A DNA stretch of 63,680 bases, filler included, from Octopus bimaculoides (lineage: Eukaryota): the NCBI RefSeq assembly GCF_001194135.2. It is 5 parts of 5 records of this genome, joined end to end, with 100 filler letters (N's around TTAATTAATTAA, not from the genome) between each part and the next. Parts side by side here need not be neighbours in the genome. Positions count along the whole stretch, not along the records: positions 34,249 to 62,543 come from NC_068982.1; 4 more parts are not named here. One strand, given 5' to 3'. Shown piece by piece: positions 1-63,680 of this stretch; position 1 is the first letter of the stretch; each line of letters starts with the position of its first letter. The position numbers and the translations under genes were made by a program. The notes below the pieces were generated by a model. It saw nothing but the letters and a program-made list of their open reading frames with translations, had not been told where the DNA came from and did no database searches.

Positions 1-190
1 TGTATGTATGTATGTATGTATGTATGTATGTATGTATGCATGTTGTATGTATGTATGCATGTATGTATGCATGTTGTATGTATGTATGTACGTATGTATG
101 TACGTATGTATGTATGTATGTATGTATGTATGTATGTATGCATGTTGTATGTATGCATGTATGTATGTATGTATGTATGTATGTATATGC
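1..190. repeat. (TATG)n tetranucleotide microsatellite with TGCA variants
   Basis: Direct tandem TGTA/TATG units; explains the spurious MYVC-type ORFs. Confidence 0.95.
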
Positions 191-204
191 ATTTACGTGT
201 GTGT

Positions 205-423
205 CTTTGTGTCTGTGTTTGTCTCCTCCCACCAACGTTTGACAACCAATGCTGGTGTGTTTATGTTCCCCTAATTTAGCAGTTCGGCAAAAGAAGATGT
301 ATGGAGTAAGTAGTAGGCTTACAAAAAATAAGTCCTAGGGTCGATTTCTTCGACTAAAACCCTTTAAGTGGTGCCCCAGCATAGCTGCAGTCACATGACT
401 GAGACGTGTAAAAGAATAAAAGC
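205..423 (+). mobile_element. 3' part of an abundant SINE family
   Basis: ttgacaacc...gggtcgatttcttcgactaaaacc...gtggtgccccagcatagctgcagtca...gtaaaagaataaaag; homologous segments recur at 10280-10470 (minus), 19000-19162 and 60040-60125. Confidence 0.75.
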
Positions 424-600
424 AGACACACGCATGGATCCTTTGGACTCACTCGTTGATTGTTACCTCGTGTTTGTCCTAAGGTCTATTACACCCCACT
501 TTTGTTTAAAGAGCTTCTGTCATTTGTTATTATCAACGCGTGTGTGTGCGTGTATTATATGCAATATATTGGGTTTATGTGTAGATTTCTAATTATCTGC

Positions 601-631
<31 letters not shown>

Positions 632-1320
632 NNNNNNNNNNNNNNNNNNNNNNNNNNNNNNNNNNNNNNNNNNNNNNNNNNNNNNNNNNNNNNNNNNNNN
701 NNNNNNNNNNNNNNNNNNNNNNNNNNNNNNNNNNNNNNNNNNNNNNNNNNNNNNNNNNNNNNNNNNNNNNNNNNNNNNNNNNNNNNNNNNNNNNNNNNNN
801 NNNNNNNNNNNNNNNNNNNNNNNNNNNNNNNNNNNNNNNNNNNNNNNNNNNNNNNNNNNNNNNNNNNNNNNNNNNNNNNNNNNNNNNNNNNNNNNNNNNN
901 NNNNNNNNNNNNNNNNNNNNNNNNNNNNNNNNNNNNNNNNNNNNNNNNNNNNNNNNNNNNNNNNNNNNNNNNNNNNNNNNNNNNNNNNNNNNNNNNNNNN
1001 NNNNNNNNNNNNNNNNNNNNNNNNNNNNNNNNNNNNNNNNNNNNNNNNNNNNNNNNNNNNNNNNNNNNNNNNNNNNNNNNNNNNNNNNNATGTATATGTG
1101 TATGTATGTATGTAAGTATGTATGTGTGTGCACATGTGTGTGTGTGTGTGTGTGTGTGCGTGTATATGTCGGTCTATGCATCTATGTGTACATGCGTGTA
1201 ATTGATTGCGTGCTTCTGCGTTTGAGTACGTGGAGCAGGAGGCACTCCACAATCCATTGTCAGCCTGCAGTTTAATCTGTTGAGCTAATATTGACACTGT
1301 TTTGTTTTATTTGATTACAG

Positions 1321-1404
1321 ATTTGTTTGATAAGGAATGGCGACACTGATGGCAGTGATGGTGGTGGTGGTGGTGGTGGTGGTGGTGGTGGTGGCAGCAC
1401 TGAG
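1321..1404 (+). other. Candidate 84-nt symmetric exon (ICLIRNGDTDGSD-G12-STE)
   Basis: Acceptor tttgttttatttgattacAG, donor GAG|GTGAGC, open only in phase 0; the core is a (GGT)n microsatellite, so it may be chance. Confidence 0.2.
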
Positions 1405-1610
1405 GTGAGCAAATAAAATAGTAACGCTGTCACGTATCATTTGATATTAGTGATATTTCTTCTTCACGTGTCTTTACCACCAACCTGTGTCCCATTTCTG
1501 AGTGCTACTCTGAGTATCTGACTTCACTGAGTATTAACTGAGTATCTGTGTCACATTAATTAAATACATACTACTAAACCCACATTGCACATAATATTTA
1601 CACTTTTTTA

Positions 1611-1792
1611 AGGCGGCGAACTGGTAGAAATGTTAGCACGCCAGGCGAAGTGTTTAACGGTATTTCGTCTGTCTTTACGTTCTGAGTTCAAATTCCACCT
1701 AGGTCAACTTTGTCTTTCGGGCTCAATAAATCAAGTACCAGTTGCATACTGGCTCCCTCCCCCAAAATTTCGGGCCTTGTGCCTAGAGTAGG
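1611..1792 (+). mobile_element. tRNA-derived SINE, second family
   Basis: A-box-like ggcgaactggtagaa and B-box-like gagttcaaattcc; related copies at 15137-15292 (+), 27215-27420 (-), 27510-27720 (-) and about 32820-33030 (-). Confidence 0.7.
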
Positions 1793-2022
1793 AAAAAAGA
1801 ATATCTACGCTTCTTTCTTTTTATTGCTCATATTTACTGTCTTTCATCCATTCATCTGTTCTTTGTTTCTTTAGTTCTTTCTCCCACTTCCTATTTTCGC
1901 TCCTTTATTTTCAATTCTGTCTTATTAGTTCTACTCCCTTCCTGTCTCCTCTTAATCTTGTCCACTCTCAGGATAGTATTGTTGCTGCTGCTGTTGTTGT
2001 TGTTGGTGGTGGTGGCGATGTG

Positions 2023-2115
2023 GTCTTCTTCTTCTTCTTCTTCTTCTTCTTCTTCTTCTTTTTCTTCTTCTTCTTCTTCTTCTTCTTCTTCTTCTTCTTC
2101 TTCTTCTTCTTCTTC
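2023..2115. repeat. (CTT)n microsatellite
   Basis: Direct tandem repeat; source of the poly-E/K/S/F ORFs. Confidence 0.95.
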
Positions 2116-2769
2116 ACACATTCCTCTTCTCCTCCCCTCCCTTTCCTTCCTCTCACACCTAACACATATTTTACGTACTACCTATTCAGTCTCTGTGAAC
2201 GTCACACCCCGCTGTATGATTTATTGTAGTCACCATTAGGTATGGAACGAATGATAAATATATTTGGAGACAATAAACAAATATATGAACGGCTGTGGCC
2301 TCCACTTCAGTTACAACTCAATTTCAGTTATAACCTCACTCTGCTTCAATCTTTGCTGTGACGGTGACATGTTGCATGTCCCTTAATAAGGAGAGAATTC
2401 TCAAAAGAAGCTGGAATCCATTCTTAAATTGTCATTAAAAGATCTTTTCACTTTTCATGTTTTTTTTTCAGTTTTCATATTTAGTCATTTTTTTTTTTGT
2501 TTTATTAATGGTTAAACAATTTTTTTAGTTGGAGATGGTAACCAAAAGTACCGATAGTTTTCATAAAACGAGGGGAAATAACCCAATTTTTTAATGGGGG
2601 TGAGATAACCAGAAAGTACCAACTCCTTGATGCGCACAGACTGTATATAAGACGAGATGGTTATGGTTTAAACACCTTTTATCGTAGGTTATTTGCTCGA
2701 TCAGGATTAACATAGCCTACAGTAACAAACCATCAGAATTGAGTCAGATTTTGTGGGTGTATTGGGGAG

Positions 2770-4560
2770 TGATTCTATGTCAGTCTCTCCTTATGTGTGC
2801 TAGTAGAGAGGAGAGCCTCGTACACTGTCAGCAAGTGTTTGGAGCTAAAGTATTTTATTACCCGAGAAAGACAGTCTATGGGATTCAGTTCTCACTAGGT
2901 TATGGTTGAAAGATCACAATGACAAATCAGTAACTGTGAGGCCTGGCAGTTATAGCGACTTCGACGGTTTTTGTCGTGTGTTGTCTCAGTTTAAGAAGGG
3001 TGGTGGAATAAAAGTGTTTCCTGTGTTTTTGCAATTAAAGGGTGACAGTACTATTCTATTAGAGAATGTTTTTGAGGTCTCTGGTCATGAAGGTAGAGCA
3101 AGCTTAGTGCAAAATTTGCATATAGCTGGTACTTATATAAGGATGATTAAGGATTTATGAAGGATGTTTATCATCTCTACAGCAGATGGTTTTGTTAAAG
3201 GTGGATGCATGTAGGCGATTGATGTGCTTGATAAAGTGTGCAAGGTACATAACATTGTAGGGGATTACCAGAGTTGGTAGAATACAAGTGTAGGTCAGAA
3301 ATGCAATGTTGTAATTTGATAGTAAGCTTTCAATGTAAGAAATGAGAGTTAAATACAGGCAGTTTCGTTACAATATCTGCATGTCAGGCATGGTCAAATG
3401 CTTTGTATTTGTGAAGTGCGATTAGATTTCTTTCACTAAATGTCTCAATAGCGAAGCATACTGATGAGTGACTTAGGAGGGATATGATTCGAGTAAAACT
3501 GACTTTATGAAGAACGGGGACTCAAAGGTGATTGTTAACGATTGTTCCCATTATGATTGACATAACATATGAAAGAGGCAAAGTTAGAGGGTCTAGAATT
3601 CAGAAGGATGTGACAAACTGTAGATTCTTTCCAAAGATCGAAATAAATGCTTAGAGTCTAGCTCTAGGTAGATATTAAAGAGACACTACCAGGGTCTGTG
3701 GCCATGTTGGTTCCAAGTAACTGGAGTTGATTTCGCACTTGACCTGTTTGTGTTTAAGTTTGGTATAATTGAAATGGATGATTTTGATTTTGAACAAGCA
3801 TTGCCCCTTGCGCGTGTGTCTGTGTGTTTTCTCCGTAGTTACTTAGTAAACCATCGTGATTGAGAAGTGAAGTGTATGAGGGTACTCCAAAGGTGGTAGA
3901 GAGCTATTCGATAAAGAACTAGAATCATCAGCGGTTTGCAATGCAGAATACTTTGCGAGCTGTGCTATGTAAAAAGGTGTGTTTTGCATTATGAATGGTC
4001 TTACATTGTACCGAAGTTGTAGTGGGTGAACTGGGTTTATATGTTTTGTATGTGTTGGTAATATGAATCAGTCAGCTGATTTGGAATGTCATAGAATTTG
4101 AATGGTATAGTATGTGGTTCTATGGTGAGTACTGACGATACGGCATAGTGGAACGATTCAACAGATACAAAAACGATGGTGGGAGAGTAGAAGTCAGGTT
4201 TTCAAGTAAGATACAAGTCAAGATTGTCTACGGAGTTCGAGTGTCGATGAGAGACACATGTTAAGGAGGAAAAGTAAAAATGGGAAAAGATTCGAATTTT
4301 CGTCCAGTAGCATCAATGTGAGATGAGTAAGAGAGCCAAGGAAAATTGCGAACACTAAAGTCACCTAGGAGAGGGGTGAAAGAAGAGAGATTTCTTTAAT
4401 CTAAAAAGTGATATTATTGCAGATTAGGTGGTGGTTGAAGGAGTTCGAAGACAATATATGAACTCGGAGAAATGAGGACGGCTCACTTTGAGCCAAGTAA
4501 TTGGAAGTCCTTGTTGTTGATATCCGGGTGAGGGGTGAGAGGTTGGATCAGTGGAATCTA
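2770..4560 (-). mobile_element. Highly decayed Penelope-like retroelement (RT plus GIY-YIG endonuclease remnants)
   Basis: Minus-strand fragments in the expected order: DNLDLYLT*KPD (cf. DxxIKPADK), LP-KH-P..VRP (cf. LPKIHKP..GRPI), YTSLLNHDGL at 3847-3876 (cf. LYTxIPHxxGL), GTNMA at 3700-3714 (cf. GTxMGP), and a frameshifted HI-GET near 2780-2797 (cf. YIGET); many stops and frameshifts; boundaries approximate. Confidence 0.55.
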
Positions 4561-5072
4561 CATATTCGCAGACCTCTATCTTTCAGAGTGGAATTTCGGC
4601 AGAAAATATAACTTGATTATTAGATATTGCTGATATATAGAAGAAAATAAGAGATTTCTGTGCCAGAGAGGAACAAGATGTTTGGTTTGTGTTAGCTGGA
4701 ACCTATGAATGTCTGAGAAATATAGGAGAACTGTCTGGTAATTTCAAGTTTTAAACATTTTATATTATTTAGTTTAGATTTGGTTTCGTTGTGGATGTAG
4801 GAGAGGAGACCGCGATTCCCGTGTTGCTGCTTAATGGATCCAAGTTGGATCCAATTGGATGTATGGCTCCTTGCAAATCCTCAGCTTAGTGGGTTATCAG
4901 TCAAGAATTGATAAAGATGTAGATATGAGATTATGTACCAGCAGGCAAAGAGGTTATTCATGGGCCCGATCTGTTAAAGACACTCATAGAAAGGAAGTAG
5001 CATTAATCACAAGATGTGTTAAGCTTATCTCTCAGCCCGATCATGTGTGTGTGTGTGTGTGTGTGTGTGTTT

Positions 5073-5122
<50 letters not shown>

Positions 5123-5719
5123 GCATGTGCGTGTGTGTGGTGTTTTACCGTGTCACTTTGCGACTTACTCTGTAGAGTAGGAATGCGTTCAAAAGGGGAA
5201 GAGAGATTGAAAGAAGCCTTTTAAGGGGCTACAAGATNNNNNNNNNNNNNNNNNNNNNNNNNNNNNNNNNNNNNNNNNNNNNNNNNNNNNNNNNNNNNNN
5301 NNNNNNNNNNNNNNNNNNNNNNNNNNNNNNNNNNNNNNNNNNNNNNNNNNNNNNNNNNNNNNNNNNNNNNNNNNNNNNNNNNNNNNNNNNNNNNNNNNNN
5401 NNNNNNNNNNNNNNNNNNNNNNNNNNNNNNNNNNNNNNNNNNNNNNNNNNNNNNNNNNNNNNNNNNNNNNNNNNNNNNNNNNNNNNNNNNNNNNNNNNNN
5501 NNNNNNNNNNNNNNNNNNNNNNNNNNNNNNNNNNNNNNNNNNNNNNNNNNNNNNNNNNNNNNNNNNNNNNNNNNNNNNNNNNNNNNNNNNNNNNNNNNNN
5601 NNNNNNNNNNNNNNNNNNNNNNNNNNNNNNNNNNNNNNNNNNNNNNNNNNNNNNNNNNNNNNNNNNNNNNNNNNNNNNNNNNNNNNNNNNNNNNNNNNNN
5701 NNNNNNNNNNNNNNNNNNN

Positions 5720-5756
<37 letters not shown>

Positions 5757-7927
5757 GTATGTATGTTATTGATTGCACGAATCTGTACAGCAACAACTAT
5801 ATTATATAAAATGGTTCTGCTAATATGTGCTGTATGTATTATATATAATTGGTCGGACTAACTAGTGCTAAGATGGCAAATGTACAACACAGTAATTGTA
5901 AACAATATCTTTCCGCTTACTTGTCAGAAGCAAAAGTAGCTGTATGTTTAACTTATTACTCGAATAATATTGCAGAGGGTTTTTCTTAATTTTGTAATTA
6001 TAGTTATCACAGTAAAGGGACAGTAAAAGATATTTTATTCAACTGTTTTTACAGGCTGCAACAAAGATTAAATCGTATCTCATACAAATAGTAACATAAC
6101 ATTTCAATAGGTAACGTCAATAGATTCAGTTTAGTGTCCTCTACGAGCCACTTGTCGAAATTTCACTGAAACGAGGCCATAAGTGAAAGGTAATTGAAAT
6201 TGTCGGCTTAAAAGACAGTATGCAGTTTCTATTGAATAGAGAGTCCTCTAATTTCTACAACACTCGGTTTTATACGCTAAATGTGGCCAAAAGTATTAAT
6301 GCTCACAGATTTTCCTGTTTATATTTGTCCGTAAATTGATTGAGTGAGTCTCTAGTGCGCCGGATAGATTACCAGGTCACATTTGTGTCAGCTCTCTTCG
6401 TTCGCAGCTCAAATACGGCGAGGTCAGATTTGCTTTTTACCAGTTTCTCCTGTGCTCAAGTCGGTGTTTTTCTTTTGTTTGTTTGTTTGTTTGTTTGTTT
6501 CTTTCTTTCTCGTTGACCTTCTGGAAGAAGTTGGCTTGAAGAAAAGACCTTGAAAGTGATGATCTCCAAGAAGTCTAAATGATGCTCAAAATATATGTCA
6601 CGACAGAGCCCAGTCACAAGTTGAAGACTCAAGACAAAGCAAGAAACAAGCTGGAGGAGCCGAGAGATTAGCAGTTTCGTAGAATGTTTATATAAGCTAT
6701 GAAGTCTGTATTCATAAATAAATGTATAACTACTGTATCAACTATGTTTATTTATTGCTTTTCGTATGAGTGTTTATTATTTTTTTTACCGATTATTTTG
6801 AGTTTCATGGTAGCATGATTTTATGGTTGAAATTGCTTAACATTTAAAAAAGAAGACCAAGCGTAGTTATTTGTGTATTTCCTTGCAAACGTTTAGAATT
6901 CTGCATATTGAATACTTACAGAAAATTTCTAGAGTTTTAAAAGTTTCAAATACATTATAAATTTGAATAGTATTCCTGCTTTTTTTTAGCTAGTATACAA
7001 GAACAAGTGGAACACACGTCTGAAATCTACGCTACATAAATATATGAGCACATTCAATCAATCCGTTTTGATTATTTCTGTTCTACAAGGTTATCGCTAA
7101 ATAACATTTTCTTACAGTTGTATAGATTCACAGACTGAAATAATATTCATTAAGTTACACCTGAATGGTTGAAGATAGAATTCAAATATATCGATCGGTA
7201 AATAATACTTGTCCGTTCAAATACTAATCAACTAACAAATCAATATTTTTTATTTACTTACTATATTTAGAGTAAATCTAATGAATAAACTTGATCGTTT
7301 TATTTTGAATGATTTGAGGCGTCTCTTAATGGTTGATTGATCTCTGATTTGGAAGACGAACTGCTCGACTGTTTAGAGTTCATATTCTCACAACAGTGTC
7401 AACGGTTTAAGTCACAAGAATTGGCTACAGTTGAGACTCTTATATCGTTCTTTGATTAGCTTGATCAATAGGTTATCATATCTTCTATAGTTAACCACTC
7501 TGATATAGTTTCCATTATGCGACAGATTCCACTCTACAGCAATTCTCACTCTGAGTTAATCTTCACCAAACACGCTACTTACTCTACAGTCAGTCTCACT
7601 CTAATGGAGTTCCGATCATGCGAGCATCTAGTGCGATGTGGTCTTCACTTAACAGTTGATTCCATTCTAAAGTAACCTACTTTCTTGAGTAGCCATCAGT
7701 CTACAGGAGTTGCGGGGAAAATGTTGTAATCTACAAAAGGCACGACAAAATTGCTTAATGCACAATTCACACGCTTTGATAATCCAGTAGTGGAGAGAAA
7801 TCTGGCTTGTTTTTAAATTTTATATTGAATACAACTAATGAAAGTTATATTTAAGAGTTTCTTAGATTACAGACCACAGATGTTACCAAACTGACAAAAA
7901 GCAGTTCTTGATTCAAATACCACTCAC

Positions 7928-8031
7928 CTTAAACTCTGATTCAAGTCTTTCTAGCTGTTTTGAAGAATAAGCCTGACGAGGTTTCCGTTCCACATTTGTC
8001 CGTCTCTGACGACGTGCAAAGTTTCTCTGCG
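7928..8031 (-). CDS. Abox: Homeobox gene exon 2: (A)QRNFARRQRRTNVERKPRQAYSSKQLERLESEFK, the N-terminal arm and helix 1 of an Abox/ceh-19-type homeodomain
   Basis: Acceptor ttttcattttcgtttcAG and donor AAG|GTGAGT; the phase-1 start joins exon 1 (G|CG = Ala); 104 nt; RKPRQAYS is characteristic of Abox/CG34031/ceh-19 as recalled. Confidence 0.8.
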
Positions 8032-8257
8032 CTGAAACGAAAATGAAAACAAGACTTCTAGCTTAGAGGAAAAAAACAAAGGATAGACATTTTGTATTAA
8101 AATGACATCAACTTTAATCAACACTAGTGGTTCTTGTTTTAATGACTCTAAAGAGGTGAAAGTCTAACTAGGGCTACATCTTAGTATCTAATGAAATAAA
8201 AAAGGCCTCTGATAGAATATATAAGGCCTTTTATGACAACATACCAAATCGAATGTA

Positions 8258-8482
8258 CAGTAATCCCTCGCCATTTCGCAGTTCACCTATCGCGGTTTAT
8301 TATCTAAGCTTGCGTCGATTCCTCCGTGGTGTTGTTTTGCATTTATAATAAAATAAAAACATACAAATTATAAAAATAATAATAATAAAAATATACAGTA
8401 CAATACTGTTTCTACATGGCGTATTATCACTTAGCGCGGGAAGTTTTGGAACGTAACACCCGCGATAATTGAGGGATTATTG
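8258..8482. mobile_element. Tc1/mariner-pogo type MITE
   Basis: TA-CAGTAATCCCTCG ... TGAGGGATTATTG-TA terminal inverted repeats with TA target duplication; 225 bp. Confidence 0.75.
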
Positions 8483-9039
8483 TATAAAATAAAAACCGTG
8501 CAAATACTGCTTTGATAACCAATGCCTAAAGAAGAATATATTATACATGAGCAGAGTCAAAACACTAGAGAGTTCCTATTACTACAATGGCGCTTCAGTC
8601 ATGAAATTAAGAACCAGATTGCATAACCACATTCACTCCTTAAAATATAAACGTAAAAGAAAAGAAAAAAAAAACTGCAAGTCGTTGGCTGATTTAATAT
8701 ATTACCTCAAAGAGGGAAAGAAAGATTACTCTTTTTCGTTTTCTATTATAGGTTGTGCTCTTCCTTATAGAAGGAGCAGTTGGGATTCTAATTTGTGCTT
8801 TGTGGATGCACTTGAATTAATCAGTTGTAAATCCAACCTCATTAACAACCGTAATGAGTTAATTCTTCGTTGTTCTCACTTGTTTAACAAAATATTCTAA
8901 AAATTTCCATACAAAAATCCCACATAGTTAAATTAATTGGGTATTATTAAAATTAATGCCTACGCAGAGAATTCGAACCATGCTTCGTGGTTCGCTAACT
9001 CAACAACTCATTTATAGGATCCAATAGCTAAAGACATCA

Positions 9040-9510
9040 TCAGGGGGAACCACGTCCGGTTTCAGCCCCTACTCCTCTACCGTTTTCCGACGTGGCGGCT
9101 CCCACCCTTCCGGAGGTGTCTTCAGCTCTGGTGCTGATTGCTTTTTTTTTTGTTCTTTGGTTGCATCGTCTTTCATGCAGCCTCAGCGAATATCAGCGGG
9201 CGAATCACCATCCTGCCAGATCTCCCTTTAAATACTCGCCTGTAAGCTCCAGCAGCCAGCGCCAACGCTAGCGCCAGCTAACTGTCACGTGACACAATCT
9301 CAGCTTCAACAGCCCGCGTCGACTGTCACGTGGCGCAGTCTACTGACCAATGGAGAGGACGGGCGCGTAGTTTTAGCCCGCGTCCTCTCCAGACCTACCT
9401 TATAACAGAGTCATGTGAGTTTCAGCTCCAGCAGCCAGACCCGGCTAGCTGTCTCGTGGTACAAATCTTCGAACTATCAAGGAGGAGGACACGCATTCAT
9501 CTTCCTTCTT
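9040..9510. promoter_or_regulatory. CpG-rich, promoter/enhancer-like island inside the Abox intron
   Basis: Palindrome TGTCACGTGACA at 9283-9294, CACGTG at 9327-9332, CCAAT at 9347-9351, GC hairpin at 9351-9391, TATA-like elements on both strands; could instead be the 5' end or LTR of a mobile element. Confidence 0.3.
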
Positions 9511-10279
9511 AACTTACCAACAATGTAACATACCAAGTATTCTTCTCTTTTTCTCACTAATATTTAATCTTATCCTTAACTTATTGCACCTAGCATACTT
9601 TAGTTTAATTTTGATTTAATTGAATTCATTTTAACTGTAGAAAATCTGATATTTCTCGAAAAGAATAGAGAAGCGGATAACTATCTAATAAATTCTACAT
9701 TATGTTGCAATGCTGACTGTTGACATTCCCCTGCATCCTTTTTCTTCTACTTAGTTTAGACACATCTATACTGCAAGTCGGTCAGTAAATAATGTTGTTA
9801 GCAGTTCTCTAACTTATGCTCTCACAAGGCAATATCTTTCAACGCTTGTTGACAGCTTGACCTTCCAGAACTGTGAATCTAGCAAGTATATAATAGATAG
9901 GGGTAGTTTTGCAAGTATATAATAAATAGGGGTAGTTTTGCTTGAGTCAGAATCAGAAAATCTACAATAATGACTTTTAAGCTTCGAAGAGAATAAATGG
10001 AGTGGGAGTGGGAGTGGGGGGTAACTTCTTTTACGAATAACTGGATGAACGAACTGATATATAAAAACCATTGTATGGCGTGGGAAGTTCCTTAAGCCAT
10101 TGGAAACGTTCAGGAGTGAACAAAGTTATGTGAGAATATAATTCATCTTTGTTTGTTTGATTCCTATGTATGTATGTGTGTATATTTAATTTATATACGC
10201 TTTTTGATAGTATCATAATGGTTAACTTACCGGAACATTTGTACTCTTAATACAACAATATCCATTTATTCTCTCTTTT

Positions 10280-10680
10280 ACTCTTTTACTTGTTTCAGTC
10301 ATCTAACTGCGGCCATGCTGGAGCACCGCCTATTTTAGTCGAGTAAATCGACCCCAGGACTTATACTTTGGAAACCTAGTACTTATTCTATCGGTTTATT
10401 TTTGCCGAACCGCTAAGTTACGAGGACGTAAACACGCTACCATCGGTTGTCAAGCGATACTGGGGGGACAAACACAGACAAGCAAACATATGCAGACACA
10501 TAGATACATATATACATATATACGACGGGCTTCTTTCAGTTTCCGTTTACCAAATCCCCTCACAAGGCTTTGGTCGGCCCGAGGCTATAGTAGAAGACAC
10601 TTGCTCAAGGTGCCACGCAGTGGGAATGAACTCAGAACCATGTGGTTGATAAGCGAGCTACTTACCACACAACCACATGC
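10280..10680 (-). mobile_element. Near full-length tRNA-derived SINE with an internal CA/TA microsatellite
   Basis: Reverse-complement homology to 205-423 and 18740-19162; tRNA-like head near 10620-10680. Confidence 0.75.
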
Positions 10681-11352
10681 AAATTACAGAGTAAAAATAT
10701 TTATTTATGAACCCAGAACTGAAATGGATCTAAATATTATGTCTGGTATCAATTAGAGGAGAATATCAGGTACGTCTTTCCTGAGGAGGGGTCAGGAAAA
10801 CTGCTCCCCAGGATGCACCAGAAGGATCTTGCCTTCGTTTCTGCCGGACAGAAAAATCAGCATTTGCATTCGTTTTAAATTACAGTAAAACTTTATATTT
10901 ACACTTAATTCAGTTCATCTGATACACACTATATTGCACACACACACATACACACATTGGCAGCATGAACATTGAATGCATCGTCTGAAGCAAGGTGATC
11001 ACGTTCCTGAGAACGACGATTCCTCCTTTTTTATATGGTTGCCTGCGAATACGCTCCATTGAAAAAAGTCTCAAAAGGCCGAAATGCATATGCTGCTCTG
11101 CTGGGACAAATTATTGCTTCTGATATTTATTGTGTTTTTAAATCAACAAGTCCATAAGAGATACTGTCTCAGGACAAATACTGCAGTAACTAGTAACTTG
11201 CCTTTCGACAGTGTGTGTACATTAAATATGCTATATAAGTACGTACCTACATATGCACACGCACACACATGTATATATATATATATATACATACACATGC
11301 ACACACACATATGTATATGTATGCAAGACTGTGTATATATATGTATATATAT

Positions 11353-11386
<34 letters not shown>

Positions 11387-12412
11387 GTATACACACACAC
11401 ACATGTACACATGCGCACATATACATACTTGCTCATACATACACACGCAGCCTCACAGATTTTTGCATGTTCATTAAAGTCAAATGTTTATATAGTCATT
11501 ACGGACATTTTAAGCTGAATGGAGATTATAGTATCGAGGAAAGCATTAAGAGGAATGTAAAAAGTCATAGCAACAAGCTCTGTATGAATTTTGGTCTTAT
11601 CAAATGTTTCTCATTGATAAATACATACATTCTTGCATGCATGCATACATACATACATACATACATACATACGTACGTACGTACGTATAAACATGGTTAA
11701 CTAGAAATCCCAAGACCTAAAATGTCACGGCTAATGAAGAATTTACAATTACGAGCCGTTAATGAGATCTCGGAAATATGTAAAACATTTCAGTCTAGAC
11801 AGTATTATGTACATATAACTAGGAATAGGCATACACATATGTCAAAGTGTGCATTTTCTCATTCACAGCGTCACGTATTCACACATACACACGCATACAT
11901 AGATGAATATAATACAAAGGTACATGAATACACATGTATGTACATACTTACGCATACATGCGTATATACGTTAATATATACATGCATATCCATCAAAACG
12001 TCTATCATTTACAAGCATAGCAGACTTGAAATAGTTATGTAGGACAGAAAATAAACGTTATGTACTGTAATAGAGGTTAGTTGCCCTGTATATGTGAATA
12101 TCACTTTCCAAAATCAGTGAGAAGGAGAATTTTTATGGACAACTACTTTGAAATCTCTACTCTGATTATAACTATATTTCGTACGAATTATCATTGGTGC
12201 ACTTAATAATATTATTAAATGTCTTAGCGACAACCTTGGAGGGGATATAATTTTCAGGCAAAAACTCTGGCTAATACGAATTTTAAACATACAGTCTATA
12301 AGAGGAACATTAAAAGTATGTAAAACTTCTCAATGTTTGATATGTAAAAGTGACGGAGTTTCTGCTTCTTTGTTAGAAACCAACTTCTTCCTTCTAAAAA
12401 GAATTCTAATAA

Positions 12413-12466
<54 letters not shown>

Positions 12467-12599
12467 GTTTACAAACTGAACGAGCTACGCATACGCTGGA
12501 GTTTTGATAGTGATGGTATGTCTGGTATTTCATCGTACTGTTTAGGTCACATCTGGACACCGAATCTTTTTACAGTTTGTCTAGAGCAAGTAAAGGGCA

Positions 12600-12940
12600 G
12601 AAGGTAAAGACCACCTTCAGTCATGAATAACCATGGGCTTGCACTTAGAAAGTTCCTCTCCGAGGCACAAGTCTGGGAAAGGTTGTTTATGGAAGACCAG
12701 CTGTCGCCCATGCATAGCGGTCTTCCCTGTCCACATCACTGATGTTATGCAAGGGAAAGACAGAAGCTGATACAGCTTGGCACCACTGACGTCGCAACTC
12801 ATTTCTACAGCTGAGTGAACTGGAGCAACATGAAATAAAGTATCTTGCTCAAGAATACAACACACAGCCTGGCCCGGTCCGGGAATCGAACACTCTATCT
12901 CATGATTGTGAACCCGACGCTCTAACCACTGAGTCATGCT
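12600..12940 (-). mobile_element. tRNA-derived SINE, third family
   Basis: Minus-strand head actcagtggttagagcgtc...gttcgattcccgg, followed by gtgttgtattcttgagcaagatactt; the head is related to 58020-58215 (+). Confidence 0.7.
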
Positions 12941-13152
12941 CCTTCCCTAGGGCAAGTAAGTCAGGGGAAATTATTATATAACTCTCAGAAATAAAATAGT
13001 TTAAGAATCTGAAGTGAAGAGAACGGCCTTATGAAACACAAGAGAACCAGAGGATTTGAGTTTCATCCCTTTAAATTTCAATCTAGAATATATTTGGTGT
13101 CGATTTTATATTTCACTTCTCTGTGTTGTATAAGATAACAGCCAGAAATATA

Positions 13153-13368
13153 TGAGGGAGTGGTGAAAATTTCCTGGTTTTGGGTAAATGGAATACCGAA
13201 AGATCAGTCAATTATGATTTTATTCAACATATTCCCCTCTCAAATTCACACACTTATTGCAGTGGTCCTTCATTTTTTTCTAAGACCTGTAAAAGAGCTC
13301 GGAAGGTTGGGCCTCCAGCCAGGCCTTTAGCGACACCCTTAAAGCCAGGAACTATTCATCACCCGTCA
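13153..13368. mobile_element. Mariner-derived MITE
   Basis: TA-TGAGGGAGTGGTGAAAATTTCCTGGTTT versus reverse complement of the right end TA-TGACGGGTGATGAATAGTTCCTGGCTTT. Confidence 0.65.
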
Positions 13369-15844
13369 TACTAAGGAGAACGTTGATTGCCGAGTTCGAT
13401 ATGTATTACACAGACATGTTTATGTGGTTAAGAAATTCACTTGTTTACTAAGTGGTTCCTAGTTCAAATCCATTGCATAACATATAGGGGAAGTATCTTC
13501 TATTGTATCACCGGGTGACATAAGATTCTTGTAGGATATTTTGTGAGTAAAACTGAGTGGAAGACTGACGCTAGAACCGTTACATTTCTCAGGTGGAACA
13601 CTTAATACGTTGCCTGTTTTAACATCACCACCTGGATCACGGGTGCCATTACTCTGTTACATGCATTCGGGCCACATCCCCGGTTTGAAGATATCTTCCA
13701 CCCTCCTGTTATCAGTTTTATATGCCTTAAAACGATATTGGGTACAGGTTTTCCTCGTCTCAGTCATATAAATATAAAGTAAGAAATTAGCAGTTCAAGT
13801 TCCATCAACATCAGAATTATTCACCCACAACGGCTCAATTTCAATCAGTCAGTTGTAAGTACCATCTGATGGTAAGGAAAGAAAAGAAATGTAGAACTGT
13901 TGCCTATGTATAACCTCGCCATCAACAGCTTACGGAAACCAAGGAAAAATTTGTTAGAAATAGCAGCTAAATTCTTCAAAAACCACACTTTACCATTAAA
14001 AATAAGTACCCATTGGATATTGTAGCTCTATGTATACTATAACCAAAATTTCTTTGACATGGATATATTATGTCAAAGGAATGCGTTTGACCATGAGTTG
14101 GCTTTTTAGAACGAAGACAGCAGCAACAGCATAACCAACTTCATCATCGACAACAAAAGCAACGACACTCTGTGCTGGACGATCCAATTATTCTAAACCT
14201 TCACTGCAACACGAATTAAGTTTGTACCGGCAAAAAAGAAATAGATACTTTTATTATATGAACACCCCCCCCCCCCCTTTAAAAAATAAATACTGCCATT
14301 CATCTGAGTTTTCATAATAAAAGACATCCATCAATAGATTTTGAATTGTTATTGATTTTATGAAATCGATAATAAAGACTTCAGATTTTGTTGGATTTTG
14401 TAAAGGTAACGTTGATATAAGGCGAAGCAAGGAGTATATTCAAGTGCGGTTTATCCAGACACTGCGTTCCACTCACTGTGGTCTTCATGATCCCAGTCTA
14501 TGAGGCATCTCCACTCGGTCACTCGATCTGCTAAAATAGCTGTCAAATTACCCTTAAACTACACACTATCGTCTCAAAAAGAGAAGGATACATTACTCAA
14601 TTTGGTCCTACCTGGATATCATGTCTAAATAAAAGATGTTATGGTTACGGCTGAAAGGTCTTTAGTCATAGATCTATTCATCCTTGATTGATCTGGGGAT
14701 AAATAGCAACCTTTATTAAAACAACTAAAACGATCAATTTCAGTTGCGGTTGCTTTTTAACTTAAGGTCGGACAGGCCTATGATAAAAGGCATCCCTTCC
14801 GTGACAGTCTCATCTTTTCCCTATGTAATGGGAACCGAAGACAATATTATCAATGTGTTCTTTTCTTAGGTAGCAGAGGGGGTATTTGAGAGGGATTTAA
14901 ATGTTATTTCTGGCAGGCCTAGAGACTACATAGAAGCTCCTTCGTTGGTTCGTTGACTTTACATTAAAAACTATACACTGGATATTATACGCACCAGCTC
15001 ATGAAAAAAAGGAAAAATAAAGAAATGCCGGCCCACTACAAGGACTTGAACCATCAATCTATTATCTGCGAGAGCAGTCTTATTACTGACGCCAGTATAG
15101 CAGGCCTGAACATTTTCCTGGTTGTTAGATACTGGGCTAAGGCAGCGAGCTGGCAGTATTGTTAGCATCAGACTTAACGTTTTGAGTTCAAATTCCGCAG
15201 AGGTCGACTTTGTCTTTCGGGGTCAAAATAATACTTGTCAAGTATTGGAGTCGATGTAATCGATTATCCCCTATCCCGAAATTTCAGGCCTTAAATACTG
15301 AGTTCTATCTTTTCTGCTATTTATTTTAGCTGTATTATTAACAGAATCGTTAGAGCGTCGAATAGAATGCCTTACGGTATTTGCTTTGACTCACTTCCCT
15401 TTCTGAGTACAAATGCTGTAGAGGCCAATTTTGCTTTTCATTCTTTCGAGGTCAATAAATAAAGTACAAATCTAGAGAAGTACAAGGAACTGCATCTATA
15501 GTATCTAATTATAGCTGTGAGACTATTAGCAACACAGAATAGAAAGCTGTACGCAATGTAAATTACTGATCGCTCCAATGCACAATCAATTTTCTAACAA
15601 TTCAAGTAATTGCGGCTCTATTTTTCTACTAAATTATAATTGTTTAACTCAGATCATCCTTGACCAAGCAAACCAAGCGTCCCAGTCGAGAGAATAATAG
15701 TCTTTTATTGAAACTAAGAAGGTAGATTGTGAAGCGAAGGAGAATTTTGAGCAAATTAAGTGATTACGTAGAGATGACCTCTTTGGTAGTCTCTACACTT
15801 GTTTTAGAGATATTCCAAAAATGAAAAGAAATCAGTTATCTTAC

Positions 15845-16259
15845 CACTGAAGTCGAAGAGTAATTGTCTTTGAAGCAGTGCCGGGTAGACCCAATTGGCA
15901 GTGGTATTAGTGGGTGCCATCTGAGGCATAGACCACGCTGGTAGACAGGGACCATAAATTGATTTCATTGTGTGCCTTGGTGGAAATTCTGCACCGAATG
16001 GAGATACGTCAGGAAGGCTCGAACTTAAAACATTTGAAGCTTCATGTGGAAAAGAACTAGAACAAAGACTTTTCGAGTTTGTACAAAGAGTTTTATCTGG
16101 TGAAGGAGTAAATCGTTTTTCATCTCGAAGAATATCCTCAATAGAAAGAACACGTATTGTGTGTTGCATCTGTTGTTGTCCTACTTTACCGTTCTGTTGT
16201 TGGGAGCATTTCGTTTCTTCACAAAGTTCTGGGTTCTTTAGATTATTGTCGTCGTACAT
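15845..16259 (-). CDS. Abox: Homeobox gene exon 1 (138 aa + 1 nt) with an eh1/Groucho-binding motif LSIEDIL
   Basis: Non-repetitive ORF MYDDNN...VLSIEDILRD...ANWVYPALLQRQLLFDFS; donor G|GTAAG at 15844; phase matches exon 2. An acceptor (tttttttcttaaactcAG) 9 nt upstream of the ATG, in frame, suggests a further upstream exon. Confidence 0.72.
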
Positions 16260-16812
16260 AGTTCTCGCCTGAGTTTAAGAAAAAAAACAATCGAATGTCA
16301 GTCATTATACACTTGTATGTATAGACACATACACATACACATACACACGCACACATGTACATACACAGTAAAGTTAGTAGATCAGACATCAGGTGGCTAG
16401 TCTGGTTCGTGTTGTAATATACACTCATTCGGGCCACCATCCTTCTCTCACCGTATGCAAAAGGTTTAGGTGGGAAGATGGCAGTGGTATGGAGAATAAC
16501 TCAGAGACTCCTGCGGGGAAATTCTCTCTCTTCATCTACAGGACTTTTACTTGAGAAAAAAAACTGTTATCCCCGAATCACTCCTATTTCTCTAACGCAT
16601 CAACATTTTAAAAATAAGTTCGGTTGCTTACACGCAGGAAAGAGTGGTAAGAGATGTAAAAGCATGAAGAAAACTGAACGACTGTAGTATGCAGCTATTG
16701 CTTGAGATTACAAAATAGATTGCGGGCGCATGCGAAATGTGCTACAAGAAGCATTAACAATCTGGTATTAGTTGCTCTCATATCTTAAAGGCACACACAC
16801 ATACATACACAG

Positions 16813-16887
<75 letters not shown>

Positions 16888-16987
16888 NNNNNNNNNNNNN
16901 NNNNNNNNNNNNNNNNNNNNNNNNNNNNNNNTTAATTAATTAANNNNNNNNNNNNNNNNNNNNNNNNNNNNNNNNNNNNNNNNNNNN
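16888..16987. other. Artificial scaffold spacer 44N-TTAATTAATTAA-44N
   Basis: 12-mer at 16932-16943 with stops in all six frames; identical 100-bp structure occurs four times. Confidence 0.9.
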
Positions 16988-17338
16988 TATATCACGCATG
17001 TATACTTATGTATATGCATGTATATATGCTTGTGTGCGTATACACGTAAATACGTCTGTGTGTACGTATGTGTGTGTGTGTGTGTGTGTGTGAGCAGGCT
17101 ATTTTGTGAGAGCATGTATGTTTGTTAGTTACCAAAAGAATCCTTTTGTTTTTCATTTCCACATTCAGAGTCAATGTAGAAACGCAATAAGCAACAACAA
17201 GAACAAAATGGCAAAGACATCAAACAACAACAACAGCAACAACAAAAACAAAACAAGACAAAACAAAAAAAACCAAGAATAGAATAAATTGAACAGAGAG
17301 CAAACGAACAAGAATAAACACCGCCATACACCCCAAAT

Positions 17339-17376
<38 letters not shown>

Positions 17377-18739
17377 TGCACACTTTGCGACACCCCTCCA
17401 CCTCTGTGTGTGCGTGTGTGAATGTTTCTGTTTGTTAACGTAGCACGTACACATAAACATATATGTGTACCTATGTGTGTGTGCGTACATACATACATAC
17501 ATACATACATACATACATACATACATAAAGGTCTTTTTTTTACAAGATACAGTCACAATATTTGAAGAAAGATCTTCATAAAAGCAATTAACTATTTTCA
17601 AAATATCTTAGAAAAATAAAAATGACACGAAGCTTTTGAAATAAAGTTTTCGTCTTCTGTGTAAGCGCTTTCCTCGTTAATTTTTTATTTTTTCCAAACA
17701 CGCGTATTATGGGCATAGTGATAACACGTGTGTCTGAAGATTTGTACTCCGAAAGCTTAATACGAAACTCTAAAATTACGAAACAATACGAAATTCCCAA
17801 AATGTATGTACCATTCTTGTTTTCTAAGATTTTTTGAAACATAGTTAATAACTGATTTTAAAAATCTTTCTTTATATCTCTCTCTCTCTCTCTCTNNNNN
17901 NNNNNNNNNNNNNNNNNNNNNNNNNNNNNNNNNNNNNNNNNNNNNNNNNNNNNNNNNNNNNNNNNNNNNNNNNNNNNNNNNNNNNNNNNNNNNNNNNNNN
18001 NNNNNNNNNNNNNNNNNNNNNNNNNNNNNNNNNNNNNNNNNNNNNNNNNNNNNNNNNNNNNNNNNNNNNNNNNNNNNNNNNNNNNNNNNNNNNNNNNNNN
18101 NNNNNNNNNNNNNNNNNNNNNNNNNNNNNNNNNNNNNNNNNNNNNNNNNNNNNNNNNNNNNNNNNNNNNNNNNNNNNNNNNNNNNNNNNNNNNNNNNNNN
18201 NNNNNNNNNNNNNNNNNNNNNNNNNNNNNNNNNNNNNNNNNNNNNNNNNNNNNNNNNNNNNNNNNNNNNNNNNNNNNNNNNNNNNNNNNNNNNNNNNNNN
18301 NNNNNNNNNNNNNGGGGTCTATTCGTTCGACTAAAACCTTGCAAGACGATGCCCCACCATGGCCACAGTCCGATGATTAGAACAGGCGAAAGAGTGTCCT
18401 TCATTGATATCTGGCCAGGTATTATACAACAACAAAAGATTTATCGTTTCCGGTTAACCACTTCACTCATTTCCTTTCGGGGTGCTAAAACAAAAAAGAC
18501 CCCAAAAAACGTTTTCTCATAAACAGTTGACCATCAATGTCGAGTATCTGTTTCCTGCGATTTAATTTGGTCAGTAGATTATAAGTGGTATTTATTTATT
18601 TATTTATGTTTGATATATTTAAAAAGAAAAAAACTTTTTGTCTGTCTTAATTAGCTAGATAGCCAGCTCGTTATCGAGTTAAACCCGAAATACTTCCATC
18701 CATATTTCTATCTCTTCGTCTATCTATTCATATATTCAT

Positions 18740-19162
18740 CTGCTTGGTAAGACGTTTACTTCCCCACTCCTAACCACATAGTTCTAGGTTCAATACCATT
18801 GCGTGGCAACTTCGGTGAAGCCAAAGTTCGGTAGATGGAAACTGAAAGAAACTTGTCCTATACATATGTGTGTGTGCATACGTCCGTGCGTGCGTGTGTA
18901 CGTGTGTATGTTTACGTGTGCCTGCGCGCGCGCGCGTCCGTCTGTTTGTCTTTCTTTCTGTCCTTGACGTCCCACAACCGCTTGACAACCGATGTTGTTT
19001 TTGTTTGCATCCCCGTAACTTAGCGGTTCAGCAATAGACACTCGATACAACGAAAGTAATAGGCTTTAAGAGATAAAGTTCTGGGGTCTATTCGTTCGAC
19101 TAAAACCTTGCAAGACGATGCCCCACCATGGCCACAGTCCGATGATTAGAACAGGCGAAAGA
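18740..19162 (+). mobile_element. Full-length tRNA-derived SINE with an internal GT microsatellite and a (GATA)n tail
   Basis: Head ggtaagacg...ggttcaatacc; same body as 10280-10680; 3' end ...gaacaggcgaaaga followed by gata repeats. Confidence 0.75.
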
Positions 19163-19163
19163 T

Positions 19164-19207
<44 letters not shown>

Positions 19208-20574
19208 GAGATAGATAGATAGATGAAAAATGTCCTGGTATATTAATAATAATAATGATAACAATAATAATAATAATAATAATAATTACTGTTTAGAAGT
19301 AACGAAGGTATCGTTTCAGATTTAAATTTTATTCTTGATTACTCGTTTATAAGCAAACTAAGAAACAATACTTTCATTTCCTGCTAATTTTTTCTATTTT
19401 TCCAATGTANNNNNNNNNNNNNNNNNNNNNNNNNNNNNNNNNNNNNNNNNNNNNNNNNNNNNNNNNNNNNNNNNNNNNNNNNNNNNNNNNNNNNNNNNNN
19501 NNNNNNNNNNNNNNNNNNNNNNNNNNNNNNNNNNNNNNNNNNNNNNNNNNNNNNNNNNNNNNNNNNNNNNNNNNNNNNNNNNNNNNNNNNNNNNNNNNNN
19601 NNNNNNNNNNNNNNNNNNNNNNNNNNNNNNNNNNNNNNNNNNNNNNNNNNNNNNNNNNNNNNNNNNNNNNNNNNNNNNNNNNNNNNNNNNNNNNNNNNNN
19701 NNNNNNNNNNNNNNNNNNNNNNNNNNNNNNNNNNNNNNNNNNNNNNNNNNNNNNNNNNNNNNNNNNNNNNNNNNNNNNNNNNNNNNNNNNNNNNNNNNNN
19801 NNNNNNNNNNNNNNNNNNNNNNNNNNNNNNNNNNNNNNNNNNNNNNNNNNNNNNNNNNNNNNNNNNNNNNNNNNNNNNNNNNNNNNNNNNNNNNNNNNNN
19901 NNNNNNNNNNNNNNNNNNNNNNNNNNNNNNNTATATATATATATATTTATTTATTTGAAACAGCTGTAAAGACCTATCCACATTTATGTGAATATGTATT
20001 TGCAACATCAAATATAAATGAATCACTTGTTTGTCCATCATTTCTCTCTTTATTATTCACTCGAGTTACGTTACAACCAACTCTTATACTGTTGGACAGA
20101 CACACATGACACATATGAACATATGAACATATATTTCACTACAATATATACGTTTTCACATATTAACTACGCTTGAATCAAGGTTAACAACAAAAACAAC
20201 AAAAACTACAGCAACTATAATAAAGGCCAGTACAAACCTGACCTGTTAAGTGGTCATTTAGGTAGATAAATGTTATGTATATATATATATATATATATAT
20301 ATACATGCATACATACATGCGTACACGGAGAAAGAGAGGGTGAGTACATGCGTTTGTGTATGCGTGGCTGTGTTTGTGTATATGCGGGCGTGTTTCTCGA
20401 ACGTATCAGGTTGACTTTTCTGTTTGGACAAGTGACATATTGTGGTGGGCGGGCGCATAGGTGGAGACGGGGTTAACAGTGACAAAATAATGTGTTTGTG
20501 TGTATGTGTGTGTGTGTGTACGTATGTATGTATCTATCTAGCTATTAGTCTATCTATTTATACATCTATCTATC

Positions 20575-20606
<32 letters not shown>

Positions 20607-21126
20607 NNNNNNNNNNNNNNNNNNNNNNNNNNNNNNNNNNNNNNNNNNNNNNNNNNNNNNNNNNNNNNNNNNNNNNNNNNNNNNNNNNNNNNNNNNNNNN
20701 NNNNNNNNNNNNNNNNNNNNNNNNNNNNNNNNNNNNNNNNNNNNNNNNNNNNNNNNNNNNNNNNNNNNNNNNNNNNNNNNNNNNNNNNNNNNNNNNNNNN
20801 NNNNNNNNNNNNNNNNNNNNNNNNNNNNNNNNNNNNNNNNNNNNNNNNNNNNNNNNNNNNNNNNNNNNNNNNNNNNNNNNNNNNNNNNNNNNNNNNNNNN
20901 NNNNNNNNNNNNNNNNNNNNNNNNNNNNNNNNNNNNNNNNNNNNNNNNNNNNNNNNNNNNNNNNNNNNNNNNNNNNNNNNNNNNNNNNNNNNNNNNNNNN
21001 NNNNNNNNNNNNNNNNNNNNNNNNNNNNNNNNNNNNNNNNNNNNNNNNNNNNNNNNNNNNNNNNNNNNNNNNNNNNNNNNNNNNNNNNNNNNNNNNNNNN
21101 NNNNNNNNNNNNNNNNNNNNNNNNNN

Positions 21127-21185
<59 letters not shown>

Positions 21186-21321
21186 ATGTATATATATAAA
21201 TGTGAGTGACTGCTCTTCAAATACAAACTAACCAACAAATTATTTTACATATGTATATATATAGACACATATATATTTGTGTGTGTATGTATGTATATAT
21301 ACTATCATATGGTTATTATTA

Positions 21322-21368
<47 letters not shown>

Positions 21369-21390
21369 ATTATTGCATCATATGTGTATG

Positions 21391-21422
<32 letters not shown>

Positions 21423-21925
21423 CAAATAGATAGATGCAAATATACATACATACATACATACATACATACACACATACATACAATGGCGTCAACGATCAGC
21501 CAACTACAATAACAATGTCAAACTATCCAGACCTCGTCTTCATCCCCCTTTCTCCTTTCTCTCTACTTCAATAACGAGAAAATGAAAAAACAAAAAAAAA
21601 ATGAAAAGATCAACATAAAACCACCTGAACAATGATACAAAACAAAACAGAAAAATACCATGTCTTCATTCGCGACTGCCTTGTCATATAAGTAAAAAGC
21701 TTGCTTTATCTGCACGTTTGTTTGCAAAGGAATGAATACGTAAATTTTTCCATTTGCAATGTCGTTATGTAAATCTTAGACAATTCCATTATCTGTTATT
21801 CAATCGTTTATATTTATTGCCTGTAGTCTATACGTGTGTGTGTGTTTTAATAGTAAATGCTAAATGTAATCTTTAAGCGTTTAGTTTTGAATTCAATTTA
21901 CTTACGGTCGCTTGTTTGTCTTTGT

Positions 21926-21969
<44 letters not shown>

Positions 21970-22744
21970 NNNNNNNNNNNNNNNNNNNNNNNNNNNNNNN
22001 NNNNNNNNNNNNNNNNNNNNNNNNNNNNNNNNNNNNNNNNNNNNNNNNNNNNNNNNNNNNNNNNNNNNNNNNNNNNNNNNNNNNNNNNNNNNNNNNNNNN
22101 NNNNNNNNNNNNNNNNNNNNNNNNNNNNNNNNNNNNNNNNNNNNNNNNNNNNNNNNNNNNNNNNNNNNNNNNNNNNNNNNNNNNNNNNNNNNNNNNNNNN
22201 NNNNNNNNNNNNNNNNNNNNNNNNNNNNNNNNNNNNNNNNNNNNNNNNNNNNNNNNNNNNNNNNNNNNNNNNNNNNNNNNNNNNNNNNNNNNNNNNNNNN
22301 NNNNNNNNNNNNNNNNNNNNNNNNNNNNNNNNNNNNNNNNNNNNNNTATATATGTACGCATGTATGTATATGTATATATGTGTGTGAACATATCTATAGT
22401 ATAATTGATTGTTTAGTACATAATTGGAGAACTGTCTCTCTCTCTCTCTTTCTCTCACATTTCACTCTTACCACATTTCCACACACACACATATACACAT
22501 ACACATGCACACATACATACGCGCGCGCGCGCACACGCATACACAAATCATAATGTGAAAATGCGTAATAGTTCACATATAGACAGGTAAATCGGAAATA
22601 AGGTAGGAATAAAGCCCATAGTGTTGATGTGATTTAGACAGGAAAATAGATAGTGGTGCCACAGGTGGAAAAAAAAAACAGACCTTGGAACTGAGGGGAA
22701 AGTAGTGTGTAGGGAGTACTTAACAGCTGTTTCTAGAATAATTG

Positions 22745-23260
22745 CATGATTGGTCCAGATCTTCGCTCTCTTCCCTTATTTTCCTTTTCAAGTGAAACTT
22801 GAAGAAGTTGGTCAGGGATTGACCAAAGAGAACGTAGTTGTTTTCAGCCCCTTTAATCTTGTCCACCATACAACATCTTTCGCCATGGCCACCAGTCATA
22901 TAAAGACAGCTTGCTCTTCCCGGTTAAAGGAAGGCGGCGGGTCGATCTTCACGATGGATTCAGTTGACAGCCGGATCCGTCCTACAAGCAGCAGCAGGTG
23001 TTTGAGAGCGGTGCCGATCACTTCCATGTGTTTATTATCCGACATCACTACGTGACATTGTCAGCATATGCCGACACGCAACTCCCGCATCCTAGGTCAT
23101 GCGGGATGCCCCTCAACATCTCTAGTTTGTGTAGTAGTGGCTCAAGAGTCAGTACATACAAGAGAGGTGAGAAGGGGCAACCATGCCAGACTGAGTGCAT
23201 GATGTTGAACGGTTTTGAGAGGTAACTGTTCACTCTGACCACTGAATAGATGTCGGAGCC
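22745..23260 (-). mobile_element. L1/Tx1-clade LINE fragment (RT core plus C-terminal remnant)
   Basis: VRVNSYLSKPFNIMHSVWHGCPFSPLLYVLTLEPLL...VSAYADNVT matches RT GVRQGCPLSP and YADD motifs; degenerate. Confidence 0.8.
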
Positions 23261-23609
23261 ACCAGAAAAGGGAAGGGCTAGTAATCAATCCTAACAAGTA
23301 ACATTGTATCTCTCAAAGAAATTTAAAAAAAAAAGTCTAAATATAATGATCTCGAAATAGAGATAACCATGATTTAAGAAGTGAATACAGAAACAATCTC
23401 TATAGCGCTGGGGTTGATTACAAAACGGTGCTGGTAAATATATAGTCAAAAGCGTAGGACACGCATATATTCACAAGGGACATACAATCACAACAAAGCA
23501 TTGTACACATGGATTGTACAGGGAGTATCTTTAAAAACAATAGGAAATACCCAAACAAAACAATGTATGGTCTCAACGCAATGAAAGAAAGCAGTAAGAA
23601 GATAACTGC

Positions 23610-23611
23610 TC

Positions 23612-23682
<71 letters not shown>

Positions 23683-23878
23683 ACAGCAGCAGCAGCAGTA
23701 GTAGTAGTGTGAAGCAAATTATTAAACAGAGATGGGATTGAGAGCCACTGGAAATTAATAAGATCCAGTGTATTGGTGGAGAATGATAACCCAAGCAACA
23801 GTGAGCGTTAAATGATATGGTCCTTGGGGAATCATGAAATGGGGTTTATTTTATGTATAAATAACAGAAACCCCAGGA

Positions 23879-23944
<66 letters not shown>

Positions 23945-24263
23945 TATATATACACACATGGAAAGTAGTAATGACAAAGCACTGCACACATCATCATCTT
24001 CTACTTCTACTACTACTACTGCTGCTGCTGCTGCTGATGATGATGATGATACCTTTATTGCCGCTGCTACTACCACCACGACCACTACCACCACTACAGT
24101 CGCAACTGCCACCCTCTCACCGCCACCACCACCACCACACCACCACCAACACAACTATTGACACTACTTATACTGCTACAACCACTACCATCACCACTGC
24201 TACTTTTACTGTTACTGTTGCTACTAATAATTGTACTATTACCGCTACAACTGCTACCAAAAT

Positions 24264-24307
<44 letters not shown>

Positions 24308-24492
24308 TTACAGCTACTACTGCATGTGGTAATATTAGCACTACGACTACTATCATCACTACCACTACTACTACTATTACTACTCTACTACTAAGTCTTC
24401 CTTTACTAATACTACTACCACAGTCACCACTTCCGTACCACCACTACAACTAATGCCGCTACTGCTACTACTACTGCTACTACTACTACTAT

Positions 24493-24585
<93 letters not shown>

Positions 24586-24600
24586 CAACAATATTGTTAC
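23610..24600. repeat. Mosaic of trinucleotide microsatellites (TAG, CAG, CTA, ACC, ACT, AAT) and (CA)n
   Basis: Direct tandem runs; all overlapping homopolymer-rich ORFs are artefacts. Confidence 0.9.
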
Positions 24601-25180
24601 TACTACGTTGAGCACTTTCACTACATTGCTAAAAAACACGCAACCAAAAACGGAGCCCTGCACAACACCGAAATCAGACACAAGTGATTTCCATTGTGGA
24701 GCGAAACCCATAAGGGACCAGTGTACTGGGGTACAATAATAGACATAACATATAAATAGACGAATCCATACACATGGGTATATATTCATGCATGTGCAAA
24801 TCCGTATGTGTGTGTGGGGGGGTTATTTATATACATTTTTTTGTCCACATAGGTTACTCTGTCTTTCTGTAGAATTCAAATTTATTACTCTTAAACAAGA
24901 ATATTATCGAGAGTGACTTAGAAATTTCCCACAGTCCCACAATGGCTTAACTGGTCGATACTTCGAAGTCACTGTCAATATTCTTGTTCAAGAATGATGT
25001 CTGTGTTTAAGTGTGTGTATTTGTCTCAGTGTGTATATGTGTATAGTTTTATGTATTTGTATGTATATATATATATATATATATATGTAAATATGCATGC
25101 AATATATTTATGTATACTCATACACATATATACGCCAATAGATGTATATATACGTGTGTATGTACATATATTTATGTAAG

Positions 25181-25259
<79 letters not shown>

Positions 25260-25536
25260 GTTTCTGTACACATATATATACTAATATATGCACATGCATG
25301 CGATTATATATAAAGAAAAAGATTTTCAATTATTAATTTTACAGTAAATTGTATTAAAAATTGTATAAATATTAATTCAAAGTAGAGAAATGTCCCAAAA
25401 ACCTTCAGTGGGAATCGAACCACGCATTAACCATTATCCAGACGACTGTGCTAACCTTTGCACCAAAGCGCCGTTGCTGCGAATTCAGATGCGGTGTTTA
25501 AGCCTCAGAAACTGCGACAGTTACGAATAAAAATAA

Positions 25537-25580
25537 TACCTAGTAGTTTCGTCTTCCTTTAGACTCTTCAGTGAGTGTAT
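25537..25580 (-). ncRNA. Hammerhead ribozyme-like core (stem I degenerate)
   Basis: Minus strand reads CTGAAGA-GTCT-aaagga-AGAC-GAAA-CT-acta-G-GTA: full catalytic consensus, 4-bp stem II, GUA cleavage triplet. Confidence 0.45.
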
Positions 25581-26020
25581 GCTTATATACATATATTTGC
25601 ATTTATGTGTGTGTACATAAATGTAGATAAACAGATAAGTAGGTAGGTAGACAGACAGATAGATTTACAATATGTATATATATAAATATATATATATATT
25701 TCAAAATGTCATCCGATAATCACTCCGGAAAGGAATATTCGGATAGAATGGGGCTTGCTAAAACTAGGCCGAAACAGCTGTAAGATTAAACTTCTGTTCA
25801 TCCTCTAATTCCTTATGTACTTTGTACTTCTATATGTAAACCATGTTGGCAAAATAACATAGTCTGCCATAGACACCTGTGCTTTGGTTCTTCCTTTCTT
25901 TTTCTTTTCTTCCTTTTTTGTCACTTTTGCTATGAATTAAATTAATGAATTCAACGAGATACACCGTCTGCAAGTAGTTGGGTTCAGCATATTATCCTCC
26001 ATTTTCTAATTGTTACACAA

Positions 26021-26120
26021 NNNNNNNNNNNNNNNNNNNNNNNNNNNNNNNNNNNNNNNNNNNNTTAATTAATTAANNNNNNNNNNNNNNNNNNNNNNNN
26101 NNNNNNNNNNNNNNNNNNNN
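26021..26120. other. Artificial scaffold spacer 44N-TTAATTAATTAA-44N
   Basis: 12-mer at 26065-26076. Confidence 0.9.
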
Positions 26121-26232
<112 letters not shown>

Positions 26233-27944
26233 TATATACATACATACTAATGTAATAAAAATAGGCATATCTCTGAAAAGAAAATGGAAACCAATATTGT
26301 GTAGAAGTTTTTAAAGTAATTTTATAAATATCTGGTTTGATAACATTTGAAGATATATATTAACAACATGATAGTTATATTTTTTCCGTCCATTTTATAC
26401 AACTACCAGCGTTTCTTAATCTAACATATCCTGCTTTCAAAATATTATATGCCGTTGATTTGCCTTTGCTTGCCCGATTGCTAGTTGGCATTAGTCATCC
26501 CTCCTCTATATCAAAAATAACTGAAATAAGTAAATACCATTTACTAAAATCAAATAAGTTTTATTTTTAATATTGTTTTTAGTCACTTGGCATTTTAGCG
26601 AGTCTGTCTCCGAGTTTCAGCTTACACATTATTAAATTCGCGAAAATGAAAATGCAATTGAAATGTGTTCACATATATAGTGAACGTGACAACGTGCAAT
26701 GTATCGAAGATATCGGTAGTTGTAATTGTAAATAGTGAAAATTACAATCAAATACTGATCACATATATAGAGAATATTTCATTTTCGGTTTCATTTCGGA
26801 CCTCTCAGTGGCTACTTGGTCAAACATTACTTCCAATTAGGAGATAACGTCAGATATATTGCTATTTCTTGACTCAGTTTTTCATTCGCTTGTAAGTAAA
26901 ATAATTCTGTTTTACTCGTGTAAGCTATTGGTTTAACCAGCACTTACGTTTTTTCCTAATCCTAATATACTGTTAGTTTTATAACTATAACTCCATGCAA
27001 TGTCTAGTTTTCCTATAAAATGAGGGGGAAATAAAATGCAATGCTGTAAATAGCAACACATCGTTTACTTGCTAGTGTATCACAAACCTTCAATGCAATG
27101 ATATTAAACAAAAGCCATTATGTCATATTGAGATATTTATTGTACAAAGTGTTTTCTCAATCATAGACTACATAGGAAATACATTTTTATTGGTGTTCCA
27201 TTCTTTTCATATTCTTTTCATCCATTTTAAACGACTACCAACGTCTTCTAACCTAACACATCCAACTTTCAAGATATCATATGCCTCTGTTTTGTCATAC
27301 TCACTCCCACGAAATTTCGTGGTGGGGAGAAGTAAGTCGATTACATCGAGTGGTATTTGTTTTATCGACCCAAAAGGATGAAAGGCAAAGTCGATCTCGG
27401 TGGAATTTGAGCTCGGCACCTAAAGATGGATAATATGCCGTTAAGCATTTAGTCTGGCGCGGTAACGCTTCTACCAAATCACCGCCTAATAGGAAATTGA
27501 AATATTTGTTTCTAATTTTCGCACAAGGCCAGCAATTTCGGGGCTAGTGGGGGAAGTCGATTACATCGATGCCAACGCTTAACTGGTATTTATTTTATCG
27601 ACCACGAAAGGATGAAAGGCAAAGTCAACCTCGGCGGAATGTGTGCTTAGATCGTAAAGAGAGACGAAATGCTGCGAATCATTTTGCCCTGTGTTCTAAC
27701 GAATCTGCCAGCAAGAATATTAAAAGAATGTATATTTTGTTTTGTGTTGTTTCCGAGTTCGAAATATGATTGAATCAATTTTTCCAGGTATCTTTACATC
27801 AATGCGCAAGTAAATATTTGTGTTAGAGTTCTGAACCAGTACTTCAACATTCTTTTTGGTTAAATGTGGGATAAACACCGAAAGAATAATAATAATTAAA
27901 AAAATGAAGAATAATAATTAATTCTTTTATTAGCTACAAGGGCT

Positions 27945-28895
27945 GACAGAAAATGTGGAGGCCTTATCGAGCAATATCTCTTGGATATACTCGAAAACTG
28001 CACGGGTCCATCTCTTGTCTGGCCCAGCACAACTTGTGCTTTTGGCATTTTGCGTTCGCATCATTCACTCATTTACAATATGCTCACGTAGCCTTATTTC
28101 TAGTATGGTTCTTTCCATAGCAATTTGTGTCGTACCCAATCGATGTTCTATTGTCTTCGTAGTAGCCCACATCACACTTGCATATAAAAACGCAGGTAGT
28201 ATGATGCTACTGAAGAGTCTGGCACGTATGGTATTGTCTAGCTGTGTTTTAAGCACATCCTATATTGAGTTAAACGCCTTCCAGCATGTCTTTAATCCCT
28301 TTGAGATTTCAGCATCTCGGCGCATATTCACTGTGTGACCTAAGAACCCGTACTTCTTTACTTCTGCGATTTCAACGCTTCATCTGCGAACCGGATGTGT
28401 GTTAATTGCTCACCATTTATGTTCACGCCATCTGTCTAGTCAATGACCTTGCTGTCCATTTCTGGACATGCGGTAAAGAAATTTGGAGAGATGGTATTTC
28501 CTTTTTTTTCACCCTTCTCAAGTTGAATCTCTTACTGTTGGTGACAACAGAGCTATATCTATTGCACATCCGAAGTTCGCATCTCTGAGCAGTTTGATAT
28601 ATTCCACTTCGACACTTTGCATTTCCAGAGATTTCAAAACTGCCTTCAGTTCGTCGCTATCGCAGGTCTTTTTGTAATCAACGAAAGCAATGTACATAGG
28701 AAGCTTGTATTCGCTCGTTTGTTCTATGAGTTGTGTTTGTGCGAATAATTGACCAATCGTATATATTGTACGGAAGCCTGTATGCTCTTTCGGCTGTTGG
28801 CCACCGAGGTATTTCGATAATCTGGTGATAAGGACATTTGTAAACAGCTTATAGAGATGCGACAAGAAGCATATGGAGCGATAATTTTTAAATCT
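27945..28895 (-). mobile_element. RTE-clade LINE fragment, 5'-truncated and internally deleted
   Basis: KNYRSICFLSHLYKLFT...QQPKEHTGFR...YIAFVDYKKT...GVNINGEQLTHIRFADE, then a jump to KYGFLGHTVNM...CWKAFNSI*DVLKTQLD...RARLFSSIILPAFLYAS. Confidence 0.88.
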
Positions 28896-29762
28896 TAATG
28901 TACAGGTGAAACAATCAATTTTTTGTTTGTAAATCGAAGTCCTTTCGTCGCACTCGCAACCTCTTCAATAACTTGTGATCTCTCTCTCTCTCTCTTTCTC
29001 TTTCTCTCTCTTTCTCTCTCTCTTTTCCAGGTCTGCCCTTAGTCTTCCGGAGAATTGGTACTATGCATGTGTGTATGTAGATGTATGTTTGCTTAGAAGA
29101 GAAAGTAATAGTGAGAGGAAACAAAGAATCAGTATGTGTGTGTGCACGCATATGTCTGGTCGTGTGTTTACACTTGCATGATTGGTTATATGTTGTCTGT
29201 GTGTCTGTGTGTTTGTGGACATGTGTGCATTAGCTATCCGTAACCTCTTTAAGCGTTCGGCCATTAGTTCGAGGTCAATTCGGTCTCAGATCTAATTAGA
29301 TTTGCTTATCATTCCGTTAAAATTTGTAGGGATAGTTCCTGACGTGGTGCAGAGAAGATGAGAAGAGGATAGGTGTGTATAATACTCTACACACGCGTGG
29401 GGGTGAGGTTTCCCGCAGGAGTATGTAGCCTAGTGTGCGTGCTTGTGTGGCTGAGTCGATTCTGTGAGTGACTGTGTATCTTCGTATGTGTGTTTGTGAA
29501 TGTGTGACTATTTGCTTAGGAGAGCGCATTCCAGTATGCGTGCGGTGTGGTTGTTTTTGAATAGGTAAGCCTCTGTCTGTTTGTATGCTTTCGGGTGCGC
29601 ATTCATGAGTCTGACTACATATACTAGCGTACACCCTAACCCTGTGTATGTTTGTGAATGTGTGTGCGTGCTAGCGTGTGTACCTATGCATGTCTGTGTA
29701 ACTGTGATCATGTGTATGCGTGGTGTGTGCGTGGATGTATGTGCGGCTGTGTCCTTGCTTTC

Positions 29763-29816
<54 letters not shown>

Positions 29817-30592
29817 ACATGCCTGTCCGCGTTTGCGCGTGGATGTGCTCGGTTGCGTATTGGAATTCTTCATATGAAAATTTATTTATTTGTATGGACT
29901 TTATTGTACCCTGCTGACAGCAGAGTGCTTGGGAAGCTATCAATAAATACATGCACATATGTATAATATCAATACACACCCATACACATCCACGTACGTG
30001 CTCACGTTCCATCAGATCTAAGATTGAACTCGCCTTAAACATATGGCCGAACACTTAATGGATCATGGATGGCTAATGCACACTCACACATACAAAATCA
30101 CAAACACAATTACTGTCATGCAGGTATACGCACGCAACCAAATATACAAGCACGTTTACGCACACGACCACTCGCCTACACCCACTCGCCTACACGACCA
30201 CTCGCCTATACTTTTAGACATAGTCACCACGAACTTTTCGTCCACTCTTACCCATACTTTCTCTTCTAAGCATACACACATCTCTATATATACAGGAATA
30301 CATACACTTGTATGCATACAGGAAAACATAGTATCACTTGTCATACAGACTCAAGGGATACCATAAAGAGAGAAACCAAGTCAGTAAAGAGGTCGTAAAA
30401 CAGCGAGGAAAGGACTTTGATTTACAAAGAACTGGTTGATTGTTTAACCAGCATATTAAGAAAACGATCGATTAGTTAGTTGTTTAGATACTCAATCAAT
30501 TGACTAGAAGTAAAGAAGTGATACTGAACCAGTGCGTGTGTTATCTTTATTACTGGCGTAATGACCCTCTGAAGACGCAACGACTTTATCTA

Positions 30593-30649
<57 letters not shown>

Positions 30650-32204
30650 GTTAAATATTTTATTGGAAATACTAAATACTTGATCTAAACGTGAGGTTGT
30701 AATGCTTGTTTCTCTCGAAAGAGAATACGGATGTATCCACACAAAACAAGTTCGGCAATGATATTATAAAAAAAGCACCTGCACTTTTTGAGTCTGACCT
30801 GCCTAACAAGCTAAAATTTGATAATTTTATAACAAGTATCACCTACCAAAATTCCTAACAAGCTATACATGAATTTTACTGAATTTAAAATAATTATTGA
30901 TTTTGACACAAGATTAGCATATTATATTAACTCCTGTGTGAACATGTTCGATGTTACTTTCGAGCACATGTTTTTATACAACACATAAGACCACAAGCTA
31001 TACAACTTCATCTGTGATGAAACTGTAGGGCCATGTGTATAAGGTGTTGTTTTGTCTTGGTCTGCTTTTTGTTTAGATTCTCCTCAAGGAAGGTCCGGTG
31101 TATAGAATATATAAGCTAACTGTAGCTTTCGAATTGTGTAGATAATACGACCACTGGTCCACTGGCAATGGTTTTGTATTTAAATAGTCTTTAGTAAAAC
31201 ATCCTGAACTCTGCAAAAGAACGACACTGTTTTGAAATGTTCTTTTAAGAAATCGAACGCCTATCGCGATCACTACTTTACCACAATCTCGAAGCTCGTG
31301 TATTTCGTTGATAGAAAGTCATTAATTATATTTCGATATAAATCATATCTCACACATATCTGTTGTTTTTTGGAGTAAGATGAAGTGAATTCGAAATATT
31401 AAAGGTGAAGTCAGTGAACAATTAAATATTCGAATCAATGCGTATTTTTCTACAGTAATAACTTATCTGACAGAACCGAATCTATTTGCAACATTGTTAT
31501 TTTTGTTACTTATACTGAGTATGTGTACGGGGCTACAATCTTTATCCATACTGCACAAATTTTTACTTCTTCGAAAATAGAAAATAAGAAAAAATCAAAA
31601 TATTGAATTTCTATGGAAACATATTTTCAACGAATACAACACGCTCGAAGTTTTCTTTTTTTTTTTTTTTTTTTTTTTTCTTGTATCAGATTTACACGCG
31701 ATTCCAATTATTAGTTGTTTTGTGGACTTGTTTTCAACGAATTACATGGTAGTCTGTTTTATCTCTGGTGTCCTTCCACATGCGAATACATTACCTCAGT
31801 GCGTTGTGCTAGAGTGCGATTGTCTCTATGCGCTCACTCTATCCGCTATTAACTGTACCCAATATTACACTGGTTTTGACATTGGTGGATATGAAATGAG
31901 AACTAAAGAAGTATTACGGAATATCAGTGTAAGGATTCTGTCAATCACCCTACAATCATCCTGCTTATGATAATATGTACACTTCCCTCATATAGTACAG
32001 TACAATTTTTTACGAGAAAATGAAAGCTAATGTAATCATTGGCAATTGGGGGGGGGATAAGTCAATGACATCAACCCAGTGCTCAACTGGTACTTATTTC
32101 ATTGACCCATTATTTGGTTATATGCAAAATAATTCTGTTTATCTCGTGTAGTCTATTGAATAAACTAAGTTATGTTTTCACTTATCCTAATATTGTTGTT
32201 GGCA

Positions 32205-32575
32205 CTCCGTCGCTTACGACGTCAAGAGTTCCAGTTGATCCGATCAATGGAACAGCCTGCTCGTGACATTAACATGCGAGTGGCTGAGCACTCCACAGAC
32301 ACATGTACCCTTAACGTAGTTCTCGAGGATGTTCAGCGTGACACAGTGTGACAAGGCTGACCCTTTGAATTACAGGCACAACAGAAACAGGAAGTAAGAG
32401 TGAGACAAATTTGTGGTGGAAGAGTACAGCTGGGTTCGCCACCATCCCCTGCCGGAGCCTTGTGGAGCTTTAGGTGTTTTCGCTCAATAAACACTCACAA
32501 CGCCCGGTCTGGAAATCGAAACCGCGATCATATGACCGCGAGTCCGCTCTCCTAACCACTGGACCATTGCGCCAC
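32205..32575 (-). mobile_element. tRNA-derived SINE, fourth family
   Basis: Minus-strand head ggtggcgcaatggtccagtggttagg...ggtttcgatttcc; distinct body. Confidence 0.65.
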
Positions 32576-33044
32576 CACTATCCTAATATACTTCTAGGTC
32601 TTCATGAAATGTCTACTTTTCCTATAAGAGAAGGGAAAAATAAAGAGCAATGCTGCAAATAACAACACATCGTTAACTTGCTAGTGTATCACTAATCTTC
32701 AATGCAATGATCTTATACAGAACCCAATATATTATATAGAGATATTTCTTGTACTAAGTGTTTTCTCGATGATAAATTGCATAGAATGAATTCTTTTATT
32801 GGTGTTTCATTATTTACAAATTTTTATATTTTGGCACAAGGCCAGTAGTTTCGGGAGAGTGGGTAAGTCGATTATGTCGTAACGACTCCAGTGTTTAACT
32901 GCTACATTTTTTATCGACCGCGAAATGTTGACAGACAAAGTCAACCTCGGCAGAATTTGAACTCAGAACGTTCAGGCGGACGAAATGCCCCTAAGCATTG
33001 TGCCCAGGGAGCTAACGATTCTGTCAGCTCACCGTTCTCTGCTG

Positions 33045-33117
<73 letters not shown>

Positions 33118-33640
33118 TGATAATAATAATAAATTGGAAGTGCTATCACGTACAATGTTTTGTCTTGGTATAAAAAAGATGGGCTACAGAAAATTTTCTG
33201 CTCAATACCACAGATTTGCTTGTTAGTTGTTTGACCTTAACAAGCTGAGCATGTCCCTTGGTGGCTGACGATATGTGCATCCCTGATCATGAGCAGAGTA
33301 GTAGTGGGGGAGCCTCATAGCTATGTGTTGAAAGGAATTCTTTGGGGTTTGACTAATTCACCTTTGGATACATGGGTGTTTTGCTCAACATCCTTAAACG
33401 AACCTTATTCAGGGACCTTTTGAGCGGGATGGGCTACTCGACCAGAAGAAAATTCTAACTAGCCCCACCTGCGAGGTCATGCGCTGTTTATCTTGATATG
33501 AGATCACCATCTCACGCACATATGGTTGTGATGCATGTGCCTGGTGTACCCTTATCAGACGGGTAGTCATGATGGGTATAGTGGGCTTTGTGTATTTGTA
33601 CCCCAGTGTCATTTTGATGTCACGCGCTGCTCTCTAACTC

Positions 33641-33693
<53 letters not shown>

Positions 33694-34093
33694 TAACAAT
33701 AATGATGATGATGATGATCATAATAATAACGATGATGATAATGATGATGATTATGATGATAAGTGAAAATGGTAATACTTAAGACTGAAATAATTTCATT
33801 TGTTTAAACGAATTAAATAATTATAATGTGACTGGGCCAATCTATAAATGTAGCAAGTGTCTGTATTAATGATCTATGCAATCTTAGAGAAGATGTGTAA
33901 TTGCCTGCAATATGGATTTATGCCAGTACCCCAGCCCTCGTAGTGAAGGAGTCTATCACTAAAGTGCAAGACATGTATGTTTCTGATTCTTACTATCTTA
34001 ATCTATGTGTGTGTGTGTGTGTGTATGTATGCATGAATGCATGTATGTATGTATAGATAGATAGATATATTATATTGATATATACTATATAAG

Positions 34094-34148
<55 letters not shown>

Positions 34149-34248
34149 NNNNNNNNNNNNNNNNNNNNNNNNNNNNNNNNNNNNNNNNNNNNTTAATTAA
34201 TTAANNNNNNNNNNNNNNNNNNNNNNNNNNNNNNNNNNNNNNNNNNNN
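34149..34248. other. Artificial scaffold spacer 44N-TTAATTAATTAA-44N
   Basis: 12-mer at 34193-34204. Confidence 0.9.
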
Positions 34249-34339
34249 ATATTGCATTTAATGTAATGCTCACATTACTTAAATAAATTGGAGTAGCATG
34301 AAACGTGTGTACTGCAATCACCTTTGAAATCCGTGTTGC

Positions 34340-34379
<40 letters not shown>

Positions 34380-34599
34380 GACAAGCTTCTTTCAGTTTCC
34401 ATCTACCAAATCCACTCACAAGGCTTTGGTCGGTCTGAGGCTATAGCAGAAGACACTTGCCCAAGGTGCCACACAGTGGGACTGAACCCAGAACCATGTG
34501 GTCAGTAAGCAAGCTACTTACGACACAGCCACTCCTTTGCTTTATTTTTAACTCCTAATATATATCTATTACAAAGTTAATCTCTTACATTTATTTCAG

Positions 34600-34725
34600 A
34601 ACAAAGATATCCGTATGCATGAAATTATAAGACTGGCTCATGAATTTCTTCAGTGCTTCTGTCTTGGAAATCCTGCAAATCAGGTTTTACTTCATAAAGA
34701 AGTTGACCTTTTCTTGAACCCAGGA
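34600..34725 (+). CDS. ITPR: IP3 receptor internal exon: [42 protein letters not shown]
   Basis: AG/GT flanks, phase 0-0; matches ITPR1 [25 protein letters not shown]. Confidence 0.96.
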
Positions 34726-35169
34726 GTAAGTTATTTAAATCATTATTTCTACTGTTATATTACTATGACAGGCATACCTCAACTTATGTCCTTTCAAGTT
34801 AAACCTTTTTCAACTTGAAGTCTGTTGGGGTTTTTTTTTCCCCGTTTAGAAATTAATGAAAAAATAAACATCAACTTCAGTTGATTTATTCAACTTAATG
34901 TCAGTCTCTGTGAAAGCATATTCAAAATCATAAAATTATTTAAAATACTTAATACTGGAGAGGCAAAATATAAAATACATGTGAAAATGTGTACAAACAA
35001 TTTATTAAGATAGATACAGGCTAATAAAGTTTTTTAAATGATTTTTTTTTTCCAAGCTAAGTATTACATGTTTTCATCATGCTGCTTTAAAGTTTAATAT
35101 TACTGATATTATGATGCCACTGATCAGTATTTTTTTAATATTGAGACCATCTTTTGGCTTTTAATTTGA

Positions 35170-35451
35170 TGTAGTAAAGATTGTTTGCCAACTTAACATG
35201 GCAGTCCTGGTTTAGGGCAAATGTTGCTGTAACAATTATTCTGTGCTGATGAAGGGAAATATCCCAGAAATCGCAATACACAGATATTGTTTTGAGCTGA
35301 GTGGGGGTGCTAGATTCCCTTGTTCAAAAATATAAGGACACAGATCGTGTTGTATAGCCAGCTGGAGATGATGTCTCCTGGGGCTAAATTACAGCAACAT
35401 TCGTCCTAAACCAGGACTGCCATATTATGTTGTCAAACAATCTTTACTACA
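35170..35451. mobile_element. Foldback/MITE-like element with ~63-bp terminal inverted repeats, containing a hammerhead motif
   Basis: tgtagtaaagattgtttgcc...gttgctgtaa versus ttacagcaac...aaacaatctttactaca; an inverted partial second copy lies at 35799-35930. Confidence 0.75.
35240..35284 (+). ncRNA. Minimal type I hammerhead ribozyme motif
   Basis: TCTGTG-CTGATGA-aGGG aaatat CCCa-GAAA-T cgca A-TA-CACAGA: 6-bp stem I, intact core, near-palindromic ATCGCAAT stem III/loop; A.A mismatch at the base of stem II. Confidence 0.55.
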
Positions 35452-36064
35452 AAGTACTGTTGCTGAATATCTCTCGTGAGATTTTAAAAAATAGTAATTT
35501 TCTAATTTTAATTTGATATTTGGTTAAGAAACTTTTTCTTTGTACTCAGATTTAGATAATATCAACATAAAAATTTCTAAGATTTTTTATCTTCACTATA
35601 ATATGTTTCATGTTATGTAAGTATTCAAGACATATTTACACCATTATAACATTGCTTGATATCTTTTCATCATTATTGAATAGCAATATGCATTGTAAAG
35701 TATAAACTTATTTTATGAAGTACATCATACTAAAAAGATTTATTAAACTGTTACTATCTTTTTAATAAAAACCTAGTCATAAACTAAAAATTTGTCAGCT
35801 TTGTAGTAAAGATTGTTTGCCAATATAACATGGCAGTCCTGGTTTAGGACGAATGTTGCTGTAATTTAGCCCCAGGAGACATCATCTCCAGCTGGCTATA
35901 CAACATGATCTGTATCCTTATATTTTTGAATATTGTTTTGTCAGCTTTCAGAGAATTGCTGTAATGCTTTAAAAGCATCAGAGCAGTTCTTTTTTTTTAT
36001 TTATTTATCTATTTACTGAACCTTTTATTTATCTTAAAATCATTTTGTGTTCATCTCTTTTCAG

Positions 36065-36265
36065 TTATTGGAAGCTCAGACAATGAAATCCATTTTTGAA
36101 GATAATGTACTATTATGCAATGAAATTTCTGAACGTATTGTGCAACATTTTGTTCATTGTATAGAGACACATGGCAGACATGTTCAGTATCTCAAGTTTC
36201 TTCAAACTATTGTTAAGGCTGAAGGACAATATATCAGAAAAAGTCAAGACATGGTTATGGCTGAA
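36065..36265 (+). CDS. ITPR: IP3 receptor internal exon: [11 protein letters not shown]...KSQDMVMAE (67 aa)
   Basis: AG/GTAAG, phase 0-0; [12 protein letters not shown] motif. Confidence 0.97.
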
Positions 36266-36658
36266 GTAAGAATTTTGCAAGAATCTCACATTACATGAAA
36301 TCAAAGTTATTTAAAAATTTGTATTTGGAATTGTTTTTAGAATCATATTTCATACAGTTGAAAAATTAAAATGTTGGTAAATTCTCATATTTCTGAAGAA
36401 ATTGAGGGAATATATTTTTACTTTTTTATGATGAAATTGTATGCCTGTTTCTTTTTTATTATTTTTAAAATTTATTTTAGTTTTCAAATACTATATACTC
36501 TTATTGAGAACATATAGTTTTATTGACTGTTTCTTTGCTTTTCTTTTGCAATAAATAGGGATTTGAATTACTTCTTTGAAAATTGATAACAAATGATCAA
36601 AAAGCTACTTATTGGATTAACCAAAGCCTTTTTATGTTACTTTCCTGACTTTTTGCAG

Positions 36659-36910
36659 CTCATCAGTGTTGGAGAGGAAGTACTTTTGTTTTACAATGAC
36701 AAACCATCATTTGATACTCTGGTGCAACTAATGCGATCTGAACGTCATCGCTCTGATGAGCGTAGTCCTCTAGCATACCACATCAATTTAGTACAGTTAC
36801 TAGCTTTGTGTACAGAAGGAAAGAATGTATATACAGAAATCAAATGTCACTCACTGCTGCCTTTAGATGATATTGTTAAAGTTGTGACTGATGTAAACTG
36901 TATTCCTGAG
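36659..36910 (+). CDS. ITPR: IP3 receptor internal exon: [14 protein letters not shown]...VNCIPE (84 aa)
   Basis: CAG/GTGAG, phase 0-0; [13 protein letters not shown] motif. Confidence 0.97.
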
Positions 36911-38701
36911 GTGAGTTACATATTTTTTTCAATCTTTGCTCAATTGCACAATTACTGGAGACTCTCTAAGTAGTTCACCATGTGTTTTTACCACCAAGAA
37001 ACTATATAAAATAAAATTTAGATGAACAATTTCCTTTTTAACAGACACAGGAAAAATGGGTCATTTTGCCGAAGAAAAAATTTCTTACTACTGTTAGTTG
37101 CTCTGGATTTGAAAAAGTTTAATCAGCTGTAGTTTAGAACTACAGAAGTATAATTAGTACATATCTAAGAATACAGAGTCAAACCTTTCTGCTATTGAGG
37201 TTTATTTAAATAGTCAATGATTGTTCAAAAATCTGTTAACTTCACTGAAACACTTAGTATTCAGTATCAAAATTTTCATCAAACTAACTGCAACATGATA
37301 ACTGATGCAGTTCCATTATGTAAAGTTAAGTTTTTGAATTTTTTTGAGTGACTAATGTGTCTTCTATGCTGTAACCATTTTAGCTTCATCACACAGTCTT
37401 AGATCAAATCACTTACTACACAATTTCATCTCTGAATTAATGATTGTTTTCTACTTTAAAATTGCTACTGTATCATTCATTGAATAATCCAAAGTTGAAT
37501 TGATTTCCAGTTAATACATACATCAAGAATATTGAATTCTTGTTTAACTGATTTACATATATACACATTAATCACTCCAGTTAAAATTATATACAAAGAA
37601 ACCAATGGATTAATCATTTAATCACAATGTACAAAAGAAATGTAGTAAATAAACTGAAAGATTGACTTTAAAGCCTCTAAGATATGTTTGATACTAAATT
37701 CACTTCTCACTTTATTTTTATTAAAACTAACATTTATCATAATCAGATATTGTCTACTCACATCTGGCTCAATGTCATGGATTGCCATTTCAGTCTTTCT
37801 TGTACTGTTCTCATATGTTCACTATATTTAAAGTCTTCCAGATTCTTGGTATTATCCCCACCACATAAATCTTGGGGTTTTTTCCTCTCTTCCATCTCTT
37901 CTTATTCATTTTGCCTTCTATCTACAATCTCTATAAAATATTTCTTCTAATTATGTGTTAATGATATTTTAGTTTTCTCTCTTTGATTGTATCTAATAAA
38001 GTTTTCTAAGTTTTTACTCCTTTTAGCACTTCATCTTTAGTTTTGTATTCTAAAAAGCTTTTTCTCAAAAGCTTTGAAGGTGATCTCATTTGTATATATA
38101 TCATTCAAGAAGATGTATAATGACTAAAGATGCTTCTCACTGTAAGCTAACCTTTTGGTAAGTTGTTTCCATGCTAGTTTTGTGTATTGAAATTGAAAAC
38201 ACAAAACTGATATCACAATAATTTGAAAGATCAGACTACCGTGAAAAAGTGCCTTTGGTCATGAAACATTTTCTTGAAGGACATGTGTACAAATGAGGTT
38301 ACTTTCACGTCTACAGTTATTGAGGAGAAATGAAAAATATATCATTGGATGTGTACTTATATAGATTAGCAAGATATACACTAGGTTAATTGCATTCTTC
38401 TAGCCATTGCCTCCATGAGAGGATACCTGGTGACCACCCTTAATGACACAATTGCAATAAATGCTGGCTGGAACTTTTTTTTAAAAAAGCAACATTTTGA
38501 TTGGACATCCATTTTGCTTTGGTGAAAGAGAAAAGTAACTGAACATGAAATAGATTTTACACCCCACACAATTGAAGTAGAATAAATGGGCCAATCCAAA
38601 TGACATTTAAAACTCCATTCAATTTTAATTAAATGTAATTATGTTTATATTTATTTATGTATGTCGTATAACAATCAACTCTAATGCTTTGTGTTTTGCA
38701 G

Positions 38702-38827
38702 GTGAAAATAGCTTATATTAATTTTCTAAACCACTGCTATGTAGATACTGAAGTTGAAATGAAGGAAATTTACACAAGTAATCATTTATGGACATTGTTT
38801 GAAAACTTTTTACTTGATATGGCCATT
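38702..38827 (+). CDS. ITPR: IP3 receptor internal exon: [42 protein letters not shown]
   Basis: CAG/GTAAG, phase 0-0; near-identical to vertebrate ITPR1. Confidence 0.97.
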
Positions 38828-40921
38828 GTAAGTAAATAAGGAATCTTTAGTTATAACTCCTATGTTTGCATTACGTTTACATCCTTACTTCTATTAACAT
38901 TGTGTCACTTGACTTCTTTCTTTCTTCAAAACCTTAATTTTAATCTTATATATAAATTTTGCGGTTGCTTATTTTTGTTTATATATATATATATATATAT
39001 ATATATGCTGCGTGAAAAAGTGCCACACCCTAACAGTTGAGGGAACCCGTGGAAGAGGTAGGNNNNNNNNNNNNNNNNNNNNNNNNNNNNNNNNNNNNNN
39101 NNNNNNNNNNNNNNNNNNNNNNNNNNNNNNNNNNNNNNNNNNNNNNNNNNNNNNNNNNNNNNNNNNNNNNNNNNNNNNNNNNNNNNNNNNNNNNNNNNNN
39201 NNNNNNNNNNNNNNNNNNNNNNNNNNNNNNNNNNNNNNNNNNNNNNNNNNNNNNNNNNNNNNNNNNNNNNNNNNNNNNNNNNNNNNNNNNNNNNNNNNNN
39301 NNNNNNNNNNNNNNNNNNNTTTCTAGCGAGATCGTTGCGAGTGCCCCTGGACTGGCTCTTGTGCGGGTGGCACATAAAATACACCATTTTGAGCATGACT
39401 GACCTTCGTGCTGGTAGCACGTAAAAGCACCCACTACACTCTCTGAGTGGTTGGTGTTAGGAAGGGCATCCAGCTGTAGAAACTCTGCCAAATCAGATTG
39501 GAGCCTGGTGTAGCCATCTGGTTTCATCAGTCCTCAGTCAAATCGTCCAACCCATGCTAGCATGGAAAGCGGACGTTAAACGTAAATGATGATGATGATG
39601 ATGATGATGATATATATATATATATATTAGTTCTACCAGAACTAGAGATCCTAGCAAAAAACCAAAGTCTTAATAAGTAGTAAGGCTGACAAATCACAAA
39701 CCCCTTCAGGTAGATGGCCCTGCTCAATCTGTAGAAAAAACATGGGCAGAAACTCCATATGATTTACTCTGTGTAAGCTATGGACACATAAAAAGTGCAG
39801 CAATATCAAAGGAAGGTTAACCAGGAAGATAGCTTTTGTGTGTAGCAGATGCACAGGGGCAATAAACGCTGAAGATGTACAGAAAACAGATTCCATCACA
39901 TGCCAGGGGGAAAAACTAGAAGTAGTTGATAACTCCCTTAGTTAATTTTAAACCTTATTTCAAACTTTTTGAGTAATATTCGAATTGGAGAAAGTGAGCA
40001 TTTCTTACCCCAACTATAATTATAAATATTATTTTCCTTCAATAATTTTTTAGTCATCATCATCATCATCATCGTCATCTTGAACATCAACATCGTTTTA
40101 CATTCATTTTCTCATGCTTGCATAAACAGGTTGGACAGGTTTTCTTCAATACAGCTTCTCAGCTCTTTTGATGTGATCATCTACTTTGTGAGGTTCAGCA
40201 TCCTGAAATTAGCTTTCACCACTTTTTCCCATACCATCTTTGATTGTCCTTTTTCATAGGTTCCTTCCACTTAGATCACTTGGCACTTTATGCAACTGAC
40301 ATCTTCATACATGTCATATGCTTATTCTATTCCAAGCCTCTCTTTCACATTATACCTTTTATACCCAGTTTTTCTTTCAGCCCAATTGCACTCCATGATT
40401 AATGCACAACCAGCAGAGCGTGCTCACTTCATTTCTTTCCAGTCTCCTCATATTCTTAACATTCTTACATTGGCATGAAGTCGAAAATTATAAGGGAGTG
40501 TATATTGGAGTCAATTAATGCCATTACATGACTATTGCTTACATTACTTTTTATCCCTTCAGAATCATGTAAAATCTTGTGACATTTAAACTCATAATAT
40601 AAAGAGGTGTTTTTAAATATCATAAGGAAGGAAAATAGATGGTAGAACCAGAGTTTATGGCTATTTTGTTAATGTTCTACTTCCAAGTTATACCACTATC
40701 AACTTTACCTCAATCCTTCCATAATTTTTAACAAAACGTTATGTTTGTTATCTCACAAAATTATTGTAGTTGTTTTAATATCATAAATTTGGTTATTGAT
40801 GTCATTATTGAAATCCTTATAGCATCAGTTGTAAGATTCAAAGATGTTTCTGGGTTGTGAAGGTTATGATGTTCGGTTTTATAACTGTTTATATAGTTAA
40901 TCCTTTCCCTTGTCTTTACAG

Positions 40922-41050
40922 GTGAGCAATGCAACAACTGACCGACAACATGCTGACCTTGTCCTTGAACAATATGTTACCACTATAATTACTAGTATCA
41001 TCACAACATTTTTTAATTCTCCTTTCTCTGATCAAAGTACTACTGTTCAA
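40922..41050 (+). CDS. ITPR: IP3 receptor internal exon: [19 protein letters not shown]...[11 protein letters not shown]
   Basis: CAG/GTAAG, phase 0-0. Confidence 0.96.
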
Positions 41051-41740
41051 GTAAGGCTTCAATTTTTGTCTTTGATTTGATTTTATTTTATTGCTTTTTT
41101 TTCCTTGGCATTTTAATCAAATAAAATAAGTAACTGTGTTTGACATTCAAAAGTTTCAAAGTCAAGATGTTAGATGTCGAAAAACTAATTAAAACATTTT
41201 CTACTCCTGAAATTTCTTTGTGTTCATAATCAAGATATATTACCTGTTTTCATCGATCTGCTTTAAAATATATAACATAGGTAAGCTGTATTATCTAACT
41301 ACTGCCATCCTTCATCAGCCTAGCTGCCTAAAGTTTAAAATATATGATATAGAGAAGAAATACTATCTACTTGTTTGTCAGTCTAACTGAAAATATAACA
41401 TGCGTAAGAAGTATCATCTAACTACCTCCATCAGCTCAGCTGAAAATATATTTTTTCTTTTAAACACCAGAATGGTTGGCATTAATAAACTAAAAGAAAT
41501 CAAATTAAAGAACAACATCCTGTGTCAAATCAACCAAAGTATAAATAATAGAGAGTAAAAGGTTTACAAGTTATCTTTTTTTTTTTAACTGTAACACTTA
41601 CTGTAGAAATAATTTAGCTTCTTAAAGTTTTATAGTTCTATGTTGTAATTGTCAGATACTTTGTGAAATACAAATTTCACTGAAACGCTTCAATATTTAT
41701 TATCAATTATATCACGAAATACATCTTTTTTATTCAATAG

Positions 41741-41861
41741 ACAAGGCAACCTGTGTTTATAAAACTACTTCAGGGTGTATACCGATTGTCCCAATGTTTG
41801 TGGCTGAACGGTGTGCAACGATATAATGTTGAAAATTGCATCAAAACTCTTGCTGATATTG
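41741..41861 (+). CDS. ITPR: IP3 receptor internal exon: TRQPVFIKLLQGVYRL...CIKTLADI
   Basis: TAG/GTGAG, phase 0-1. Confidence 0.96.
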
Positions 41862-42694
41862 GTGAGATATTTTTCGTTTATACACATCTTTTCCTTTGCT
41901 GTTAATACCTAGAATGTTACCATATAAATATATAACTATGCTAAGGTATGACTATAATACCAAGTTACTCTGTTACTATCTGTGATATTAGTATACCATG
42001 CTAGTACTATCCAACTATATTATCTATGTCTAGTGCTTGTACAAAAATATGCCAGTATGGTACTATCCAATCATTACCATTCCACTGTTACTGACTAGCA
42101 CATCACTACACCAGTATGTTGCTGTTCGACTATATTACTATTTCTCTCTATTACTATCTGTAGTGTTAGTATACTACTATGATACTATACAATTATATTA
42201 CAGTCTATGTCCAACATATATATCACTACACCAATTTAGTGCTGCATAAGTACATCACTGAACTGTTCAGTAATGTACTTATGCAACACTTCCATCTTTA
42301 TTCAGTCAATGAGACAGTTTTTATTTTTCACATTCTTTACAAACATAATTGTATTATTTTCATGGCATACTTTGTTATACATTGCTTCAGATCTGTGTGC
42401 TGTGCTTCACTATTTAAGAACTACTGAAATAGAATGCCAGTATACTGCTATAAATTACACCTCTCTACCACTGTACTACTCTCTGTTTGCTACTCTATCA
42501 CTCTTGTATATTGCTATATAACTATGTTAGCATGGCAGTATTACTATGTCACTGGGCTATTTGTTATCTTCTACATTATATATCACTACATTGTATATAG
42601 CTTTATAACCACTTTGTATCACAATGTCATAAATACGTATATCACTATCTCACCATATCTCATATGATAATGCTGCATTATCATTTTACGATTA

Positions 42695-43572
42695 CGAAGT
42701 AGTATCAAAAAGTTCTCAGATTAGTTATGTTTAATGAAGTTTTATCATCATCTCCTTTGAAATAGTCACCTTGTGCAGCAATACACCGGTCCCAGTGTTC
42801 CTGCCACTTTTGGAATCTGGCCTGGAAGTCATTTTCCGTAAGCAAGCCAAGGACCTTCTGCAATTCACTCTGGATCGGGACAGTGGTGTTAAAACAGAAA
42901 CCTTTGAGCTGCATTTGCATCTTGGAGAAGAGATGGAAGTTTGCAGGTGCTAAATCTGGTGACCAGGGTGGGTGCAGAAGAAATACCAAGTTGTTTTTGG
43001 TGAAAAACTTATGAGTGAGGAGCGTTCAGTGTCAGGGTGCATTGTTGTCATGAACAATCTGATTATTTACACTCCACAGATCTGGTTGCTTTTGTCGAAT
43101 GTCCTCCCTTAAATGCTTTAAAATGTCATTGATTGTCCTTCGACAATCTTCATGCACAAGCTGATAAATTTTCTCCACATTTCCAAGGATGACGCTCATG
43201 GCAGGTCTTCCAGGGACATTCTTCCACTTTTGAAGTGCCCACGCCACTCAAAACATTGCATACAACCCGTTGCCTCATCGCTGTAAGCTTGCCGAAGCAT
43301 GCTCAATGTCTCTGTTGCAGACTTCCCAAGTTTAATGCAAAATTTCACGTTGGCTCTTTGTTCCAACTTCCTGTCCGTGACAAAATTGCAGACTACAGCA
43401 TACATGTGATCACAAAAACACAAATTTCACAACTTGTGATGTAAACATGGCAATATCACTCGGCACACTGCCTCATGAAGGTCACTGCTAGCTCTCACTG
43501 TGCATGTAATTGTGTGCTGCCATCTGTAGGCATGCTACAGAACTAATCTGGAAACATTTTGATACCACCTTG
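42695..43572 (-). mobile_element. Internally deleted mariner transposon (878 bp)
   Basis: TA-flanked ~32-bp TIRs (CGAAGTAGTATCAAAAAGTTCTCAGATTAGTT / CAAGGTGGTATCAAAATGTTTCCAGATTAGTT); peptides EQRANVKFCIKLGKSATET, HDNNAP, HPPWSPDLAPANF, FQKWQEHWDRCIAAQGDYF. Confidence 0.92.
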
Positions 43573-43918
43573 TATGTTGCTATATTACTAAGTTGTTATA
43601 TCTCTATATTATCAGGCTATTATGTACCTATGTTGCTATATCATTATAATACATTATTACTACGTCACTAAGCAACAAAGTCTCTGTCCAATGCTATTGC
43701 ATCACTATATTTATATATTGTAAATATCATGTCATCTAATGTAGCTTCAGGTAAACCCATGTGAATGAAATTGGCTAAGTGAAAACTAAGGAAATCCGTC
43801 AGATGGACTATTCCTGATATCGGATGGTAGACTTAATCTTTCATTCATTTTAACACTATCATCTTTCTCTTGAATACCTTCAGCTGAGTATACTCTCTTA
43901 CAAGTATTCAGAACAAGT

Positions 43919-43991
<73 letters not shown>

Positions 43992-44848
43992 GTTCAACGT
44001 CTGTTGTCCATGCTGGCATGGGTTGGACCATTTGACCAGAGCTGGCAAGCTTGAAGGGCTGTACCAGGCTCCAGTCTGATTTGGCATGGTTTCTATGGCT
44101 GTATGTCACAGAGTGTGCCAGGTGCTTTTACATGGCACTGCACAGGTGCTTTTATGTGATACCACATGGGTGCTTTTACATGGCTTTTTACATGACACCG
44201 GCACAGGACTCTTGCTGGTCAATCCTCACCACCAGGGAGACTGGTTTTAACACTTCTGCTGCATGATGCTAATTCTATATTTTGATGTGTTGCTTCCTGC
44301 TTCAGCAAAACATGAATCATAGTTTTTCCCTCCCTTCAGTCTCAGAGGTCTGAAAACTTCATTCCTCTGATAAGGCCATAAATTTCTTTACTTTAAAAAA
44401 CAAAATATATAAATATGTTCATGTCACTCTGTTACTATGATACAATATCACTCAGTCCTGATGGTACTATGTTCCTATGTTACTATACCACAATGCTAGT
44501 GTATCAGTATGGCATTATACCGCCACTATGACTGCACTATATTGCTACATCACTATTTTACCATATACCACTGCCATTATGTCATGACACGGCAATCAAC
44601 CAACCTCTATTATGCCTCTAAGCCTCTATTGAAAATACTTATGAAATCTGAAATTTCTGTACTAGTTATTGCTAATTATAACTATATTATTATATTATTA
44701 CGGTAAGTTATCAACCACCACCCATCTTTTATTTTCTCACTTAGACCATATTACAGACAATGTAAGCTTTCACTGATTAAAATAAAGGACTACCCATCCA
44801 CCTTTCTTATTAATTTTTCACACCTTTTTCTACTGATTTTTGTTACAG

Positions 44849-45027
44849 CAAAGAACCGGAGCATTGCAATTCCTGTTGATTTAGCCACACAAGTAAAGAA
44901 TTTGTTTGAGAAGTCTCAGATTGTCATGAAACACACCAAGCATTGGATAGCTACTGGCAGAAAACGAGAGTCTCTTCATTCAAGTACTGTGTCCCGTGAT
45001 TATAGAGTCATCATTGAAGGTTTACAG
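44849..45027 (+). CDS. ITPR: IP3 receptor internal exon: (A)KNRSIAIPVDL...GRKRES...SRDYRVIIEGLQ
   Basis: CAG/GTGAG, phase 1-0. Confidence 0.96.
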
Positions 45028-46758
45028 GTGAGTGAGTTCCTGACCTTCTCATATGTATCGTTAGTCACTTTTTGCAAATATTCCTTGCTTCAGTTCTGTT
45101 TTGCGTTTTATTTCTTATTTATTTATCCAGTATTTTTATACCCATGGTTATATTTTTATTATACTTATTACACCTGAGTATTCTGCCTACTGCTTGTCAT
45201 GAAAGCTGTTTTTCTTCCATCAGCAAAATTATGGCAAACAGAGTTAAGTATTCTGCACAAAAGGTATAAGATTTAAACTTATAACTATATGAAGATATTC
45301 TTTGATACCTTGGCCATAGTCAGGTGACTTTTTAGTTTTCTATATTTACTTTAATGTCTTTTGTTATCTGCTATTATTCATTTTCTCTGCTGGTTAGTTA
45401 AGGATTGGCTGAATTTGATTTTGGTACTAGAAATTTACAAATAGGTTGTTTGAGTGTATTACATCTTGAGACAGTGTGTATTACAATATCTTGTTCAAGA
45501 GCAACAAAAGCAGTATTAATGATCAAATATGAAATTCTGATTAATAATCTAAACCTTTAATCGATGACTATCATCAATTGAAAACATTTTTTCACTATAC
45601 CAGTAGACTTTCAAAATATTTATATCTGTGTATGCAAAAATGTCTACCCTGGGTGAGAAGTATAAAAGACAAAAACCAGACACAAACACATAAAATTTAA
45701 AAAACAGGGCATTAACAAAAGAATTTTTTTTTTCTTTATTGTCAAATGAAAATAAGAAGTAGATTGTCTAAGAACAAGAGTTCATATAAACAGAATGGAA
45801 AAAGGAAGAGATTAGCATGAACAGTCATTACAAAACAAAATAGTAAAACAAGGCCTAAATGAAATGATTCCTTTCATTTGATGTCAACTAAACATTTTCC
45901 TTGGTTTTGAACACCTTCTGATGAGACTATGTTTAGCAGTGTTTGATAGCAACTGTGGCTATTATGACACTATCATTGATAGATATTACAGAACATGACG
46001 ATAAAATAAGCAAATGAGGATGAAGCACAAGACATGTGAATAGTCTTTTGACACAAGAAGGACAAACAAGAAGTGTAAATATTCTTATGACCAAGACAGA
46101 ACAAGTGTCAAGAGAAAAATATAGTGAAACCTTTCACCGAGGGAATAGAAAATAACAGAAAAGAGAAGACATCTGAACTGGGTGGTGTTCAAACAGTTAA
46201 TGACAGAAAGCTGGAAGAAAAAATAGGAAGAGAGAAGTGAGTTGCCTTATTTGCAAATACAATCCTGAATAGGGGCAAAACTTAAACAAAACTGACATAA
46301 AAAATTTGACTCTACTTTTAGTATTGAGTCTTCTCATCAGTAAATGTACTATTATCATTCTTAAGATTGCTTTAAAAGGATAACTTTCTTGAAGTGATTA
46401 CAACTGAGATGCATTTCATCATGCCATACCAGTTTTATGTTGTGTGCCTCTGCCAACAACATCAATGGAATTGAGTGGTCTTTGTCATCTGCTAGAATGT
46501 CAAAATCTCAAAAATATGGCATTCAATATGGTCTGGTCTTGAACACAGTAGCTATGGCCAGCAAGGCCTGCCTTGCATTGAGCAACAATAGCAGAGGTGA
46601 TTGGAATATGTCTATAAATCTTCTCTTTAGCCTTGTATTCATGCTATGAAATGTTTTATAACCCTCAAGAGAAACTTGTATCATATGATGTGATTCCAGC
46701 TATTCCAGACCTGCTGAAATGGACTGAACTTCTCATATGGCTATTTGCTTGCATGCAT

Positions 46759-46818
<60 letters not shown>

Positions 46819-47000
46819 AATGGGTGTACATAAATGCATCTACACATATTTCTATGCATTATGAGTAAGATGAAATCTTTGAATTAATACCTAGATTGAA
46901 ACTGCTCTCATCTATAAACTTACTATACATTAAAAAAAAAAAAATGGTAAGCATGGGTTTATTAACCTTTCATGCAGAAATGACATCTTTTAAATTACAG

Positions 47001-47149
47001 GAAATTGTAGCTCTTCTGGAAGAACAGCTGAAACCTTTAGTCCAAGCTGAGATGTCTGTGCTTGTTGACGTCCTTCACCATCCCGAGCTCTTGTTTGTTC
47101 ATGGAACAGAAGCTCGTATCAAATGTGAAAGTGGAGGTTTTATTTCTAG
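47001..47149 (+). CDS. ITPR: IP3 receptor internal exon: [26 protein letters not shown]...KCESGGFIS
   Basis: CAG/GTATG, phase 0-2. Confidence 0.97.
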
Positions 47150-49023
47150 GTATGTTTCTGATTCTGTCATTTTTCTTTTATCAATCTCTTAACATATTTA
47201 TATTCATATAACTTTATTTCTATTTGTTCATCTACAGCTATATATGTGTCTAGTTATCAGTTTCTATGTGGCTATCTCTATCAGTCATGCACCATTTTAA
47301 AAAAAATTGCCAAGAATTTCTACATGGTAGTACAATTTTAATTGTTGTTTAACCCCAGCTCAATTGTTATTCAGAGAATATATAAACATATTCATTCCAG
47401 CTATGAACATCCTAACTTTCTTTCAGATATAGTATATCTAGGGCCATATCCTATGTGTTCTGCCTCCTTTTTAGGACAATATAGTATGGTTTGAGGAAAA
47501 TTTGACTGCCATTTCTAGCAGATTGATTAACCACATAGAGGTGTCATAGTTAGCTTGCAGTTTTGATAGATACGTTTGAGAATGTAGTGTAAGTATTTCA
47601 GTGAATGATTCATTTCGTTGTTTGACCTTCATCTTACTTCCATACACAACACAAGGTTTTCAATGAAATCTCATTTGTGTGGTGTATTTATTTTAATAGT
47701 TTAATCAAAGAAACAAGGGCATAATACCTTTTGCTGGGTCTCTGTGAGGGTTAGGGAAAAGAGGAAAATATCCTCACACCAGAGACCTTACCAAAATCTT
47801 GCAGCTGAGTAGAGATACCCAAAGGCCAAGTGATGCTGTTAAATTGGCCAATGGATTAAGTTTACCACACAAGAATTGGAACAGTTCCTCATACAAGCTT
47901 CTACACACTTTACCTCTACAATGTTTTACTTGTAGAACTTTGGTTGACCTGAGAATATCATACAAGACACTTACCCAAGTTGCTGTATAGTAGCATTGAA
48001 CTCAGAACCAATTGGTTGCAAAACAATTTGTTTTACTTGTAAGTTTTCAATAGATTGAATCAACAGCCAAGCTTCAGTTCCTAATTAGCACTGCTTCTAT
48101 AGTGATATCGATTAAGTGACGTCCTATAATTTAATAAGCATGAGAGAAAAAGGGGGTCACTATTGTGTACGTAATGACAAGAAAATAAGAATTTGCGAGA
48201 TGTTTGTAATACGTCATAACATATTTATTACTAGAGGTAATGCGTTAACATATAAGGTTAATTGAAGGAAAGCTTGTAACATCACATGAACATCTTTTTT
48301 TGCAGCCACATCTCCATGTAAATAAGGCAAATGTACGTGCGTGCAAGTGCATATGCGAGTGGCCTGACTCAATGCTTGTCTTTGAATCGATGTATGGCGC
48401 AAATTTAGAAATATATTCCTTTATATAAGAGATGAACTGGAAGCTTTTAGAATGTTCAAGAACTTTCTAGAAGGTTGAGGGAGATTACTCTCGTTAAATC
48501 CCTTTTTCGTTTTGCTTTCCTGTTTGACTTCCAAGGTTCACCACACTTCTCTTTTATTAATATTTATAAGGAAAGCTTTTAATGTCGCAGAATCCTTTTG
48601 TTTTTAACAAACAAAATGTATCTGATATTAACGTGTATTAAATTGTTTTAGGTTATTTCTAGTTGAATGCTATTATTTATGGAGATCAAATTGATCATAC
48701 ATTTTACACTTCTGTTTCAGTTGGTTTTGGTTGTCAATAAAATGTTTCTCCATTTACATATATATCCTCTGTCCAATACCAATTTAGTCTTGTAACAAGA
48801 ATTGTAACAAGAATAGGACAAAAATCTCTAATTGGAGCCAAACTGGCCCATCTCTAATTAGTTCATTTTTGTTAGTAAAGTGTTTCTCAAAGCATGTAGA
48901 CATTAGAGGAATATGTATCAATTAAACAAACTAAAACCAGAAAGTTGGATCCAGTTTAGTTCATTACTGATCCACAGTCAATTATCCAAAAAATCACATT
49001 GACCGCTTATTATAATTTTTCAG

Positions 49024-49135
49024 ACTGATCAAGCACACAGAACGTTTACTGGAGGAGAAAGAGGAAAGATTATGTATCAAGGTACTTCAAACTTTGAAAA
49101 AAATGATGACTGTCGATATTGATTATGGGGAAAAG
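49024..49135 (+). CDS. ITPR: IP3 receptor internal exon: (R)[37 protein letters not shown]
   Basis: CAG/GTAAC, phase 2-0; ends at YGEK, the boundary that precedes the SII region in vertebrate ITPR1. Confidence 0.96.
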
Positions 49136-49505
49136 GTAACAATATGTTTTATATTATTTATCTATTTTACATAGTCAGCAATATATCATTTTTTTTTTGT
49201 TTTTTCAACATACCAAAGTATCCATGAAACATTCCATACTTTATGGTATACAAAATACCAGGAATGATGGACTATTGCATTGCAAATCTTATTATCTTGG
49301 ATGATTCCATCAGCATACTATGTCAGCTAAAGCCATTTTTAAAAGTCTTCAATTGCCTTTATTAGTCACTTATATTGTCTATATATGTCTGGAAAACAAT
49401 TACATTACTAACACATACTGTCTGTCAAAAAACTTATATAGACTTTGATTTTGTATAGACTGAGAATTAATAATTTTTCATCACTTTCTTCTTTATTTAG
49501 GAATT

Positions 49506-51067
49506 AAGGTATGTTATACACATTCGGTATATAGCCATAAGATTCATATTTCATGTTCTTTTTTCAGTGTGCTCAAAATTATACATTTAATCAGCCATAA
49601 CTCTACTACTGTCATTTTCTTTCCTTGGATGGTCTTATATCATGTTCAAATTTCTTTGAATGACTGAACAGTATTTTTACAAAGTAAAGTCGATATAGAA
49701 TCGATGAGTATAGTTTTCAAACAATATTGATTTCAATTTAAAGTCAATTATATTTAATAATCTCAATTGTTGACAATAAAATTGTACTTAATCTATTAGC
49801 AATAGAAATTGTGAAGGAGCTTTTTACTCAAGCATTTCATCATTACAGGAGCTTAAGTTTGAATATATCTTACAATTTATTTATCATATTTGATAGCAAT
49901 TTCAGGTTAATGGTGGTGGGTGTATTTAGAAAGCTCTGCTTAACCAAAATAGTAGCTTGAAATAATAACCGATATAAAATAGCTGGTGACAGGAATAATA
50001 GCCAATTTAATAATAGCTGGTGACATGCATATCCTGAAGATGCAGTTTGATTAATTGGTTGTCAAGTCACAAGTACAGTTTTGTATTTTGTGCCTGGTCA
50101 GCAACAATTGAGTTGACCTGTGATTACAGATGTTTCAGCTGTGACTATCCTACATTTCATTCAGATTATACCTCAGACAATATTTTATCCAATGTGTCCT
50201 GCCTTTTTAAAGATAGCAGGTTACAATATATGGAAGAATTTGGTATTTCTAGCAGGACCAATAACTATTTAGAGCCTCCCACATTAGCTCATAACAAGTA
50301 ATTATAAGTGCGGTCGGAGTTCTTTCGTTTTTGTTGAGCTGCATCTAAAATCATCAAACATGTCACCCCTAATATGTATTTGTCAAAGAATTAACTAAAT
50401 CTCTAGTAATATTCTAAGGGTGATTCAATTGCTGATGGATGTAATGTAGAGATTCATTGAGTTTATGAAAAGGATAATATAGAGAACTTAATTATGTCTA
50501 GCTCAGTGCTGAGGAAGTTGGCTTGGGTCAGATTTATTTAATGGTAATATGTAAAACCTTGTTTCTAAGCCTATTAGTCATATGTAGGTTGGACTCGTAT
50601 AATTTTAGTTGTCTATCAATGTAGCACAAACCTTCACCTATACCCATGAAATGGGTCCTCAGGCTGTGTAGAATACGCAATCTAATATGATCACTAAGTT
50701 CCACAGAGCCATTTGCCCACATGCTAAATGGATCCAAATAGATCCATAGTGAAGTACCATGATTTTTCTAGCATGTAAAATGATTTCAATGTCACCATCA
50801 TATGTAGAAGTGAAGGGTTTGGCACTTGTATGCTCCATTAATTAATGATTCATTAATAAGTGCATAGTAGTTCTCTAATGCACTTATAACTGAACTCAAG
50901 ATTATCAAAGCACTTATTTGAATAATACAATTTAATATAAATTTGATTGTGATATGAAGGGTGATATTAAAAAAATGTGAAGGTATGTTATACACATTCG
51001 GTATATAGCCATAAGATTCATATTTCATGTTCTTTTTTCAGTGTGCTCAAAATTATACATTTAATCA
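49506..51067 (+). repeat. Perfect 88-bp direct repeat (49506-49593 and 50980-51067)
   Basis: Both copies read aaggtatgttatacacattcgg...ttttttcagtgtgctcaaaattatacatttaatca with no mismatch. Confidence 0.9.
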
Positions 51068-54000
51068 TGCAAGATTTCATTAATACTTAGAAAATATATG
51101 AAAGCTGTGTGTGAATATACATGTGTGAAAATCTCTGGAAACCTAGAAGGCAATGCACAAAGGTGAATGAAAGATGATTGGTATGTTGTGTAGAAGAGGG
51201 AGAATTATATTTTGTGAAGTGGGTAAAGCTAACAGTGATTGAAAAATGCTGAATGAGCCTGTGTAGGACAACAGTTTTGAAAGGTAGTTTTTTAAAATTG
51301 TTATTGTATGATTTTATTGTAATATTGTCTTAGTGTAGTGCAACTCTTTATTATCAATTTCTCATGATTATTAGAAGAATTTTTATTAATTCTAATGTGC
51401 TGCCATCATTTGTTTTTTACCTTGATTATCACTTGAGGCACAATGAATAATTAATTCTTCATCCTTCATTAAATAGTCCCTAAGTCTTTAGTGATATTTT
51501 ATATTCATTTTTACTAACATATCCATGTGATTAAAAATGATGATAGTTTTACTAATGATGAAAAATAGTGCATCCACTGAAAACTGTGAGAAACCATTGA
51601 TAAATTTCTTACCTAAAGGCTATGCACTTTTTATTAAAGGGAAAAATATAATAATTAACTTGCGTGCATAAGCAAAAGCAGGGTATTGTAGTTGCTCATC
51701 TTTGTGTGTTTGCAAAATTACTAGAAAATGGCTGAACGGATTTTCACCAAATTTAGCAGAAATACTCATCAGGTGAGTGGCTCGAACTCATTATTTTGGT
51801 TTGATTATCTTCAAAACCAGCAGACGAATGAATCAAAATGTTTTTTTTTTTTCCTTTGTTTACATCTTCATAAACGATAAACCGGAGAAATAACTCTTGA
51901 TGTCATTTTGTTGAAATATGAATTCATCTGAGAATATATTTTTTAAATGAAATTTTATTTTATCCTTGTGTGCTCACAAGGTATGCATTGCCCCTCTGAC
52001 ACCTTTTTTTTTTTTGCATTCATAAATTCTTTTACATCTATGAAATTTTGGCAACACTATAATTTAGTGCTCTTCCAAATTTGTTTCCTCACAATTTTCT
52101 AATAGATGCACATTTTTCAATGAAATTTTGCAGAGATATATTTTCAAGGGTGTAGATTCTGATTATACTGATAAAAATTCTTTTAAAAAAAGTATTTTTT
52201 TAGGTGTTTTGGACCATTCCCTGCTTATTTGATTTTATTTCCTCATAACTCTATTTGAAATGCTTATTGTTTTGTCATTATGCAGAGATACATTTGCAAG
52301 AGTACTGAGTGTGTAATGCTACTGTTTCAAACATTAGAATGCTGAAAAAATGTGAAAAATACTAAATTACACAAATTGGTTATAACAAAAGTAGGGTGGT
52401 GCGAATGATCAAAAAATCCTAGATAAAATTATATTCATGTTCCCCTCTTTAGTTTTATTAGAGAGATGTGGTCACCCTTTGTTAGCAATAACTTTCCACA
52501 GCCCATCACTTTGACAGAGCTGCAATTCTGGATCAAACAAAGATTCAAACTGGACACTAGGCATCTTAGATGTTCCCAGACACTCACAACCCTTACCATC
52601 TGTGGATTGCAGCTGGAAGAGCTTCTACATTAATAGTTTACAGCAGACTAGTGCTGAGAAGGAAAGCTCAGAGTTTCTTGGAGAAAATTCAGGGTATCAA
52701 TGAGAATGTATTGGATGGTCTATTCTGGAAGATTTTCTGTGCTCAGAAACTATAGATGAGTTTTAGAAATCGTTGAACTGACCATGCTACCTAGGGTCAT
52801 TGCCATTTCAAGATAAACTCAACAGACACAAAAGTCCTATCAATTGGTAAGTCTGAGACACATACAGAGCAATGAAACTATTCTTCATGCATTCAGGTCT
52901 AAGCATTACTAACTTTTGTGTTTATGTTGAGCAACTGATGTTATATGTACAAAGGATCCTGTTGTCAACTGAGTTTATCATGAAAATTGGTTCTCTACTT
53001 TCCTTTAATCAAGGAAGAAAGGCAATGTTTCCCTTCTCATGGCTGTAAGGAAAGAGATTGTGTCATAGACATGACTGAAAGGACTGAAAACATACACTTT
53101 CTTCTTCTACCAAACCTTCATCAATTTTTTTTTTTTTTCCAATTCTGCATGGGAAAGAAAGTGAAGATAGAGAGAAACTATGGGAGGTGGGGGCTCTCTT
53201 CTAGTAAATTTGATAAAAGGTTGCTGACGGTATCAGACCCATCACAGGTGAATATACAGCATGCAGTTGTAGATAGGAGAATGCCTACAGATGTGCATTG
53301 GTAGCCAAGATGATCTGGGATCTGTGGCTTCATTGAGCAGCTGAAAGTGGTGGCCCTACTCTCTTGAAACTCTATTTCTCACACACACACACACATACAC
53401 ACACACAGTATATACTTTTAAATCATTTTATTTTGTTTGGAGGGGGTTCTTGCATCTATTTTCTATGTAAACCCATTCACCTTTTGTAACTTTCACCCTT
53501 CACCTTGGTGACAATTATAATCATCATCATCATTCGTACAAGCTTTCCCCACTCACCACTATTTTACATTACACTTATGATTACTCTTTAGACTTCAGCT
53601 CTACTACTATTATTCTTTTTATGGCAACCCCTACCCTCTCCACCCTGCCTTTTTCTTCCGTTTCCCCCTTTATTATATTAGAGTTGTCAAGGTTTTTTAG
53701 TTCAAATATAGCATAATGCACATTTAATAACCAACCTGAATGTCTGTATCACTTAGCTTTAGATGTGAGCAAAGAGACACTGTTTGGTCAGATGTAAATA
53801 ACAGTTCTATTGATAGAAAGTGAAATTCATTTTGTCATAACTGAAACAACATCCCAACTAGTGGCATTTTTTTCCTTCAAGACCAGAAGATACTTTAGAC
53901 CCCAACAACAGTTACTGATACTTCACAAAGCTCAGCAGAGGCTTTCAGCAAAGTATCGTTTACATATATATGAAAAGGTGTTGCTGCACACACACACACA

Positions 54001-55700
54001 CACACAACCTAGATTGCAATACGTCTCTCAATTTATTAGCATAAAATCACTTACAGATCGACAGACTTGCTGTTTCCTTTGCTCTGCTTTTCTACAACTA
54101 CTTTTATAAAGGCTTCTGCTCTTCAGTGTAGAGCAACACCTCCTCTTAGACATCTATGACCCACTTTCCTCTCTTCCTCACATCACCCTTGTTATATCCA
54201 ACCATACTGCTCCTGCACTAACTGTTAGATCCTGTCCTTCCCTTTCCGAATGTGACCCCCACTGGAGCTTCCTCCCTGCTTCTGTCTTTACTGCAAGTTG
54301 ACTTTCAATGGTTGCAGGCAAACGTTAAGGCACCCATCTCACTCTTTGAAGTGTATGAGTGTGTTTCTGCATGTGTGTGTGTGTGTGTGCATGCGTGTGT
54401 GTGCATGCGTGTGTATGTGCTTACAATTGCAAATGAGAAAAAATAGTACTCCATTTATTGAATAGATTTTATGTATATATATATATATATATATATAGCT
54501 GATGATTGACTCTAGTTACTTACAGTTTCACTTTAAACCAAGTATCTAGTGTATGAACAATGACTTAATATCATCGCTTAACGTCCGCCTTCCATGCTGG
54601 CATGGGTGGGACAATATTGTCAGTGGATCATATATCTGAAAAAGAAGCACACGCACATACATAAACGCATGCATACACACACAAACACAAACACACACAC
54701 GTCCATCTTGGCTAGTCTTAGTTACAAAACTAAGGGAGACCACTTTCCAGTTATGTACACAAATACATTTTGGTAGAGAGTTGATATATTTTTTGAGTAA
54801 CTACTTTGCAAGCGAGTGCTGATCTGTTTTCGTTTACTCTTCAGTATTCACCCCTAATGAGTTTCTGAGAGAGACTGAAATGGAGCAGCTCATCTCATAT
54901 AAATTCTCATATAAATTCAACTAAAATTTTTGTTGAATTTGTTAGCTGTTAATCCAATTTCCCTAGACAACTGGTTAATTGAATAATAATTAAACCTAAG
55001 GTGGTGAATTTAAAGACATCTGGTTAGGATTTAGGCTGGCAGTATTCCTGTGCAGAGCGGACCATGAATTCCACAGAAAAAAAAAAAATGGTTTCATTTT
55101 TATTTTTGAAGAGGAGGTAACTCTCCTTGCTTTAAAATTAGCAAGGGAGGTAATAGGTGAGCGAACGTAAAAAAATACATGGTAGAATGTTGAATTTTGG
55201 AAGTATGCATACGTTGATATATGTAAGAATCGAGTGTGGGTTGAAGGGGATACCACATATTACCAAGTGAGATGTAATATATGATAACATATGTAAAGCA
55301 TAAAGCTCACTGATAGGTCAGTATGGTGTGGAAACCCCAGCAGGATTGGAAATACAATCTGAGAAAGGGTAGAAACACTTCTCTTAGAGAAGACAAGTCA
55401 TCTGTATTTGGAGAAGAGGGAGGTGCCACCAATTTATGCAGACACTGATATGAACCTACAACCTCTTTCAGGCTGTGAATTTTGGATAAATATTTCGTTG
55501 TATGAGTACTTGCATGCATGTTTGGTAGTACATGTGAAAGAATGATTGCATGAATTTTGAATTAAAGTATATATGTTAACATACACACACGTCATCCAAT
55601 TAATTTCATCCAAATTATTTCATTTAATTTTATCTTAATTTCAAATATATTAAGTTACATCTTTATAACAGATTCAGTTTGTAGTTGGTGGTGTTATTTT

Positions 55701-55971
55701 TGAAAAGTAACAGTTATCACCTCAACATGTTTGTTCCATACAGAACACTGTTACTACTCCTTTTAACTCCAGGAGGACATCTCCTCCAGCTGGTTAACAA
55801 CACACTATCTGTGTCTGTTATATTGCAAACAAGGGAGTGAACAACTCCCATCTAGCGTTGACAGGAACTAATACACCAGCTGGAGGAGATGTCCTCTTTT
55901 GGTTAAAAGGAGTAGTAACAGTGTTCTGTATGGAACAACCATGTTGAGGTGGTAACAACCATTACTTTTCA
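55701..55971. mobile_element. Foldback/MITE with ~95-bp inverted arms
   Basis: 55701-55793 is the near-perfect reverse complement of 55876-55971; shares the gacatc-tc-ccagctgg...caaggg core with the 35.2-kb element. Confidence 0.8.
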
Positions 55972-58019
55972 GTAGAGTTACTACTTGCATCTCGTATAGA
56001 GATTTTAGAACTAGCTACTTGGCTTACTGGTATTTTTTTAAATTTTTTTATATATACCTAATACCTGTGAGTTGTGTTATAGTGAATCATTTGGAGAGAG
56101 CTAAACTCTGCAGCCTGATTTAACCTTGATAATGTACTTGATGATAAATTCCTTGCAGATACCTAAATGCCCAGCTGATCACATAGTATCTTCATATTCT
56201 TCTTATAATAATTCGTAAAATTTGTGTAAAATTTAATTTCATTATGAATTCTATTTATTGAATGATAAGTGGATTAAATTTCTGTGATAGAAAAACCATT
56301 TATTTATTATATGATGCTGAAGTTTTTATTTTATTCTTTTAAATAAGACTGGTTGTCCTTTTGTGATATTGGGCTCAACAGCTGAATTTAGATGCACCAC
56401 TTTGTCAAAGTGAATAAAATTTCTTAGAATTATGTGTGTTTGTTTACTATGTCTTAACAAAGGATATTTATTGTTAGTGGGTATATGACCAAACCAAACT
56501 ATTTCCCTTTTAATATTGCAGTTATTTTAATGAAATGTCAATAGAATTTCCTCATCTTTAGTATCCTTGGATGACAACTTTAACTCTGACACCACTGCTC
56601 ATTATTACTTTTAAATTAATTTACCAATATTGTTTAAAATAATGTATTTCAAAACCTCTTTACATAAATTAAATTTGCTTGGTTTACACCTATCTCGTCT
56701 GCAATATACGAATGGCATGACAAATTTAGATTAATATACAATGGCATGGTTTAATATATATAAAGATGACTTAACATAGATCAAGTTGACTTCATGTGTA
56801 TTCACTTAGATTAATACTTATTGAAATGGCTCAATGATTCAAATTATTTTGTAAGTACTATGAGATTTGGCATTTATTAGAATGGTTTAACATACACAAA
56901 GACAGTAATTTCCAGACTGTCAACTTCATTTTTAGAGTGTATATATTACAATATACACATGCGCGTACACACACACACAAACACACACACATTAATTCAA
57001 TTAGTTCAATCATTAACCATCAAGTATCTTATTCCTGAGTATTTACTGGATTTTAACTAGGAATCTTTATAAAAAATTATAATCTTAATAGCAATTTGTA
57101 ATTACATTAGAATGACCTAAAATAATTTGAACATGTTAGTAAATTACATATGCATGAATTATAAAATGAAAACAAGTTACTATGTGAGACTTGTGCTTGG
57201 GTGTTATAGTTTGTAGATAATTACAGTCAGTTGATGCAGAGGTTCTATATGTCTATCCAATCATCTAATTACTGTATTTAGAAAGAGCTGATCTGTCATC
57301 AATTAGGCATATTTTCCTTAGATTCAGAGCATTAAGTCTATGGTCTGCATTTTGATGATAATAAAATGTTCTTGGGAAAGATTTGATAATCGCTTTTTTT
57401 TTCTTTTTTTTTTCTTTTAGCTGTATTGATCAAGAAGAGTGACTATATAGAAATTTCTATCACTCATTTGTTAAGTTTAATTATACATGACAATAAATGA
57501 GCTGTGGATAAAGATTTGTTTCAACTGGAAGACAAAGTAACTGTATATGAGTTATTATATGTAAAATGTGAATAAAAGGTTTAGTTATGAGTTGATAAAG
57601 CAAATAGGTTTGGAAAGATGACTATGACAGTATAGAATTGTAATGTATACAAGATGACACTTGTTTACATTTTGCTTCTTCTCACAGAACCGTTTGAGCA
57701 AATCACTGATGTTTTATGTTTGCATTTTCCCCTTTTCATTCTATGTCATGTAGTTCTAGGCTTTTGAAGATGTGGAATAAAAATCCACTGCTTGAAATAT
57801 TACATCTGGTCTTTCCTAAGACTATACAATACAGGTATGTCATTATTTGTGGCCTGAAAGTTGTTTGCAGTGCCTCATCATCATTGGGTGATATTGACTC
57901 ACATACCCATGTGCACATTAAGAAGTTTTTGTCATTTCATAATCTTGTGTTGTTACCTCTCTAATAGTATTGATGTGTGGTTGCATTGGCAGGATATAGT
58001 TTGGTAAACTGTCTAGTGT

Positions 58020-58215
58020 GGAGGAATATGGCTTAGTGGTTAGGGTGTTGGACTCATGATCATAAGATTGTGGGTTCAGTTCCTGGACTGGGCGACGTGT
58101 TGTGTTCTTGAGCAAAACACTTCATTTCATGCTGCCCCTGTCTACTCAGCTGGCAAAAATAAGTTATCCTGTGATGGATTGTCATCTCATCCAGGGTGAA
58201 ATATGTACGCCATGG
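58020..58215 (+). mobile_element. tRNA-derived SINE
   Basis: A box tggcttagtgg, B-box-like gggttcagttcc, then gttgtgttcttgagcaaaacact. Confidence 0.7.
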
Positions 58216-59648
58216 AAACTGGGAAACCAGCTATATGAGTTTATACGACTCAGAAAGGATCTTTATTATGTATAAATTATTTAGACATTCTACCAAATTT
58301 GTCTATGAAGATGCTCCTTATATCTCTTTCTTTTATTTTAATATGCTGCTTTAGTTTTTGTTAACTGTTTCTGGCTAGAAATTATAAATGGCAAGAAACA
58401 AATCCCATGTGTATGTGTGTACAGATTTTATAGTGATATATATTAATTAAACAAGAAAGTATCCAGAAGCTGGAGAAATATTCTTTATTACTCATCATAC
58501 ACTTTTAACACTTTCATTCTTTACAGAATTCTTCAAAAATTGCAGGCTATTGTGCATGTTGCTTTATATGTGTGTGAGAGATGTAAACTGATTGTTGGAA
58601 ATTGTCAGGAATTCAAATTAAGCTTAATAAATGTTTTGGGCTTGGACAAAAAGTGTGTTTTGAGAGTGCCAGTTAAGCTGTTTGACCTCTTATTTGTTAT
58701 TTTGAATCCATGTCTATGTGTATGGGTTAATGCTTAAACAAAGGATAAATTAGTTTGCGGGGAAGACTGGTTTTTGAAGCAGTTTGCATAACATCTTTGT
58801 CCAAAAGTGCCAGCTGTTCATTAGTTTCAGTATATGTAAAGGGATGTCAGCTGTTTCTTGAAGAAAGAGACCAACAGATTTCTGGAATGACTGCTTTCAG
58901 GACAGGACTATCCAGATAGACATATGTTAATTATGCGCATATATCGTCGTTTAATGTCTGTTTTCTATGCTGTGTGTGTGTATAAATTAGTAACAATGTA
59001 CAGTAAGATCCATGATGGTAGAATCCAAAGAGTATAAAGTTCCAATGCTTATCTGGGTGGAGTGGTGGTAAAGTGGTTCAGGTGAGGTGGCAAATGTCTG
59101 AGAAGGTACACACACATATGCCAAACATATATGTGGTTAAGAACTTTGCCTCCCAATAACTTAGTTTTGGGTTCAGTTCCACTGCATGACACCTTCGGCA
59201 AGTGTCTTCAACTATAGCCCTGATCTGACCAAAGCTTTATGAGTTGACTTGGTAGATGGAAACTGAAAGAAGTTCACCAAATATATACATATGTGTGTAT
59301 ATATTCAGGTGTGTATAGTATGTACATGGGTGTGCATAAGTGTGTATATGTATATACATGTGTGCATAAGTGTGTATATGTTTGTACCCATTGCAATTGT
59401 GGTAGTATTAAATTAAAAATAGTCATCTAACTATTGTACTTAATGCAAATACACAATTGATAAGACTGTTACTGCAGTATTCATCCTGAGATAACATCCT
59501 TTATGGATGTACTGCATTAACAAGACACTAAATATTAGGGGGAGATTTCATATATGGCTTCCTGCTAGAATGATAGAGTGCCATTTATGATTAAACATAA
59601 ATATAGTCTTTCATACAGCATATGTGTGTGTGTGTGTGTGGAGAGAGA

Positions 59649-59684
<36 letters not shown>

Positions 59685-59877
59685 AAAGAGAGGAGGTATA
59701 AGATGAATAAATATATTTCACCAGTTGACATCCATATAACGATGATCATTTCACAGCCTTTATCATAGAAAAACAATGTATTTTAGTGTTTCATAAATAA
59801 TAAAGTTTTTTGCATGCCTTTATTAATGTATATAATATAAATTATATAGTACAGATGTATAATTTATAAATTAATAC

Positions 59878-60019
59878 AGGTAAAAAAATAGCTTACTCAT
59901 CAGATCATGGTTACTTTCATTCATCAACACAATACATATATGTATGTATGTATGTATTGTGTTGATGAATGAAAGTAACCATTATATTCTTTGACCTGAT
60001 GAGCAAGCATTTTTTACCT
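59878..60019. repeat. Long hairpin/inverted repeat
   Basis: Perfect 31-bp arms 59908-59938 and 59951-59981 around a 12-nt (TATG)3 loop; outer imperfect arms of ~29 bp. Confidence 0.85.
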
Positions 60020-60126
60020 CTATTAATTTATATACATACAAATACTGGGATTGATTCATTCGACTAAAAATTCTTCAAGGCAGTGCCCCAGCATGGATGC
60101 AATCTAATGATTGATACAAGCAAAAG

Positions 60127-60183
<57 letters not shown>

Positions 60184-61879
60184 GATTTTAAATTTTGCAA
60201 CAATTGTTTCTGTAAAAATCTTTATTTACTGTAAGTACAACATGATAGTTTGGATTACATCATACATTTAGTAGTTCTCAGGCTCATCAGATATTATTTA
60301 AAATTGGGGTGAACAATGACTTGTTGGAACACCATTTTGTATTTTAAACTTGTTATCTAGTTCAATTCTGAATACTGTACCCTTATTTGAATCCTTATAC
60401 CATAAATATTCATATTCAATAATTAATTTCTTGCCTCACATATAACTTAGGCAACCTGATATTACTGTAGTGACTATGAATAATCTAAATACTGAGGCCA
60501 TGCCATAACTCATATATGATAATGAACAATATAGTTTAATACAATAATTTTAGCTGTTAATCAAATATTGAAATCTTCATAATAACTGTCTTATTCACAT
60601 CTAACCACTCAATATAATCTTTAAAGAGATTTGCTCTCGTATTAAGATCACATTATACCAAAATAAATATGTCAAATATTAAATATTTATAACTAAGTAT
60701 ATTAATTTTAGTATTTGAGGTGTTTGTACTTGCTATCCTCTTACCTTTTTTGTTTACATTGTTTTAGTCATCACTTTTTGATGACAAGAAACAAGCACAC
60801 ATACTCATGCATACATAATCACCTTCCACACACACACACACACACTATAACTATACAGAATATTTCTTACTTCACATGAACTGAGATGGTTTGCATATTG
60901 ATCTGAGTTTGGTAAAGATTAAGAAATTATTAATACACTAACATAAGCATGAAAATGATTATGTTCTATATATCAAAATATATTTGTTTGTTTAAAGTAT
61001 AGATTTAATGTGAAATGAACCCTGGAGTATTTTCATGCTGTGTATTTGTTGTGTGTGTGTGTGTGTGTGTTTGTGTGTGTGTGCATACATACACAGCTTT
61101 TCGCTGTCGGATCATTTGACTGTATATTAAGATGTTTTCTCTAATGTTAACCAAATATGGTTAGCACTTACTTTTTGTCAAGCAAAATGAAACAAGGAAA
61201 GCTATGTTCCTTACTCAAATGTATGCTATAATGATTGTTGTAAGATTTAAATTTATGATTATGCAATGTGTTTCTCAACATCTCAAACTTTCAGCTATTA
61301 TTATGCTCTTGTAAAATGAATATATATTTAATGTATGTGAATATGTGTTTGTGTATGTCTATAGATGTTTTTCAGCAACAATTTGGTGACACATCACTTC
61401 TACGCTTCTCTAAACTTTCACTTGTGAGACTGGGAAAGGATTGTAGTGCTTGGGGAATCCTTGAAACTCCAACAAACCACTGTATATCATCCTTTGTAAA
61501 TTGATAAAATCTTACCTTATTATGAATGTCTTGTGTGTGCGTGTGTGTGTATGTGTGTGTGTGTAAGATGTGAGGTTATATTAGATATAATTGTTTCATT
61601 AAATATGTTTCCTTGATTTAAGGAATCAATGTCACGTTTCTAGTGCAACCACTAAACTGCTTCTGTAAAAAATGTTGTTTTCATTAGCTGTTTCATTATT
61701 CCAATGCCATGCATGTGGAAAGGATTTAGTATTTTTTTTTTTTGTCAATTTCAAAAACACTCAATTGAACTGTTGTATTAGTGTCCCTTTATCCCTTATC
61801 TTCCCAACCTAGTCATTACCTATCCTATCCTTCAAACTAATAAACTGTTATACACCTTTCCTTTGCTGCCCATCGTAAG

Positions 61880-61927
61880 GTGGACCTGAAGGCACTTAAT
61901 AAGACAGAGCTTGATGACCACAGACGG
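61880..61927 (+). CDS. ITPR: Putative IP3 receptor 48-nt cassette exon VDLKALNKTELDDHRR (SII-C-like)
   Basis: CTAAT branch-like site, pyrimidine tract, AAG acceptor, CGG|GTAAG donor; phase 0-0 compatible with the YGEK exon; LDDHRR resembles ITPR1 SII-C LEDHKR. Confidence 0.65.
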
Positions 61928-62495
61928 GTAAGCTATTGTTGTGTGTTAGCCTACTTTTGGATGCATGCTATAATCCTCCCAAATGTTATTTTATTGTTAA
62001 TGTTTGTTTTGTTTTTTTGTTTTTCATTTCCCCCTTACAATCTTCTATGTAAATCTATTGCTGCATCTTTCTTAATTATCCCATGCTTATTTATCAAATT
62101 AGTCAATTACACACCTGACTCCATCTGCCAGTTCTATAATTTAGCTGAATAGAAACAAAAATTGCTGACTTTCACTTGAGATTAATTTCTACATCTCATC
62201 CTATCCCCAGACAGAATATCACTGTTACTAAGTCATAGTTTTTATCATTCAGTCTCAAATTGTTTCAGAAAATTTATTGTAAAAGAGTTTGTGTTTTTTT
62301 TTTTTTACGTTTTTTTTTTTTTGTCTTTTCTGTTTTGGATTTTTTGAAGGTCAACACCATTTCATTCAAAAAATGAATCTGTTGCACTGTTTTTTTATTC
62401 AGCTTGCAGTCTTGTGAATTCTCACTTTATATTCTTAGCTGAAATTTCCTTCTTCATTTCTTTGCTTTCTTTTCTTCTGAGTTTGATAAATACCG

Positions 62496-62543
<48 letters not shown>

Positions 62544-62643
62544 NNNNNNNNNNNNNNNNNNNNNNNNNNNNNNNNNNNNNNNNNNNNTTAATTAATTAAN
62601 NNNNNNNNNNNNNNNNNNNNNNNNNNNNNNNNNNNNNNNNNNN
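62544..62643. other. Artificial scaffold spacer 44N-TTAATTAATTAA-44N
   Basis: 12-mer at 62588-62599. Confidence 0.9.
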
Positions 62644-62834
62644 AACCAATCACTGACGTCTATTGAGGTGAAAGCAATTACTGCTCTGGAATGGAAACAA
62701 CAGGTTGTAGCGGTGTGATGGGATCTTGAATAAAATTAGTGCCGTTATTTTTCAACAACAACTATCGGCGGTATTGTTATTTATGACATCGTTCGTGCGT
62801 TTGTACTGGTTTCAGCTTTAGGGTTAGTGTTCGG

Positions 62835-62884
62835 GTTTTAGGGTTAGGGTTATGAGTAGTTTTGCCAAACCCTAACCCTAAAAC
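62835..62884. repeat. Inverted repeat built from TTAGGG-like units
   Basis: gttttagggttagggtt (62835-62851) and its exact reverse complement aaccctaaccctaaaac (62868-62884), with a 16-nt spacer. Confidence 0.8.
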
Positions 62885-63680
62885 TCTAACCGTAAAAAGA
62901 CAAAATATACAAGTATACGAAGTTTTAAAGTGTTTCGGTAGAAAACACACTAAATAAAACCTAAATAAAAAGTGGCGCCCGCCAAATCAGAAAGGTCCGG
63001 AATCTACATGATATAACACACATTCGTAAAAAATTACATTAAAAAATATCCATTTTTCTGAAAGTTATTATCATCCAAAGTCGAGTGGGTTGGGAGGGGA
63101 ACAAGAATCTGTAGTTATGCCAAATTTGTATACTTCAATAATAATGTTTTACTTCTTTGATATAATTGTTTCTTGAATGTATGTGCATATTTCAACGAAA
63201 CATTATATTACTTATTCTGGACGTCAAACAACGGGTCGTATAAACAGATACCATATGCGTGCGTGTGTGTATACTCTATATGTCCCCTACCACCGCTTGA
63301 CAACCGGCGCTGGTTAGTTTTCATCTTTGTGAAAAATAGAAACCATTCTGTGTAATTTGAGGAAGATTTCATTGTTATATCTAGCATGCCTAACGATCAT
63401 GTAAGATGTTCTTTTGTTGGCTCGTTTTATAGTAGTAAATGTATGACAGTAAATATTTTTAATCGGTAAACTTTTGAATGAAGCTAGAATTATCTCCCTT
63501 GTTCATTTGCTTATACTGTTGAATTAAACAAGGCTATAATTTCTAAATTTTATAATACTTCAAGAAATTAAACCATTATTTTTCTAAACCATTGAATTAT
63601 AAATAATAAGTTGTATTAGGTGTTTCATAGTATATATGATGACATTTGTTGAAAAATTAATATTAGAATGTAATATTAGA

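What the first reader, a model, noticed from the sequence alone, without database searches (positions are those of the whole stretch)
61880..61927. Mollusc ITPR cassette exon resembling the neuron-specific SII-C segment of vertebrate ITPR1
Seen: 12.7 kb after the exon ending ...DYGEK there is an isolated 48-nt phase 0-0 exon with good splice signals encoding VDLKALNKTELDDHRR. A TGCATG (Rbfox) motif lies 34 nt downstream (61962-61967) and another at 61710-61715. Established (from memory): vertebrate ITPR1 has the alternatively spliced, neuron-enriched SII insert right after YGEK, with sub-segments A/B/C of 23/1/16 aa, and C ends in LEDHKR before GEALRQ. Inference: same position, same 16-aa length, same phase and a similar C-terminus (LDDHRR) suggest either an ancient bilaterian neural splice switch or convergence in cephalopods.
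Basis: partly seen in the sequence, partly recalled or inferred. Interest (0 to 1): 0.82.

Follow-up and report, generated by a model that had tools for sequence, protein, structure and literature searches.

The report
Ancient IP3-receptor cassette exon (SII-C)
A 48-base optional exon in an IP3-receptor calcium-channel gene is real, is fully included in some samples and fully skipped in others, and is the invertebrate counterpart of the classic brain-type SII-C insert of mammalian ITPR1, so the exon is much older than vertebrates.

Summary
Window 61880-61927 is a 48-nt, phase 0-0 exon (VDLKALNKTELDDHRR) lying 12,744 nt after the ...DYGEK exon.

RNA assemblies join GEK|cassette|GEALRQ at exactly the predicted sites in some runs. 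Other runs of the same studies join GEK|GEALRQ directly. It is therefore a switch-like cassette exon.

The exon is not cephalopod-specific. The same intron holds a 48-nt exon of related sequence in 11 unnamed invertebrate genomes and in an arthropod-like contig. Saccoglossus (hemichordate) has a 51-nt version and the fish Liparis a 48-nt one. Mouse SII-C is a 48-nt 'Neural' exon. A profile of the invertebrate exons, scanned over 49,907 natural 16-mers including a whole bird ITPR1, ranks SII-C first and in exact register.

Orthology with SII-C, and an origin before the protostome-deuterostome split, are therefore well supported. Copepods lost the intron.

Two points are not established. Neural specificity in this species could not be tested because tissue labels are coded. 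Rbfox control is doubtful because TGCATG is not conserved across species. What is conserved is a weak AAG acceptor, UGCU motifs just upstream and a strong GTAAG donor.

Interest is moderate to high.

The parts
49024..49135 (+). Constitutive upstream exon (112 nt) encoding (R)[37 protein letters not shown]. It ends in phase 0 and is followed by GTAACA.
   Evidence: sequence. RNA contigs cover it in every run laid. It matches ITPR1 in the PDB at E=2.5e-38.
49136..61879 (+). The 12,744-nt intron between the GEK exon and the cassette. No other exon in it was used in the runs examined.
   Evidence: GEK is joined either directly to the cassette or directly to the GEALRQ exon. The candidate-exon scan finds nothing else similar.
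61845..61879 (+). 3' splice region: pyrimidine tract, TGCTGC at 61864-61869, and a weak AAG acceptor (61877-61879).
   Evidence: TGC is 19 observed against 4.5 expected in 11 species. TGCT is the top 4-mer in an unbiased scan: 8 of 11 species, P=1.4e-5, Bonferroni 0.004. AAG acceptors occur in 10 of 15 species.
61880..61927 (+). Cassette exon, 48 nt, phase 0-0, VDLKALNKTELDDHRR. Ortholog of vertebrate ITPR1 SII-C.
   Evidence: Inclusion contigs: X25, X35, X40-42, X57, X58, X52, X29. Skipping contigs: X26-28. Orthologous exons in other genomes. pN/pS 0.24. Profile tests.
61928..61933 (+). Strong 5' splice site, CGG|GTAAGC.
   Evidence: GTAAG follows the exon in all 12 unnamed-invertebrate and window copies and in Saccoglossus.
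61962..61967 (+). TGCATG (Rbfox-type hexamer) starting 35 nt downstream of the cassette. Possibly functional in this lineage, but not conserved across phyla.
61710..61715 (+). Second TGCATG, 170 nt upstream of the cassette. There is no evidence of function.

Best explanation
This is a genuine, switch-like cassette exon of an IP3-receptor (ITPR) gene, and it is the ortholog of the SII-C exon of vertebrate ITPR1.

What it does to the protein. Inclusion inserts 16 charged residues, consensus VD[LIV]K.M[ST]KKE[LI][ED]DH[RK]R, between ...DYGEK and GEALRQ.... By homology with ITPR1 this is a flexible loop of the regulatory (coupling/ARM3) region. In the orthologous loci and in vertebrates it lies about 20-25 residues before a conserved RR[DE]S kinase site.

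How old it is. The exon predates the protostome-deuterostome split. Vertebrates later added the SII-A exons (33+36 nt) and the 3-nt B acceptor in front of it. Some lineages, copepods among them, lost the intron and with it the exon.

How it is probably controlled (inferred). A weak AAG acceptor and a strong GTAAG donor make the exon depend on trans-acting factors. UGCU/UGC motifs within about 35 nt upstream of the acceptor are the conserved regulatory handle. They could mark an SRRM (eMIC)-type activator, or relief from a YGCY-binding repressor of the MBNL type. Either would give all-or-none tissue choice.

What the choice probably changes (inferred from vertebrate SII). The insert most likely tunes phospho-regulation or partner binding of the channel rather than its core gating.

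Shown: the exon is real, its junctions are exact, it is either included or skipped, its position, length, phase and peptide are conserved, and the upstream motif is enriched. Inferred: the regulator, neural bias, and the biochemical consequence.
For: 1. Gene identity. The exons match ITPR1/2/3 in the PDB (E=2.5e-38) and the RIH domain.

2. Cassette behaviour.
- X25, X35 and X40-42 contigs run GEK -> cassette -> GEALRQ without a break, at depth 11-106.
- X26-28 contigs run GEK -> GEALRQ, at depth 13-33.
- X36-38, from the same study as X35, hold the upstream exon but have no cassette contig.
- The cassette's 31-mers occur in RNA runs of five organism labels and eight studies.

3. Conservation.
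- A 48-nt AG|..|GTAAG exon lies in the same intron in L001-3, L005-7, L009, L010 and L024-26.
- L034, with arthropod-like flanks, has GELKTITVEELEDKIR, 48 nt.
- Saccoglossus kowalevskii has a 51-nt ITEIQNLTKKQQEDSKR, scoring 31.8 against 0.9 for the next independent candidate.
- Liparis tanakae has a 48-nt LLDQDQPEKLLENQKR.
- Mouse SII-C is 48 nt.

4. Purifying selection. pS is 0.87 and pN 0.21.

5. Orthology test.
- Profile scores are owl SII-C 26.7 (best of 49,907 natural 16-mers, next 19.0), mammal 16.2 (P=2e-4), L034 27.5 and Saccoglossus 32.4.
- The C-terminus LEDHKR in L007 is identical to the mammalian one. LEDHRR in L009 and L010 is identical to the owl one.

6. Regulatory constraint.
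- The cassette is 48/48 identical in four related organism labels, while the flanking exons differ at 5 of 60 positions, all third codon positions.
- TGC and TGCT are enriched upstream.
- AAG acceptors occur in 10 of 15 species.

7. A conserved RR[DE]S follows the junction in the orthologous loci and in mammals.
Against: - Tissue identity of the including and skipping samples is unknown, so a neural bias is not shown.
- An attempt to type samples by A-to-G editing found no differences.
- The window does not contain the downstream exon. Its first 10 residues come only from RNA contigs.
- No RNA evidence was obtained for the predicted exons outside the window's own group of related species.
- The fish exon scores only weakly against the invertebrate profile (P about 0.007-0.05).
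- In the dataset read, the mouse SII exons are listed as 'Neural', not as eMIC-dependent. SRRM dependence is therefore not supported on the vertebrate side.
- UGCU fits MBNL-type motifs as well as it fits SRRM4.
- Insect-like loci (L032/L033) and bryozoan-like loci (L013/L014) keep the intron but show no recognisable cassette.
Confidence: 0.8

Rival explanations
1. Convergence. Unrelated 48-nt exons were recruited independently from the same long phase-0 intron in vertebrates and in invertebrates, and they resemble each other only because of splice-site and charge constraints.
For: - The terminal R or K codon (AGG/CGG/AAG before GT) is favoured by the 5' splice-site consensus.
- The N-terminal halves differ: ELEPSPPL in mammals against VDLKSMTK.
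- The fish exon is only weakly similar.
- Fly and mouse neural exon programmes are largely rewired.
Against: - Length is 48 nt in 14 of 15 species, and phase and position are always the same.
- Hemichordate and arthropod-like forms are intermediate.
- LEDHKR and LEDHRR are identical between invertebrates and amniotes.
- SII-C is the single best hit, in register, among 49,907 natural 16-mers.
Confidence: 0.07
2. The exon is orthologous to SII-C, but in this animal its switch is not neuronal. It could be developmental, muscle- or gonad-specific, or specific to a neuronal subtype. On this view neural regulation of SII is a vertebrate acquisition.
For: - No tissue label could be read.
- The 2026 comparative study infers only two neural exons as bilaterian-ancestral.
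- The including runs are not uniformly the most complex transcriptomes. X25 is the smallest of its study.
Against: - Use is all-or-none between samples, as expected for a tissue switch.
- At least four including and three skipping runs were seen in each of two multi-sample studies.
- The UGC-rich weak acceptor with a strong donor is the signature reported for neural SRRM-dependent exons. That attribution is from my own knowledge of the literature and was not tested here.
Confidence: 0.3
3. Inclusion is driven by Rbfox binding the downstream UGCAUG.
For: TGCATG starts 35 nt downstream of the exon, a position typical of Rbfox enhancement. The chance of one within 50 nt is about 0.03.
Against: - Only 1 of the 10 other species examined has TGCATG within 300 nt downstream.
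- No downstream k-mer is enriched.
- The conserved signal lies upstream of the exon.
Confidence: 0.2
4. Artefact: an assembly chimera or intron fragment rather than a spliced exon, or a constitutive exon that was mis-assembled as skipped.
For: The evidence is from assembled contigs (Logan), not raw reads, and contigs drop minor variants.
Against: - Independent contigs from 9 runs, 5 organism labels and 6 studies show identical junctions.
- Skipping contigs 6.5-8.5 kb long, at depth 13-33, pass cleanly through GEK|GEALRQ.
- The exon is conserved under purifying selection.
Confidence: 0.02

Closest known systems
Vertebrate ITPR1 SII-C segment (mouse exon MmuEX0024736; [16 protein letters not shown] in mammals, ELDQSLPQRQLEDHRR in barn owl)
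   Same: - It lies in the same intron, between ...YGEK and GEALRQ.
- It has the same phase 0-0 and the same 48 nt / 16 aa.
- It has the same C-terminal motif, [EQ]L[ED]DH[KR]R.
- It is used as a cassette.
- It lies upstream of the conserved RR[DE]S site.
   Different: - The N-terminal half differs: VDLK.M.K against ELEPSPPL.
- Here it is the only optional segment, with no A exons and no 3-nt B acceptor.
- Skipping gives DYGEKG rather than the vertebrate GYGEKG (GxGxxG) motif.
- Neural enrichment is documented for mouse and was not testable here.
Vertebrate ITPR1 SII-A (33+36 nt) and SII-B (alternative acceptor, +3 nt)
   Same: They are optional sequence in the same intron and at the same protein site.
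   Different: - No counterpart was seen. RNA joins GEK directly to the cassette.
- No AG lies 3 nt upstream of the acceptor.
- No convincing A-like exon was found even in the fish locus.
- They are most simply read as vertebrate additions.
Drosophila Itpr (Itp-r83A) 27-nt eMIC-dependent neuronal microexon DmeEX0004837 (PMC8797185)
   Same: It is a neuron-regulated short exon in the same regulatory loop region of the same gene family. It depends on an SRRM-type factor, which is the mechanism proposed here.
   Different: It is 27 nt, not 48. Translating the published RT-PCR primers places it roughly 15-35 residues downstream of the GEK|G junction. That is my inference, not a mapped position. It is therefore probably a different, parallel exon.
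Bilaterian-ancestral neural microexons of APBB1/2/3 and MADD (preprint 10.64898/2026.09.05.749416)
   Same: They are alternative exons whose position and length are conserved between protostomes and deuterostomes.
   Different: - They are 6 and 9 nt and are shown to be neural in vertebrates, insects and outgroups.
- This exon is 48 nt and appears lost or unrecognisable in the insect-like loci examined.
- Its neural use outside vertebrates is unproven.

Membership tests
IP3 receptor (ITPR) gene | Sequence homology to ITPR regulatory region / RIH domain | tested here: met
   PDB ITPR1 E=2.5e-38, with ITPR3 and ITPR2 also hit. Pfam RYDR_ITPR (RIH) E=2.4e-10 on upstream exons of the window.
ITPR1 SII-C exon orthogroup | Located in the intron between the ...YGEK exon and the GEALRQ exon | tested here: met
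   Genomic position. RNA junctions GEK|cassette|GEALRQ.
ITPR1 SII-C exon orthogroup | 48 nt, phase 0-0 | tested here: met
   48 nt in the window and in L001-3, 5-7, 9, 10, 24-26, L034 and Liparis. 51 nt in Saccoglossus. Mouse 48 nt.
ITPR1 SII-C exon orthogroup | Alignable peptide similarity to SII-C | tested here: met
   Invertebrate profile against owl SII-C: 26.7, best of 49,907 natural 16-mers and in register. Mammal 16.2, P=2e-4. Fish weak, P about 0.007-0.05.
ITPR1 SII-C exon orthogroup | Alternatively spliced (cassette) | tested here: met
   Inclusion-only contigs in X25, X35 and X40-42. Skipping-only contigs in X26-28.
ITPR1 SII-C exon orthogroup | Neuron-enriched inclusion | not testable with these tools
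   Run, sample and organism names are coded and no library text is on record. The editing proxy was uninformative.
Full vertebrate SII module (A+B+C) | Companion A exons (33+36 nt) and B (alternative acceptor 3 nt upstream) | tested here: not met
   GEK is joined directly to the cassette in all including contigs. The acceptor context cgtaag|G has no AG at -4/-5.
Full vertebrate SII module (A+B+C) | Skipping creates the glycine-rich GYGEKG (GxGxxG) motif. Its role as the SII-minus-specific ATP site is from my memory of the literature. | tested here: not met
   The skipped junction reads DYGEK|GEALRQ in the window and in the DIDYGEK-type loci. The vertebrate junction reads RGYGEK|GEALRQ.
Rbfox-enhanced exon | (U)GCAUG within about 300 nt downstream, conserved among orthologs | tested here: inconclusive
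   Present at +35 in the window (chance about 0.03 for 50 nt). Absent in 9 of the 10 other species, with no downstream k-mer enriched.
SRRM3/4 (eMIC)-dependent neural exon | UGC-containing motifs just upstream of a weak 3' splice site, with a strong 5' splice site (features as I recall them from the literature) | tested here: met
   TGC 19 against 4.5 expected, MC P<1e-5. TGCT in 8 of 11 species, Bonferroni P=0.004. AAG acceptors in 10 of 15 species and GTAAG donors in 13 of 15. In the four loci found afterwards, TGC occurs in 3 of 4.
SRRM3/4 (eMIC)-dependent neural exon | Loss of inclusion when the eMIC factor is removed; neural restriction | not testable with these tools
   No perturbation data exist for this species. 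The mouse SII exons are listed as 'Neural', not eMIC-dependent, in the table read.

The most novel reading that the evidence does not exclude
The ITPR SII-C exon is a neuron-biased splice switch inherited from the bilaterian ancestor and still read out through a UGC-motif / SRRM (eMIC)-type mechanism in molluscs and vertebrates. It would be a third, and much longer, ancestral neural exon beside the APBB and MADD microexons. It would also mean that neuron-specific tuning of IP3-receptor regulation predates the independent evolution of large brains in cephalopods and vertebrates.
Probability: 0.3. Interest if true: 0.78.

Novelty: new member of a known kind. Interest (0 to 1): 0.6.

Why it matters
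SII is one of the oldest textbook examples of neuron-specific splicing of an ion channel, and it has been treated as a feature of vertebrate ITPR1.

- **Evolutionary history of SII.** Its C segment turns out to be an ancient exon with conserved length, phase and peptide motif, invariant at V1, D2, E10, H14 and R16 among the VD-type invertebrate copies. Across protostomes and deuterostomes, that identifies the ancestral core of SII. The A and B segments and the GxGxxG site then look like vertebrate additions.
- **A functional target.** The small conserved peptide can be probed in IP3R-null cells.
- **Splicing evolution.** Recent large comparisons find almost no alternative exons shared between vertebrates and protostomes: two neural ones in the 2026 preprint, and four same-position exons between fly and mouse. 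A 48-nt exon with conserved regulatory architecture (weak AAG acceptor, UGCU motifs, strong donor) is a tractable case. It can test whether the regulation, and not just the exon, is ancestral.
- **If the switch is not neural in this animal.** It would then be a clean example of an old exon re-used by different tissue programmes.

Tried and rejected
I used loose ends at each exon instead.
2. Typing samples as neural by A-to-G editing failed. The other showed no differences in exon 36660-36914 in either including or skipping runs, which is inconclusive.
3. Three searches of the 5.8-billion-protein collection returned only exon-level ORF fragments and no spliced invertebrate isoform carrying the cassette. 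The representative search likewise returned none. Those fragments were nevertheless what led to the genomic loci.
4. Looking up the window ORF that starts at the cassette found nothing on record.
6. Naming the unnamed ENA/JGI/JAAU contigs did not work. Cluster look-ups gave names only for Saccoglossus, Tyto alba, Polypterus, Bugula and some fishes. A distance tree on 153 aa is dominated by rate differences and does not place them.
7. A full-text search for the peptide strings found no paper. Papers on SII biochemistry were not held. The Nova2 preprint concerns a different Itpr1 NMD exon.
8. YCAY (Nova) clusters, inspected by eye only, were not enriched near the exon in the window, so I dropped that idea.
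9. I did not run a structure prediction. The downstream exon is not in the window and sequences from other loci are not accepted by that tool, so the insert would sit at a chain end.

Full report
**1. The observation**

- The exon 49024-49135 encodes (R)[37 protein letters not shown] and is followed by GTAACA.
- After an intron of 12,744 nt comes ...cctttgctgcccatcgtAAG | GTGGACCTGAAGGCACTTAATAAGACAGAGCTTGATGACCACAGACGG | GTAAGC.
- That exon is 48 nt, phase 0-0, and encodes VDLKALNKTELDDHRR (61880-61927).
- TGCATG stands at 61962-61967 and at 61710-61715.

The gene is an IP3 receptor. The concatenated exons match ITPR1, ITPR3 and ITPR2 chains in the PDB (best E=2.5e-38). Upstream exons of the piece hit the RIH domain.

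- The SII+ sequence [49 protein letters not shown] matches PDB chains 7lhe and 3jav residue for residue.
- A published exon table lists mouse Itpr1 exons of 33, 36 and 48 nt between the two constitutive exons, all labelled 'Neural'. The 48-nt exon has an alternative acceptor 3 nt upstream. This corresponds to A = 33+36, B = +3 and C = 48 (supplement of PMC8797185).

**2. The exon is used, and it is a cassette**

Public RNA assemblies of the source organism (coded 'organism A') were laid on the two exons.

Runs that include the exon:
- In run X25, a 2.6-kb contig reads ...GATTATGGGGAAAAG|GTGGACCTG...AGACGG|GGTGAGGCTCTACGACAGAGTCTGTTGACAA, that is GEK|cassette|GEALRQSLLT.
- Runs X40, X41 and X42 (study P3) and X35 (study P16) have the inclusion form at depth 68-106.

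Runs that skip it:
- In X26, X27 and X28 of the same study as X25, contigs of 6.5-8.5 kb read GEK|GGTGAGGCT..., skipping the exon.
- X36-38 of study P16 hold the upstream exon but have no cassette contig.

The exon's 31-mers are held by RNA runs of five organism labels in eight studies. At least four such runs occur in each of four studies.

So the exon is chosen in an almost all-or-none way between samples. In X35 there are also two minor continuations after the cassette. One leads to an unknown sequence with an in-frame stop (depth 8.8 against 130). The other is a retained intron (depth 5.4).

I could not learn which tissues include the exon. Run, sample and organism names are coded and no library text is on record. 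An attempt to recognise neural samples by A-to-G editing in a 255-nt constitutive exon found no differences in any run.

**3. It is not a cephalopod peculiarity**

ORF fragments holding the ...DYGEK exon led to genomic contigs of other animals. In every case I scanned the intron between the GEK exon and the G[ED].LR exon for open AG...GT intervals.

A 48-nt exon stands out by a wide margin in eleven unnamed marine or metagenomic contigs:

| Locus | Peptide |
|---|---|
| L001 | VDLRTMTKKELDDHRR |
| L002 | VDLKSMSSHEIDEHTR |
| L003 | VDLKVMSKLEIDEHTR |
| L005 | VDIKTLSKKELDDHRR |
| L006 | VDVKSMTKKEFEDHRR |
| L007 | VDLKSMTKKELEDHKR |
| L009 | VDLKSMSKKELEDHRR |
| L010 | VDIKSMTKKELEDHRR |
| L024 | VDFKIMSKKEIDDHRR |
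| L025 | VDVRSLTRKEYEDHKR |
| L026 | VDVKSMTKKEFEDHRR |

These animals are far apart. Their flanking 150 residues are as little as 66-70% identical. Synonymous sites of the exon are saturated (pS 0.87) while pN is 0.21, so the peptide is under purifying selection. Residues V1, D2, E10, H14 and R16 are invariant.

Other lineages:
- L034, a contig with arthropod-type flanks (AIDNEYGEK / GDVLRNFLLVRYFG), has a 48-nt GELKTITVEELEDKIR with ctgcag| and |gtagga.
- In the hemichordate Saccoglossus kowalevskii (L011, GCA_000003605.2), the 1.75-kb intron holds a 51-nt ITEIQNLTKKQQEDSKR. It scores 31.8 against 0.9 for the next independent candidate among 46. The RefSeq model of that gene instead reads five intron-encoded residues from a +15 donor.
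- In the fish Liparis tanakae (L004), a 48-nt LLDQDQPEKLLENQKR lies 1.2 kb before the GEALRQ exon.
- In the copepod Caligus rogercresseyi (L008) and in copepod-like contigs, GEK and GDSLR are in one exon, so both intron and cassette are absent.
- Insect-like loci (L032/L033) and bryozoan-like loci (L013/L014; compare Bugula) keep the intron, but I found no similar exon.

**4. Orthology with SII-C**

Position, phase and length agree. Sequence agrees as well.
- L007 ends ...LEDHKR, like mammals.
- L009 and L010 end ...LEDHRR, like the barn-owl ITPR1 isoform X8 (ELDQSLPQRQLEDHRR).

I built a position profile from the eleven VD-type exons, with no vertebrate sequence in it.
- The best hit of all is the owl SII-C segment in exact register (26.7; next best 19.0).
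- Mammalian SII-C scores 16.2 (P=2e-4 against natural 16-mers, 0.002 against its own shuffles).
- L034 scores 27.5 and Saccoglossus 32.4.
- The fish scores only 6.8 (P about 0.007-0.05).

The similarity is concentrated in the C-terminal half. Part of the terminal R/K could be imposed by the donor consensus, but the E/D-D-H core cannot. I conclude that SII-C and this exon descend from one exon that existed before protostomes and deuterostomes split.

The vertebrate A exons and the B acceptor have no counterpart here. GEK is joined directly to the cassette, and there is no AG three bases upstream of the acceptor. No convincing A-like exon was found even in the fish locus. They are best read as later additions.

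**5. How it is probably controlled**

- In the window its chance expectation within 50 nt is about 0.03.
- Of the ten other species examined, only one has TGCATG within 300 nt downstream.
- An unbiased k-mer scan finds nothing enriched downstream.

The conserved signals lie elsewhere.
- TGC occurs 19 times, against 4.5 expected, in the 30 nt before the acceptor in 11 species (Monte-Carlo P<1e-5).
- TGCT is the top 4-mer of 256: 8 of 11 species, P=1.4e-5, Bonferroni 0.004.
- In four loci found after this hypothesis was formed, 3 of 4 again have TGC.
- Ten of 15 species use the normally rare AAG acceptor. Thirteen of 15 have a GTAAG donor.
- Among four related organism labels the cassette is 48/48 identical, while the 60 flanking exon bases shown differ at 5 synonymous positions. 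The chance of no change at the cassette's 16 third positions is about 0.01. This fits overlapping splicing signals.

A weak acceptor with nearby UGC motifs and a strong donor is, as I recall the literature, the architecture of exons activated by SRRM3/4 (the eMIC domain). The fly Itpr gene has an eMIC-dependent 27-nt exon in the same loop region. Translating its RT-PCR primers suggests that exon lies some 15-35 residues further downstream, so it is probably a parallel exon, not the same one. That is my inference.

UGCU is also a YGCY (MBNL-type) motif, so repression outside the including tissues is an equally simple reading. The mouse SII exons are labelled 'Neural', not eMIC-dependent, in the table read. 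The regulator is therefore inferred, not shown.

**6. What the insert probably does**

It adds a charged, probably helical 16-mer to the regulatory loop. In the orthologous loci it lies 20-25 residues before a conserved RR[DE]S...GEALRQSLLTRYYGKSHPRARRDS in L001. Mammals have ...GNIRPSGRRESL.

From my knowledge of the vertebrate literature, not re-read here, SII status changes PKA phosphorylation, ATP sensitivity and calmodulin binding of IP3R1, in part because skipping creates GYGEKG. In the window and its DIDYGEK-type relatives the skipped junction is DYGEKG, so that particular site is not formed. The ancestral role is more likely modulation of phospho-regulation or of a binding partner through the conserved E..DH.R face. 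This is inference.

**7. Comparison and novelty**

Structurally this exon is a member of the SII-C exon orthogroup. It fails the tests for the full vertebrate SII module, having no A or B segment and no GxGxxG.

I found no paper containing these peptide strings.

Two recent comparative studies set the context.
- The fly-mouse comparison found only four same-position eMIC exons, Itpr not among them.
- A 2026 preprint that includes an octopus species inferred only two neural exons (APBB, MADD) as bilaterian-ancestral. Its criteria require insects, and this exon would fail them.

The exon itself is very likely present in automated isoform annotations. What is new is the recognition of its deep orthology and of its conserved splice-site architecture.

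**8. Verdict**

The exon is ancient and SII-C-like. 'Neural' was not tested, and Rbfox control is doubtful.
- It is a new member of a known kind, with interest about 0.6.
- Interest would rise to about 0.78 if tissue-labelled data show neuron-specific inclusion.

Noticed in passing
window 42705-43423 (minus strand): Remnant of a mariner/Mos1-type transposase inside an ITPR intron. The ORF 43196-43423 hits Pfam HTH_48 (E=1.4e-5). The adjacent ORF 42705-42989 looks like the C-terminal part but gave no Pfam hit.
   Followed up: partly
window 39063-39319: Assembly gap (run of N) inside an intron of the gene. TA and CA microsatellites are frequent in the piece, and they caused tool filters to refuse long stretches.
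   Followed up: no
after window 61927 (sequence not in the window); run X35: A minor RNA form joins the cassette to CATTGTATTTTCTGTTGATAAG..., which gives an in-frame stop after five codons (depth 8.8 against 130 for the normal junction). This may be a poison exon or a cryptic site further downstream. The same run also shows a retained intron after the cassette at depth 5.4.
   Followed up: partly
L011 8177-8191 and 8679-8729 (Saccoglossus kowalevskii GL011201.1): The RefSeq model XP_077868992.1 reads GEK+VGANN from a donor 15 nt into the intron and omits the conserved 51-nt exon ITEIQNLTKKQQEDSKR predicted here. The model may represent a minor or wrong junction. A TGCATG lies 57 nt after the GEK exon (8233-8238).
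   Followed up: partly
flanking exons versus cassette in runs X52 and X58 (organisms L and M), laid on window 61760-62060: The cassette is identical at all 48 bases, while the 60 neighbouring constitutive-exon bases shown differ at 5 synonymous positions. Synonymous sites of the cassette appear frozen within this group of species.
   Followed up: partly
L008 12664-12831 (Caligus rogercresseyi); L015, L016, L021: Copepod and copepod-like genes have GEK and GD[ST]LR fused in one exon, so the intron is lost. L022 has only a 54-nt intron at this position.
   Followed up: yes
L032/L033 (insect-like) and L013/L014 (bryozoan-like, compare Bugula neritina KAF6037981.1): The intron at the SII position is present (0.7-2.4 kb), but no exon resembling the cassette was found. 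It is either lost or diverged beyond recognition.
   Followed up: partly
L002 13935-14862: The same candidate ORF recurs five times, at spacings of 230, 230, 230 and 202 nt. This indicates a tandem repeat array of roughly 230-nt units inside the intron downstream of the cassette. The same locus carries LINE-type RT/endonuclease ORFs upstream.
   Followed up: no
Drosophila Itp-r83A exon DmeEX0004837 (literature, PMC8797185 supplement): The fly gene has a 27-nt eMIC-dependent neuronal exon. Translating its RT-PCR primers (QVNLPA... / ...ISGPGY) suggests it lies slightly downstream of the GEK|G junction in the same loop. This looks like parallel evolution of neural inserts in one loop.
   Followed up: partly
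P0173 (Polypterus senegalus) and P0174 (Tyto alba): SII-A varies among vertebrates: ITIELDNAE|LPQSPETESSVE in owl and LISFDDELDVTE in bichir. SII-C keeps QLEDH[KR]R. This is consistent with C being the older, more constrained part.
   Followed up: no
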